The notes under the pieces were generated by a model, which was not told the origin of the DNA, ran no database searches, and saw only the letters and a list, made by a program, of their open reading frames with translations. Shown piece after piece: positions 1 to 43,831 of a stretch of 43,831 nt of DNA (positions are counted from its first letter, which is position 1; every line of letters begins with the position of its first letter). The stretch lies in the IMG/VR virus record IMGVR_UViG_3300022930_000006, positions 1 to 43,831 of that record; one strand, 5' to 3'. The position numbers were made by a program, and so were the translations under genes. This DNA is from a virus (taxonomy: Duplodnaviria > Caudoviricetes).

Positions 1-127
1 TCGAACCGTCGCCTCTACTAAAATACCTCGCTCTGACCTACCGCCCGTCAACGAGGTCTCTGGTGTGGAGGGGACAAACATACAGTTATACGCCAAGGGG
101 GGTAAGAGTCCCGAAAGCAGAGGACTG
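1..127. repeat. Terminal direct repeat, copy 1 (circular assembly overlap)
   Basis: Identical to 43705-43831; 127 nt matches a common assembler k-mer length. Confidence 0.95.
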
Positions 128-227
128 GAGAGGTTCTACATCACCGCCGTGGGTGCTCTACCAGAGTATAAGGGCGGTCTACAACTCAAGAACAAAAGAT
201 TATTGACAATTAACGAAAGGAGGCACT

Positions 228-527
228 ATGCCACGACCAACACCAGCAGTAGAACGAGCAGTGGACGCTTTTAACATCACCGCCAGCGTAAATCCGAACA
301 TCATTGTAACTTCTCGGAATATACGACTTAGTACAATTTTTAGAACAGCCCCAGGGGATCCAAATCGGATATATGTCAATGGTTTGACATTGGGAGGATC
401 TATCGAGTTTCGCGAGACTGAGATAGATGAACTGATTTCAGTTCTCATGCGATACCGAGCCAATATGGTGGATAACGCAGTACAAACATTAGCAGCGCCG
501 ACAGACGACGCAGATTTGGAGATTTAA
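228..527 (+). CDS. Hypothetical protein
   Basis: 99 aa ORF with strong SD AAAGGAGG. Confidence 0.85.
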   Translation: MPRPTPAVERAVDAFNITASVNPNIIVTSRNIRLSTIFRTAPGDPNRIYVNGLTLGGSIEFRETEIDELISVLMRYRANMVDNAVQTLAAPTDDADLEI

Positions 528-528
528 T

Positions 529-921
529 ATGAGTGACGCAGCAAAATCAACACTAGCATGGCTATTTATTGTCATGGCAATCATTGGTATCATTGTCGGA
601 CTTATGTTCGGTTACCAAAACTTCAAGGTATTCTCACGCGAGCAAGAGGGTAAAGCACAGCTCGCTGAGGCTACCTTTGGTAAGCAAGTACAGCTTGAAC
701 AAGCTAAAGCCAATCTCGAAGCACAGAAACTCAACTCACAAGCTGAGGTAGAACGTGCTAAGGGTGCAGCTCAAGCCATTGAGATTGAATCAGGCAAGCT
801 TACCGAGAACTACATCCGTTATCTTTGGGTCCAACAACAAGAAAACCTCAATGACAAGACAGTTATTTACATCCCAACAGAAGCGGGCCTCCCGATTACG
901 GAATCAGCACGGATAAGGTAA
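529..921 (+). CDS. Membrane-anchored SPFH/band-7-like coiled-coil protein
   Basis: N-terminal TM helix, then AEVERAKGAAQA...YIRYLW...VIYIPTEAGLPI typical of phage SPFH-type proteins. Confidence 0.7.
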   Translation: MSDAAKSTLAWLFIVMAIIGIIVGLMFGYQNFKVFSREQEGKAQLAEATFGKQVQLEQAKANLEAQKLNSQAEVERAKGAAQAIEIESGKLTENYIRYLWVQQQENLNDKTVIYIPTEAGLPITESARIR

Positions 922-1169
922 TGTCAGAACACCTGCCCTTGATTGAATTAAGAGAGTTGTACGAACGACAGAACGCAACGCAGTTGATGGCCATGAGAGC
1001 TGTTCACCTGACTCAAATGACTGAACATGAACGACATGTGCACATGATTAACGATGTCATGGGTGGGATTGGGGTGATTGATATGGCAGCATATGACGCC
1101 TCAGACGACACCAGAAGCTCCCTAGAGCACCCTGAAGACGATCAGTGGATACCGAAAGGGCAAGACTGA
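921..1169 (+). CDS. Hypothetical protein
   Basis: TAATG coupling with upstream gene. Confidence 0.75.
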   Translation: MSEHLPLIELRELYERQNATQLMAMRAVHLTQMTEHERHVHMINDVMGGIGVIDMAAYDASDDTRSSLEHPEDDQWIPKGQD

Positions 1170-1333
1170 TGGCAAGTAAGCAAGAAGGTCCTTGGCACAT
1201 TGCCGCCTTGGTGGCTGGTATACTAATACTATTCATCGGAGCAGCAGTTCTAGGAACATATATCCTGACTCATCCGAAACCAGATACTCAAACAATTTAC
1301 GTAGAAGGAGGCTCATATGAAAAAGACATATAA
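1169..1333 (+). CDS. Small single-pass membrane protein
   Basis: TGATG coupling gives start MASKQEG at 1169; one hydrophobic helix. Confidence 0.75.
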   Translation: MASKQEGPWHIAALVAGILILFIGAAVLGTYILTHPKPDTQTIYVEGGSYEKDI

Positions 1334-1550
1334 ATACGACAATGGGAAGGGTAACATGGTCAGTCGCCAACGCCTGCACCAGATGCGTAATCCCGAAAAG
1401 ACACGAGCACTTCAAAAGAAGTATTATGATGCTCACGCCGAGGAACTAAAAGCAAAGACACGAGCTTGGCTTGCTAAGTTCAAAGAAGAGCACGATGGAT
1501 TGAGTTACGCACAGTGGCGTTATAGAAATGCCGCGAAGAAAACCGACTAG
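1317..1550 (+). CDS. Basic hypothetical protein
   Basis: SD AGGAGG upstream; 77 aa. Confidence 0.75.
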   Translation: MKKTYKYDNGKGNMVSRQRLHQMRNPEKTRALQKKYYDAHAEELKAKTRAWLAKFKEEHDGLSYAQWRYRNAAKKTD

Positions 1551-1776
1551 CGGACAGATGAACCTCATGGGGGAGTTCTTTGACTTAGGGTTGAAGTATC
1601 CTCCCAAGGTATCATGGAGTGATGACCACTTAGCGGTGGTTGTTGTTCGTTTCCCCCCGGGGACTCACGATATTGACCGAGCGATGTCACTAAAAGCGGC
1701 GACTGAACTGGCGAAAACTATTAAGACCAGCTCTCCAATTTGGAACCGACGAAAGAAAGCAAAAGCACCATCATAA
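1528..1776 (+). CDS. Hypothetical protein
   Basis: 82 aa ORF filling the operon; weak RBS. Confidence 0.55.
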   Translation: MPRRKPTSGQMNLMGEFFDLGLKYPPKVSWSDDHLAVVVVRFPPGTHDIDRAMSLKAATELAKTIKTSSPIWNRRKKAKAPS

Positions 1777-1780
1777 TCTA

Positions 1781-1809
1781 TTGTATATACAGTACGGTTA
1801 TGGTAGACT
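1781..1809 (+). promoter_or_regulatory. Sigma70-like promoter with GTATATAC palindrome
   Basis: TTGTAT-17-TAGACT with TG extended -10. Confidence 0.65.
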
Positions 1810-1891
1810 AGTCTCAGTACAGAAGTAATTCATACGAGGGTACGAAACTTAAAAATTCGGCGGAACAAAACAAAATAATTGGAGGCACGTA

Positions 1892-2833
1892 ATGGCCGAG
1901 CCAAAAGTAAAATTGACACTTGGGGCAACGCTACCGACTGATACTCAGTACGAGAACGTTCAACCAACTGTCGAAGTAGAAGCAGATACATTTGAAGAGG
2001 CAGCTGATATTGCGTTAGCCCAAATCAAAAGTATCGCTGACAAAGTACGAAGCAAGAATCCTTTCATCATTGTTGAAGCCAAACCGCAAGATCTCGCTGA
2101 GATTGAAACGTTGGTAGACATTGACGGAGTAAAAGTAAAGTGGAATCCTGCCCAGCACCGTTACCAAGATAACTATTTATCTGGTTCTGCTTTCTCTCAC
2201 AAGTTCATTCAAGATTTCCCTGCGGATAAAATTAGCTCTGTAATGGCTGCTAAAGCCGGAGTACCGCAAGAGGAGATTCTGAGCATGTGGAAGACCAACG
2301 CCGAGGCCTCAACAAGCCTAGGCACTGCCATTCATGCAGCTCTTGAGTTGTATGGTAAATACAAAGATACTTCAATGATGGTAAAAGGCGACTTGACATC
2401 AGCTATCCACAAAAACCCGTTCTTAAAGCACGTCATTGATCTGTTTTATAAGGACCGAGGTGATGAGGTTGCTGTATACGAACCTTTTGTCGCATTAGAA
2501 GATAAGAAGCTTTGTGGGTTCATTGACCGATTACTGATCGTTGACGCGGAGAATAAGATTGCCCGCATCCAGGACTACAAGACAAACCCAGACATAGGTA
2601 AGAAGAAAGGTATCCTTGCACCATTCAAAACGGTGATTGAGAATACTGAACTAGGCGCTTACTGGCTACAGCTTTCGTTCTATGCGTACATCATGATTCA
2701 GAAGGGTTGGACGATCGAAGGCTTGGATATTTTCAATATCTGTGCAAGAGAACAAGAAGACGGTTCGCTTAAAATCGAGCTAGAGACTTACTCTCACGAC
2801 GTAATCGACATCAGTGAAGCACTCAAGGCATAA
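1892..2833 (+). CDS. PD-(D/E)XK exonuclease (Cas4/RecB-like)
   Basis: GTAIHAALE, E...GFIDRL...IQDYKT and QLSFYAY motifs. Confidence 0.85.
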   Translation: MAEPKVKLTLGATLPTDTQYENVQPTVEVEADTFEEAADIALAQIKSIADKVRSKNPFIIVEAKPQDLAEIETLVDIDGVKVKWNPAQHRYQDNYLSGSAFSHKFIQDFPADKISSVMAAKAGVPQEEILSMWKTNAEASTSLGTAIHAALELYGKYKDTSMMVKGDLTSAIHKNPFLKHVIDLFYKDRGDEVAVYEPFVALEDKKLCGFIDRLLIVDAENKIARIQDYKTNPDIGKKKGILAPFKTVIENTELGAYWLQLSFYAYIMIQKGWTIEGLDIFNICAREQEDGSLKIELETYSHDVIDISEALKA

Positions 2834-2845
2834 AGGAAGTAACAA

Positions 2846-3493
2846 ATGTACGGACTTAAAAAACGCGTCTTCCAGGCAGCAGAGACTGCTACCCCTGTAA
2901 AGACCCAGCGAAAGAAGAGTGTGTTCATTCGGGGACTTGACGAGCAAATTCTTGCTCATCTGGTACAACACCCCAATAAAACAACTCCTCAACTGCTCAA
3001 GAAGTTTAATATTGCTAATAGTACCCTACATAATTCACTCCACCGACTTGTTTCGGACGGACGGGTTACCAAGGTGCCTTACAATGGTAGGCGTATGAAA
3101 TATAGCGCTACACCAGGTGCAACAACAAAGGAATTGATCGACGAGCTAGAAACTCGTGCAGAGCGCATCCTGCAATATGTGAATGATCACATTGACGTTC
3201 AATATACTAACAATCAAATGGCTGACGAACTCGGTATATCACGGGGAAGTATCACCTATGAAGTTAACAAACTTCTCAAACGCGGTCTCATTCCAACCGA
3301 CCACCGTAATGGTGCAACTCAGGAAGAGCCAACCACACCAGAGCCTACCAAGGAAACTTTGACTCCAGCCAAGACGGCAACAAATGAGGCAACTTTGAAT
3401 GACATCGTTGAAACACTCATTTGGGAGTACATCAAGGCAACACGTAACACTGATCTGTTACTGTTCCTATCATGGCTTGACAATAAGAAATAA
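2846..3493 (+). CDS. Tandem winged helix-turn-helix DNA-binding protein
   Basis: Two wHTH units (STLHNSLHRLVSDGRV; TNNQMADELGISRGSITYEVNKLLKRGLI). Confidence 0.75.
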   Translation: MYGLKKRVFQAAETATPVKTQRKKSVFIRGLDEQILAHLVQHPNKTTPQLLKKFNIANSTLHNSLHRLVSDGRVTKVPYNGRRMKYSATPGATTKELIDELETRAERILQYVNDHIDVQYTNNQMADELGISRGSITYEVNKLLKRGLIPTDHRNGATQEEPTTPEPTKETLTPAKTATNEATLNDIVETLIWEYIKATRNTDLLLFLSWLDNKK

Positions 3494-3510
3494 CACAAGG
3501 AGTCCCCACT

Positions 3511-3942
3511 ATGGACAAAGATTACACAATCATCAAAGCGGAACGACGTGAAAAATGGTTTAGCAAACAGTTCAACAAAGAATACCAAGCTTACGCGGTC
3601 CAACTGGAAGGCGTTGAAGGATGGGTAGAGCTTTCACAACTGCTTGATACACCAGCCCCGGCACCGGGAGCAACGCTTCACGGTCACACATACGCCACTA
3701 CAGTGGGAGAAAACACATACTTGAAGTTCAAAAAGGTTAATCCAAACTTTCAGAACGGTCCAGCAGCACCCCAGGCAACGACTCCGGGCGCATTAGTAGG
3801 AGCGGATAAGACGCTTGACTACGCGGTGGAGATGCTAGAAGAGCTGACCGGGCGTCGCCCTAAGAAAGCGGAAGCTAAAAAGGAAGATGTTGTCATTGAT
3901 GACCTCGATGATGAAATCAACCTAGCTGATATTCCTTTCTAG
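3511..3942 (+). CDS. Putative single-stranded DNA-binding protein
   Basis: Beta-rich N-terminus and acidic tail ending DDEINLADIPF. Confidence 0.65.
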   Translation: MDKDYTIIKAERREKWFSKQFNKEYQAYAVQLEGVEGWVELSQLLDTPAPAPGATLHGHTYATTVGENTYLKFKKVNPNFQNGPAAPQATTPGALVGADKTLDYAVEMLEELTGRRPKKAEAKKEDVVIDDLDDEINLADIPF

Positions 3943-3950
3943 GAGCGACC

Positions 3951-4370
3951 ATGAATACAGTAACAGTAGTCAATCTAATTACAGCGGAAATCGAGAAGCT
4001 AAACCTTCATCCGCTAGATGACTACTCAGGAGATACCTTATCAAGAGTAGCGGTTCGACTAGCATCGTATAAAGCCGGACTAGGCCGCCACTTGAACAAA
4101 GCGCGTAAAGCTACTTGGCAGGCTGAGAAAATCCTCAAGTTAGCGAAAGCAACGAGTTATCAGAGTCTGAAAGAGAGTGGTATCAATAGCACTGATGCCA
4201 AGGAACTCAGGATACTGGCAGTAAGCGAACAATATGATGCTTACATTGAAGCCCAGAGTCTCGAAGACCAGCTCAATACCCTTTCATTCAATGTGCACGA
4301 CTTAATTGACGCCATCAAGAGTAGGCTTATAAACCTACAAATGGAACAGAGAGAATCAAATGTCACCTAG
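3951..4370 (+). CDS. Coiled-coil protein, possibly a UvsY-like recombination mediator
   Basis: All-helical 139 aa protein next to SSB and nuclease; function inferred from context. Confidence 0.45.
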   Translation: MNTVTVVNLITAEIEKLNLHPLDDYSGDTLSRVAVRLASYKAGLGRHLNKARKATWQAEKILKLAKATSYQSLKESGINSTDAKELRILAVSEQYDAYIEAQSLEDQLNTLSFNVHDLIDAIKSRLINLQMEQRESNVT

Positions 4371-4596
4371 TCGTAAGCGTGGCTTTGCAACTCTCAGTCC
4401 AGCACAAAGAAAAGCCGTGTCCCGTAAGGGCGGTAAAGCGAAAGTGTCCAAAGGTTTCGCTACCATGAGTCCTGAACGCCTATCTGAAGTAGGTCGCAAG
4501 GGAGCTTTAGCACGACTTGAAAAGAAAAGAAAGGAGCAAAACAATGAGCAAAATTCTATACCCGATTGGGACGAAGGTAATCCTTCGGAAGAATAA
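4360..4596 (+). CDS. KGG-repeat stress-protein-like
   Basis: Two GFAT(L/M)SP...RKG(G/A) repeats. Confidence 0.75.
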   Translation: MSPSRKRGFATLSPAQRKAVSRKGGKAKVSKGFATMSPERLSEVGRKGALARLEKKRKEQNNEQNSIPDWDEGNPSEE

Positions 4597-5257
4597 AGAG
4601 TTACCAGTACGGCAAGTTAGCCCACTCTATGTCACGAAGTACACTAAAGGAAGTAAAACACCTTATGGCGTTGGATATGGCAAAGATGGATCAACACTCC
4701 GTAGTAACCTGGCTGTTGGTGATCTCATGTCCTGGGAGGGATACATTGACGCGTTGTTACGCAAAGAGGAATCCCAAAATAAGGTAGAAGACACAGCAAA
4801 AGCATCGGGTTTGAGCCGTAGCGAAGTCGATGACATCGTTAAGGAAGCAGTAAAGGAGGCCACCGCAGGCCTTCGAGTAGACATGAGAATCAACATGGAG
4901 GAGGAAATGAGAGATCAGATCCGCCAAGAAGTTGCAGACTCATACAGGAAAGAACAAGCATTAACCGCTGAACGCAAAGCAAAAGCTAGCGCAGCAAAGA
5001 AGGAGACACATATGTCAGATTTAACACACGGTAAAACACTACGTCAGCTCGTAAAATGGGCTTCACTAAGCAAGGACGAACGCGTCCTTCGTGAATCAGG
5101 ATTCCTTGATGAAGGTGGATCAGTAACAGAGCAAGGTCGTCGTATCATCATCGACACCATTTACGCAGAAGACGGTGATCTTCAAAAAGCCATCGTAAAG
5201 GCGATTAAGAAAACACTCCCAAAAGCGTCAAAGAGCAAGGACGAAGACGACGAATAG
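4544..5257 (+). CDS. Hypothetical protein (possible second in-frame start at 5012)
   Basis: SD AAGGAG before ATG 4544; second SD AAGGAG before ATG 5012. Confidence 0.75.
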   Translation: MSKILYPIGTKVILRKNKELPVRQVSPLYVTKYTKGSKTPYGVGYGKDGSTLRSNLAVGDLMSWEGYIDALLRKEESQNKVEDTAKASGLSRSEVDDIVKEAVKEATAGLRVDMRINMEEEMRDQIRQEVADSYRKEQALTAERKAKASAAKKETHMSDLTHGKTLRQLVKWASLSKDERVLRESGFLDEGGSVTEQGRRIIIDTIYAEDGDLQKAIVKAIKKTLPKASKSKDEDDE

Positions 5258-5422
5258 TCATCGCCGTTAAGTTCCTGCTCGGGGTAGCGATAGGTGTACT
5301 CATTTCCCTTGTAGTACACCTACAATCCCAAATAGGTATTCTGAACTAAAGCCGTAGCCCCTAGTGGCAGAACGTAGCCCTCGTTGTTAGCCAGGTGTTC
5401 ACAAATAGAGTATGATTGTTGA

Positions 5423-5713
5423 ATGAAGCTTAAAGGCAAGAAAACAAAAGAATGGCTCGTCATACGCAGGCAATGGGTAATTTCTAATCCTCCCAACCAT
5501 ATGAACGAGTACATTTGCGGGATCTGTAGCCTACCTGTTCAAGCCGATCGAATGGAACTGCACCACGTGTGGGGACGCAAAGGAAAGCTACTGTCGAATG
5601 TAGAACATCTTGTGCCAACACACGCGCTCTGCAATCAGGAGGTCGGTAGCAAACGCGGTGTTCGTAAAGTAACGTCGAGTGAATACGAACTTCGCAGACA
5701 GATGGACCTTTAG
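5423..5713 (+). CDS. HNH endonuclease
   Basis: CGIC...ELHH...H..CN motif. Confidence 0.8.
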   Translation: MKLKGKKTKEWLVIRRQWVISNPPNHMNEYICGICSLPVQADRMELHHVWGRKGKLLSNVEHLVPTHALCNQEVGSKRGVRKVTSSEYELRRQMDL

Positions 5714-5719
5714 TATAAT
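5691..5719 (+). promoter_or_regulatory. Sigma70-like promoter
   Basis: TTCGCA-17-TATAAT. Confidence 0.6.
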
Positions 5720-5725
5720 ATTAGG

Positions 5726-5805
5726 AGTGGTGAGAACCAGTACGGTACGGGGAGCCTTGTGATTAACAGGCGTAAAGATTGAAGCGAACGACCCACCTCA
5801 CCACT
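5726..5805 (+). ncRNA. Structured 5' leader or small RNA
   Basis: AGTGGTGAG (5726-5734) pairs with CTCACCACT (5797-5805), starting at the predicted TSS. Confidence 0.5.
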
Positions 5806-5824
5806 AAAGTAGGAGAAACACACT

Positions 5825-6271
5825 TTGAGTAGAATCAAAGAACTAGTATCAGAAGATGTTGACCAATTTGACGAACCCATTGGGCCCGGGCTGGTTAAGA
5901 GTCAATCCCTAACTATTATTGGTAGCCTTGCCAAGCTCAATGAGCATGACAGCGCCAACCGCAGCAATCGTTTTGTGGGGGCCAAGTTGAAAGCAGAAAT
6001 GACTGAAATGGTCATGCTTCAATGCGGTCCCCTGAAACCTATAACAGGCCCAGTCGTTGTAAGCTTCCACTGGTACTTTTCCAGCAAGCATGATTTTGAC
6101 AATATCGGGTTCGCCCGTAAGTACGTCTTAGACGGTATGGTGCACTCAGGAAAGTTACCAAACGACAATCAAAGTTGGGTTCATGGTTTCGGTGCAGAGT
6201 ATTTTACAAAAGTCCCGAAAGGGCAAGAGAAGGTTGTAGTCACTATAGTGGCAAGCGATCGCACGTTATAG
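5825..6271 (+). CDS. rusA: RusA-like Holliday junction resolvase
   Basis: HDFDNI...KYVLDGMV..G.LPNDN catalytic motif; TTG start after AGGAG. Confidence 0.85.
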   Translation: MSRIKELVSEDVDQFDEPIGPGLVKSQSLTIIGSLAKLNEHDSANRSNRFVGAKLKAEMTEMVMLQCGPLKPITGPVVVSFHWYFSSKHDFDNIGFARKYVLDGMVHSGKLPNDNQSWVHGFGAEYFTKVPKGQEKVVVTIVASDRTL

Positions 6272-6431
6272 ATGGTAATGAGCGTAAGGCTAGTGAAATA
6301 GAGTAGATTACGGCAAAACCCAGTCTGACCGTAGCGAACGCGACCCTAGAGCTGGGGTGATGGGGTCACTATTCTAATTCCCCCGAAATCGAGGGTTTTA
6401 GAATCTTCTTACGCTCTTTACTGTCTATAAC
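6265..6431 (+). ncRNA. Candidate structured RNA A
   Basis: 24-bp closing stem (6265-6288 with 6408-6431; 2 G-U pairs, 1 mismatch) around nested hairpins. Confidence 0.6.
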
Positions 6432-6446
6432 AATCGTACATTCACA

Positions 6447-6538
6447 TGGCTACAGAAGAGTGTGGTATCCGTGAGGACCACGAGGTTACCTCGCCCCTTG
6501 CCGGGGGCTACATTTCCCCTATTGCTCTTATGTAGTCA
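6447..6538 (+). ncRNA. Candidate structured RNA B
   Basis: TGGCTACA-G-AAGAGTG pairs with TGCTCTT-A-TGTAGTCA, enclosing three short hairpins. Confidence 0.55.
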
Positions 6539-6553
6539 GCTGATAGCAAAATA

Positions 6554-6775
6554 AGTGGTGACTAGTTAAGCCACGAAGTCTGTAGGCGTTTATCGTGACT
6601 ACCGCTATCAGGGCCAGTAGTGGAAGGGCAGACAAAAGAGTAATCTGCGGCGATACGAGGCTTTCGAGCCGAGTGCATTAACAGGCCATGTCTACTACTG
6701 GTTCCATGTGAGCGTATGATAGAATTTTTAGGGGCTGCATGTGGCAATCAGTTTCTTCATTTACTGGTTGTCACT
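6554..6775 (+). ncRNA. Candidate structured RNA C
   Basis: 13-bp G-U-rich closing stem; inner GCCAC/GTGGC and GGCCAGTAGTGGA/TCTACTACTGGTT helices. Confidence 0.55.
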
Positions 6776-6902
6776 ATTGGTCTCTCTGACCATTACCCTC
6801 CGGGCAGCAGAGTGGAGTTCCTTTCGGCTCGAACGTTAATGGTGCCTTTTCAAAGTTGCTAGATAAGATTAGGAATAACACCAACGTGCTTTGCTGCCAA
6901 CC

Positions 6903-6911
6903 ATGCTATAA
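6903..6911 (+). promoter_or_regulatory. Extended -10 promoter
   Basis: TGCTATAAT in an intergenic region. Confidence 0.55.
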
Positions 6912-7054
6912 TGACTGCATATAGTGATTGAGGTTACTATCGCACCTTCCTTTTTGTAGGATCACTGACAAAGCCTTCCAAGGTCCATATCGTCAGTGTG
7001 TCACCCACCCGTGTCCTGGTTTTAGCTTTGCTAGTGTGTTCCAGGGCACAAACT

Positions 7055-7083
7055 AAAAGACCCCCTTTCGGAGGTCTTTTTTT
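7055..7083. terminator. Intrinsic terminator, probably bidirectional, between the converging arms
   Basis: AAAAGACCCCC-TTTC-GGAGGTCTTTTTTT. Confidence 0.85.
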
Positions 7084-7093
7084 ATTGGTCGAA

Positions 7094-7174
7094 TTAACGA
7101 CGGAAGATGTACACGAGTCCAGCGACGATAGCTACCACAAGGGCGGCGACGACAAGTACAGTTACTAAGTCCAT
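7094..7174 (-). CDS. 26 aa membrane micropeptide (lysis cassette)
   Basis: SD AGGAG; MDLVTVLVVAALVVAIVAGLVYIFRR; below the ORF-track cutoff. Confidence 0.7.
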   Translation of the reverse strand: MDLVTVLVVAALVVAIVAGLVYIFRR

Positions 7175-7182
7175 AGTATCTC

Positions 7183-7452
7183 CTATTTAGTGTTAGATTT
7201 CTTAAAGTAACCCGAAGCGAACGTTACGATAGTCTGCACAAAGCTGACGATCACGATCACCGCTGATACTGCCTGTGAGGCTTGCTCAGAGACTCCCTCA
7301 GGAACGACAATGCCTGTCATACCCAAGATTGCTACGATAGCAGTAATGACTACTCCAGCGGCTCCTACGGCCGCTACTTTTGCAGTCGGCTTTAGGTTTG
7401 GCTGAGTATACGTTGTTGGTTGTGCGATTGGTGTTGATTCAGTTGTTGCCAT
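7183..7452 (-). CDS. Putative holin
   Basis: Two TM helices and a basic C-terminus, directly after the endolysin. Confidence 0.7.
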   Translation of the reverse strand: MATTESTPIAQPTTYTQPNLKPTAKVAAVGAAGVVITAIVAILGMTGIVVPEGVSEQASQAVSAVIVIVSFVQTIVTFASGYFKKSNTK

Positions 7453-8381
7453 TATTTGACTCCTTTAAATTTGTTCCAGATAGCTGATACTAGTTCCCCT
7501 ACAGTATAGCTGTTAAGGTCTTTGGTGTTAAGATTTAACTTCTCAATTTCAGCATCCTTTTTAGCAATAGAACCGTTGAGAGATACGATTTGGGTATCAA
7601 GCTCTGTAATCTTATTGGTTGTTTCTGTTAGCTTCTCGTTTGAAACGTCGAGAGAGGCTTGCATGCCAGCACGTTCAGCGATAGCAACATTCAGTTGTTG
7701 TACTAGTGCACCACGTTCGTTAAAGGCCTGTAGCCAAGCGTCTTTAGTTGCTCGATAGCTAGCACCTTCATCCCATGCTTGTTGGACAAACTTTTGCCAA
7801 GTCTGACCGACCCAGGCGTTTCCTTCTTGCTCATCGTAACCACCAGTGTGAGTTTTGTTACGGTCCCAGCCTTTTACTTCGCTGTTGACTACTCGTAGTT
7901 GTACAATGTCGTTTCTTGTAATCACTTCTTCTTCTCCTGAGCTTACACTCTGGTTAATGTAATTTGCTGGGTCAATGCGTCCGGCATAGCCGTTCTTCCA
8001 GTTTGGTGATCCTGGGAATGTTTCAAAGTGCAGGTGAGGACCTGTGACACCGCCTGTAGCACCCGAGTACCCAATAACCTGACCCTGTGATACTCTCTGG
8101 CCTTTACTCACAATAGTGGAGCTTAGGTGAGCGTATCCAGTGAATGAGTCTGAGTGGTTAATCAGTACGGCAATCCCTGCTACTGCTCCCACCCAGCTAG
8201 AGTTTTGTCCCCAACCTTCAAAGTATATTGTTCCGTCAGCTGAAGCGACTACTGGAGTCCCCGTATTAACAGCAATATCCCACCCGTTGTGACCAAGTTG
8301 ACCATATTTTGCGTAGTATTCAGCATTACCGCCGAAGTTCTGAGTTCGCTGTCCGTTGACTGGTAGGATAAATCTTGGCAT
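7452..8381 (-). CDS. Endolysin, M23 peptidase with C-terminal coiled coil
   Basis: HNGWD, YAHL and TGPHLHFE motifs. Confidence 0.9.
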   Translation of the reverse strand: MPRFILPVNGQRTQNFGGNAEYYAKYGQLGHNGWDIAVNTGTPVVASADGTIYFEGWGQNSSWVGAVAGIAVLINHSDSFTGYAHLSSTIVSKGQRVSQGQVIGYSGATGGVTGPHLHFETFPGSPNWKNGYAGRIDPANYINQSVSSGEEEVITRNDIVQLRVVNSEVKGWDRNKTHTGGYDEQEGNAWVGQTWQKFVQQAWDEGASYRATKDAWLQAFNERGALVQQLNVAIAERAGMQASLDVSNEKLTETTNKITELDTQIVSLNGSIAKKDAEIEKLNLNTKDLNSYTVGELVSAIWNKFKGVK

Positions 8382-8384
8382 ATA

Positions 8385-8837
8385 CTATTTCCCGCTTTTA
8401 ACTGTAAAGGTGTTGCTGCGTCCGCTTGACTCGAACCCATAAATATTGTATTTGTTATCAAATTTATAATAACATTCTTTTGGCAGGGAGTCTATTACAT
8501 CTCGTGGTATGATTGCTGTTGACTCTACTCTGAGGTTCTTACCAACAAACTTGTTAGTATCCTGATTGACTGGAGCATACTCCTGAGTACGTGGCCCAAT
8601 AATGCAGGTTAAGGTTCGTAAACTCTTGCCGTCTATTGAGAAGTCCTTGTCATATGTGGAGACAATCTTCACCGCATCACCCTCTGTATACTCTGTTTTA
8701 TCCGTTCGGATGGTCCAATTCTTAAGAGGGCTAACTGGGTTAATGCTGAGTGCAACCAAAGCGACAGTTAACACAAGGGCAATCACTGATGCTGCAACTC
8801 CTGCGATTATTAATCTCCTAGCTGTTTTTTCACTCAC
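8385..8837 (-). CDS. Membrane-anchored beta-sandwich protein
   Basis: N-terminal TM, two Cys residues, C-terminal SNTFTVK. Confidence 0.65.
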   Translation of the reverse strand: MSEKTARRLIIAGVAASVIALVLTVALVALSINPVSPLKNWTIRTDKTEYTEGDAVKIVSTYDKDFSIDGKSLRTLTCIIGPRTQEYAPVNQDTNKFVGKNLRVESTAIIPRDVIDSLPKECYYKFDNKYNIYGFESSGRSNTFTVKSGK

Positions 8838-9273
8838 CGCTAATACCTCCTACGCAGTACATGTTAAGGGGTTTCCAGGTAGTTTCGCCTTGAATCCTCC
8901 AGGATACAACACCATCGACACATTCCATCTCGGGGGTTCCACCATTACTACCATTGAGACCTGGCACACCTTGTGGTCCAGCAGGCCCATCTTCACCGTT
9001 TAAGCCGTTAGTACCATTGGTTCCGTTGCCACCATTTTCTCCATTACTTCCTGAAGCTCCTGATGTGCCACTTTGACCAGCAGGTCCAGGAGGACCTTGG
9101 GGACCAGGTTTACCACTTTCACCGGGACTTCCGGGTACAGTAAATGTTGTGTAATCCTTGTCGTTAGCGCTAGCGTAATAGACTACTGCTACGTTTAGAA
9201 CGATCATAGCAACAAGGATGAACACTCCAATACCCGCTAGTATAGCCGCAGTATGTTTTTTCAACCAACTCAT
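8830..9273 (-). CDS. Membrane-anchored collagen-like protein
   Basis: TM helix then a long G-X-Y run. Confidence 0.8.
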   Translation of the reverse strand: MSWLKKHTAAILAGIGVFILVAMIVLNVAVVYYASANDKDYTTFTVPGSPGESGKPGPQGPPGPAGQSGTSGASGSNGENGGNGTNGTNGLNGEDGPAGPQGVPGLNGSNGGTPEMECVDGVVSWRIQGETTWKPLNMYCVGGISGE

Positions 9274-9596
9274 GATGCCACCACTTTAAATAGGTTAGCA
9301 AATAGCTGGAAGAAGTATGTGATGATAAGGATACCGAGTGCACTACCCATCCAGATCAAGAACTTTTTCTGAGGACGGTACTCAGCATGGACTTTATCAA
9401 TAGCGGCCCTAAGCTCGTCTTTGGTAACGAGTTTGTTGTCAATCTTAGTGCCAAGACTGTTGATTAAGCCTTTGATTTCTTCACTGTCAGTCTTGCGGTT
9501 GACTTCGTTATCTTCTACCTGTTTATAGATAGCATCAACTTGCCAGTTCTTTGCGAACTCCTCTGACTCCTGGACTGTTCTTGTTCTACTTGGCAT
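9270..9596 (-). CDS. Coiled-coil protein with C-terminal TM helix
   Basis: Start MPSRTR after AGGTGA; C-terminal hydrophobic helix. Confidence 0.7.
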   Translation of the reverse strand: MPSRTRTVQESEEFAKNWQVDAIYKQVEDNEVNRKTDSEEIKGLINSLGTKIDNKLVTKDELRAAIDKVHAEYRPQKKFLIWMGSALGILIITYFFQLFANLFKVVAS

Positions 9597-9600
9597 ATCG

Positions 9601-9984
9601 TTAATCACCTATGGCCTCGATAATAATAGGGTATGTACCATCAGCACGATCAAAGTTGAGAGTAAATTGTCCAACACCGAAGGATACTAGACTGGCCGAC
9701 ACTACTCGGCGTAAAACTCCACTTGGTGAATCGTAGTGGCTGATCGCGTAAGCGTTACTCGTACGACTAATACCACCACCCAACACTGAGTGAGCGTACT
9801 GTTTGATAGTCCCATTGTTGTCCTGGGAGACGCCATATGAGAAGTGGGGGATCGTATCAGAGGCTGGCAATGTACCTTGCGAACCCATTGTGATACGAAG
9901 GATCTTAATAGTAGTGACCCCAGGAGTTAAGAACGTTTGTGTTCCGATAGATCCTTGAGTTGTGTTACCGATAAATACGTTCAT
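9601..9984 (-). CDS. Hypothetical beta-rich virion-associated protein
   Basis: Coupled to the upstream large gene. Confidence 0.65.
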   Translation of the reverse strand: MNVFIGNTTQGSIGTQTFLTPGVTTIKILRITMGSQGTLPASDTIPHFSYGVSQDNNGTIKQYAHSVLGGGISRTSNAYAISHYDSPSGVLRRVVSASLVSFGVGQFTLNFDRADGTYPIIIEAIGD

Positions 9985-12900
9985 TATTGACTCCTTGTTT
10001 TCTGACTGCTTGGTGTCAGAGTAATATATATATTGTTGCGAAGCTCGTCTTGAAGATCCTCATCAATCTGAGGGTATTTCTCAAAGAACTTGCTCATACG
10101 TTCGTTGACAGTAGCATTAAATTCAGCTGCCTTACGTTTTGCCTTTTCGGGATTGCCTTCTTTGTACAGCTTTGTAACAAGGTCATCTCGGGCACCACGT
10201 CCAACGACGTTACCAGCGGCTTGGTAGAAAGCTTTATATATCTCTTCCTCGCCACGTGGAGCTTCAGCTACTTTACGCTTATCGGCTGGGCTAAGCGCTG
10301 TGTTGTTAGATCCGTAGGTGTTAGTACCGATACCGACAAAGTTAGTCGCAGCAGTGCCGACCGTAGCAGCGGTGTTACCGCCAGTAGCCTCGTAGGTGTC
10401 CTGAGCACCTTGGATACCAAGTGGGAGGAACATACCAGCGATAACTTTCCAAGGGTCTAGTTCGTTTCCAGCAATGTCTTTACCTTCCAGCAATGTCATA
10501 CCCGTATTAACTGTAGGGGCTGTCTTATTCTGTACGAAGTCACCAAGAACGGATAAGCGAGTCGGGCCGAATGGATCTTCACCGAGGTTCTGTACGTCAC
10601 CGTTGGTGTTTGTCTTTTGGTTACTGATCTGACGAGCAGCTAATACGATGTTTTGTTGTAGACCACCCATGATGTCGAAGCGAGTATCACCAACCTTGAT
10701 CTTCATGAAGTCAGATGATCGTGGGTCAGCAGATACGTCAGCACCAGCCGCAGCCGCAGCTGATAGAACTGTACTAATAGCGGTTGTGAAACCAGCTAGG
10801 TTCTTGAGAGCCTCCTTCTTAGCTGGGCCAGATAGTTGAGCGTAGTATACAGGGTTGATTTTGTCGATGTTACTCTTCCAGAAGCGAGCGGCGAACAGTG
10901 TGTTAGATAGCGCAGGAGCAGCGGTCTCAAAGAAGCTTCGTTCTGAAATGATAGGGTCGCCACCACGTCCTCGACCAGTAGAAGTATCAATAACACGTCC
11001 GAGATCTCGTTGAGCCTTTTTACCAAGTGATTCAAGTTTCTTGACACCACCCATACCGTTAATGATTGACTTAGCAATCTCAGCGCGCATGACTGTCGCA
11101 GCACCAGTGTAGGCACGGTCAGAGGCAGCAATTACATGTCCAACACCAAGTTTCTTAGCAGCCTTGCTTTCGAGGATAAGGGCTGAGCTACCGAATACTT
11201 CGTCACTCTGTCCGTTAACACCATCAAGTGAGAGTTTCATGTTGTCGAACATCTCAGCAAATCCGTTGCCATTCTTGTCCGTTAGGGTAGCGATACGATC
11301 CATTTCTTTGGCGAAGTACTTAGGGTCTACGGCGAAGCGCAGACTTTTACCAGTTGCACGTGCCCAGATAACCGGGTGAGTTGCACCAGCGTAAGCACCT
11401 TGACGAAGGGCGAAGCTAAGGTCTCCTGTTGCAAGAAGTCCACGAGGGAGTGAAGCAATAGCAGCGCCCCACTTACCAATCTTCTCCCAAACACCTTTTT
11501 GTTCAGCCATTTCACGAAGTGCAAGGAGGGCGGCCTGCTTATCTGGACCGTCTTTCATGTTCGTAATGTCTTTAACTGCTTCATCCATCTGGTTAATAGT
11601 AGCTTCAGTAAGAGGTTTACCCTTGTCTTTAGCGACTGTCTCGGCGTGTTTGACAATGTAGCGAGGGTTAGCTTTGTAGATTGCTCCAGTAGCACGGAGT
11701 GTACGACCAGCAACACTAGCGTTACCAAGGATTTCGTCCCATACTTGACCTGATTCAGTAGCAAGTCCACGAGCATCGTAGTAACGAGCTAGCTGGTTAC
11801 CGAGTTGCATCTGTGCGTCACCGTTCTTAGCGATCAGTGTGCGGCTAAAGAAGAGTTCACGAGCTGAGTCAATGTCGTCTTTAACAAGCTTAGCAGCAGC
11901 TGGAATGAGGATGTCATCTTTATGAACATCGTGTCCTAGTGCAGTAATAGCTTTCTTAGTATCGGCTGATATGACGTCACTAGCTAGAAGGCGTTCATAG
12001 CCTGCGTTAGCGGCTGTTTCACCATTAGTTGGGTTAGTAAGCGTCTCGGCTTCAGGAGCATCGTAGTAAGCCTCTCCTTCGACTGTAGCTTTAGCACGTT
12101 CAGTTCGTGCTTTCTGGATATTCTCAGTAGCAATAGGCGTAATCTTACCAGTTTCATCGAATGATTCAGGGCTAAGATCAGTATCGAGTACGTCATTGAT
12201 CTTTTGGTTGGCTTCATCAGACGTAGCCGCTGGGTTTGCCATGCGAGTCTTTGCAGCTTCAACCTGTGTGTCGATAGAGGCGATCTCATCTTCTAGAGCT
12301 TTTGTACGGTCACGAATGGCTACAGGGTCAGGTACTTTAAGCATGCCACCTGATTGTTCGATAGAAGCTTTATCTTCCATAGTGATCTTTTCAAGGTTTT
12401 GATGAGCTTGAATACGGGCAGCAGAAGCCTCTTCGATAGCTTGCATGAGGGCAGGCGCTTCAGCGGCATCGTCAGGATAACGAGCGCCAAGATCGTCCAA
12501 TTGTTTAGTATACTTAGCGTCTACCTCTTTAATGGCAGCCTGTGCAGCTACTTCATCGACTGCACCGCTTTCTACGGCTTGGGATAATTGTTCAATTTCT
12601 TTAGTGCGGGCGTCATCAATAGCATCAGCTTTACGGTGATACGGTGATTTGACCATAATGTCATTGTATTGGTCGATTTGCTTCTCAGCATCAGCAACCA
12701 TTTTGGCGGCTTCACTTTGTGCAGCAACGCGTTCAGGTGATTGAACTTGCTCTTCCGCTTTGGTAAGACCCTCTGATTTAGTTTCACGAACAAGGCCATT
12801 CTCTTCAAGGTACTTGCCGTCCATATTATTGATCTGTTCGATCTCATCAGCGATAGCTTGACGTCGATCGGTATAGAAGGCCTCAGTTGGTTCTGACGCT

Positions 12901-13727
12901 AGTTTCTGTATAGGAGCTTCTTCGGCTACCTTTGCAGCATCTTTGATCTTCTTGCCATCTTTAGCGGCGTTGACAAACTTGTTACCAGCAGCGAGTCCCC
13001 CAGTGAGTGACCCGGCGACGTCGATAGCAGCAAATGCACCTTCTGATTGATTAGGTGCGGCACCAGTCTGCTCAGTAGCAACCTTAATAGATTCCTTACC
13101 AGAGGCGATCTTATCAGTAATACGTTTGCGAGCAGCATCAGCCTCTTCACGTGTCATTTGTCCTGAGTTCTCAGCGTCATCAATAAACTTCTGGTAGTTC
13201 TTACCAAGCTCTTCATCAACTACTGTATTACCTTCACGGCGTTGTAGGATGTTTGAGTTAGCGACCTGTTGGCCAAGAGTCCTTGGTGAGTCTAGGGCGA
13301 AGTCTACAGCAGCCTTACCGCCCTCTAATAGTGTCGGTGCACGTAGCGCTTCAGCTGCTTGTTGTTTGATAACTTCAGCTTGGCCCTGGTCAATTTTGCC
13401 TTCTTTTAGGTCAGCATCTACTTTGGCGTTACCCTCAGCTAATTTCTTTTCATTCTCATCCTGTTTCCAAGGAGTGGCTTTGAAGGCGTTATCGTTAATA
13501 AAGCCAAGTGCTCCGCCGACTACATTGCCAACATTCTTAGCGGCATCAGCAAAGAAGTTATTCTTGTCAGCCTCGGGATTAGCAGTTGATGCCATTTGAG
13601 CTTGTTCGAGTGCAAATTGTTCTTCTTCACGTTTCTTAAGACCACTAGAGAAAGCTTTAGCACGAGTTTCGATAGCCTTGAAAGAGCCAGTGTCTTTCCC
13701 GGTGTAACCTCGGTAAGTATCAGCCAT
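9984..13727 (-). CDS. Large internal virion (ejection) protein
   Basis: 1247 aa, Ala-rich and helical; position typical of podovirus DNA-ejection proteins. Confidence 0.65.
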   Translation of the reverse strand: MADTYRGYTGKDTGSFKAIETRAKAFSSGLKKREEEQFALEQAQMASTANPEADKNNFFADAAKNVGNVVGGALGFINDNAFKATPWKQDENEKKLAEGNAKVDADLKEGKIDQGQAEVIKQQAAEALRAPTLLEGGKAAVDFALDSPRTLGQQVANSNILQRREGNTVVDEELGKNYQKFIDDAENSGQMTREEADAARKRITDKIASGKESIKVATEQTGAAPNQSEGAFAAIDVAGSLTGGLAAGNKFVNAAKDGKKIKDAAKVAEEAPIQKLASEPTEAFYTDRRQAIADEIEQINNMDGKYLEENGLVRETKSEGLTKAEEQVQSPERVAAQSEAAKMVADAEKQIDQYNDIMVKSPYHRKADAIDDARTKEIEQLSQAVESGAVDEVAAQAAIKEVDAKYTKQLDDLGARYPDDAAEAPALMQAIEEASAARIQAHQNLEKITMEDKASIEQSGGMLKVPDPVAIRDRTKALEDEIASIDTQVEAAKTRMANPAATSDEANQKINDVLDTDLSPESFDETGKITPIATENIQKARTERAKATVEGEAYYDAPEAETLTNPTNGETAANAGYERLLASDVISADTKKAITALGHDVHKDDILIPAAAKLVKDDIDSARELFFSRTLIAKNGDAQMQLGNQLARYYDARGLATESGQVWDEILGNASVAGRTLRATGAIYKANPRYIVKHAETVAKDKGKPLTEATINQMDEAVKDITNMKDGPDKQAALLALREMAEQKGVWEKIGKWGAAIASLPRGLLATGDLSFALRQGAYAGATHPVIWARATGKSLRFAVDPKYFAKEMDRIATLTDKNGNGFAEMFDNMKLSLDGVNGQSDEVFGSSALILESKAAKKLGVGHVIAASDRAYTGAATVMRAEIAKSIINGMGGVKKLESLGKKAQRDLGRVIDTSTGRGRGGDPIISERSFFETAAPALSNTLFAARFWKSNIDKINPVYYAQLSGPAKKEALKNLAGFTTAISTVLSAAAAAGADVSADPRSSDFMKIKVGDTRFDIMGGLQQNIVLAARQISNQKTNTNGDVQNLGEDPFGPTRLSVLGDFVQNKTAPTVNTGMTLLEGKDIAGNELDPWKVIAGMFLPLGIQGAQDTYEATGGNTAATVGTAATNFVGIGTNTYGSNNTALSPADKRKVAEAPRGEEEIYKAFYQAAGNVVGRGARDDLVTKLYKEGNPEKAKRKAAEFNATVNERMSKFFEKYPQIDEDLQDELRNNIYITLTPSSQKTRSQ

Positions 13728-13729
13728 GA

Positions 13730-14392
13730 TTAGAAACCGTAGTATTGTTTACGGAAGCTATACACTTCCTTTGCGGCGTCTTGGATTGTCTTACCGTACG
13801 CAGCAGCATATTGGTTAAGGACGTTCTTCTCTGTGTAACCAGCTTTACGCCAGTCGTCCGTGCCGTTTTCAAAGGCTCCGACAAGGTATTGCTGAGCGGT
13901 TGGGCCAGCAGGTGCAGCGGCAGCACGACTTGCAGCAGCTTGTGCTGAACGGTTGAGTGCATTTTGTTGTGCCTCGAATTGTCGTTGTGCTTCTTGAGCA
14001 AGGTACTGATCGAGAGAGCTTTGTTGTGTCTGACGAATCTGCATCGCTTGGTTAGACTTAGTAAGGTTAAGATCAGCAAGTGCTTGATCAAGCTGTAGTT
14101 CATCTGAGTTTTGTGAAGCGTTAGCAGCTTGCAACCCTGGAAGATAGTTTGTAGAGAGGTAATTAGCCTGTTCATCAAGAGGAATACCACTGAATGATAG
14201 CCCACGGTTCGTTGCTTGGTTGTTGATCGTATTGAAGCCTTGAACACGAGAGCCTTCAAGAGCCGATCGCTGTGCATCGTATTTAGGTGCAATGCCAGCT
14301 TTGCGCTGGGCTAGTACATCGGTAGACTGCTGAAAGGCGGGGTTTAGCTCAGCAATAATCTGATCTAGGCCTTGTACTGCGGGGGCTGCCAT
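13730..14392 (-). CDS. Internal virion (ejection) protein
   Basis: Q/A-rich helical protein with a NRGLSFSG motif; precedes the large ejection protein. Confidence 0.6.
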   Translation of the reverse strand: MAAPAVQGLDQIIAELNPAFQQSTDVLAQRKAGIAPKYDAQRSALEGSRVQGFNTINNQATNRGLSFSGIPLDEQANYLSTNYLPGLQAANASQNSDELQLDQALADLNLTKSNQAMQIRQTQQSSLDQYLAQEAQRQFEAQQNALNRSAQAAASRAAAAPAGPTAQQYLVGAFENGTDDWRKAGYTEKNVLNQYAAAYGKTIQDAAKEVYSFRKQYYGF

Positions 14393-14426
14393 TAGTGTTA
14401 ATTTACTCCAATAGGTTTATAAACAT

Positions 14427-14455
14427 ACTATATCCTATGTTTGCCAATACGGCAA
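14427..14455 (-). promoter_or_regulatory. Sigma70-like promoter for the ejection-protein genes
   Basis: TTGCCG-17-TATAGT on the minus strand. Confidence 0.55.
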
Positions 14456-14458
14456 GCA

Positions 14459-14800
14459 CTACGGGATAATAATAGTCAGAGTGTAGTTGAAGGTCAGCGC
14501 AGGAGCTGGAGATGAGGCCGCAGCCGAGAAAGCACGGACATAAACGTTGGTTGCATCCCACGTGACAGTCAATCCACGAACAGTTGTCGCAAACGGTGTT
14601 GTTGCTAAAAAGTTACCCGTGTCAGTAGGGAAGTTTGAGATACAACTGATAAGAATATTATCGTCCCCGTAACCGTGAGGGATCGTGTTTGTGGCGTTCA
14701 CGCTGCTGGAAGTACCTGGTAAGTTAATCGTTCCAGTATACTGCTCTACGACTTTCAGTGTTGAGGTCGAATCTTTGAGGATAACTTTAGTGAGGTCCAT
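14459..14800 (-). CDS. Small tail-associated protein
   Basis: Beta-rich; TIPHGYG motif; coupled gene string. Confidence 0.6.
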   Translation of the reverse strand: MDLTKVILKDSTSTLKVVEQYTGTINLPGTSSSVNATNTIPHGYGDDNILISCISNFPTDTGNFLATTPFATTVRGLTVTWDATNVYVRAFSAAASSPAPALTFNYTLTIIIP

Positions 14801-15141
14801 TATGCTACCGTCCTGTCGTAAATGTGATAGTGAACTGTATACGGGAAGGGGCGGTTATTACCGTCTGAGAAGATACGGATATTATTACTATCGCTTCCCA
14901 CGTACAGGTTAGAGTTGGCCTCTACTTCATTCATCATACCTTGAGTGTCAACGAAGAATCGTACATACGGAGGGCGAGAAACAACACTGGCGGGGATGGC
15001 TAGGGTAGCGTCGATCTGATAGACGGTACCAAGGATGTCAGTAAAGGGCGTAGCTGTTACCGAACCATGAAACACTTCATGAAGATACGAGAATCCTGAA
15101 TAAAAGGACGTGAACTTATACTGTGATTTAGGTACTGTCAT
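14800..15141 (-). CDS. Small tail-associated protein
   Basis: Resembles 15141-15452 (FYSG near N-terminus, C-terminal Y.I). Confidence 0.6.
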   Translation of the reverse strand: MTVPKSQYKFTSFYSGFSYLHEVFHGSVTATPFTDILGTVYQIDATLAIPASVVSRPPYVRFFVDTQGMMNEVEANSNLYVGSDSNNIRIFSDGNNRPFPYTVHYHIYDRTVA

Positions 15142-15452
15142 TATGCGTTACTCGCCGTATTAAGAATGTAGTAACGGATTGTCCAGTTAGTTGCCGGGAA
15201 GACCTGAGAGTTAACATATAGCTTGTTAGAAGTAATAGAAGCTCTCAATCGGTTGCCTGATTGCTCCCAGACACTAGAACCAGCTTGCTTAGCCGCCACG
15301 ATGAACTTCGGTGGGAACGTCAGGTTTAAGTCAGTGAAGTCTACTACCTGGGTGTTGCTCGCTGTGACAGCAAGTGTTACTTCAGCAGACCTAAAGAGCT
15401 GGTCGATGTTCCAGCCTGAGTAGAAGAGAGTATTAGTACCATCTATAGCCAT
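15141..15452 (-). CDS. Small tail-associated protein
   Basis: LFYSGWNID...IRYYI; TAATG coupling. Confidence 0.6.
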   Translation of the reverse strand: MAIDGTNTLFYSGWNIDQLFRSAEVTLAVTASNTQVVDFTDLNLTFPPKFIVAAKQAGSSVWEQSGNRLRASITSNKLYVNSQVFPATNWTIRYYILNTASNA

Positions 15453-15673
15453 TACGAATCAAAGAGCGTATTAACGTCTACTCCTGGTTTACTAATGATG
15501 AACCCGTAGGTATTGTCGGGGAGCTTCCCAAGGATGATACGGTTTACGCCGTCTTGATCTTTGAACGTTTGAGATACGTTAACATTCTCAAGCAGCGCAA
15601 AGTTCTGGTTCAACGCCATCATTAACTGGTCCTGACTCATGGAAGGAGTGAAGCGAATTGTTGATAGTGACAT
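15452..15673 (-). CDS. Small tail-associated protein
   Basis: NRIILGKLPDNTYGFIISKPGVDV, a motif typical of tail proteins. Confidence 0.6.
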   Translation of the reverse strand: MSLSTIRFTPSMSQDQLMMALNQNFALLENVNVSQTFKDQDGVNRIILGKLPDNTYGFIISKPGVDVNTLFDS

Positions 15674-15685
15674 GAGTTATCCCCT

Positions 15686-16186
15686 TTAAGCTATTACTGA
15701 ATAGTACGCTGTGACTGATGAACTGGTAGAGGATGTAGTCGTACCCACAACGTTAATGCTCGTATCTGTTCCGAACGATTCTTCTGTGAATCGAATTGAA
15801 CCTGAACTGTTGTAAGTAAATGTAGCATCGAATCCAAGCATAGCGTTGTAGTTTGCTATACCGACAGGGAGTGGCGAAGAGAGGGCCGTAACGAAAGCAG
15901 GGCCGTTGAATCCACTGAGAGTCGTCGTCACCTTTTTCTTATACATTTTGAATGTACCCATATCGAATACTGTCCACCCATTGGCGTCTTGAGTTACACC
16001 TGGAGCGAGCTTTGTTGATGTCACTGATGACGAGGCAAGCTTGCCTGATGTTACGGCACTATCTAAAAGGTTCTGAGCGTCGATGTTTCCGTTGACTACC
16101 TGCGAGACCTGAGTGAACCGAATGTTAAGATCGTTCGCATCGGCTGCTGTGTCGTCCTGGACATCTGTAATGTTTAGTAATGTCAT
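15686..16186 (-). CDS. Tail fibre-like protein
   Basis: Start MTLLNI after AAGGA; AVTSGKLA/SVTSTKLA repeats. Confidence 0.65.
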   Translation of the reverse strand: MTLLNITDVQDDTAADANDLNIRFTQVSQVVNGNIDAQNLLDSAVTSGKLASSSVTSTKLAPGVTQDANGWTVFDMGTFKMYKKKVTTTLSGFNGPAFVTALSSPLPVGIANYNAMLGFDATFTYNSSGSIRFTEESFGTDTSINVVGTTTSSTSSSVTAYYSVIA

Positions 16187-16196
16187 GTTAAATTCC

Positions 16197-18623
16197 TTAT
16201 AGCCTCTTGGCTTTATAACTATATTGTACACCGAAGAAGAACACTGGGTTGTTCACTCCTCGTCGGGATAGGCGCATCTGCCAGTAGTAGGCAAATCCTG
16301 GGAATCGCAACTTACGTGGCTTAAAGCCTGTTGCACCACCCCAGAGAGTGCCATCTCCCCAGTTGAAGCTACCCCATTGTGCAGCTCCACCTGCTAGCAT
16401 GATCTCGTTTTGAACAGGACTATCTGACTGGTCCTTGTCCATGTCCACGCTCACTAGGAACTCTTGTCCAATTGATTGGATGAGCGGGAAGTACTTAAGC
16501 AGACGCTTCTTCTGAGCTGGACCCCCGAGGGAGTCGTACTTGGTCCAGTAAGCAAAGTCTATAGCTTTACCGAGTGAGCTGTAGTTTTGTTCAGCGTTCT
16601 GGATTGATCCAACAAACGAGCTTGATTCAATGAGGCGGCCGTCATCATTATTGTCAGTGAAGGCAACAGCGCGGTTAACATATACTTCGGTATCATGCTG
16701 CCACTCTTCGTAATCATTGTGATAAAGAAGCGCTTCACTGTTGTAGCTCATACCGCCTACTGAGTAATAGAAACGAATTTGACGATTCCACTTGGCCAGC
16801 GTGGCGTTCTCTTTATTAGTCATCCGGCGGAACTCAGACTGGATCTTTTCAGAGATTAACTTGTCGCCTGACCCGTTGTGAAGGAATAGCCCATTGCGCG
16901 AGATAAAGAAGATGTTGTTCTCATCAGATAGAATACCCTGTTGGGATACTGCACCTTCGCTACCAATAGCCTCGCGGAGTGTGTACGAACCACGGTCGCT
17001 ACCGTAAAGGTCATACTTTTTATTTGTTGTGAAGATCTTGAGTACATCCTGGAACGGTTCGATACCAACAATAGGCTGGCCAAAACGAGGAGCTGGCACA
17101 TAGATGAACGAAACAGACAGCCACGCGTAGTACCACTGTGCAGTCACAGCAGCGTTGCTTGGATTGCCGGGGTTCTCTGAGAAGACTAGTTTGTTACGGT
17201 CACTTGCACTTACGCCAGCAAGTCGGTCTTTGTGCATCTTAATAGTAAAGAGAATTGGAAGGTTGCCGTTAACGATCTTCTCGATACCAGTCTCTTTAAT
17301 TGATACATCGTCAAGTGTGAAGTTAGCAGAGGTAGATCCGATTGTTATCGAAGTCCCAGCGACGGCAGGAGCATAGCTATAGCTCACAAGCTGCCATGCG
17401 CCTGTGGTGGTAACTGGTGTACCGATGTTAACGTTAGGACCTGTCATGTAGGCGTAGATATCATTACCAGCTGTGGCTTTAACCCAGAAGCTGACGGTTA
17501 CTTCTTTGAACTGAGTGAAGGTTACGTTCTGTACGGCGCTACGGATACCTGAAGTAGCAGCAACGCTAAGACTAGCGACTCCTGAGTGGAAGTCCCCGGT
17601 TGTTCGTGAGATCGTATTACCTGAACCACCAGCACTTGACCATCCAGCGGTATTAACTTCAAAAGTACCGTTACTAATCTTCTCGGCATTAGTTGCGGTT
17701 GTAGTACCGTTCCAGGTGGTAAGAGGGTCGAATCCGTTGACCCAGAACACCTTGCCATCGCCTGACGTAAAGTTATAGTTCACTGCTTGGTTGCTAAGTC
17801 CTGTGATAATAGGAGCGTAAGTACCGTTTGTGTCGTTTACTGCATACATTGTCTGATCGAATACTACGAGGGTCTTGTTGATACCATCTTGAGGGGTAAA
17901 GCGAAACATCCCCTTATCCTTCTTACTGCTAGCGATGTAAGTCTTGAAGTTTAAGGAGTACGTTGTTGGCATAAGACCACCAAGACCAGCGCTCGATAGG
18001 AGTGATAGAGCTGAAGAAGTATTGGTTGCCACTTGGTAACCGTCACCACCATCGTCTTGAACTTTTAGTACAATCCAATATTTTGTAGATGCTGTCAAGT
18101 TAGGAGCTTCGATGAATCGAGCTGAAACATATGAGTACGTATCAAGGATAGCAGCTGACGCAAGTGAGCTATCCGCAATCTTGTCACCTGGCTTGTTGGA
18201 ATTATCATTATAGATCTCAACAATAACTGGTCCACTTCCTGTGCCTTTGCGGATATTAATCTCTAGCTTTGTCAGGCGTGATGTAACAGTCGGAGTAAAC
18301 GGCATAGCTCGCCAGTTCATAATAATACCGACACTTCCAGCCGCTTGGCCAGTTGTACTTACATTCGATACGTTAGTTGCCTCATCAATAGGATTGGCGT
18401 ATTCACCTGGTCCCTTGCGACTTGATACAGAAATCTGACGACCATCTTCGTTATCAGCGTACAGGCGAAAGTTCTTAGCAAAAGGAGTACGGCCTTTTTC
18501 AATAAGGTCATACGGTGAAGTTGTATCTAGCCCACGAAAATCAAACTGAGTCTCGGTTGGGTTATTACGAGTAGACGGCACCGCTGTTGTCCTCGGAGCT
18601 GAGAACTTACTACGCCCAGGCAT
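16197..18623 (-). CDS. Tail nozzle (tubular protein B-like) with inserted beta-sandwich domains
   Basis: FDFRGLD N-terminus; propeller-type repeats; WTKYDSLGGPAQKKR C-terminal region; follows the adaptor. Confidence 0.75.
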   Translation of the reverse strand: MPGRSKFSAPRTTAVPSTRNNPTETQFDFRGLDTTSPYDLIEKGRTPFAKNFRLYADNEDGRQISVSSRKGPGEYANPIDEATNVSNVSTTGQAAGSVGIIMNWRAMPFTPTVTSRLTKLEINIRKGTGSGPVIVEIYNDNSNKPGDKIADSSLASAAILDTYSYVSARFIEAPNLTASTKYWIVLKVQDDGGDGYQVATNTSSALSLLSSAGLGGLMPTTYSLNFKTYIASSKKDKGMFRFTPQDGINKTLVVFDQTMYAVNDTNGTYAPIITGLSNQAVNYNFTSGDGKVFWVNGFDPLTTWNGTTTATNAEKISNGTFEVNTAGWSSAGGSGNTISRTTGDFHSGVASLSVAATSGIRSAVQNVTFTQFKEVTVSFWVKATAGNDIYAYMTGPNVNIGTPVTTTGAWQLVSYSYAPAVAGTSITIGSTSANFTLDDVSIKETGIEKIVNGNLPILFTIKMHKDRLAGVSASDRNKLVFSENPGNPSNAAVTAQWYYAWLSVSFIYVPAPRFGQPIVGIEPFQDVLKIFTTNKKYDLYGSDRGSYTLREAIGSEGAVSQQGILSDENNIFFISRNGLFLHNGSGDKLISEKIQSEFRRMTNKENATLAKWNRQIRFYYSVGGMSYNSEALLYHNDYEEWQHDTEVYVNRAVAFTDNNDDGRLIESSSFVGSIQNAEQNYSSLGKAIDFAYWTKYDSLGGPAQKKRLLKYFPLIQSIGQEFLVSVDMDKDQSDSPVQNEIMLAGGAAQWGSFNWGDGTLWGGATGFKPRKLRFPGFAYYWQMRLSRRGVNNPVFFFGVQYSYKAKRL

Positions 18624-18625
18624 TG

Positions 18626-19288
18626 TTAACGACTCCTACGCGGTGCTCTACGGTTTGGCTGACTCATAATGACGGGCTGTCCTGTGATGCGGAACCCGTA
18701 GCGCGAGACAAGTCGGTCAAGGTTATCATTATATTCATTACCAATAACACCGGCAAGGTCGTAGTCTTCATTGCGTTGAAGGACTCGCTTGAAAGCACCT
18801 AGTACTAATAGCTCTTGGAACTCTTCAGGTACTTCGGGGACATCAAGGTCATCTTCGAGAAGAGCGGGCTTTTTAATATAAGATACATCCATCTTGTACG
18901 GAAGATCAATCGGGCGAGAAGTATACATCTTACCTGCGTATGAAGTCCAGGCAACGATAGGTCCAGCCTCGTTAAGAATGGGAGTTGGGTATAGTTGGTT
19001 AAACAATTTGTAAGGAATCATCAACTTAGTGATGTCTCGTTGGCTACCGTCAGGATCACTAATTACGGCGCTCTGTAGTACCTGAAGGTCAGGTGGAAAT
19101 TCAAAAATGTAATTGTCTGATGGTAGGCTACCAGAGAAGATTTTCTCCATGAATGGTAGCTCGAAGCTATTAAAGATCTCTCTTTGAGTCGCGTTGATGA
19201 AGCGATCAACAACTCCTGAGTCGAAAGAAGTATCGTCTAGTTTGTCGTCAGTGACCTGATTGCGAATGTTCGAGAGGTTGTAATCCAT
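18626..19288 (-). CDS. Head-tail adaptor (tubular protein A-like)
   Basis: FINATQREI...DVPEVPEEFQELLVLGA motif. Confidence 0.75.
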   Translation of the reverse strand: MDYNLSNIRNQVTDDKLDDTSFDSGVVDRFINATQREIFNSFELPFMEKIFSGSLPSDNYIFEFPPDLQVLQSAVISDPDGSQRDITKLMIPYKLFNQLYPTPILNEAGPIVAWTSYAGKMYTSRPIDLPYKMDVSYIKKPALLEDDLDVPEVPEEFQELLVLGAFKRVLQRNEDYDLAGVIGNEYNDNLDRLVSRYGFRITGQPVIMSQPNRRAPRRSR

Positions 19289-19289
19289 G

Positions 19290-20783
19290 TTATGATTCTA
19301 CACCATATTCTCCGCCATCGTCAATGGTAGATGCTGTATATGTCCCTTGTGGTTTAATAACGTACTTATAGAAGCCATCTTCAGCCAATTCTCCAGCGAC
19401 AATTGTTCCATCAGGGAGTCGGAAATATCGGTAGTACCCTGGACCTTCGTTAACTGGGAGAGGGAAAGATTCTCCAATTCTTGATGTACCAGTAATATCG
19501 TGCTTGATCTGGATAATGACAGTAGCCGTACCACTGATGGTCTTGGTGACTGAACTTTGAATGCGCGACGTACCAGCGATTGTGCGTAAAATGCTTTTAG
19601 TAATGCGCGATACACCAGTCGTTGTGGCCTGGAAAGTTTTGGTGATGCGCGATGTACCAGTAATGATCTGGAGGCTGCTATTGCCGATACGTGCCGTACC
19701 CGATTGGGACTGCTGGATTGATTTTGTAATCCTTGAGATACCAGAAATATTATTAGGAAATGTTTTTGTAATTCTTGCAACACCTGTTTGAGTCTTAGGC
19801 TGGGGTTTTGCAATACTTGATAGACCATTGATGATGCTCAAAACGGTTTGCTGGATGCGAGAGATACCGCTCTGGTTCTGAGTTATAGTAGCTTCAATCC
19901 TAGAAGTACCTATAGTTGTACGAGTCGTTAGAACATCAGTAACCTGGATGTAGGCAAGACCTGTCTGATTCCTAGTGGTTGTGACCTCAATACGAGAAAC
20001 ACCAGTGACAGTGACTGGGATTGATTTCGTTACCCTAGAAGTACCTGTCTGTGTACGTGGGATTGACTTAGTAATACGAGAGATACCCGTTTGCGTATTA
20101 GGGAAGATCTTTGTAATCCTTGACGTACCAGTAATCGTCTGAGTCGTAGTGATCGAACCTGGTCGAAGTATTTCACCAGCAGCCTGCATACCCCAAGTCG
20201 AAGAACCCCACCCACCAACGATTCCGTTGATTGGCATGGATGTTGGACCCGAATTGATAATGTTAGCCGTACCTGTTTGATCTTGTGGACGTGTGTCGTT
20301 GGTCGTGACAGAGTAAGATACATCGTAAGTGTTTGAACCAATCCAACCGCCTCCGATAAAGAATGCTGTATTCTCACTTGAAATATAGTCGTCGTAGTAC
20401 CCAACGTTCAGACCATTGCTTGAGTCGCCTCCCCCGTAAGACACAATAACGGCGTAGTACGTATTAGGGAGTAAAGTATACGAAGCCATATTCGCTGTAT
20501 AAAAGGCATAACTAGTTGTGAGCCCAGTGACATTATAGCTAGGTGATATAGATAACTGTGTTGTTGGTATAGCGTCCACCCCTGGTGTTCCAGAAACAGA
20601 AAATAAGGCAACGTTATACGAGCCAGTTGGGGCACCTGTCTTCTTGAGGTAGAAGTTTATTCGTGCAAGGCTTCCGCCCGCCCCACTATTGAAGACTTGA
20701 GCAGCACCCGTTACACCTGCTCCGTAGAGCAAATACCCGGTTGTTGGGGGTGATCCTTGAGTCCTTAAAGCAATAGTAGCCAT
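19290..20783 (-). CDS. Virion protein with about 15 TGxSRI repeats
   Basis: Tandem 14-16 aa repeats after an N-terminal beta-sandwich. Confidence 0.7.
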   Translation of the reverse strand: MATIALRTQGSPPTTGYLLYGAGVTGAAQVFNSGAGGSLARINFYLKKTGAPTGSYNVALFSVSGTPGVDAIPTTQLSISPSYNVTGLTTSYAFYTANMASYTLLPNTYYAVIVSYGGGDSSNGLNVGYYDDYISSENTAFFIGGGWIGSNTYDVSYSVTTNDTRPQDQTGTANIINSGPTSMPINGIVGGWGSSTWGMQAAGEILRPGSITTTQTITGTSRITKIFPNTQTGISRITKSIPRTQTGTSRVTKSIPVTVTGVSRIEVTTTRNQTGLAYIQVTDVLTTRTTIGTSRIEATITQNQSGISRIQQTVLSIINGLSSIAKPQPKTQTGVARITKTFPNNISGISRITKSIQQSQSGTARIGNSSLQIITGTSRITKTFQATTTGVSRITKSILRTIAGTSRIQSSVTKTISGTATVIIQIKHDITGTSRIGESFPLPVNEGPGYYRYFRLPDGTIVAGELAEDGFYKYVIKPQGTYTASTIDDGGEYGVES

Positions 20784-20794
20784 GTCGTATTACC

Positions 20795-21184
20795 TTACGA
20801 CGTTGGCCGTCGTCCTTTGGCTGACCACGTAATAGTTGCACCGACAACCCCCGTAAATCCCAGGATACCAACAGATAGCAAGGGACGCTCTGCAATAGCG
20901 GTAAAGCCTGTCTTAGTTTCTTCGATCTTACGAAGACTAGACCCAGTAACATTCGAGTTTAGTGTCATCTGAACGCGTGGTATATTATCAAATGCGATTG
21001 GAAATGTCACAGAAATTGATCCACCAGATACACTCGCAATAACCCCCTCTTGGAGCATAATGTCAGTTGTAGTAACTTCCCAGTTTGTCGTACCTGGAGC
21101 GCTCCAGTCAGTATCGCTACCGCCTTGAATCATCCTGACATTACCGTTTAGAAGTTCTGATGCCGTTACTTTTGTTTCAGCCAT
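20795..21184 (-). CDS. gp53/H-lectin-like fibre-tip domain protein
   Basis: LQEG...VTFPIAFDNIPRV...TGFT motif. Confidence 0.6.
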   Translation of the reverse strand: MAETKVTASELLNGNVRMIQGGSDTDWSAPGTTNWEVTTTDIMLQEGVIASVSGGSISVTFPIAFDNIPRVQMTLNSNVTGSSLRKIEETKTGFTAIAERPLLSVGILGFTGVVGATITWSAKGRRPTS

Positions 21185-21537
21185 TATGCTGGCCCCACTG
21201 CTATCCATGATATTTGCTGGCCTGTTATTGCACTACCGGCTGGGTTAATAGTCGTGACAGAAGCTGTTGTAGTGGTCGAATTATTGAAACGAACATAACA
21301 GTTTGCGCTAACGTTGCCGAATTGATTGCCGCTCATTACAGGAGGTTGAGAGAATGGTTCTGGAAAGGTTATGGTCATACCGTCAGCGGTCACTATGACT
21401 ACACCCACCTGCACTTTATTAGGTGTGGTGGCAGTGTCATAATTTGTGGTCCCGCCGGTACTCCAGTTTGTAGCGTTGCCACCTTGACGGGCGACTACTT
21501 GATTTACCTGTCTTGCATTAAGTCTTTGTTTAGCCAT
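21184..21537 (-). CDS. gp53/H-lectin-like fibre-tip domain protein
   Basis: VQVG...ITFPEPFSQPPV...SWIAVG; paralogue of its neighbours. Confidence 0.65.
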   Translation of the reverse strand: MAKQRLNARQVNQVVARQGGNATNWSTGGTTNYDTATTPNKVQVGVVIVTADGMTITFPEPFSQPPVMSGNQFGNVSANCYVRFNNSTTTTASVTTINPAGSAITGQQISWIAVGPA

Positions 21538-21538
21538 A

Positions 21539-22753
21539 TTAAACTCCTATCGCTATCCAGTGAATATAAACGGTATTACCGGATGTCCAGTTAAATGATG
21601 AGTTGAACGTGCCAGCAGTTAGCGTTGCGCCGGTTGTACTTACTGTACGCGCCATTGCTGCGGCAGCCTGTACGTTAGCACCACCTGCCCCTAGTGTGCT
21701 ACTAGCACCAGCAGTGTCACCACCAAATGTGGCCAATACTATCGGCACTGAAGTAAATGCAGACCCGAAGGTTATCACGATGGTGGCATTCGGTGTTGTA
21801 CTTGACACGGGAATCGCCACCCAACCCGTCTCAATTCTTGGGTTTGTCACTGTATTGCTTGTGTTATTCTGTCGTCCTGTACCAACGAGAGGCAACCTTG
21901 CTAAAGCGTCAAGTGGGAATAGTGTATTAGCTGTGGGAGTTGATGAAGCATGTAAGTTATCGACGGTATCAGCATTACCGCTTACTGAAGCAGCGAACTG
22001 ATAGTTCACCATAATATCGTCACCTGTCAATGGTGCATCTGACATTGTGAATCCGCCCGTTGCTGGACTATTCTCAAAGAAGTGTACTCCTCGCTTCTGT
22101 TTATCACCGTTAATGTAAACTTCGAGGGATGCTCCAATATATGGGCGGTTCGTTGTATAGACTGTGTTGCCCCCGACAGCACCAGCTGGCACTTCATCAG
22201 TGATGAGACTGTTAGATCCTTGAATCATTACCTGGGAACCAACGATACCATTAACGAGAAGCTTAGCGCCAGTTGCTGGGGCTGATGCAAAAGTGATTGT
22301 ATTGCCTGAAATAGTATAGTCGTTACCAGCACCAGATTGCATACGGACACCGTTCTTAAATACTTCGACTGATGAGTAGAGTTGTGAGGTTGTGAAAGTA
22401 GTTAGTGCACCGTTTGGAGTTCCTCCGAGCACTTCACCAATCACGATACTAGAGGTGTATACGTCTTCAGTGTAAACACCATTAGTAATAATCCAACCAG
22501 CAACGACAGTCTTGGCGGTTGTACTCTTCTGAGCACGAACGATTGTAAGCGTGTCAGTGGAGACAGCCGTAACAAGAACTATCTCGCTTGTGCCTGGAGT
22601 TGAAAGGCTCGCAGGGGGCGTTAGAGTGGCGTAGAAGGGCGCTGTTGGGAAGTAGGTACCAGTGGCAGCGGTAACAACAAGAGATAATCCAGTAGTTGCT
22701 GGACTTGGGGCGGTCGCTACGAAGCTTGCCGCGAGATTCTTGGTGTTAGCCAT
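21539..22753 (-). CDS. Tail fibre protein
   Basis: EIVLVTA..TDTLTIVRAQ N-terminal domain; two V(F/Y)xNG...DY repeats; C-terminal ITFGSAFTSVP...HWIAIG. Confidence 0.75.
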   Translation of the reverse strand: MANTKNLAASFVATAPSPATTGLSLVVTAATGTYFPTAPFYATLTPPASLSTPGTSEIVLVTAVSTDTLTIVRAQKSTTAKTVVAGWIITNGVYTEDVYTSSIVIGEVLGGTPNGALTTFTTSQLYSSVEVFKNGVRMQSGAGNDYTISGNTITFASAPATGAKLLVNGIVGSQVMIQGSNSLITDEVPAGAVGGNTVYTTNRPYIGASLEVYINGDKQKRGVHFFENSPATGGFTMSDAPLTGDDIMVNYQFAASVSGNADTVDNLHASSTPTANTLFPLDALARLPLVGTGRQNNTSNTVTNPRIETGWVAIPVSSTTPNATIVITFGSAFTSVPIVLATFGGDTAGASSTLGAGGANVQAAAAMARTVSTTGATLTAGTFNSSFNWTSGNTVYIHWIAIGV

Positions 22754-23153
22754 TGATGTAAAGTACTTTCTTCTCTATTTCACCATCAGGGTTTTTGCCC
22801 TCATAGCCGATGACGTAACGGCTCACATGAGCCACTTGCCATTCTCCATTTATATTATCACGTATAGTTTCTCGATAATAGATCAGTTTACGCTCAGTGA
22901 GTGGAACTTGTTCAAGGGAGAATTGGTCAGTCTCATCTTCTGGACGGAACATACCAGTTTCAAGATTGATACCGAAACCACCAACCCAGAACATCTTTAG
23001 CTGGCCGTCATACTCTAAGACGTCACGAAAAGCCGATGGATTCCATTCGGCTGAGTCGTCATGCTTTGAATAGCGGTCATCGTGAGGTTGATTAATGGTG
23101 TGGCCATCTTCAAAGTCCGCCTGCCAAAGATGTGTTAGGTTTGCTGTCGCCAT
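22746..23153 (-). CDS. Hypothetical protein in the structural module
   Basis: SD AAGGAG; 135 aa. Confidence 0.75.
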   Translation of the reverse strand: MATANLTHLWQADFEDGHTINQPHDDRYSKHDDSAEWNPSAFRDVLEYDGQLKMFWVGGFGINLETGMFRPEDETDQFSLEQVPLTERKLIYYRETIRDNINGEWQVAHVSRYVIGYEGKNPDGEIEKKVLYING

Positions 23154-23197
23154 GGTATTGACTCCTTCGGCATTGTATTGCCTGATATGTTAATGTA

Positions 23198-23725
23198 CTA
23201 GTTTTCGTTGTACTGAAGTGTGAGCGTGACAGTTGCAGTGTCGCCTTGTGAGGCACCTGTAGTTGTCTGTAGCTGAGTTGCAAGGTACTGAGTGAATCCA
23301 GCAGCAGCTAGTGTAGTCGTTGGGCTTGCGCCTTCTGGACCAACTGTACTGAACAGAACCGTTTGACCTGAACCGATAGCGATTGCTGTCGTCATAGTCT
23401 GGGTTAGTGCCGCGTTAGTCGTCGTAGAAGGTGTTGCGTACGTTGAAGTAACGACACCCTTTAGAGTAAGACCTGAGCCGTACGTACCAGCGGTGTGTGC
23501 CCAAAGGCCTGCGCTAATTTGGTTGAATGTTCCTGTAAACTTACCGAATTGATATTTAGTAAAGCTGTTGTTACCAGCTGTAATTGGTGAGCTACCGTAT
23601 GCAGTAGCGACGTCATCGACGTTCTTCCAGTTGACCTGAGTAACGGCTGTGTTTCGAGTCGTACCTTTTGCAGGGCTTCCTGTAGCGGCACCGTTGTCCT
23701 CGTTGAACTCGAATGTTGCAGCCAT
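23198..23725 (-). CDS. Putative virion decoration or structural protein
   Basis: T/A/G-rich beta protein just after the capsid terminator. Confidence 0.6.
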   Translation of the reverse strand: MAATFEFNEDNGAATGSPAKGTTRNTAVTQVNWKNVDDVATAYGSSPITAGNNSFTKYQFGKFTGTFNQISAGLWAHTAGTYGSGLTLKGVVTSTYATPSTTTNAALTQTMTTAIAIGSGQTVLFSTVGPEGASPTTTLAAAGFTQYLATQLQTTTGASQGDTATVTLTLQYNEN

Positions 23726-23773
23726 TAATATAATCTCCTTGGGTTGATAAACCTATTAAACCACAAATTTGAC

Positions 23774-23807
23774 AAAAGAAATAGTCCCTTGCGGGACTAA
23801 ATCTTTA
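23774..23807 (-). terminator. Intrinsic terminator after the major capsid gene
   Basis: TAGTCCC-GCAA-GGGACTA followed by TTTCTTTT on the minus strand. Confidence 0.75.
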
Positions 23808-23837
23808 TTGTACTGAACAGCGTATGGCTAGTATAGA

Positions 23838-24698
23838 CTAGGCTTGTGTACGTTGCAAGACAACAGCGTGGTCAGGACGGATAGTCTTAACACCCCAAAG
23901 AGTTGAACCAGTGATGATATCAGTCTTTTTAAGGATGTCGCGATCGTATTCGACTTCTGGCTTGATCTGGACAGCTGCGGCAAACGCGCTCTTGTGGAAG
24001 AGCATGTTCTTTGCAGAACCACCAGCTTTAGCAACTTGGTTAGTCCAGTAAACTGGAGCACCGTAGATAGTACCAACGAAACCAGGGTTCGCGTCGTTAC
24101 CACCGTTAGTTACTAGGCCTTCTTTACCAGTCTTCTCGTAGAAGGTGAACTCAGCGAGTTTACGAAGGTCGGCAAGACCAAGTGCGTTAACTACGAGAAC
24201 ACGACCTTCTTGTGGCACGTCAGCTGCGTCAAGCAGTGAGTGCGCGTCGATGATACCGTTAAAGGTTAGGTTGGCAACAGCAGTTTGCTTGTTAGCAGTC
24301 AGAACGTTTGTCCATTCAGCCATGATGTCAGTGTCGATAGCTTTCGCAAGAGCGTAGCTAATTTCGCTAACGTATGGTGCACGGAGGTCGTAAGCGGCTT
24401 GCTTTTTAAGCATGTCCTGCAATTCAACACCTACACCGAAGTACTGGTCGATAACGAGAGTTTGTTCAACTTCTGTGTTAGCGATAGGAACGATTGGTGA
24501 ACCTGGTGTGATTGCTGTAGCTGTTAGTGGTGAAATACTTGTAATGTGAACAGTATCACCTTGGTTGAGAACAGCAGACTCAAATTGGTGGTCGATTAGC
24601 TTGAGTGCAACAAGCTTAGCACGACGGTTTTCTTGGATATCTTTTGCCCATACTTCTGGGATAAAGACAGCACCTGTGGTTGGGGTTTGTACAGCCAT
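23838..24698 (-). CDS. Major capsid protein (HK97 fold, podovirus-type)
   Basis: FIPEVWAKDI, GDTVHI, LVIDQ, ALAKAID, FHKSA and LWGVKTIRPD motifs. Confidence 0.9.
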   Translation of the reverse strand: MAVQTPTTGAVFIPEVWAKDIQENRRAKLVALKLIDHQFESAVLNQGDTVHITSISPLTATAITPGSPIVPIANTEVEQTLVIDQYFGVGVELQDMLKKQAAYDLRAPYVSEISYALAKAIDTDIMAEWTNVLTANKQTAVANLTFNGIIDAHSLLDAADVPQEGRVLVVNALGLADLRKLAEFTFYEKTGKEGLVTNGGNDANPGFVGTIYGAPVYWTNQVAKAGGSAKNMLFHKSAFAAAVQIKPEVEYDRDILKKTDIITGSTLWGVKTIRPDHAVVLQRTQA

Positions 24699-24723
24699 TA
24701 AGGTTGTCTCCTAGTGAAATTTA

Positions 24724-25545
24724 TTAGTAAAGATCACCACGTGCAACGGCAGCATCCAACATCTTACGGTGTTCTGGATTGAACGGATCATACTCGTTTT
24801 CCACCCATTCAGCGTTGATCTTAGTGTCTCCACTCGCTGATGATGTACTTGCGTGTGCGCTATCCGCGCCTGCTTCTTGCTTCTTCCTCAGTTCTTCCCG
24901 CTCTTCACGACGACCAGCATCTCTAGCCGCATCAGAATCGAATGCACCTTCTGCAAATTTTGCTTCGCGTAGTAGACGAGGTAGGTTCTTGGCTAGTTGA
25001 CGCGCTGCGTCGGGGCCAAAGTCCTCTTTCTCTTTAAGAAGGATTTCCGCCATCTTAGCTTCATACGCACGATCTTCGGGATTTTGGTCCCAGAAATCTT
25101 GTTTCTGTTGCCGAGCGTCAAGCAATGCCTGTCGCTTCTCGATGTCTGCGATCCTATCAGTGCCTTCCGGCGCGTATAGGTCTGTTACTTCTTTGTCTAG
25201 CTTCTTTGAATTGCCAGCTTCTATTTCCTTGCGCTTTTCTGCTGAGTTCTTTTTCAACTGTGTGAGCAGTTTCTTCTCGTTGGCAGTCAACGTTGTAGGG
25301 TCATAGCCTTGGCTCTTTGCGAAAGCTGTAATATCTTCTTCTGAATTGTCGTTTGAACTTTCTTCGGTGGTCGAAGATTTGTCGTCCGAGCCAGAATCGG
25401 TAGATTGCTCTGTTGATTCTGTTTCAGTTTCGTTTCCTTCAACCGCTGATGATTGTTCAGTGTTCTTGTCATCTAGTAGAGGCTCGTTTGTGATGCCGCT
25501 AGAATCCTGGTCACTGTCGCCAGTAGGGGTTGTTGTTTCCGTCAT
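24724..25545 (-). CDS. Capsid scaffolding protein
   Basis: Acidic disordered N-terminus and coiled coil, between portal and capsid genes. Confidence 0.7.
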   Translation of the reverse strand: MTETTTPTGDSDQDSSGITNEPLLDDKNTEQSSAVEGNETETESTEQSTDSGSDDKSSTTEESSNDNSEEDITAFAKSQGYDPTTLTANEKKLLTQLKKNSAEKRKEIEAGNSKKLDKEVTDLYAPEGTDRIADIEKRQALLDARQQKQDFWDQNPEDRAYEAKMAEILLKEKEDFGPDAARQLAKNLPRLLREAKFAEGAFDSDAARDAGRREEREELRKKQEAGADSAHASTSSASGDTKINAEWVENEYDPFNPEHRKMLDAAVARGDLY

Positions 25546-25593
25546 GGATACTCCTGAGTTAAATTGTGGTAAAGTACAACATTATTCTTCAAG

Positions 25594-25869
25594 CTATTCG
25601 CTAAAAAGTCTAATGTATGTTTTGATAATATCAATACCTGCTCGCCTTTGCAATAGGAAATTCATATATTCGCCAGTGATGGGGTGCTTCTCACCGTTAA
25701 TGGTTATCGTGCCTTCTGTGGCGTCAGCGATAAGACGCTCACCATTGACTTCCATAAAATTCATCATCTCTTTATATGCGAGAGTCTTACTAAAATCACG
25801 CCATTCACCTCGGATGAGGGAGTCTGCTTTAGGGTCTTCGCCGATAACGTTCTTAATTGGGGTTGGCAT
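25594..25869 (-). CDS. Hypothetical protein after the portal (Bbp19-like position)
   Basis: Start MPTPIK after AAAGGAGG. Confidence 0.7.
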   Translation of the reverse strand: MPTPIKNVIGEDPKADSLIRGEWRDFSKTLAYKEMMNFMEVNGERLIADATEGTITINGEKHPITGEYMNFLLQRRAGIDIIKTYIRLFSE

Positions 25870-25879
25870 GTAGCCTCCT

Positions 25880-27652
25880 TTACATTGTTGGTAGTGGACC
25901 GCTAGCAGCGCCGCCTGGGGCTGACATCTGCTGCATCTGTGCATCTATTGGAGGTAGGGACTTAGGCATTGCTTGTCCTTCGGGAGGTAAGAGCTTACGC
26001 ATCTGTTCTTCCGATACGTCCAGCATTGACTCAAAGTAAAGACGCATGAGTTCTCGTTGGTCAACATAAGGACTATTCGTAGCAAGTTGATGGATAACAG
26101 CATACTTCTGGCCCTCTTCGACACGTTGTGCCTTGGTTGTTGATTCGAGTTGGATCTTAGGTTCGTACTCATCGACGTACTCGTTAGGATCGTAGTCTTG
26201 CCAGTTCACACCATCTGGACCGACAACACGGACGGCCATTGGTTGAGTGACGAAGAGTTGGATCATCTTGTAGGTGATACGACCGAGTTGAGCAAGGCCT
26301 TCGTTCTCGATGGTCGTGTTCTTCGTTGAGAAGCGTTGTCCTGCTTGTGCTTGCTGGGTTTGAACCTCAGTCGCAGTAACGCGTCCTTGTTGCTGAGAGA
26401 CACCTTGTACGACCTCGTCAGCGGCTGTAGCACGTCGCATCTCACCTTGGATACGTTGCATTTCAATATCAGCGTCTGAACCGATCATCTGTTTCTCAAT
26501 AGGAGTCAAAGCTCCGGCTGGAATAGGGAAGACTGCACCAGGTAATGATTCAATCTGATCTGCGAGGTGTTTGTACTGAGGGTCAATCTGCCACATGTTG
26601 TTAAGCGCATAAGTAAGGTTATCGTGCTTCTGAGAACTGACATCGTTAAGCGCTTCCTGGCGAGGCAAAATAATCTCGACATCACCCTTGGCGTAGAAAA
26701 GACTACTATCAACATAATTACGTAGAATTGCAAATGGTAAGAAGCCTTTGATCTCACCGATCTTAACTTGTACTGGTTCCATTGGCATACCATCTTTATC
26801 AAGTGATACAGTTTTGGTCTTAGCTTTGCGGCTGTAAGGGTTCTCACCGTTATAAATGACAGTCTCGCGGTTTGCAATCAAGATCTTTTTCTTACGGGTG
26901 TAGTATACAACCACTTCGACCTGGTTGTCTTTAGCAGCGTCAGTGTCCAGGGTGCTGCCAAGGAACATTTCTTTTTGCTGCTTGTCTGTCGCATCGTCGT
27001 TAGTTGAATTAGCTTTGATCTGGTCTAGGTTCTTGTAGAGAAGTTCCATTTCACCAGTCTCAGGGTTAACGATCTTGCGGTTTTTAAGTTCATCAACAGT
27101 TGTGAGGAAACGGTAGCCAGCGTACTTAGGGTAGCCAGCGCTACCTGGTTTGTTCATGTGAGTAGCGGTAGGGTCTACGAAAAAGTCCTGGAGAGGGATG
27201 TTGGTGTATTGAACCATGTCGCCTTCCCATGACGCCATCATGATACCGTTACCGTATACGAGCATGTCTTGTCCCCAGTTGAGAGACTTTTGGGTCATGT
27301 CATTTTGAGACCAATAGAAATCAACCAAGTTATTGAGGACTTCAGTATCTTGCTTCTGCTCTTCTTTTAGTGGAACGAAGTTGAACTTAGGACGACCGCC
27401 AAAGACGTTAGCCTTGACTGTTTCGATAATAGTAAAGGTTTCAGGTACGAAGTCGTCAGACACACCTTCATATCCACGAAGGGTACGAATGCCGTTATAA
27501 CACTTCCAACAATCGTTCCAGATTCCCTGATAGCTCTTTTTAATGTAGTCACGAGAAGCCGTAAAGTCTGCGATGACTAAGCGTCGGATGCTATCGTCAG
27601 CACTTTTCTTATCTACCTCGTTAAGGTTCGGTGTGATGTTTTCTTCGTTCAT
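25880..27652 (-). CDS. Portal protein
   Basis: 590 aa after TerL; DMLVYGNG, DFFVDP, LPF and TATEV motifs. Confidence 0.9.
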   Translation of the reverse strand: MNEENITPNLNEVDKKSADDSIRRLVIADFTASRDYIKKSYQGIWNDCWKCYNGIRTLRGYEGVSDDFVPETFTIIETVKANVFGGRPKFNFVPLKEEQKQDTEVLNNLVDFYWSQNDMTQKSLNWGQDMLVYGNGIMMASWEGDMVQYTNIPLQDFFVDPTATHMNKPGSAGYPKYAGYRFLTTVDELKNRKIVNPETGEMELLYKNLDQIKANSTNDDATDKQQKEMFLGSTLDTDAAKDNQVEVVVYYTRKKKILIANRETVIYNGENPYSRKAKTKTVSLDKDGMPMEPVQVKIGEIKGFLPFAILRNYVDSSLFYAKGDVEIILPRQEALNDVSSQKHDNLTYALNNMWQIDPQYKHLADQIESLPGAVFPIPAGALTPIEKQMIGSDADIEMQRIQGEMRRATAADEVVQGVSQQQGRVTATEVQTQQAQAGQRFSTKNTTIENEGLAQLGRITYKMIQLFVTQPMAVRVVGPDGVNWQDYDPNEYVDEYEPKIQLESTTKAQRVEEGQKYAVIHQLATNSPYVDQRELMRLYFESMLDVSEEQMRKLLPPEGQAMPKSLPPIDAQMQQMSAPGGAASGPLPTM

Positions 27653-27658
27653 ATAGTC

Positions 27659-29362
27659 CTACTTTACCATCTTGTGCTTACGTTTACTAGAATGACTTCT
27701 TGACGGTTTGACAACTTTGAGGTCTGACTTGTTATTTGCCGACCAGTCGAACATCTGAAGGGCAATAGCCTTGGCAATGATCGTGTCGTCATGTGATCCA
27801 ACTTCAGCGTTAGTCTTACCACGATCGTCTCGAACGTAAGAGAAGGCTTCCTCAACGAACACAATGTCAGGGTCCATGATGTAACCTTCACGAATAGCTT
27901 CAGCTAAGTAGTCAACCATCAGCGGTTTAGTCCGAACGTCAGTCTTCCAACCAAAGCTACTTGTCATCGTCTCAAAGACTTCATCGTAACCACGTTCACG
28001 GCGGTAAAGGTTTCGGTAGAATAGGTTACGTAAGCGCTGAACAGTCGTCAGCCCGTGGTTGTTAATCTCAACACCAACGAGTGCATAGCCATAGAAGCGG
28101 CCGAGTTGTTCAAGGATAGTACCAAATTGGTCCGGGTCCGGGTGTCCACGGTAACGAGCGACGGTCTTCATGTCGCTTACGCGCACAACGTCAGCTACAG
28201 AGTAGTCTCCCTGGACGAGTCCTTCAGCGACGTCTGCACCGATCACGTACTCTTCGTAGTGCTTCGGCATCTCCCATATCTTTAGAAGACCATCTTTTTC
28301 TTCATCGACGAATACTTCATGGTTCAGTTCTCGGATGTTATAAGTTTTAGCCTTCACTGTCTGCTTCTCCATGTGAGAGAGAGCCTTGATGTTAAAGACT
28401 GTCTGGCCACTCGCGATAAAGGCTTCGTGTGCAGTAGAAGGGTACTCTTGAAGAAGACGTTCCGGCGTGGCGGTAAATTCACGTTCCTTATAGCGACGGA
28501 AGCGCATCTTAGCCTGGATCTTATCTTCGGGGATCTGATAAAGGGTATTACCGATCTTGATACCCTCACGCATCAATTCAACAATGTCCACTTCGTCGGG
28601 ACTAAATTCTTTAATGTCAGCGCCTTCCATTTCGTACTCGGCTTGAATCCACCAAGGGAAGAAGAATGGCTCAAAGACAGTGTCGCCTTTAACGCTGTTC
28701 ATCCATTCTTTATAGAAGTAGTTACCGCGCCCTTCAGCGGTAGACTCTAAGAAGATCATCGTCCCCGGTTGAACAGGTACTGTTTGGAGTAATGAGGCTA
28801 CAAGTTCTTCACCATTGTCCCAAGAGGCCACCTCCGAGCCGTGGAGTAGTTGAATGGTGTCCGAACGACCAGCTGAAGTGTTTTTGGCAGTAGCGGTTTT
28901 AATGACTGAGTTGAGTCCGACTTGGTTGCCGTTTTCATCTTCTCTAGCAAAACTAAGGTCTGAACGGGTGTCGTATTTACGAGAAGGCTTGAAGAGTGGG
29001 TTCGAGTTATCATAGTACCTCTTGAACATGTTATACAGGTTACGACTGGCCACATCCTCGTGGGCAATAATAGCTGCGGTAATATTTTGGTGGGTTGACG
29101 TGTACCAGTAGATAAGGGCTTCCACAGCGGTAGAAAGTCCCATCTGACGAGCCTTTAGAATGATAATACGGATAGGCTTTCCCTCTAATAGAAGAGTAAG
29201 TACTCGGTCAATCAACTCTTTTTGGGCGATGTTAGGAACAAAAGGTACAATCTTGGCTGATTTGTCCTTGATCCAGAGGTTGTTAGCGGCGTAACGATAG
29301 AAATCCTTGCTGATTTCCAGCAGTTTTCTATTCTGTGCTTCGCTTAGTATCAGTTCGCTCAT
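27659..29362 (-). CDS. terL: Terminase large subunit
   Basis: ILKARQMGLST Walker A, LHGSEVA Walker B, ESTA, GADVAEG and HDD nuclease motifs. Confidence 0.95.
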   Translation of the reverse strand: MSELILSEAQNRKLLEISKDFYRYAANNLWIKDKSAKIVPFVPNIAQKELIDRVLTLLLEGKPIRIIILKARQMGLSTAVEALIYWYTSTHQNITAAIIAHEDVASRNLYNMFKRYYDNSNPLFKPSRKYDTRSDLSFAREDENGNQVGLNSVIKTATAKNTSAGRSDTIQLLHGSEVASWDNGEELVASLLQTVPVQPGTMIFLESTAEGRGNYFYKEWMNSVKGDTVFEPFFFPWWIQAEYEMEGADIKEFSPDEVDIVELMREGIKIGNTLYQIPEDKIQAKMRFRRYKEREFTATPERLLQEYPSTAHEAFIASGQTVFNIKALSHMEKQTVKAKTYNIRELNHEVFVDEEKDGLLKIWEMPKHYEEYVIGADVAEGLVQGDYSVADVVRVSDMKTVARYRGHPDPDQFGTILEQLGRFYGYALVGVEINNHGLTTVQRLRNLFYRNLYRRERGYDEVFETMTSSFGWKTDVRTKPLMVDYLAEAIREGYIMDPDIVFVEEAFSYVRDDRGKTNAEVGSHDDTIIAKAIALQMFDWSANNKSDLKVVKPSRSHSSKRKHKMVK

Positions 29363-29537
29363 CAATAGCCTTCAATTTCTTTTCAATTTCAGTCTCAATG
29401 TGGGTCTGTCCGGGGATTTGTTTCTGGAGTGAGGCCAGGTGACGGTTGACAGTCTCTGATTTGTTCGGCATGTTCTCCCAGTAGTGGAGGTTTTCAGGCC
29501 AGATGTACACGATTCGTTTGTTAGGGTTCTTGCTCAT
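29328..29537 (-). CDS. Small putative ribbon-helix-helix protein, probably leaderless
   Basis: RIVYI...NKSETVN; TGATACTAT 6 nt before the ATG. Confidence 0.5.
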   Translation of the reverse strand: MSKNPNKRIVYIWPENLHYWENMPNKSETVNRHLASLQKQIPGQTHIETEIEKKLKAIDERTDTKRSTE

Positions 29538-29572
29538 GTATGTATAGTATCATATCAGAACATAATTCTCCT

Positions 29573-29682
29573 AAAAAGAAAAGAAGCGCCTGCGAGGGAC
29601 ACTTCTTATCATTGCGCCTGGATTGTTTCTAACTACTTTGGACTCGGCGGTGTCCTCAGATGGTCGCTAGCTCAACAGTGCG
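29573..29682 (-). ncRNA. Candidate small RNA with its own promoter and terminator
   Basis: Downstream of ATGACA-17-TATAAT; closing stem 29650-29668 with 29585-29602, then a U-rich tail. Confidence 0.5.
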
Positions 29683-29688
29683 AGTACT

Positions 29689-29717
29689 ATTATAGCTTAC
29701 TATAAAGATTTTGTCAT
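29689..29717 (-). promoter_or_regulatory. Sigma70-like promoter
   Basis: ATGACA-17-TATAAT. Confidence 0.65.
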
Positions 29718-29848
29718 CTTGTCGGGCATTAGATGCCGTCTCCGATTGTGTTTCGCATGTGTCCTCCTTTAGTGTAGTAGAAACGGTAGGCTGGTTTGCT
29801 CAAGTTTCTTGGTTACTTTTTTAGTTGGAAAGTATAAACGTTTGCTCA

Positions 29849-30385
29849 TTAAGTAATTGTGATGACGGCAGTGTCAGTAACCACAGGACCACTTTTGGTA
29901 GTCGCAGTAATTGTAGCTGACCCTGTAGCAACTCGGGTAACGAGGCCAGTAGAACTGACGGTCGCCTTTGTTGCATCACTAGTTGTCCAGGTAACTCCTT
30001 GGTTAGCTTGTGCTGGACTCACAGTTGCTGTTATCTGTACGGTCGATGCGGCTGCACCAGATGCTGTTTTCGGAGAAACAGTTACCGACGTTGGCTCAAT
30101 AGTCCCTGCTGAGATGTCAATCATCGTCTGCAAAAACTGTTGGGCTTTAATAGTTGTGAATGTCTTGCTCTTGTAAACTGCAAAGAGTTTGTTATTTAAA
30201 AACCATTTGACTTTAACGTAGTTGGCGGTTGCGAATACTACTCGTGCAACATATCCACCATTTGTCAAGTTAGTCTCTAGGGCTAACTTGGCTGCTGGGG
30301 TTAGGTCGCTGTAGTTTGAGTCGCCGTTTACGATGCCACCCATTGGTGTTCGTGCATCTTGCTCTCGCTGTACGTTATCGGCCAT
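29849..30385 (-). CDS. Ig-like (Big_2) domain protein
   Basis: PTSVTVSP...ATVSPA.ANQGVTWTTSD..KATVSSTGLVT..ATGSATITAT. Confidence 0.85.
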   Translation of the reverse strand: MADNVQREQDARTPMGGIVNGDSNYSDLTPAAKLALETNLTNGGYVARVVFATANYVKVKWFLNNKLFAVYKSKTFTTIKAQQFLQTMIDISAGTIEPTSVTVSPKTASGAAASTVQITATVSPAQANQGVTWTTSDATKATVSSTGLVTRVATGSATITATTKSGPVVTDTAVITIT

Positions 30386-30734
30386 TTGGTTCTGCCTTCA
30401 CAGCGTCTTTGTTGTCTGATGTACCGTATGTCTTACCGTCGGTTGCTTCTGAAGCATCACCCACTGGGCCATTAATTAGGCGTTCGCGGCGAGCTTTTAC
30501 TGAAGCACTATCTTCGGCTGGAAATTGGTCGGGACCAAATTCGCTTCCACCTTTTTCGCGTTGGTTGTGACCTTCTGTAACATTGTTACGGTCACTTGCG
30601 TCACCGACTGCGTGAAGACGTGCATCTTGGCGAGCTTGGGCACTTTTACTTAGTGTCGCTTCCTCGTCCTTTAGTGGCGCGTTTTCCTTTGGTTGGCTTT
30701 CGCTGTTCTTGGGATTGATCTTTTTCGCTGGCAT
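30375..30734 (-). CDS. Hydrophilic hypothetical protein
   Basis: SD AAGGAG; disordered composition. Confidence 0.7.
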   Translation of the reverse strand: MPAKKINPKNSESQPKENAPLKDEEATLSKSAQARQDARLHAVGDASDRNNVTEGHNQREKGGSEFGPDQFPAEDSASVKARRERLINGPVGDASEATDGKTYGTSDNKDAVKAEPNGR

Positions 30735-30942
30735 CTGTATTCTCCTTGAGTTCTTTGAGAGCTTGACGCATCTCTTGTTTATAGTATAACACTCTTTTTG
30801 GATCGTTCGGATGTTCTCGTTTGTAAGCTTTAATGCCTAAATCGGTAGGAGCTAGTGCACCATGACCAGTATATCCTATCTTGCGACGCTGTGCTCGGTT
30901 AAGCAGGTGCGGCATAACCTTCTTATCTTCAATAGGTCCCAT
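30646..30942 (-). CDS. Hypothetical protein
   Basis: TAATG coupling; LNRAQRRK motif common in small phage proteins. Confidence 0.65.
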   Translation of the reverse strand: MGPIEDKKVMPHLLNRAQRRKIGYTGHGALAPTDLGIKAYKREHPNDPKRVLYYKQEMRQALKELKENTDASEKDQSQEQRKPTKGKRATKGRGSDTK

Positions 30943-31277
30943 TAGAATGGCATATCCTCAAGCTGTGTGCTTTGATTATCTGATCGGTCGAGCATATAAC
31001 GTAATACGCGAACCTTCTGGCGGGTTTCCAGGTACATTAAAGCCTCTTTGATGACGTTGATAGCGTTTAGCTCTATATCTCCAGTATCTAAGTATGTAAT
31101 TGTAAACGGACTACGGCCAACTGTTGAACCTTCTGATCCTCGTGTTGGCTCTCCGGCGTAATAAGCTGGCTGCATTGGGGCATCATAACCCCTTCGTATA
31201 GAACTTTCTAGCTCTTCTGAAGCGGCGCGATCTTCTGTATCGTAGACTGAGTTACTGTTCTGTGTATTCCGTGGCAT
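30942..31277 (-). CDS. Hypothetical protein
   Basis: SD GAGGAGG. Confidence 0.7.
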   Translation of the reverse strand: MPRNTQNSNSVYDTEDRAASEELESSIRRGYDAPMQPAYYAGEPTRGSEGSTVGRSPFTITYLDTGDIELNAINVIKEALMYLETRQKVRVLRYMLDRSDNQSTQLEDMPF

Positions 31278-31503
31278 CTTGTTCCTCCTCTATAGGTACA
31301 CCGTACAATTGGGCGGCAATTATATCTCCCCAGCGGGTACCTTGTTTATCTTCGTTGAGTATAAAGAACTCCTTCTTCTTTCGCCCGAGCATCCCTTTGA
31401 GGATAAACCCGTCGCCGTAATTCGCGGTGATCGTCGGCTCTGGTCGTTCAGCAGTCCACGTAATTTGTGGATATTCTCGCCCAAGCATTTCCAGGAGCTT
31501 CAC
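31252..31503 (-). CDS. Hypothetical protein
   Basis: GTG start overlapping the upstream stop. Confidence 0.6.
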   Translation of the reverse strand: MKLLEMLGREYPQITWTAERPEPTITANYGDGFILKGMLGRKKKEFFILNEDKQGTRWGDIIAAQLYGVPIEEEQDATEYTEQ

Positions 31504-31673
31504 TATTCTTCTGCCTTAGTTTGGCCAAATCCCATTTCAACCTTGTCTGATATTTCCACTCCTGAGGCTATGTCCCGCATTAATGCGATAACAGCTTTTA
31601 GTTGTGGGTCTCCGACTGAATCCCATAGGATGTCGATCTTAGCAATGAGAACCTCTTTGTTGTTAGCCGTCAT
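31503..31673 (-). CDS. Hypothetical protein (56 aa)
   Basis: TAATG-coupled to TerS; MTANNKEVLIAKIDILW...; fills the gap exactly. Confidence 0.65.
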   Translation of the reverse strand: MTANNKEVLIAKIDILWDSVGDPQLKAVIALMRDIASGVEISDKVEMGFGQTKAEE

Positions 31674-32098
31674 TACTTCAGATCTTTCAGCGCGGCCTCG
31701 ATGTTGACATTGACACTCTGGCTCTTCTCGACGAACAGTCCTTGTAGCTTAGCTAGCAGTTCCAGTGCGCGGAGTTGGTCAGCTGTCTTGTTGGTGTCGT
31801 CTAGTGCTGCTTGCTGAAGCTTAGCTGCAATATGCTCTGGACCCAGCTTGACGAGATTGATAAGCTCCCCAGCTTCCTTAATCCAAACCCTACCAACACT
31901 AGGAGTAGCGATGATCCGGGAGTAGGATTCAGTGAAACCAGCTTCCATTGCAGATTGATAAGAGTTTCCAAAAGTCGGACTCGAAGGGTCCAAGAATAGT
32001 ACGAGGTATTTCTCTTGCTGAGGGGTGCCTGTCCACTGGTTAGGGTGGATGTCCTTTTGTTCTCGCATCCCATACTTGACTCCTCTTTTAACACCCAT
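31673..32098 (-). CDS. terS: Terminase small subunit
   Basis: QQEKY...GNSYQSAMEAGF..SYS...LRALELLAKLQGLF. Confidence 0.8.
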   Translation of the reverse strand: MGVKRGVKYGMREQKDIHPNQWTGTPQQEKYLVLFLDPSSPTFGNSYQSAMEAGFTESYSRIIATPSVGRVWIKEAGELINLVKLGPEHIAAKLQQAALDDTNKTADQLRALELLAKLQGLFVEKSQSVNVNIEAALKDLK

Positions 32099-32122
32099 TA
32101 GATACCGTCCTCGGTACCGTCA

Positions 32123-32509
32123 TTACTTCGTTGTTTCTGCGTCGCCATCTTTCACCTCAATCTTAGTGACTTTTTTAGAATGTTTAGCGATAAAGTCTTT
32201 AACCTCTTGGGGTTCTTCTTTCATCATCTCTTCAAATTCTTCTACTTCAGGAGCGCGATTAGGTGCTTCCTTGACTCCGTTGAAACGATCAGCTGCAACG
32301 TAGAATCCGTTATTAACGATTCCAACGATTTCAGATTCGTGAACCTGTACTTTGCCGTCGTAGTCTTGATAGTGCCATTCTTCGTGGTCAATAAAGCCGT
32401 TAGCAATGACAAACATTCCAGTTCCTTCTGGGTAAATGGTCGGGGTAGTCTCTTGTACTACAGCGACAAGGCCGGGTACGTATTTCGGTAGATTCACTAT
32501 AGTCCCCAT
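32123..32509 (-). CDS. Hypothetical protein, weakly GroES-like
   Basis: VHESEIVGIV resembles the GroES C-terminal strand. Confidence 0.35.
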   Translation of the reverse strand: MGTIVNLPKYVPGLVAVVQETTPTIYPEGTGMFVIANGFIDHEEWHYQDYDGKVQVHESEIVGIVNNGFYVAADRFNGVKEAPNRAPEVEEFEEMMKEEPQEVKDFIAKHSKKVTKIEVKDGDAETTK

Positions 32510-32736
32510 GTCTTTGCTTTAACTGCCCACATTTGAGCTGTCTGTGCTTCGGTGATAGCGATAGATAGAAGGCGTTTCTTTTCACCGTCTTGCGTTTCAT
32601 TGCGGCTCATGTCAAGGTCGTCGATAATATCAGCGTACTGTTGTTTAACAACTTGTACTGAAAGATTGCCACTCGGGTTGAAAGTAACACCAGCAGCTTT
32701 CTGGCCGTAGGTTAGTTCTTGCGGTTCGTCGTTCAT
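32497..32736 (-). CDS. Acb2/Tad1-like nucleotide-sponge anti-defence protein
   Basis: TFNPSG...RLLSIAITEAQTAQMWAVKA motif; 79 aa. Confidence 0.7.
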   Translation of the reverse strand: MNDEPQELTYGQKAAGVTFNPSGNLSVQVVKQQYADIIDDLDMSRNETQDGEKKRLLSIAITEAQTAQMWAVKAKTWGL

Positions 32737-32773
32737 TGTTCTCCTGTTCTAGTTATGTTCTATTTACTACCAT

Positions 32774-32802
32774 AGTTTACCACCAACCACGGGTATATAC
32801 AA
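32774..32802 (-). promoter_or_regulatory. Sigma70-like promoter with GTATATAC palindrome
   Basis: TTGTAT-17-TAAACT; same design as 1781-1809. Confidence 0.65.
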
Positions 32803-32977
32803 GCAATGTGAGCTTTTTAACATTATTTTAAGCCGCTTGTGTATAGAATAGTCTTACTAGTAACGAAAGTTGCTAGTGCACCGCTCTGTCGGCGTCATGG
32901 CAGCTATATCAAGGTAGTTTCCTTTCCCTTGTATAGAAAAGAGTTCGGTAGGCTCGGGGAATGCAGCCGCCCTTTAT

Positions 32978-33181
32978 CTAACCTCGGGGGCGGCTATTCC
33001 TTTTACGTGGGTGTAACTTGCGGTATGCACGGAGCTTTAGTGACTGCTCGTCGGGGTCCTGATCTACTCGGGAATCCGAGAAAGCGATTATTTTTTTCAT
33101 GTCATCCTCTTCGAGGGCGAACAAATCAGACTCATTAATATTAATCTTCCGTAGGTACTCGTAAATTGCGGTGTCGGTCAT
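32978..33181 (-). CDS. Hypothetical protein
   Basis: 67 aa ORF within the operon. Confidence 0.55.
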   Translation of the reverse strand: MTDTAIYEYLRKININESDLFALEEDDMKKIIAFSDSRVDQDPDEQSLKLRAYRKLHPRKRNSRPRG

Positions 33182-33302
33182 TTCGTAATTTCCTGCTTAC
33201 TTCTCTCCCTTCAGCGCTCCACTTTAGAAGCCAGACGGGTTTATTTTTCTTCACACGATTCTTGAGCGTACTATTCTTCCAGCGGAATCTGGTCTTTGGC
33301 AT
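33141..33302 (-). CDS. Basic hypothetical protein
   Basis: Start MPKTRF after GAGGAG. Confidence 0.55.
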   Translation of the reverse strand: MPKTRFRWKNSTLKNRVKKNKPVWLLKWSAEGREVSRKLRNDRHRNLRVPTED

Positions 33303-33609
33303 CTTTGCTCCTCTCTTGGGTAAGCTCTGCGATGTAGTTATCAAGTTGTGACTTCAATGTAATCCGTACAGTCTCGTCTCCGATAACCATATCGGTTTGA
33401 GGTACGTTCTTTAGTGCTTCCCTTACCGCCTGAGCTGTATGGAGGGCTATCGCTTCATCGACAATCTGTGCAGCCTTGGCATATCCCATTTCCAGGTGCA
33501 TAGACTCACGATAATGTCTCCGAACCAATTGCACTATGTCCATTAAAGAAGGCTTGATAGATTCTTTCCGTAGGCTCTCTTGCTCTGGGTGTGTGTTGGT
33601 GTCAGGCAT
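33271..33609 (-). CDS. Hypothetical protein
   Basis: TAATG-coupled start MPDTNT. Confidence 0.65.
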   Translation of the reverse strand: MPDTNTHPEQESLRKESIKPSLMDIVQLVRRHYRESMHLEMGYAKAAQIVDEAIALHTAQAVREALKNVPQTDMVIGDETVRITLKSQLDNYIAELTQERSKDAKDQIPLEE

Positions 33610-33758
33610 TAGTCTTGCGTCCAATCTGGGTACGATTCATCATTCACCCTATTAATTTCAATTTGAGTATCAATATAATCATTAGTCTCAACCTCATTAC
33701 AGTTGCCACAATTACCGCCACGCAACTTTGTACCACAATCTTCACAATAGCTACTCAT
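33609..33758 (-). CDS. Small zinc-ribbon protein (49 aa)
   Basis: MSSYCEDCG...NCGNC; SD AAGGAGG; below the ORF-track cutoff. Confidence 0.7.
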   Translation of the reverse strand: MSSYCEDCGTKLRGGNCGNCNEVETNDYIDTQIEINRVNDESYPDWTQD

Positions 33759-34107
33759 TATCTGTTTCCTCCTTCTGTAATTCAGTGATACGAGCTTCTA
33801 CTTCTTCGGTAAAGCCACGTATGTATCTGCTTCCGCCATCAATTTCATTCCAATATTCACTACCCTTTAGCTTTTCCAGCTCATCAATACGTGCAGCCTT
33901 TACTTCTTTAGCTACGTGTTGGTTGATAAGCTTTTCCAATGCATTAATGTGCCTGGTTCCGACGTTATTTGGGAGGTAATACTGAAGTTCATCGGGATAT
34001 ATATTTAGACATTCGCCGATTTCCCTCCGTAGCTCTTCATTGGTTTCGGGGTTAGTAGTTGGCATTACTGTCTTCTCTGGCCAGTCATCATCATTACGTC
34101 GGCTCAT
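33751..34107 (-). CDS. Hypothetical protein
   Basis: ARIDEL...EARITEL motif; coupled to its neighbours. Confidence 0.7.
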   Translation of the reverse strand: MSRRNDDDWPEKTVMPTTNPETNEELRREIGECLNIYPDELQYYLPNNVGTRHINALEKLINQHVAKEVKAARIDELEKLKGSEYWNEIDGGSRYIRGFTEEVEARITELQKEETDNE

Positions 34108-34235
34108 TATTTGTTCCTCTTGCGTTTAATTGCGTTCTGTATGACTAATAGGCCCACTGTCAAAAAGCCAATGAAGGCGATAGCAGCTACTATCAAACAA
34201 ACCACTATACCAAGACCCCAAAAGAATCCGTCCAT
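34107..34235 (-). CDS. Small membrane protein (42 aa)
   Basis: MDGFFWGLGIVVCLIVAAIAF...KRKRNK; TAATG coupling at both ends. Confidence 0.7.
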   Translation of the reverse strand: MDGFFWGLGIVVCLIVAAIAFIGFLTVGLLVIQNAIKRKRNK

Positions 34236-34696
34236 TACTCCCCCTTCAATTCATGGTACTCAGCCCAGAGGACCTGAATCTGTGCGTTCCACTCATAGAC
34301 CTTACGGCTTTGAGACTCAGCGTCCTGGTTGTTGGCAATCTCTTCTCGTATCAGTTCATTAATGCCATCAATTTCAGCACGGATACCAGCTCTACTACGG
34401 CCAATAAGATGGTCAGGGAGTTTCTTAGCCCCAGTGGGGATTCCTTCGTTGCCCTGGGGAACCCACATATCGCCGCCAGCCTTAACCTTATTCATAAGCT
34501 CATCCATTTCACTTGGTGCGGCGACAGACGTCATACTAATAAGTGTTTCATTCATGTCTTTGGCGTGGCCGAGGTCCCGATTCAAAGCAGCCCCCAAGAG
34601 GAGACTCCCCATCATACTAATACTTCGTTGATCTTCTTTCGCGCGTACCGCAATGGCTTCGTACAGTTCATCGCTAATCCTTAACATCTTACTCAT
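34235..34696 (-). CDS. Arc-like ribbon-helix-helix regulator, probably leaderless
   Basis: MSKMLRISDELYEAIAVRAKEDQRSIS; TGTACA-17-TACACT promoter ends 6 nt before the ATG. Confidence 0.7.
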   Translation of the reverse strand: MSKMLRISDELYEAIAVRAKEDQRSISMMGSLLLGAALNRDLGHAKDMNETLISMTSVAAPSEMDELMNKVKAGGDMWVPQGNEGIPTGAKKLPDHLIGRSRAGIRAEIDGINELIREEIANNQDAESQSRKVYEWNAQIQVLWAEYHELKGE

Positions 34697-34871
34697 ACAC
34701 ACAGTGTAGCATAATGTATGCACTTTGTACACAGCTTGTATCGTATATACCTTTTTGAAAGACCCCCCCTGAGATTTTTTGTAGGCATGTTATTAGGTAT
34801 GGCCTGCGAGCATAAACGCATATCCCACGCCCCGCCGCGCCACACCGCCAGGCTCCACGATTTAGTGTCCA

Positions 34872-34901
34872 CCCGCCCCCTCCCCTACCCCCCCTCACCC
34901 C
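34872..34901 (-). other. G-run tract (potential G-quadruplex)
   Basis: Minus strand GGGGTGAGGGGGGGTAGGGGAGGGGGCGGG. Confidence 0.55.
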
Positions 34902-35032
34902 TGTAAAAACAAACAAACACACACATATATTAACCCACACATGTACATGGTATGATATGCCATCATGTAAGGCCCTGTATGCCCATGCACACACGCATAA
35001 TGACCATGGTATCAGCTATCACACATAGCCTA

Positions 35033-35060
35033 ACGTCGTACAATCTATGTTGTGCGACAT
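35033..35060. other. dif-like tyrosine-recombinase site (11-6-11)
   Basis: ACGTCGTACAA-TCTATG-TTGTGCGACAT; arms are inverted with 2 mismatches. Confidence 0.55.
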
Positions 35061-35424
35061 AAGAAGGGGTAATGTGAGGGTCATATGGGTAGCACTATGG
35101 GTAATCTAGGGGCTATAACAGGGGTCAGATAGGAATGTGTATGGCTATTACAGAAGGTGGATGAGTGAACGTGACGGAAGAACAATATAGAATCGTACTT
35201 TCGAGTACTATGCTGGTGCTCTGCACTCTACTAGTCTCTTAGTCTCCTATACAAGGATTACACCTAGGACCAGGCAATCACGGCCGATTTTATCCCCTTT
35301 GCTTCGCCTACTATATGAGTGCTACGTTACTATCTACTGTGATGCTCCTATGTTTACTACATGTAATGACCAACCAATATTAGACAATCAGGGCGGATTT
35401 ATGTCAAATTAACCCTTCTCAGCC

Positions 35425-35433
35425 TGTGGATAA
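35425..35433 (-). promoter_or_regulatory. DnaA box
   Basis: Exact TTATCCACA on the minus strand in the divergent intergenic region. Confidence 0.45.
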
Positions 35434-35461
35434 GTCAATAAGATTTCATGAATTATATGGG

Positions 35462-35490
35462 TTTACAATGGTTAAGGCTTGGCGTATAGT
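35462..35490 (+). promoter_or_regulatory. Early promoter P1
   Basis: TTTACA-17-TATAGT. Confidence 0.7.
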
Positions 35491-35610
35491 TAGACATAGC
35501 CAAACGGCCTACCGCAACTTAAAAACACAGCGCACACGATCAACATAATAACCGCTCTATAAATAACCTTACACTCATACTTAGTGAAGACAACCTTAGA
35601 AATTATATAG

Positions 35611-35639
35611 TTGACAAATAAAGCGCCGTGAACTAAGAT
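35611..35639 (+). promoter_or_regulatory. Early promoter P2
   Basis: TTGACA-17-TAAGAT. Confidence 0.75.
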
Positions 35640-35814
35640 TGAGATAGCTCGAAAGGCTAACACATTAACAACTCGACAACCATCACTGACTAGCATGATA
35701 GCTATGAAGGGGGACAGGAAGCTAGCAAGCAACCTTAGATAACCATCAGTGATGCACGTTGATTCAGTACAGTATATTGATAGATTGATAACGATAACAA
35801 ATGAAGGACACTAT

Positions 35815-35976
35815 ATGACATACGAACCAACAGCAACCAAACGATACCAGTACCGACGTGCAGGATTAGTAACGATTAAGAGCCAACCATCACAGCCTAC
35901 AAGCTGGGGCGGATTTGCACTGATCGTCATACTAACAGCAATGTTACTACTACCAGCACTGCTAGGGCTAAACTAA
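35815..35976 (+). CDS. Small protein with C-terminal TM helix
   Basis: Start MTYEPT after AAGGA. Confidence 0.7.
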   Translation: MTYEPTATKRYQYRRAGLVTIKSQPSQPTSWGGFALIVILTAMLLLPALLGLN

Positions 35977-36215
35977 TGAAGACTGCAATTATATTGACAG
36001 TAGTAGCACTGTTTGGAGCATTACAACTATTACATGATATAGCTGAGGCTATGCCAGTACGAGTACCATCAACCCAGCAAACTCTTGAAGTGTGTAACAA
36101 AGCGCATAACGAGATCAACGCTGAGAGTGAAGTGCTCTGTGGTCAAATGCAAGACCAAACAGGGACACAATATGGTTGTGACATCAACGGCCAAAATTGT
36201 TTCTTAAAAAGATAG
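35976..36215 (+). CDS. Small secreted or membrane Cys-rich protein
   Basis: Signal-like N-terminus, four Cys residues; TAATG coupling. Confidence 0.7.
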   Translation: MKTAIILTVVALFGALQLLHDIAEAMPVRVPSTQQTLEVCNKAHNEINAESEVLCGQMQDQTGTQYGCDINGQNCFLKR

Positions 36216-36243
36216 CGTTATCGCTATCAATCTATCAATATAC

Positions 36244-36597
36244 GTTCAGTATTATCATGGGCACATAAGAGAAACGGCCGAGCAATCGGACTTCGTATCC
36301 TAAACAGTGTAAGTCTAATCTTGTGTGTTCAGAGTACCAATATGAGTGTGGCGAAAGCCCTAGTACAGACGTGAAGCGAGATTGTAAGCAAAGCTATTGC
36401 CGAGCGCACCATCCAGCCACTATGCAGTTGTCGGGATGCGTAACCACATTAGCTCATTGCGGAAACAGTCGAGGAGCGTGTCGGATCACTATTTACTTAG
36501 CCCGACAATCAACGTGCCTAGTGTGGGGTAGTACCACAACAATAGATCAGTAGCTTTAAGTTAGGCCTGATCCCCTCGACCCATGATAATACTGAAC
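36244..36597 (+). ncRNA. Candidate large structured ncRNA (~354 nt)
   Basis: Perfect 18-bp closing stem, three internal domains, GNRA loops and a 9-bp cross-domain pairing. Confidence 0.7.
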
Positions 36598-36642
36598 TTT
36601 GATGATACCCGTACCCCCGGCTGTTCGATTCAGTCCTTCAAA
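36598..36642 (+). ncRNA. tRNA-like minihelix (acceptor stem plus T-arm)
   Basis: TTTGATG/CTTCAAA stem continuing into GGCTG-TTCGATT-CAGTC. Confidence 0.4.
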
Positions 36643-36825
36643 CCTGGAAGCAAGGCCAGGCTCAAGATGGGTCAAGGGCGCGAGTGTTATCAAACACAAC
36701 TGGTAGGTGTAGTGTTGCCCTTTGGGACACTGAAAGGCGCATAATGTGGGTCATGCAACGGCACAAAGGCTAACACTTTGCTTATCAGGCAATATAAAGT
36801 AACAAATGTAAAGGGGTAACGGGAC

Positions 36826-37068
36826 ATGTTTGAAGTATTTAACTGTAGCACAGGAAAAGTAGTACAACATTGTAAGGACGCCAAAGAGGCACACATAGCA
36901 AAACAACAACAAGAACTAGCACACGTCTGGATTGACGGGACTAAGTTCAGTTTTAGGAGCATGGATGAGAGTGATAGTAGAGAGCTTAAACGCCGACAAC
37001 AAGCCCGTCGTGTACGAGCAAGAGGTGGAAAGCTTCACCGTGTTGACCGCTTTCGATTTGCTGGCTAA
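36826..37068 (+). CDS. Hypothetical protein
   Basis: 80 aa with purine-rich RBS. Confidence 0.65.
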   Translation: MFEVFNCSTGKVVQHCKDAKEAHIAKQQQELAHVWIDGTKFSFRSMDESDSRELKRRQQARRVRARGGKLHRVDRFRFAG

Positions 37069-37118
37069 TTTTGCCGCTGATAACGAGAATAATAACATTA
37101 AGAGGATATATATAGAAG

Positions 37119-37304
37119 ATGAATAGATACACAATTGCAGCATGGCTACTGAGCCTACCCGTACTGTACATATTGATGACGGCGATGATGGGGGCAGAAT
37201 ACACAGACACACAGCTAGGGGCGACATTTACTTACGCAATTTTTCCGATTTGTGCATGGTTCATAGCTCTACACATGTCTGAAAAGAAGTACCCACGGCG
37301 ATGA
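37119..37304 (+). CDS. Small two-TM membrane protein
   Basis: Two hydrophobic segments; SD AGAGGA. Confidence 0.65.
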   Translation: MNRYTIAAWLLSLPVLYILMTAMMGAEYTDTQLGATFTYAIFPICAWFIALHMSEKKYPRR

Positions 37305-37483
37305 AAATAGTAGAGAAGCGCAAGATCAATAGCGATATCTGGACCTGGTTACTGTTTACAGTAGTCTGGGCATTTATAGCATTCATCGCATACAACACAG
37401 GATATAAAGACGGACGGGATAACGTTCAATCATTAACAGGAAAGGTAACAATCAATGACAGGCATGATGCCCGACAAAACTAA
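37301..37483 (+). CDS. Small single-pass membrane protein
   Basis: ATGA overlap; TM then YNTGYKDG. Confidence 0.65.
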   Translation: MKIVEKRKINSDIWTWLLFTVVWAFIAFIAYNTGYKDGRDNVQSLTGKVTINDRHDARQN

Positions 37484-37811
37484 AGAGGAGTACGAGAAAC
37501 TATTTGTTTATGGTATCTTCCTCGGCGAAGGAATGCGAAACGCATACGAAATGAAGAACCCAAGCTATAGCACCGTGCCACAATACGTGACCGTTGGTGA
37601 AGGTATCGTACAAGCCGTTAAGGTGGACGCTAAGGGCGTTGCACTCACAGGATTACTTGTTGATGTACCCAAGAGTGTATGGCCACGACTGGACCGCTTA
37701 GAAACAGGCTACAGTCGCGTCAGAGTAAAGACACACGGCAACACAACGGCATTCATGTACGCAGTTGCTAACGACGGTGGCTACAACCACAGCACAGTCA
37801 AATCATATTAA
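37464..37811 (+). CDS. Gamma-glutamylcyclotransferase (AIG2-like) family protein
   Basis: LFVYG...V.G.L......RLDRLE.GYSRV.V......AFMY motif. Confidence 0.8.
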   Translation: MMPDKTKEEYEKLFVYGIFLGEGMRNAYEMKNPSYSTVPQYVTVGEGIVQAVKVDAKGVALTGLLVDVPKSVWPRLDRLETGYSRVRVKTHGNTTAFMYAVANDGGYNHSTVKSY

Positions 37812-37829
37812 AAACAGGAGGGCATACAA

Positions 37830-38600
37830 ATGAAACCATTTCCACGAGAAGCAGACCTTAAAGCGGTCCGACACATTGGTATTGAAAGTGAGCTATTAGT
37901 AACCACGGGTAACTATCAGCGAGTCACCCAAGCCGTACAGAATAAGATCAACAAGCGAGGCATGCTACAAAGTGTTGGCATGGATGGCGGGGGGCGAGAA
38001 TTTAGGACTCAACCGATCAGTATCAAATCATTACACCAAGTAAGGGGTGCTCAGTATCTTAAAGAATACTTTGACATGCTAAAGAGCATGACGAACGTGA
38101 TAGAAAGCGGCGGAACTCACCTGCATATCTCAGTGTTAGACAGTGACCACCCAAACATGGAAGCAAACGCAGTCGCACTCGGTGTATCATTCTTTGAACA
38201 GTTCCAAAAGATTAGCGGACGCAATACTCACTGGGCTGACGATTTCTCCCGGCACTTTGGAACTGAACGCAACATTGAATCAATTACAGACTACATATCA
38301 CGATCAAAATCGGGCGGACGTAGAGCTTTTTACTGTAAAGGTAGCATGATCGGACCAACAACACACCAAACGCTAGAGTTTCGAGGACCAAAGGGCAGTA
38401 ATGATGCTGATGAAATCCTAGCATGGGCACAGTTTGTAGAGAACGTGGCCAAGGTTGCTAACCGCGAAAGCGTACACGGTGTTGAATTCCGCGAGCTACT
38501 CGAAGGTGAGCGCATTAGTGCTTACGTCGATAAGCTACCGCGTGATCGTAAGATACGTGTTAAAGATCTACGAAAGAAGCTGGACACAGCCCACCTATAA
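37830..38600 (+). CDS. Putative amidoligase (COOH-NH2 ligase fold) 1
   Basis: IGIESE, DGGGREFRTQP, GGTHLHIS and TLEFR motifs. Confidence 0.8.
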   Translation: MKPFPREADLKAVRHIGIESELLVTTGNYQRVTQAVQNKINKRGMLQSVGMDGGGREFRTQPISIKSLHQVRGAQYLKEYFDMLKSMTNVIESGGTHLHISVLDSDHPNMEANAVALGVSFFEQFQKISGRNTHWADDFSRHFGTERNIESITDYISRSKSGGRRAFYCKGSMIGPTTHQTLEFRGPKGSNDADEILAWAQFVENVAKVANRESVHGVEFRELLEGERISAYVDKLPRDRKIRVKDLRKKLDTAHL

Positions 38601-38635
38601 CATAATACTTCTGTCGAAAGGAGAACATAAAACAC

Positions 38636-39739
38636 ATGGCAATTAAATATCAATCAGCTATCAAGGCTATTCAAGATGCAGGATTTACTCACATCAAGGT
38701 AGAGCTTGAAGGACACCTAAGGCGTGGAAGTCGTGGCGTAGTCGATGGCTACCACCTCGGCGATGACGACGACTGTGAAAGGTTCCTCAAGGATCAATTA
38801 TCAGCTGAAACAAAGCGTAAGATAAACTACATGCGCTTTTACAATGATGGATCAGTAGACAGCGAGGTAACATTCACCCTACCCGTTCAACACTCGGAGA
38901 TTATTGTGGAAGTAATCCAAGCCTGGAATCAACTAGTAGAGGCTAACGGTGGAACTTGTGACGTTAATGGAGCAGGCATGCACATTGCAGTCCTACCAAC
39001 AGCGACATATCCCTCACCCGGTCAATTGCCAGCTGATAAGGTTCGAAACTTTAAGAGTGAAGTGACAAAACTACTACCAGCACTGTATATTGCAGCAACC
39101 AGTGGTGATTTCACCCGAGGTCTACGATTCCGACAGGCAGCAGTAAGCTCAGGAACTAAGTATTCAGCTATCTACTTGCGTAACGACGCATCAATTGAAT
39201 ACCGACTGTTTGAGACTTGTTACCAACGACCCGAGGCAGTGTTTGAATTTATCGGAGTAATTGCCCGTACACTTGAGTACTACACCGACCCGACCAAGAA
39301 GGTTGAGTCAACTGGTGAAGTGTTCAGTATCTACGAAGGTGAAGGACTAAAGGGTTACACCTCCTTCTCGACTCAGATCAAGATTCTTAAACGCCAATTC
39401 AAATACGTTCAGCCAGAAGGTATGACGGTCCGTGAGTTCATGGAATGCCGAAATATCAACCTCACATTAAAATCAACGAGGGAAAAGGAGGCCGGACGCA
39501 TAGCAAAACTCAAGCTATCGTACCAAGAGCGCAAGAAAGCTCATGAAAAAGTACGAAGCGAACCGCTTAATCAGTTTCATCTGGATAACATCGAGTACTG
39601 GAAAAGCGTTGAACCGAACCACCCGGAAGATTTTTACTGGGAGCGCGTTACTGGTCACAAGGCAAAGATTGAAACGGAAAGAGCCTATATTGATAATAAC
39701 TTAGTCACGAGTAGTGCAATCGCTACCGTGAGAACATAG
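38636..39739 (+). CDS. Putative amidoligase (COOH-NH2 ligase fold) 2
   Basis: KVELE, DGSVDSE, AGMHIAV, KYSAI and SIEYRLF motifs. Confidence 0.75.
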   Translation: MAIKYQSAIKAIQDAGFTHIKVELEGHLRRGSRGVVDGYHLGDDDDCERFLKDQLSAETKRKINYMRFYNDGSVDSEVTFTLPVQHSEIIVEVIQAWNQLVEANGGTCDVNGAGMHIAVLPTATYPSPGQLPADKVRNFKSEVTKLLPALYIAATSGDFTRGLRFRQAAVSSGTKYSAIYLRNDASIEYRLFETCYQRPEAVFEFIGVIARTLEYYTDPTKKVESTGEVFSIYEGEGLKGYTSFSTQIKILKRQFKYVQPEGMTVREFMECRNINLTLKSTREKEAGRIAKLKLSYQERKKAHEKVRSEPLNQFHLDNIEYWKSVEPNHPEDFYWERVTGHKAKIETERAYIDNNLVTSSAIATVRT

Positions 39740-39749
39740 GAGCACCATT

Positions 39750-41171
39750 ATTTGTGGATTAGTATATGCTAAAAGTCTATCTGGCAATCATGACGTCACG
39801 AAGATCGTCCTTAATCGGTTTGAGACTCAACGACAACGTGGTACTACCAGCTTTGGCTTTTACCTACCAACACAAGACAAATTAGTTCACAACATTAAAG
39901 AAACTCGCATCAAGGCGCTTCTAAAGAGGACCCGAGGCGAGAACATGGAGGTAATGTTCCACCACAGGTATGCAACATCCACCCCGGATGTACGCAATGC
40001 CTGTCACCCATTCAGTACAAAGGATCTTTTCGATCACGAGTATATCGGGATGCACAACGGTGTTATTAATAACCCTTGGCAACTCAAAGCGATGCACGAA
40101 AAGCAGGGTGTTAAGTACGTCAGCTTACAACCGAAGAATACGAGTGGTATTGAGAAGTTTAACGACTCTGAGGCACTACTATATGATCTAGCTAACTACT
40201 TTGAAGGTAAAGTCGAGAAGCTCACAGCTTACGGCAATAACGCCTTTATCGTAACCAAGGTAGATGCAGAAGGTAAACCAGTCACACTATACTTCGGACA
40301 CAATACGGGCAACCCTCTTGTAATGAAGAAGAGCAAGACAACCATGGTGATTTCGTCACTCGGTGATGGTAAACCTGTCCCACCAAACGTACTGCACAAG
40401 TTCGATTACAAGACAAACCAGATCACCACTGAACCAATGGAGATTCCTCTTTTTTCCTCCTATCAGTCAGCCAGTGTCAACCACACGACTGCTAAACCTG
40501 GCTTTGGGTCTGGCTATAGGAGTGGCGGTGCTGGCCGAAACGCTAACCGCTTTCCACAGTACGAAGACGACGACTTCGACTGGCAAGCATGGCAAGCGGA
40601 CCAAGACCGAACAATCGACGCTAGGATTCGAGCTAATCGACGAGCCAACGAAATTGTTGACGAAGCCTTCGAGAGGCACGGATTTGGAGAGTATACTGAA
40701 AAACTCGATGACGGACTAACCGACGAAGAAGAAGACGCAATGTTAGAAGCTGCTTTGCAAGAGCTAGATGCCGAAGAACGCCAAGAATACGCGGAAGATT
40801 ACTTTGGCTATTCTAAAGGCGAGTTCGTTATCCGTGCTGGCACACAGTCGCAAATCATGTCTCAGATTCTCACCGAAGCAGAAGGCAACCTTCACAAGGC
40901 AATGCAAAAAGCCCGTGGAGAACAAGCCGGAGCATTAGAAGAAGTTGACCGTCTTAACGATATGAAACTTGACTCTGATGACGAGAAAGCGCTTGAAGCT
41001 ATCAGCTACTACAGCTTGATTAGTGACTATGCAGTCAGTCTATCGGAAATCGGTGACGAACTGTTACGACTTGCTCAATTGGAAGCAGACAAGGAGGACA
41101 AAGGCGCTGACGCCCTCTTGTTTCAAATACCAGCGAACCTTAAACCAACCAGTAAAAACCTCACTGCATAG
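39750..41171 (+). CDS. Class II (Ntn) glutamine amidotransferase with acidic C-terminal extension; ATT start
   Basis: Frame is open upstream of 39945 to ATT-TGT-GGA (xCGLV); QRG..SFG, HHRYAT, NACHPF, HNGVINN and DSE motifs. Confidence 0.85.
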   Translation: MCGLVYAKSLSGNHDVTKIVLNRFETQRQRGTTSFGFYLPTQDKLVHNIKETRIKALLKRTRGENMEVMFHHRYATSTPDVRNACHPFSTKDLFDHEYIGMHNGVINNPWQLKAMHEKQGVKYVSLQPKNTSGIEKFNDSEALLYDLANYFEGKVEKLTAYGNNAFIVTKVDAEGKPVTLYFGHNTGNPLVMKKSKTTMVISSLGDGKPVPPNVLHKFDYKTNQITTEPMEIPLFSSYQSASVNHTTAKPGFGSGYRSGGAGRNANRFPQYEDDDFDWQAWQADQDRTIDARIRANRRANEIVDEAFERHGFGEYTEKLDDGLTDEEEDAMLEAALQELDAEERQEYAEDYFGYSKGEFVIRAGTQSQIMSQILTEAEGNLHKAMQKARGEQAGALEEVDRLNDMKLDSDDEKALEAISYYSLISDYAVSLSEIGDELLRLAQLEADKEDKGADALLFQIPANLKPTSKNLTA

Positions 41172-41188
41172 AATAGGAGAGATAGCTC

Positions 41189-41710
41189 ATGAAAGATTAC
41201 GATTATCACAGCCTGTTCTATTACGAGATACTGGCAAAGTTACAGGAGTACAGGGACGGGAGCGGGCAACCACTGTCTGGACCAAAGAAAGCAAGCAAAG
41301 AGTTCGAGTTTTCGGTGGCATACCTGCCGAAGACAGAGCGGTTCCGATACAATTACCTACGAGATAAGTTTGTTGCTGAACGTGACAAGCTGCTAATCGC
41401 CCATAAAGGTGACCACTATATCGTCCTGATGCGCGTAGCACGTCACGAGGATAAGGCGATCTTATACAAGAAAGCCATGAAATACCTCTTCGGCAAGAAT
41501 ATCGTCGTCGCACAACGTGAGCTGATCGGCATGATGGAAAAGTTCTATGATCTTACCATCGCCCCAGGCTCATCAGGTCTTACGAAGGTAGACTTCGGAC
41601 GTACACACGAAGAAGAGAACAACTACAACGTTGACTACCCCTTCCAAAAAAAGGAAGTGGCTGAGCGTCGTTTCAACCCCTATGATGGCCTCGGCACAAT
41701 CAGTTTTTAG
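41189..41710 (+). CDS. Hypothetical protein
   Basis: SD AGGAG; 173 aa. Confidence 0.8.
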   Translation: MKDYDYHSLFYYEILAKLQEYRDGSGQPLSGPKKASKEFEFSVAYLPKTERFRYNYLRDKFVAERDKLLIAHKGDHYIVLMRVARHEDKAILYKKAMKYLFGKNIVVAQRELIGMMEKFYDLTIAPGSSGLTKVDFGRTHEEENNYNVDYPFQKKEVAERRFNPYDGLGTISF

Positions 41711-41900
41711 GCGTTTGATCGACCAGTACATCAGATAATCACGAGGGCGGAGGTAGGGACCCTATAAACATTACTCAGTCGTTGACGAAAACTATAGTCG
41801 TTATAGGTTTATGGGGCGTGATTCATCAAAGCTTGCAGGATATTCATCGCTTGGTGGGTATCTTGCAAGTGATTCGCAATTATTAAAGAAAGGAGGGCGT

Positions 41901-42512
41901 ATGCCAATATCAATCAATATAACAGACGATCTAGTAGACTTTGGATTTGGCTACGTGCTCAACCGAAGAATGTCAGACACTGATTATATCCATCGGCTAT
42001 ACAACATTATGCTTAGCGATCCGCGATTCGGACCTGAACAAATCCAAGAGATCAGACAGGCCATAGCCCCTCTGCTCGGTGAAGCCGAAAACAGAGAACG
42101 ACAAGAACGTCACCAACAGCTTGAACGTGAAATGCGGGCAAGAGCTATGTATGACATATCTCCCGGACAGATATATCGCTACAACCGAGGCGAGGCTATG
42201 ATGGCTGTCGATATGGTTGATTCTGATGGTATAGAGCCACCTCAAAGAGTTGAGATTGATCCTTCGATGTACGAGCGTTGGACTATTTCTCCTCCTGTTA
42301 GAAGTAGCTTCCAAAGTGGACGAACTTGCTCAGAAGCTCAACAGCTAGACGTTTGGCGTAATGAAAAGGGCAGCGTCAAAGCAATTGATAAGATGACCAA
42401 ACGAGATCTCAAGAACGCTGTCAAACAATTAGAAGACGGCTGGACCTGCGCCGGGCAGCAGCATAAGATCGTTTCATTGAAGCGGGTATTAAAGGAGAAG
42501 TACAATGTTTAA
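41901..42512 (+). CDS. Paralogue family member 1 (KIxSLK C-terminal domain)
   Basis: Start MPISIN after AAGGAGG. Confidence 0.8.
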   Translation: MPISINITDDLVDFGFGYVLNRRMSDTDYIHRLYNIMLSDPRFGPEQIQEIRQAIAPLLGEAENRERQERHQQLEREMRARAMYDISPGQIYRYNRGEAMMAVDMVDSDGIEPPQRVEIDPSMYERWTISPPVRSSFQSGRTCSEAQQLDVWRNEKGSVKAIDKMTKRDLKNAVKQLEDGWTCAGQQHKIVSLKRVLKEKYNV

Positions 42513-42876
42513 ACGTGGTGACATGGTAATAGTAACCCTTGGACAATCTGGTTTCGGCTGGGGCAGCCAAATGGACCACATGCCAGACAAGCCCCGGCGA
42601 GTTGTCAGTCCGACTAAAGTCACTAGCACGGGAACCTACTGTGTGATGGTAGATGACGGTACGGGCAATGAGTGGGCTTTCTACAATACCGACCTGATAC
42701 CAGCATCACTACCTGTTGAACAGTTCTTTTACGAAGGCGATGCCTGGAGCATTGATAAAATGACCAAAGCACAACTAATGGTTTGCATTAGAAAGTTGGA
42801 GCGCGGTGAAGAAGACTGGCAGGCGAGCAAAATCGTATCACTCAAACGAGTACTGGAGGAAAAACGTGCCAAGTAA
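42505..42876 (+). CDS. Paralogue family member 2 (SH3-like N-terminus plus KIxSLK domain)
   Basis: MFKRGDMV... N-terminus; IDKMTK...KIVSLKRVL. Confidence 0.8.
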   Translation: MFKRGDMVIVTLGQSGFGWGSQMDHMPDKPRRVVSPTKVTSTGTYCVMVDDGTGNEWAFYNTDLIPASLPVEQFFYEGDAWSIDKMTKAQLMVCIRKLERGEEDWQASKIVSLKRVLEEKRAK

Positions 42877-43180
42877 GACATTACACAAGACAATCCAGAT
42901 CAGAACAGGGTACGACTATATGGGTTGGTACTGGGATAGGACCAATATCCGGGCAATGCTACGCAGACAATATTACAAGGAAGAAAAGATCCAACTAAAA
43001 CACAAGCACCTTGAATATTGGATTGACTTAGACGGAAAAGGTGTTCTAATAACTGAAGTATCAGATCACGTTCTCAATAAGGCGATCGAATGGCTCGAAA
43101 AGGGCTATGTCTGCTGGGGACAACAAGCCAAGATAATCACTCTTAAGAAAGAAAAGGAGAGACGAGATGCCAATAAGTAG
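42866..43180 (+). CDS. Paralogue family member 3
   Basis: GTG start after GGAGG; LEKG..CWGQQAKIITLKKE. Confidence 0.75.
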   Translation: MPSKTLHKTIQIRTGYDYMGWYWDRTNIRAMLRRQYYKEEKIQLKHKHLEYWIDLDGKGVLITEVSDHVLNKAIEWLEKGYVCWGQQAKIITLKKEKERRDANK

Positions 43181-43517
43181 CGCTAACGACTTTGCACAAT
43201 CAGAGACAATGCGCACCATGGGTGAGTATTTCGCCCGGCAATACCAAAACGCGGGACCAGCTAGGTATTCTAACCGCTTTTTCTTTGGTGAGAGCAGGTT
43301 TGAACGGCCAGACACACCAATGACGGCAAAAGATTGCCCGGTGGACTCATGGAAGACGTCTGAGGGCAAGAAGATCAAGATTGTGAAGCTCGAAACGCCT
43401 CACTTGGCCTCGATCGTAGCCCTTTTACTAAGGAACGAGAAGGACGGGAAGAAAAACCCGCAACGAAGCAAGATAATTTCACTCAAAAAAGAGCTGGTAA
43501 AGCGCTTATCGGAGTGA
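43167..43517 (+). CDS. Paralogue family member 4
   Basis: SD AAGGAG; WKTSEG...HL...QRSKIISLKKEL. Confidence 0.8.
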   Translation: MPISSANDFAQSETMRTMGEYFARQYQNAGPARYSNRFFFGESRFERPDTPMTAKDCPVDSWKTSEGKKIKIVKLETPHLASIVALLLRNEKDGKKNPQRSKIISLKKELVKRLSE

Positions 43518-43620
43518 TAAAGTGGTAAGCATGACAATTAACCTACCGAATTTGACATGGGGAAGCCAATATGGTATTATTTCCCTATCAAAGCTTGGTA
43601 GTTTTGAGTCATCTAAAGAG

Positions 43621-43655
43621 AGCCACCCTTCCGCGTAAAAACGGAGGGGCTTTTT
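43621..43655 (+). terminator. Intrinsic terminator
   Basis: CCCTTCCG/CGGAGGGG stem followed by CTTTTT. Confidence 0.7.
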
Positions 43656-43704
43656 AGTTCAACAAACCATCTCGCGGGCTTCTCGATCTACCGTTTCACC
43701 TAAA

Positions 43705-43831
43705 TCGAACCGTCGCCTCTACTAAAATACCTCGCTCTGACCTACCGCCCGTCAACGAGGTCTCTGGTGTGGAGGGGACAAACATACAGTTATACGCCAA
43801 GGGGGGTAAGAGTCCCGAAAGCAGAGGACTG
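43705..43831. repeat. Terminal direct repeat, copy 2
   Basis: Identical to 1-127. Confidence 0.95.

Follow-up and report, generated by a model that had tools for sequence, protein, structure and literature searches.

Comparison with related phages indicates that the long stems in the early region of an uncultured podophage are selected as helices of sense-strand RNA, that their length is independent of what they enclose, and that this cargo is exchangeable. The window, a stretch of 43,831 nucleotides that represents a complete phage genome (43.8 kb), contains four plus-strand helices with a score of at least 40, and three of them fall in 35772-36788. Covariation, a G·U bias on the sense strand, sense-oriented cargo, a tandem UG/GU mark and a boxA-like word make it most likely that the stems act as RNA, and DNA inversion unlikely. 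A sequence-only reading of this region had proposed that modules are looped out as in rRNA precursors, and the relatives support this at the RNA level through covariation, the G·U bias and differing cargo in stems of equal length. We see about an even chance that the predicted early transcript is organized like an rRNA operon whose stems are cut by a host enzyme of the RNase III type; excision of the modules by RNase III is plausible.

The predicted transcript opens in the order of an rrn leader, with promoter P2 followed by a hairpin and a boxA-like word. Two promoter-like sites on the plus strand match 10 of 12 consensus positions, namely P1 (35462..35490, sigma-70 type, consensus match only) and P2 (35611..35639), in which 18 nt are identical to a promoter of relative L142. 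Five such sites were found in the region versus 7.0 +/- 2.8 in shuffles, and a strict promoter is present in the equivalent region of 20/27 loci; transcription likely starts near 35646, from P2. The GNRA hairpin named by the sequence-only reading is present at 35646..35658 (plus strand, one bulge), where rrn operons have boxB, and is predicted to form (pair probability 0.93). Directly after it lies the putative boxA-like element (35659..35675, plus strand; core TTAACAA at 35665-35671), which is identical to E. coli rrnB boxA at 10/17 positions. Across the loci, TTAACAA occurs within 130 nt of promoters eight times versus 0.68 expected, the top rank among 105 anagrams; it is present in 8/20 loci with a promoter and absent from 12/20. 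The gamma-proteobacterial boxA consensus is GYTCTTTAANA, and other genera may differ (PMC5725501); by eye, none of the best three boxA-like copies per locus matches this consensus. The next element, a 9-bp CATCACTGA/TCAGTGATG stem-loop (35681..35754, plus strand), earlier listed as a module, is predicted to form (pair probability 0.98), but its score of 22 is at chance level, being reached about 18 times per shuffle.

Helices were scored with 3 for GC, 2 for AU, 1 for GU and -4 for a mismatch, and 300 dinucleotide shuffles of 35646-37083 served as the null, in which the best helix per shuffle averaged 29.7 and a score of 40 was attained in 1%. By this measure, the 27-bp inverted repeat described around two small ORFs is confirmed: IR1, with a left arm of 27 nt at 35772..35798 and a right arm at 36217..36243 (both plus strand), has 26/27 positions paired, a single A·C and a score of 55. 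The inner part of its right arm could instead fold locally into a hairpin (36211-36228) that looks like a terminator on the minus strand and has probability 0.0 in the full fold. ORF1 (35815..35976, plus strand, 53 aa, C-terminal hydrophobic helix) and ORF2 (35976..36215, plus strand, 79 aa, N-terminal hydrophobic segment, four Cys) share one base as a stop-start overlap, and the right arm begins 2 nt past the stop of ORF2, exactly as first read. A ribosome-binding-site-like GAAGGA (35803-35808) precedes ORF1 and is free within the IR1 loop. Neither ORF has a Pfam or PHROG match; each contains a hydrophobic 19-mer (mean KD 2.7 in ORF1 and 2.0 in ORF2), in agreement with the proposal of small membrane or secreted proteins. 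ORF1 has weak homologues in L142 and L139, and ORF2 has homologues in L146 and L139.

IR2 (36244-36261/36580-36597; 18/18 paired, score 43) begins at 36244, the base after IR1 ends, so that the claimed zero-nt junction is exact. It closes a 354-nt module (36244..36597, plus strand) that is probably non-coding and whose identification as tmRNA, RNase P or SRP was dropped, as neither Rfam nor ARAGORN gave a match. Inside the closing helix, the predicted fold is no better than that of shuffles (z +0.3), and the z of -3.55 for the whole module is due to the terminal helix. Alignment to the large L166 and L171 RNAs revealed no convincing homology, and a pattern scan for its 3' part returned 0 viral contigs.

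The IR1 and IR2 units keep the borders first assigned to them, but two boundaries further downstream were wrong and have been redrawn from homologues as 36598-36694 and 36700-36788. The first is a 97-nt RNA module on the plus strand (36598..36694) that contains a T arm (36619-36635), is closed by a stem at 36598-36616/36676-36694 and has a homologue in L160. The acceptor stem of the minihelix formerly proposed here (36598-36604/36636-36642) scores 10 with pair probability 0.0 and is abandoned; in the two sequences, 64% of its cells are paired versus 97% for 36598-36608/36684-36694. The T arm is the 5'-most element and covaries, and the hairpins downstream of it differ between the window and L160; in the window they include the CCTGG/CCAGG hairpin at 36643-36660, previously noted and indeed predicted to form (pair probability 0.93). 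When the full length is folded, the partner of 36608-36617 lies not in its own module but in the ribosome-binding region of ORF3. A pattern scan for the module returned 0 viral contigs, and a T-arm pattern scan returned 120 stretches, of which the 80 listed were nearly all ordinary tRNAs or unrelated. The second redrawn unit is a 25-bp stem with a 39-nt loop (36700-36724/36764-36788, plus strand; 18 Watson-Crick pairs, 5 G·U, 2 mismatches) with a tandem UG/GU at 36708-36709, a score of 41, pair probability 0.88 and z -3.2; its loop motif recurs in relatives and was found in one viral contig by pattern scan.

The GAGTGTTA/TAACACTT module placed at about 36682-36778 (score 17, pair probability 0.0) gives way to alternative stems that make better use of its bases. 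The TTATCAG/CTGATAA bracket drawn around ORF3 is at chance level (score 16, pair probability 0.0); this basic 80-aa ORF (36826..37068, plus strand) has no significant stem around it, and its homologue in L141 is likewise unbracketed. With the weaker brackets dropped, modules abut at 35772-36788 only (gaps of 0, 0 and 5 nt), and the end-to-end tiling originally described thus applies to this part but not to the rest. Similarly, stems do enclose coding as well as non-coding modules, but not every module is bracketed by a stem of its own.

Bracket-type stems are present in 21/25 relatives, which are not independent of one another. The 34 stems are 18-32 bp long (median 25; the lower bound is fixed by the score threshold used), and this length shows no correlation with that of their loops, which span 3-433 nt (rho -0.04). 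Stems scoring at least 40 occur upstream of the amidoligase cluster at 4.3 (sense) and 1.3 (antisense) per 10 kb, versus 0.4 and 0.3 downstream. In a strand-neutral count that scores G·U and A·C both as 0, the sense strand has 129 G·U versus 36 A·C, with 29 of 37 stems G·U-rich, 2 A·C-rich and 6 tied; seven downstream helices are G·U-rich too by the same count (25 versus 9). A symmetric count with both pairs at +1 (311 versus 186; control 202 versus 208) was set aside because it is diluted by chance helices. Compensatory pairs amount to 6/24 in the ORF-pair stem (4 sequences) and 12/24 in the tRNA-like stem (5 sequences), with 0/500 shuffles as high in either case. IR1 and IR2 themselves have zero G·U, and the sole mismatch of IR1 is A·C on the plus strand and G·U on the minus strand, so that the RNA reading of these two stems rests on relatives.

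As DNA, the near-perfect IR1 and IR2 could suggest inversion or recombinational cassette exchange at inverted repeats, the alternative raised by the sequence-only reading, and cargo does vary among relatives: in a close relative, 148 other letters replace 36618-36699. This alternative is most improbable given the G·U bias in the arms of relatives, the sense orientation of 14/14 ORF cargoes and the lack of a common site in the arms between lineages; tyrosine and serine recombinases (PF00589, PF00239) are absent from the complete genome, although a host enzyme could serve. Contigs of three runs, one of them maybe the source, showed no strand-switch joint, and contigs drop rare forms.

The cargo of the stems consists of sense-oriented tiny ORFs, tRNA-like RNAs, RNAs of 320-430 nt, or nothing. 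Where loops reach at least 170 nt, 14/16 stems are 83-96% filled by sense ORFs that start 4-28 nt past one arm and stop 1-15 nt before the other. In L138-L142, L146 and L168, hairpins of 24-27 bp without cargo lie directly upstream of an ORF. Loss of arm complementarity in relatives that keep the same genes, named at the outset as evidence against the proposal, was found in part: no bracket encloses the ORF1 or ORF2 homologues (best enclosing helix 21-28 across the homologues of ORF1, ORF2 and ORF3), and those of ORF3 are unbracketed as well, so these genes can do without it.

In type I toxin-antitoxin mRNAs of the hok or aapA style, long-range 5'-3' pairing hides the ribosome-binding site, and similar pairing could here silence the mRNA of small membrane proteins until refolding. 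ORF1 and ORF2 are small and hydrophobic, and one arm is overlapped by a competing hairpin in L173, L174, L177, L189 and the window. Such a switch is nevertheless very improbable: in 14/14 ORF brackets the arms have a probability of 0.00 of pairing with the ribosome-binding region (equilibrium prediction), the cargo peptides of relatives are mostly not hydrophobic (by eye), many stems have no ORF, and antisense promoter-like sites are at chance level. Ligation of excised units into circular RNAs is hardly to be expected; the geometry would permit it, with the last stop and the first start about 20-40 nt apart across the stem end, but the ORFs scanned with Pfam and PHROGs include no RNA ligase family.

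Specific searches give the non-coding cargo few names. No real match to Rfam was obtained for the whole window at gathering score or for 34700-37300 at E<=10, no rRNA (16S/23S/5S) is enclosed by the stems, and ARAGORN called no tRNA or tmRNA in the window or in 45 loci. In relatives, one stem encloses an Rfam tRNA (38.3 bits), the only tRNA in 28 related loci. T-arm hairpins number 8 in 77.7 kb upstream, versus 2 each in the downstream (121 kb) and antisense (199 kb) sequence. This enrichment, together with zero-nt junctions on 6/68 stem sides versus 1.2% expected (4 distinct, 2 in the window), would fit a form of tRNA punctuation in which RNase P or RNase Z cuts the zero-gap junctions beside tRNA-like modules and stems only protect ends. 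We regard this as quite improbable, since the minihelix acceptor stem lacks conservation (64% paired), a T arm is missing next to most ORF brackets, and 62/68 stem sides are not zero-gap. The 36598-36694 module also resembles the bacterial Y RNA YrlA, in which a T arm precedes the AS and D stem-loops within paired ends (PMC4201824), in its own paired ends and in a T arm that comes first, with more hairpins after it. YrlA further has GNCGAAN0-1G near its 5' end and a Ro60 gene within 4 kb; in contrast, that motif is absent from 36598-36620, the genome has no TROVE (Ro60) match, and the module has no Rfam match.

Cleavage by an RNase III-type enzyme is consistent with the dimensions of the stems. 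B. subtilis RNase III mRNA duplexes measure 10-36 bp, with cuts up to 505 nt apart (PMC11780869), and the 34 stems fit this range of size and spacing. IR1 and IR2 score -18.4 and -19.2 on a matrix for E. coli RNase III, on which the E. coli 16S helix scores -18.5. As a set, the 34 stems fit this matrix no better than pair-order shuffles of themselves (mean percentile 0.49), a weak test because the E. coli positive control reached only 0.85. In 16/34 stems versus 1.3 expected (3.8/13 groups versus 0.32 after de-replication), a tandem UG/GU wobble occupies a central position at 8-14 bp from the base, though not in IR1 and IR2, the two main stems of the window. Its interpretation as an RNase III dyad gained no support from the E. 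coli matrix, on which registers centred on it score -26 to -36. Over the middle 8 bp of RNase III sites in E. coli, wobble pairs number 0-2/85 per position and type (PMC6212723, Table S4); B. subtilis RNase III is without the E. coli preference for G-C/C-G between the cuts (PMC11780869).

Alternatively, the stems could remain uncut and insulate the folding of modules, hide untranslated RNA from Rho and single-strand nucleases, or bind a protein that reads UG/GU, in which case the wobble would be an anti-cleavage mark. This is possible, if on balance doubtful. Stem density, sense-strand G·U bias and covariation fit it equally well, as do the missing matrix signal and the near absence of wobble from E. 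coli RNase III site centres (PMC6212723); neighbouring helices lie within 5 nt on 18/68 stem sides versus 7.3% expected, and 30S assembly in E. coli requires the leader-trailer helix in a way that does not depend on RNase III (PMC10250234). Conversely, 24-27-bp hairpins with loops of 3-8 nt are as long as stems spanning 400 nt, which exceeds the needs of stability, IR1, a 27-bp duplex with hardly a flaw, has a score close to that of a known RNase III substrate, and no known RNA-binding family was found among 44 ORFs (PHROGs) or 25 (Pfam).

The RNase III reading is compatible with a model that starts from what is visible in the sequence, namely promoter-like sites, a GNRA hairpin, a boxA-like word and then abutting stems of 18-27 bp. 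Host Nus factors would bind at the boxA-like word, keep polymerase moving across the long untranslated stretch and aid the pairing of distant arms. Each resulting helix of 18-32 bp would match the footprint of a dsRNA nuclease that acts as a dimer; the tandem UG/GU, placed 8-14 bp from the base, may help to set or restrict the cut. A host double-strand RNase would subsequently cut the helices and release the gene pair, the 354-nt RNA, the T-arm RNA and the short loop separately. With a paired 5'/3' stub left on each product, decay would be slower, so that small mRNAs and tRNA-like RNAs made early in infection would be long-lived. A bolder version, rather unlikely in its entirety, would make the early region of the whole family a miniature rRNA operon with exchangeable cargo, in which host Nus factors at boxA help long-range helices to form and the symmetric UG/GU is read by a host double-strand nuclease that differs in this from E. 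coli RNase III and frees closed-end mini-mRNAs (last stop beside first ribosome-binding site) and tRNA-mimic decoy RNAs.

In the bacterial rrn operon (E. coli rrnB; PMC10250234), boxB, boxA and boxC follow promoter P2. With this operon the phage region and its stems share a promoter, hairpin and boxA-like word in order, long helices of similar length (25-40 bp in rrn) that close separate RNA units, and tRNA-like RNAs in place of the co-transcribed tRNAs of rrn. They differ in that the phage cargo is tiny ORFs and RNAs of no known family instead of rRNA, that cargo and arms turn over fast, and that the boxA match is imperfect and patchy, no boxC is seen and a central UG/GU motif is present. The RNase III sites of T7 and SP82 early mRNAs likewise involve early polycistronic phage RNA and long intergenic stems (cited in PMC1935012, PMC4838370 and PMC8708148); they are, however, stem-loops of local extent whose internal loops are cut on one side (PMC1935012), whereas the loops of many stems here hold a complete gene pair or an RNA of as much as 433 nt. 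In B. subtilis, the stable scRNA is released from a 255-nt loop when both sides of the closing stem are cut (PMC1935012), and long-range RNase III mRNA duplexes have comparable dimensions (PMC11780869); both are single host loci, untiled and without exchangeable gene cassettes. The rRNA intervening sequences (IVS) excised by RNase III (PMC8708148) are also optional cargo in a helix loop, but lie inside rRNA, and the phage region has none. A literature search, with subscription papers mostly outside it, found no account of this phage family, nor of early phage transcripts with stems that enclose genes.

Searches for the phage's kin and host gave little. Blastn of 35400-37500 against 50,697 phage records found no match, nor did a search with the 38636 protein, and a locus search by a single protein (37830 amidoligase) confirmed 0/8 candidates. 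The best named phage by terminase (46% identity) is uncultured. A GTDB scan with the amidoligase-like alignment gave 0 loci, and a GTDB terminase scan gave one match (41%) on a 2.6-kb contig of a genome without a portal or 16S match. Atlas taxa were uninformative on the host, and a Saccharibacteria host is a guess backed by no analysis here.

These findings point to a general phage strategy of borrowing host rRNA transcription and processing signals and dropping any cargo, whether it codes for protein or not, into a helix loop. The UG/GU mark offers a precise, mutable handle on the nuclease or protein that reads the stems and could also give a clue to the host. Among the cargo are several structured RNAs absent from catalogues (T-arm modules and RNAs of 320-430 nt), which, together with the tiny orphan proteins, are candidates for host takeover or counter-defence, and gene-enclosing stems could serve as portable mRNA-stabilising parts. 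Outside the region discussed here, the window has a second site of the same stem type directly after a RusA-like gene (6265..6431, plus strand), with 25 bp, a central UG/GU and a 117-nt non-coding loop.

The window is a complete virus record of 43,831 bases with direct terminal repeats, and three metagenome runs containing the stretch, one of them perhaps its source, carry the label leaf litter metagenome. Its minus strand carries the genes for a portal of SU10 type, the capsid protein, an M23 lysin and a terminase; the plus-strand block opens with small ORFs, followed by GGACT, amidoligase and glutamine amidotransferase genes. The stem-bracketed region forms the beginning of this block which, from its position and the promoter-like sites at 35462 and 35611, appears to be the early transcript. 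Between the divergent gene blocks, the non-coding stretch 34730-35460 contains poly-C runs as well as tracts in which purines and pyrimidines alternate, and is possibly an origin or packaging region.

Two inverted repeats adjoin here with no gap: IR1 (35772-35798/36217-36243; 27 nt, one A·C mismatch), around ORF1 (35815-35976) and ORF2 (35976-36215), and IR2 (36244-36261/36580-36597; 18/18 paired), which closes a 354-nt module. Helix strength was assessed by a simple helix score with a threshold of 40; the finding region was shuffled 300 times as background, and 1% of the shuffles attained it. Four plus-strand helices in the whole window reach it, namely IR1 (55), the 6265-6431 stem (49), IR2 (43) and the 36700-36724/36764-36788 stem (41). 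The exactly abutting IR1 and IR2 of the sequence-only reading are real. The architecture drawn around them, however, is partly misdrawn: its small brackets score 10-22, at chance level (each shuffle contains about 18 helices scoring 22), and folding of 35646-37130 gives pair probabilities of 0.88-0.98 for the GNRA hairpin, the CATCACTGA stem, IR1, IR2, the CCTGG hairpin and the 36700 stem, but 0.0 for the minihelix acceptor stem, the GAGTGTTA module and the bracket around ORF3 (36826-37068). Specifically, between the window's T-arm module (36598-36694) and its homologue in the relative L160 (two sequences only), the T arm and a long closing stem are kept, the latter with 97% of cells paired and three pairs altered on both sides, whereas the acceptor stem is not, with 64% paired. 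This closing stem is predicted once pairing is confined to spans of 150 nt; folding the full region instead pairs its 5' strand with the ribosome-binding region of ORF3. The complementarity involved (36607-36617 with 36813-36823) could be a switch or chance. The tiling as redrawn thus comprises IR1, IR2, 36598-36694 and, after 5 nt, 36700-36788. Judged by two defining features given in PMC4201824, the 36598 module is no Y RNA.

Searching with 36 aligned homologues of the 38636 protein retrieved 10 viral and 35 metagenome loci, 24 of which, together with one region from the further relative G001, make up the 25 relatives analyzed; the other 21 of the 45 were the window itself, duplicates or loci with little upstream DNA. 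Within 3.2 kb upstream of the 38636-homologue gene, stems scoring at least 40 occur at 4.3 (sense) versus 1.3 (antisense) per 10 kb, compared with 0.4 and 0.3 downstream, and 21 of the 25 relatives carry at least one upstream. Furthermore, 37 upstream helices contain 129 G·U versus 36 A·C pairs, with both types scored equally. Covariation affects 6/24 pairs in the ORF-pair stem set (four homologous sequences) and 12/24 in the tRNA-like set (five), levels reached in 0/500 shuffles, a count that is no probability since the sequences share ancestry. At the level of sequence, the comparison of relatives demonstrates that the stems work as sense-strand RNA across the family and that this RNA architecture is real family-wide; IR1 and IR2 would function likewise.

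The cargo of these stems is diverse. In a set of 34 (32 upstream, the window's 6265 stem and L189), 16 loops measure at least 170 nt, 14 of them 83-96% occupied by tiny sense ORFs, between one and three per loop. The first start lies 4-28 nt past the left arm, and 1-15 nt separate the last stop from the right arm. The remaining two, IR2 and L166, appear non-coding, and other stems hold an Rfam tRNA (L160), 71-75-nt T-arm RNAs (L138-L140, L142, L143) or 3-8-nt loops. DNA inversion at the repeats, the alternative originally offered, is unlikely, given that all 14 ORF cargoes lie in sense orientation, that a genome search returned neither tyrosine nor serine recombinases and, as a weak argument, that assembled contigs contain no strand-switch joint. 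Silencing of the enclosed ORFs by stem pairing is improbable as well: in 14/14 brackets, the predicted probability of pairing between arms and ribosome-binding region is 0.00.

A close relative in metagenome run X3 keeps 36573-36617 and 36700-36933 with 148 different letters replacing 82 in between, and L158 and L144 hold ORF pairs that are alike by eye, but within different arms (scores 59 and 44). In a low-depth contig of run X1, the 36725-36761 loop is kept and the arms differ, yet are complementary by eye. Counting against the sequence-only reading, relatives keep the genes and lack the arms: homologues of ORF2 in L146 (E 1.7e-5) and L139 (0.013), weak homologues of ORF1 in L142 and L139 (pairwise E 4e-5, 0.002) and an ORF3 homologue in L141 (2e-8) are all unbracketed, with best enclosing helices of 21-28. 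These homologues make a recent or lineage-specific origin of the IR1 bracket probable, in keeping with the absence of wobble pairs from it. Close packing of helices is overrepresented without being general: 6/68 stem sides have a neighboring helix at zero gap versus 1.2% expected (four distinct junctions, the window contributing two), and 18/68 have one no more than 5 nt away versus 7.3%.

The processing mechanism of the stems is plausible but unproven. A host RNase III-type enzyme would cut the paired stems, a step suggested by three lines of evidence: duplex size and span match those of B. subtilis RNase III targets (PMC11780869), stem length (18-32 bp, the lower bound set by the score threshold) is independent of loop size (rho -0.04) and so steady at about 25 bp as to point to the footprint of a protein, and in B. 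subtilis a stem closing a 255-nt loop serves to release scRNA (PMC1935012). Scoring used E. coli pair counts at 12 central positions, from Table S4 of PMC6212723. The E. coli 16S helix, as control, scores -18.5, at a percentile of only 0.85; the cut that scores best in it falls 115 nt ahead of the 16S start, in agreement with the known site. IR1 and IR2 score -18.4 and -19.2, and the 34 stems average a percentile of 0.49 against their own shuffles. With cuts centered on UG/GU scoring -26 to -36, the E. coli rules neither single out the stems nor accept UG/GU as a cut center. Because of these results, we put cleavage by an RNase III-type enzyme at even chances, and helices left uncut at a distinctly lower, though appreciable, likelihood.

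The tandem 5'-UG-3'/3'-GU-5' wobble itself recurs in 17/34 stems versus 4.7 expected from pair-order shuffles, centrally in 16/34 versus 1.3 (maximum 8 in 5,000), and in reverse order only once. After thinning to a single randomly drawn stem per homology group (13 groups, assigned by eye), 3.8 remain versus 0.32. The tandem is invariant in 5/5 tRNA-like stems, in which half of the remaining pairs vary; it is present in the window's 36700 and 6265 stems and absent from IR1 and IR2. It may be a determinant for another enzyme, part of a distal box or a block on cutting. The 6265-6431 stem (25 bp, central UG/GU) is of the same type as the early stems; its 117-nt loop is non-coding, with several predicted hairpins (z -5.4). 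It lies directly after a RusA-like gene, close to where the plus-strand block ends.

Some promoters are followed by a boxA-like word. Near promoters, 4 of 3,563 positions match E. coli rrnB boxA, taken from its database record, at 14/17 or better, versus 2 of 215,385 at other sites and 0 of 219,220 on the antisense strand. The TTAACAA core, chosen after its sighting in the same data, was counted 8 times at distances of up to 130 nt from strict promoters, versus 0.68 expected (8/20 loci; top of 105 anagrams). The window's copy matches only 10/17, and its GNRA hairpin followed by the boxA-like word shares the boxB-boxA order of rrn leaders (PMC10250234). The arrangement, of which literature searches found no published description, would work like rrn precursors and like T7 or SP82 early RNA (cited in PMC1935012, PMC4838370 and PMC8708148), with the stems as putative RNase III substrates; unlike the former, it is without rRNA and thus no rrn operon.

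At L160 447-603, a 22-bp stem encloses a tRNA whose anticodon region is enlarged and which Rfam (38.3 bits), but not ARAGORN, recognizes; L145 2264-2431 is tRNA-like, has CAT in a loop, lies inside a 26-bp stem and is called by neither Rfam nor ARAGORN. L166 999-1467 and L171 6243-6689 are related 450-470-nt non-coding RNAs without Rfam match, with similar closing arms and an inner helix covarying by eye. An RNA family of about 125 nt (L138 2993-3121, L139 5630-5758, L140 6046-6173, L142 5633-5751, L143 5832-5948) combines a long stem, a hairpin and a T-arm mini-tRNA without anticodon arm. Acidic 27-40-aa peptides with D-A-x-S-x-T-Y near the C-terminus (L173 436-546, L174 887-997, L175 76-165, L177 1346-1462, L179 1700-1786, L172 about 4743-4826, L169 376-498) always come first in a bracketed pair; two members scanned have no Pfam match. 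A conserved basic 70-aa protein after the bracket (L173 749-964; homologues in L164, L169, L172, L174-L177, L179 and L189) is a candidate nucleic-acid binder, and its L173 copy has no Pfam match. The X3 relative lacks 37117-37300, nearly exactly the 61-aa ORF 37119-37304, a whole-gene gain or loss without bracket. Window 36725-36761 shares a short loop motif with L173, L174, L177 and L189, just past the ORF bracket, within changing arms. In these four loci, a hairpin that contains a 4-nt bulge immediately precedes the left arm and competes for its outer half, as a downstream hairpin does for that of the right arm; both hairpins covary with the arms by eye.

Follow-up and report, generated by a model that had tools for sequence, protein, structure and literature searches.

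RNase III cuts the long stems that bracket the 16S and 23S rRNAs, as described in PMC6582327, and it also cuts the early pre-mRNA of phage T7, where PMC8708148 gives the site R1.1 as a local stem of 49 nucleotides. The large phage non-coding RNAs ROOL and GOLLD often occur near tRNAs and contain several predicted pseudoknots; in the account of PMC12286853, ROOL env-120 is 659 nucleotides long and GOLLD is often longer than 800 nucleotides. YrlA RNAs, which include examples from phages (PMC4201824), mimic the elbow of tRNA on a closing stem, and tmRNAs have a T-arm near their 3′ end (PMC11915505, PMC3590771).

The window analysed here, which is the whole stretch of DNA at its length of 43,831 nucleotides, contains a 354-nucleotide non-coding domain at positions 36244–36597. 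The original prediction described the domain as a self-standing, pseudoknotted RNA of a possibly new class that is expressed from early promoters. The part of this claim that concerns an uncatalogued structured phage RNA behind an early promoter is borne out by the lack of an Rfam family, the promoter at 35611–35639 and a hairpin with compensatory changes, but the self-standing pseudoknotted new class is not. The non-coding cassette is real, partly folded and uncatalogued, and it is part of a stem-bracketed early transcript.

Genome context and predicted early transcript

The virus record is complete and has terminal repeats. The 37 of its proteins scanned with PHROGs include terminase, capsid, tail-fibre, endolysin, exonuclease and RusA-like proteins. 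Searches of a genome collection returned either no match or terminase matches of 36–41% only; that the host might belong to the CPR is a guess.

The non-coding domain is positioned about 600 bases past a + strand promoter of the sigma-70 type, at the head of a + strand gene block (Table 1). The promoter scan of the window gave five sites compared with a shuffle mean of 7.0, which is no excess; 18 nucleotides surrounding the −35 box of this promoter are identical in the related locus L005. The predicted early transcript (35646–36790) contains four closing helices arranged back to back, with pair probabilities of 0.94–1.0 computed on its full length of 1.15 kb, and the 18-base-pair stem of the original prediction is the second of them. 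The units bracketed by the four helices are two small ORFs, the non-coding domain, a tRNA-elbow-like module and a hairpin with a conserved core. The 27-base-pair helix, the T-arm variant at 36522–36538 and the two stem-closed modules downstream had been missed previously.

Table 1 Features of the early region of the window and of related loci (z, folding z-score; positions in related loci are preceded by the locus handle).
Feature	Position	Strand	Properties
Second promoter candidate	35462–35490	+	From the promoter scan
Sigma-70-type early promoter	35611–35639	+	TTGACA / 17 nt / TAAGAT; 10/12 matches
5′ leader	35646–35771	+	GNRA hairpin at the presumed start and branched stem; z −1.68
Helix 1	35772–35798 (5′ arm), 36217–36243 (3′ arm)	+	27 bp, 26/27 complementary; probability 1.0
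ORF1	35815–35976	+	53 aa from ATG, hydrophobic C-terminus; inside helix 1
ORF2	35976–36215	+	79 aa, hydrophobic N-terminus; stop codon one base short of the 3′ arm of helix 1
Helix 2 (closing stem)	36244–36261 (5′ arm), 36580–36597 (3′ arm)	+	18 bp; probability 0.98
Domain 1	36262–36327	+	9-bp helix, GCAA-capped hairpin, large open loop 36300–36318; z −1.75
Domain 2 as originally drawn	36342–36457	+	Includes GAAA hairpin; fold unsupported, z +0.40
Domain 3	36468–36580	+	7-bp closing helix round three arms; z −2.35 (+), −1.73 (−)
T-arm variant	36522–36538	+	5-bp stem, 7-nt loop GGTAGTA; probability 0.48
Covarying hairpin	36545–36572	+	Outer helix of 6 bp and inner helix of 4 bp, with a GGC bulge on the 3′ side and a CTTTAAGT apex, both conserved; probability 0.99
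Module 3	36598–36694	+	11-bp closing helix (two G–U), T-arm, hairpin, D-loop-like segment; helix probability 0.96
Module 4	36700–36788	+	23-bp interrupted helix with conserved 37-nt apical core 36725–36761
tRNA-Tyr(GTA)-like genes (approximate)	L022:4495–4577, L020:4490–4572, L021:4905–4987, L019:2854–2936, L024:4316–4402	+	
Elbow-capped stems (approximate)	L022:4630–4750, L020:4630–4760, L021:5045–5172, L019:2993–3121, L023:4830–4950		
Leader RNA of relatives	L005:4150–4710, L010:3920–4430, L017:3930–4460, L004:4750–5330, L006:4700–5420	−	
Leader RNA of relatives	L019:1235–1740	+	

Helix 1 encloses exactly a ribosome-binding site, ORF1 and ORF2, and its 3′ arm directly abuts helix 2. The N-terminus of ORF1 resembles that of the first early ORF of L005, L010 and L017. 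Protein family scans of the window assigned ORF2 to no family and gave no usable atlas match for it; it has a weak homologue in L006 (E 5e-6). The 27-base-pair and 18-base-pair helices contain no G–U pair and a single A–C mismatch on the + strand, and therefore carry no strand signal.

The T-arm of module 3 is canonical (36619–36635, loop TTCGATT, probability 0.64), and the fold of the module cut at 36686 does not rise above shuffles. Module 4 folds on the + strand only, with a z-score of −3.37 compared with −0.04 on the − strand; its core has no match in Rfam and none in the relatives. A direct repeat of 14/15 nucleotides (35652–35666 and 36765–36779) places the sequence of the 5′ hairpin of the transcript also in the 3′ arm of module 4, and could allow an alternative end-to-end pairing of the transcript.

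Fold of the non-coding domain

The closing stem is perfect over 18 base pairs, as had been claimed, and is the second-longest perfect inverted repeat in the window. The whole domain folds with a z-score of −3.55 on the + strand and −4.25 on the − strand. However, the inner 318 nucleotides alone have a z-score of +0.2 and are no more stable than shuffles, and therefore the value of the whole domain is the effect of its closing stem. This stem is of the kind that brackets cassettes throughout the family, and it need not belong to the fold of an RNA. The statement that the domain has no credible ORF agrees with our inspection: the only reading frames inside start with GTG (76 aa) and TTG (44 aa), and neither has an evident ribosome-binding site.

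All of the complementarities listed in the original prediction are present in the domain, but the stability of the individual helices is only partly supported. The helix 36262–36270/36319–36327 of domain 1 contains one G–U pair and has a probability of 0.81. Both GNRA hairpins exist; the one capped by GCAA is predicted with a probability of 0.96, but that capped by GAAA with only 0.42. The strands named for domain 2 can be located, but the helices that they were proposed to form have probabilities of 0.05 and 0.00. In domain 3, GTCGAGG and CCTCGAC are complementary, but the closing helix that they form has a probability of only 0.27, and the proposed GGATCA/TGATCC helix fails, with a probability of 0.00 compared with 0.99 for the competing local helix 36545–36550/36567–36572.

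The segments 36427–36435 and 36501–36509, which were proposed to form the cross-domain pseudoknot, are complementary over nine base pairs including one G–U, but the pairing lacks statistical and comparative support. A best inner helix of the same strength occurs in 27% of 150 shuffles, and the net gain from the pseudoknot is approximately −1.7 kcal/mol after the cost of opening and before any pseudoknot penalty. One of its strands competes with the local hairpin 36479–36484/36502–36507, which has a probability of 0.62. Because of this competition and the existence of crossing helices of similar strength, a single sequence cannot single out the pseudoknot, and the cross-domain pairing is possible.

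The T-arm variant of domain 3 is not accompanied by an acceptor, D or anticodon arm. Its GGTAGTA loop differs in one base from the GGCAGTA T-loop that is invariant in tRNA-Tyr-like genes of related phages. A T-loop of the sequence GGCRGUA is a feature of alphaproteobacterial tmRNA (our literature search did not find it).

Close variants in DNA sequencing runs

Three DNA sequencing runs (X1, X2 and X3) contain the region, of which X1 may be the run that gave rise to the window, and their contigs were compared with the window at 80% likeness. The contigs of X2 are at least 99% alike and have no listed differences from the window, and one contig of X1 spans 35477–37100 without a break. The contig of X3 (depth 4.1) matches 36573–36617, which covers the 3′ arm of helix 2, and 36700–36933. 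Between these segments, 148 different letters stand in for the 82 of 36618–36699; the interior of module 3 is therefore exchangeable. ORF1 diverges past 35870 in X3.

The 30 displayed letters of the X3 contig that precede 36573 align without gaps to 36543–36572 and differ at 14 positions. In the domain 3 hairpin that they cover, five of the ten base pairs are changed on both sides, one is changed on one side, two are unchanged, and two at helix ends are broken. The X3 contig retains both the CTTTAAGT apex and the GGC bulge. In a second, short contig of X1 (depth 2.1), 36725–36761 is preserved except for three differences, and each of the three helical segments of module 4 is formed again by different letters. 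The evidence from variants thus consists of two single short contigs of low depth (4.1 and 2.1), compared by eye, and covers the domain 3 hairpin and module 4. Sequencing errors would not be expected to produce paired changes on both arms of a helix.

Searches for homologues

A full-length homologue of the domain was not found in the searches described below. Rfam has no match at the gathering score in the whole window and none at E ≤ 10 in 36240–36800; on 35300–37200, three irrelevant matches have E-values of 1.2–3.6. ARAGORN detects no tRNA or tmRNA, although the same tool also misses the tRNA-like genes of the relatives. The blastn search against GenBank phages returned 32 records, all with one 34-nucleotide piece at E 0.6, which is a chance level, and nhmmer and blastn over related loci gave nothing significant. 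In a DNA search of 21 related records, six had weak matches; the four inspected are short and at chance level, and three of them lie in coding genes.

A model of domain 3 (R1), built from the window sequence alone, recovers itself in its own genome. It has no match in 16 loci and none in 19 records; with filters off, it gives five non-significant matches in 10 loci, and its two top matches (E 0.6 and 1.9, non-significant) are tRNA-Tyr-like genes of relatives. A model of module 4 (R2) has 11 matches in 10 loci; the four of these that were displayed lack the core and are long hairpins of a generic kind. Four pattern scans of viral contigs gave, in turn, no match, one match that falls within a phage gene in the opposite orientation, no match, and three matches without R1 support. 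A query with Amidoligase-1 returned no viral locus. The RNA and the phage family are undescribed in the titles and abstract openings that our literature search covered; supplements of surveys, such as that of PMC5737381, may hold motifs that Rfam lacks.

Layout of the early region in related phages

Relatives were gathered by terminase and amidoligase searches. Closer relatives (P0004, P0006, P0007, P0008, P0013 and P0014), whose major capsid proteins are 75–87% identical, exist as contigs of 35–46 kb. Long-range stems were scanned in 13 loci, with the amidoligase-like gene as the anchor; the 13 were picked out of 32 loci for having at least 2 kb of upstream sequence, after the removal of duplicates, the window's own record, L031, L042 and L045. 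Twelve of the 13 loci have at least one long stem within 3.8 kb upstream of the amidoligase-like gene. There are 14 long stems in 45,276 nucleotides upstream compared with three in 69,356 nucleotides downstream, and 0–1 per local shuffle (n = 5); none of seven late-gene control slices of the window contains such a stem. The stems surround one or two small ORFs in seven of the 13 loci and a T-arm module in five. L019–L022 are close kin that share one homologous stem, and the independent cases are therefore fewer than 13, about nine; L046 and L050 also look alike.

The stem score treats G–U and A–C alike, but on the transcribed strand the stems of the family contain 54 G–U compared with seven A–C pairs. 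This bias points to the level of RNA.

Five loci contain degenerate tRNA-Tyr(GTA)-like genes that share the invariant GGCAGTA T-loop and end in CCA; their acceptor, anticodon and variable arms covary. Among the five sequences, 10 of 19 base pairs are changed on both sides; ARAGORN and Rfam both miss these genes. Five loci also have G–U-rich stems of 22–27 base pairs that are capped by a tRNA-elbow-like module, which consists of a T-arm with or without a D-like hairpin and has no anticodon arm.

Six relatives have another conserved structured RNA, a leader of 500–600 nucleotides that follows the early promoters, in which 26 of 74 predicted pairs have two-sided changes. It has no Rfam match in the five of the six loci that were scanned. 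L026:4850–5050 and L036:750–930 have yet another structured leader segment in common, in which paired changes can be seen when the one locus is compared with the other. A short motif of the type GGTACTC recurs at the ends of ORFs and inside the leader in the early regions of L005, L010, L017 and L019.

Comparison with known RNA classes

As in the stalks of rRNA operons and T7, the two flanks of a unit form a long helix in a polycistronic transcript, and as in T7 this transcript is an early phage RNA. The helices of 27 and 18 base pairs have probabilities of 1.0 and 0.98, and the stems of the family have a G–U bias. Unlike the local stem described for R1.1, they are long-range helices, set one directly after another, that enclose small ORFs and non-coding modules. 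By analogy, the helices of the window most likely work like the processing stalks of rRNA or T7, with cleavage as a prediction.

Compared with ROOL and GOLLD, for which ornate folds and multimers are described, the domain is about half as long or less. The Rfam covariance models of ROOL, GOLLD and OLE gave no match.

Module 3 and the modules of the relatives may mimic a tRNA elbow on a closing stem in the manner of YrlA, but the 5′ end of module 3 does not have the motif GNCGAAN0-1G in the form given for YrlA, and the sole match to this motif is the GAAA hairpin at 36350. Neither Ro60 nor a TROVE protein occurs among the 37 (PHROGs) and 28 (Pfam) proteins scanned, which include the neighbours. 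A circularly permuted Y RNA was considered in L005 and dismissed, because the motif is not retained in L010 and L017.

A tmRNA would have a similar length to the domain and a T-arm at a similar position. However, the 7-base-pair acceptor stem, G3–U70 pair, A discriminator and CCA that PMC3590771 lists for tmRNA are absent after either T-arm. A permuted tmRNA was rejected on the same features and on the negative results of ARAGORN and Rfam. Domain 3 and the tRNA-Tyr-like genes both have a T-arm with a GG(C/T)AGTA loop closed by a G–C pair and are located in the same early region; however, domain 3 has retained the T-arm alone, and the tRNA arm order of acceptor, D, anticodon and T is not found in it. 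In module 3, a circularly permuted tRNA was discarded upon inspection, because the geometry of an acceptor is disrupted by 7 and 9 additional bases. A loop resembling that of an ochre suppressor at CTTTAAG was likewise rejected, as it has no tRNA body.

The original prediction reported no hallmarks of group I or II introns, tmRNA or RNase P, which is upheld by the negative results of Rfam at E ≤ 10, ARAGORN and scans for core motifs. The hammerhead, group I P7, group II domain 5, RNase P regions I and V, and an HDV-like descriptor have no match on either strand of 35600–36830, where the ribozyme and RNase P motifs were short and the HDV-like descriptor was our own, run without a positive control. 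No reverse transcriptase, as required for a retron, is present among the 37 and 28 scanned proteins.

Proposed function and rival explanations

In our main reading, to which we assign a probability of about 0.55, the region makes up a single cassette within an early transcript of modular build, from which processing stalks like those of rRNA operons would free an uncatalogued non-coding RNA. Host RNA polymerase would start near 35646, judging from the promoter, and four long helices, each joining the two ends of one unit, are predicted to form back to back during RNA synthesis. The 27-base-pair and 18-base-pair helices would serve as the processing stalks, across which host RNase III may cut as it does in 16S/23S and T7 precursors. 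The cuts would liberate a stable RNA of about 330 nucleotides with paired ends, of which at least the 3′ third is folded, as the compensatory changes in one relative show. The fit of helix 1 from the ribosome-binding site to the stop codon and the layout of the family count in favor of processing stalks around cassettes; the slightly better folding of the 354 nucleotides on the − strand, the inner fold at chance level and the two long helices of the window, with no G–U pair and one A–C mismatch, count against them.

If the rest of this reading is correct, the likeliest job of the RNA is tRNA mimicry, which we propose tentatively, because T-arms are the only recognizable motifs in or beside the domain and because, in the family, parts derived from tRNA fill this region. 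The T-arm variant together with the adjoining elbow module may engage or soak up host factors that recognize tRNA early in infection; candidate targets are anti-phage RNases or processing enzymes. A more far-reaching form of the proposal is doubtful, namely that the region is a hypervariable island of swappable, stalk-cut RNA cassettes in which the 318-nucleotide domain is a new ornate, pseudoknotted tRNA decoy that is based on the T-arm and directed against host defences.

The helices could have a purpose other than processing. In one uncut scaffold RNA of about 1.15 kb, they would only loop out inserted ORFs and modules and thereby let the leader fold together with the 354-nucleotide domain; a parallel is GOLLD, an ornate RNA with tRNAs in its linkers. 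Leader positions 35754–35764 are an exact 11-nucleotide complement of 36507–36517 in domain 3, the 14/15-nucleotide repeat links the 5′ end to module 4, predicted helices of L026 and L049 continue across ORF-enclosing stems, and the covarying leader RNA of the six relatives also favors a scaffold. However, both long-range pairings have probabilities of 0.00 in nested folding, the expected number of 11-base-pair complements for a region of such length is about 0.16, and module 3 is swapped out in X3; the scaffold is unlikely. An improbable role is that of a regulator of phage early messages in cis or trans, in which the open parts of domains 1 and 2 at 36300–36365 would pair with the ORF1/ORF2 message in the manner of an antitoxin RNA. 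There are six helices of −12 kcal/mol or stronger between the ORF cassette and the domain compared with a shuffle mean of 1.7–1.9, a number reached by one of 300 shuffles in each of two controls, and ORF1 encodes a small hydrophobic peptide of the kind that such an RNA would control. Nevertheless, 18 of 408 overlapping genome windows reach at least six helices, the test was picked after the helices had been seen, the two helices that were checked have a probability of 0.00 in the full fold, and ORF1 diverges in X3 after 35870.

By its size, its GNRA loops and a number of potential crossing helices, the domain would suit a catalytic RNA in general, and a new ribozyme might process the cassettes by self-cleavage, splicing or circularization. 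We consider this quite improbable given the lack of Rfam matches at E ≤ 10 and of the short core motifs on both strands, and given that no copy of the domain turned up in relatives that share the bracketing stems. Inverted repeats that act in DNA, as borders of invertible segments or ends of mobile cassettes, would account for the two longest stems being nearly perfect Watson–Crick helices without G–U pairs and for the variable cassette content of the relatives. They would leave the G–U bias of 54:7 in the stems of the family unexplained; furthermore, none of the three runs contains a strand-changing joint, although contigs drop rare variants, the X1 contig runs unbroken through 35477–37100, and no recombinase is found among the 37 and 28 proteins scanned out of 169 ORFs. 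The chance of such a DNA-level origin is very small, and equally small is the chance that selection acts only on the closing stem and domain 3, with domains 1 and 2 as decayed filler. The z-scores of the inner sequence (+0.2) and of domain 2 (+0.40) are those of filler, but nested folding often gives poor scores for RNAs with pseudoknots, and the helices of domain 1 reach probabilities of 0.81–0.96 and include a GNRA cap.

If processing stalks do release the units of the transcript, small phages would supply several non-coding RNAs together with tiny messages out of a single early transcript, through bracketing similar to that of an rRNA operon, and strains would exchange stem-bracketed cassettes. 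The bracketing layout itself already has known parallels and is therefore less surprising. The domain, module 4, the leader of 500–600 nucleotides of the relatives, and the tRNA-like genes that ARAGORN and Rfam miss are concrete, uncatalogued RNAs that can be tested, and they bear on the function of large phage RNAs like ROOL and GOLLD.

Surroundings of the RNA region

Directly 3′ of the RNA region, 37455–41171 encodes a cluster of gamma-glutamyl cyclotransferase, amidoligase, amidoligase-like protein and glutamine amidotransferase, identified by Pfam among 28 proteins. The atlas search gave an amidoligase-like lead for 38636–39739. A 24-base-pair stem with two G–U pairs (6265–6288/6408–6431) lies where the + strand gene block reaches its opposite end, and it is the sole other long stem in the window at the score used for the stem scan of the family.
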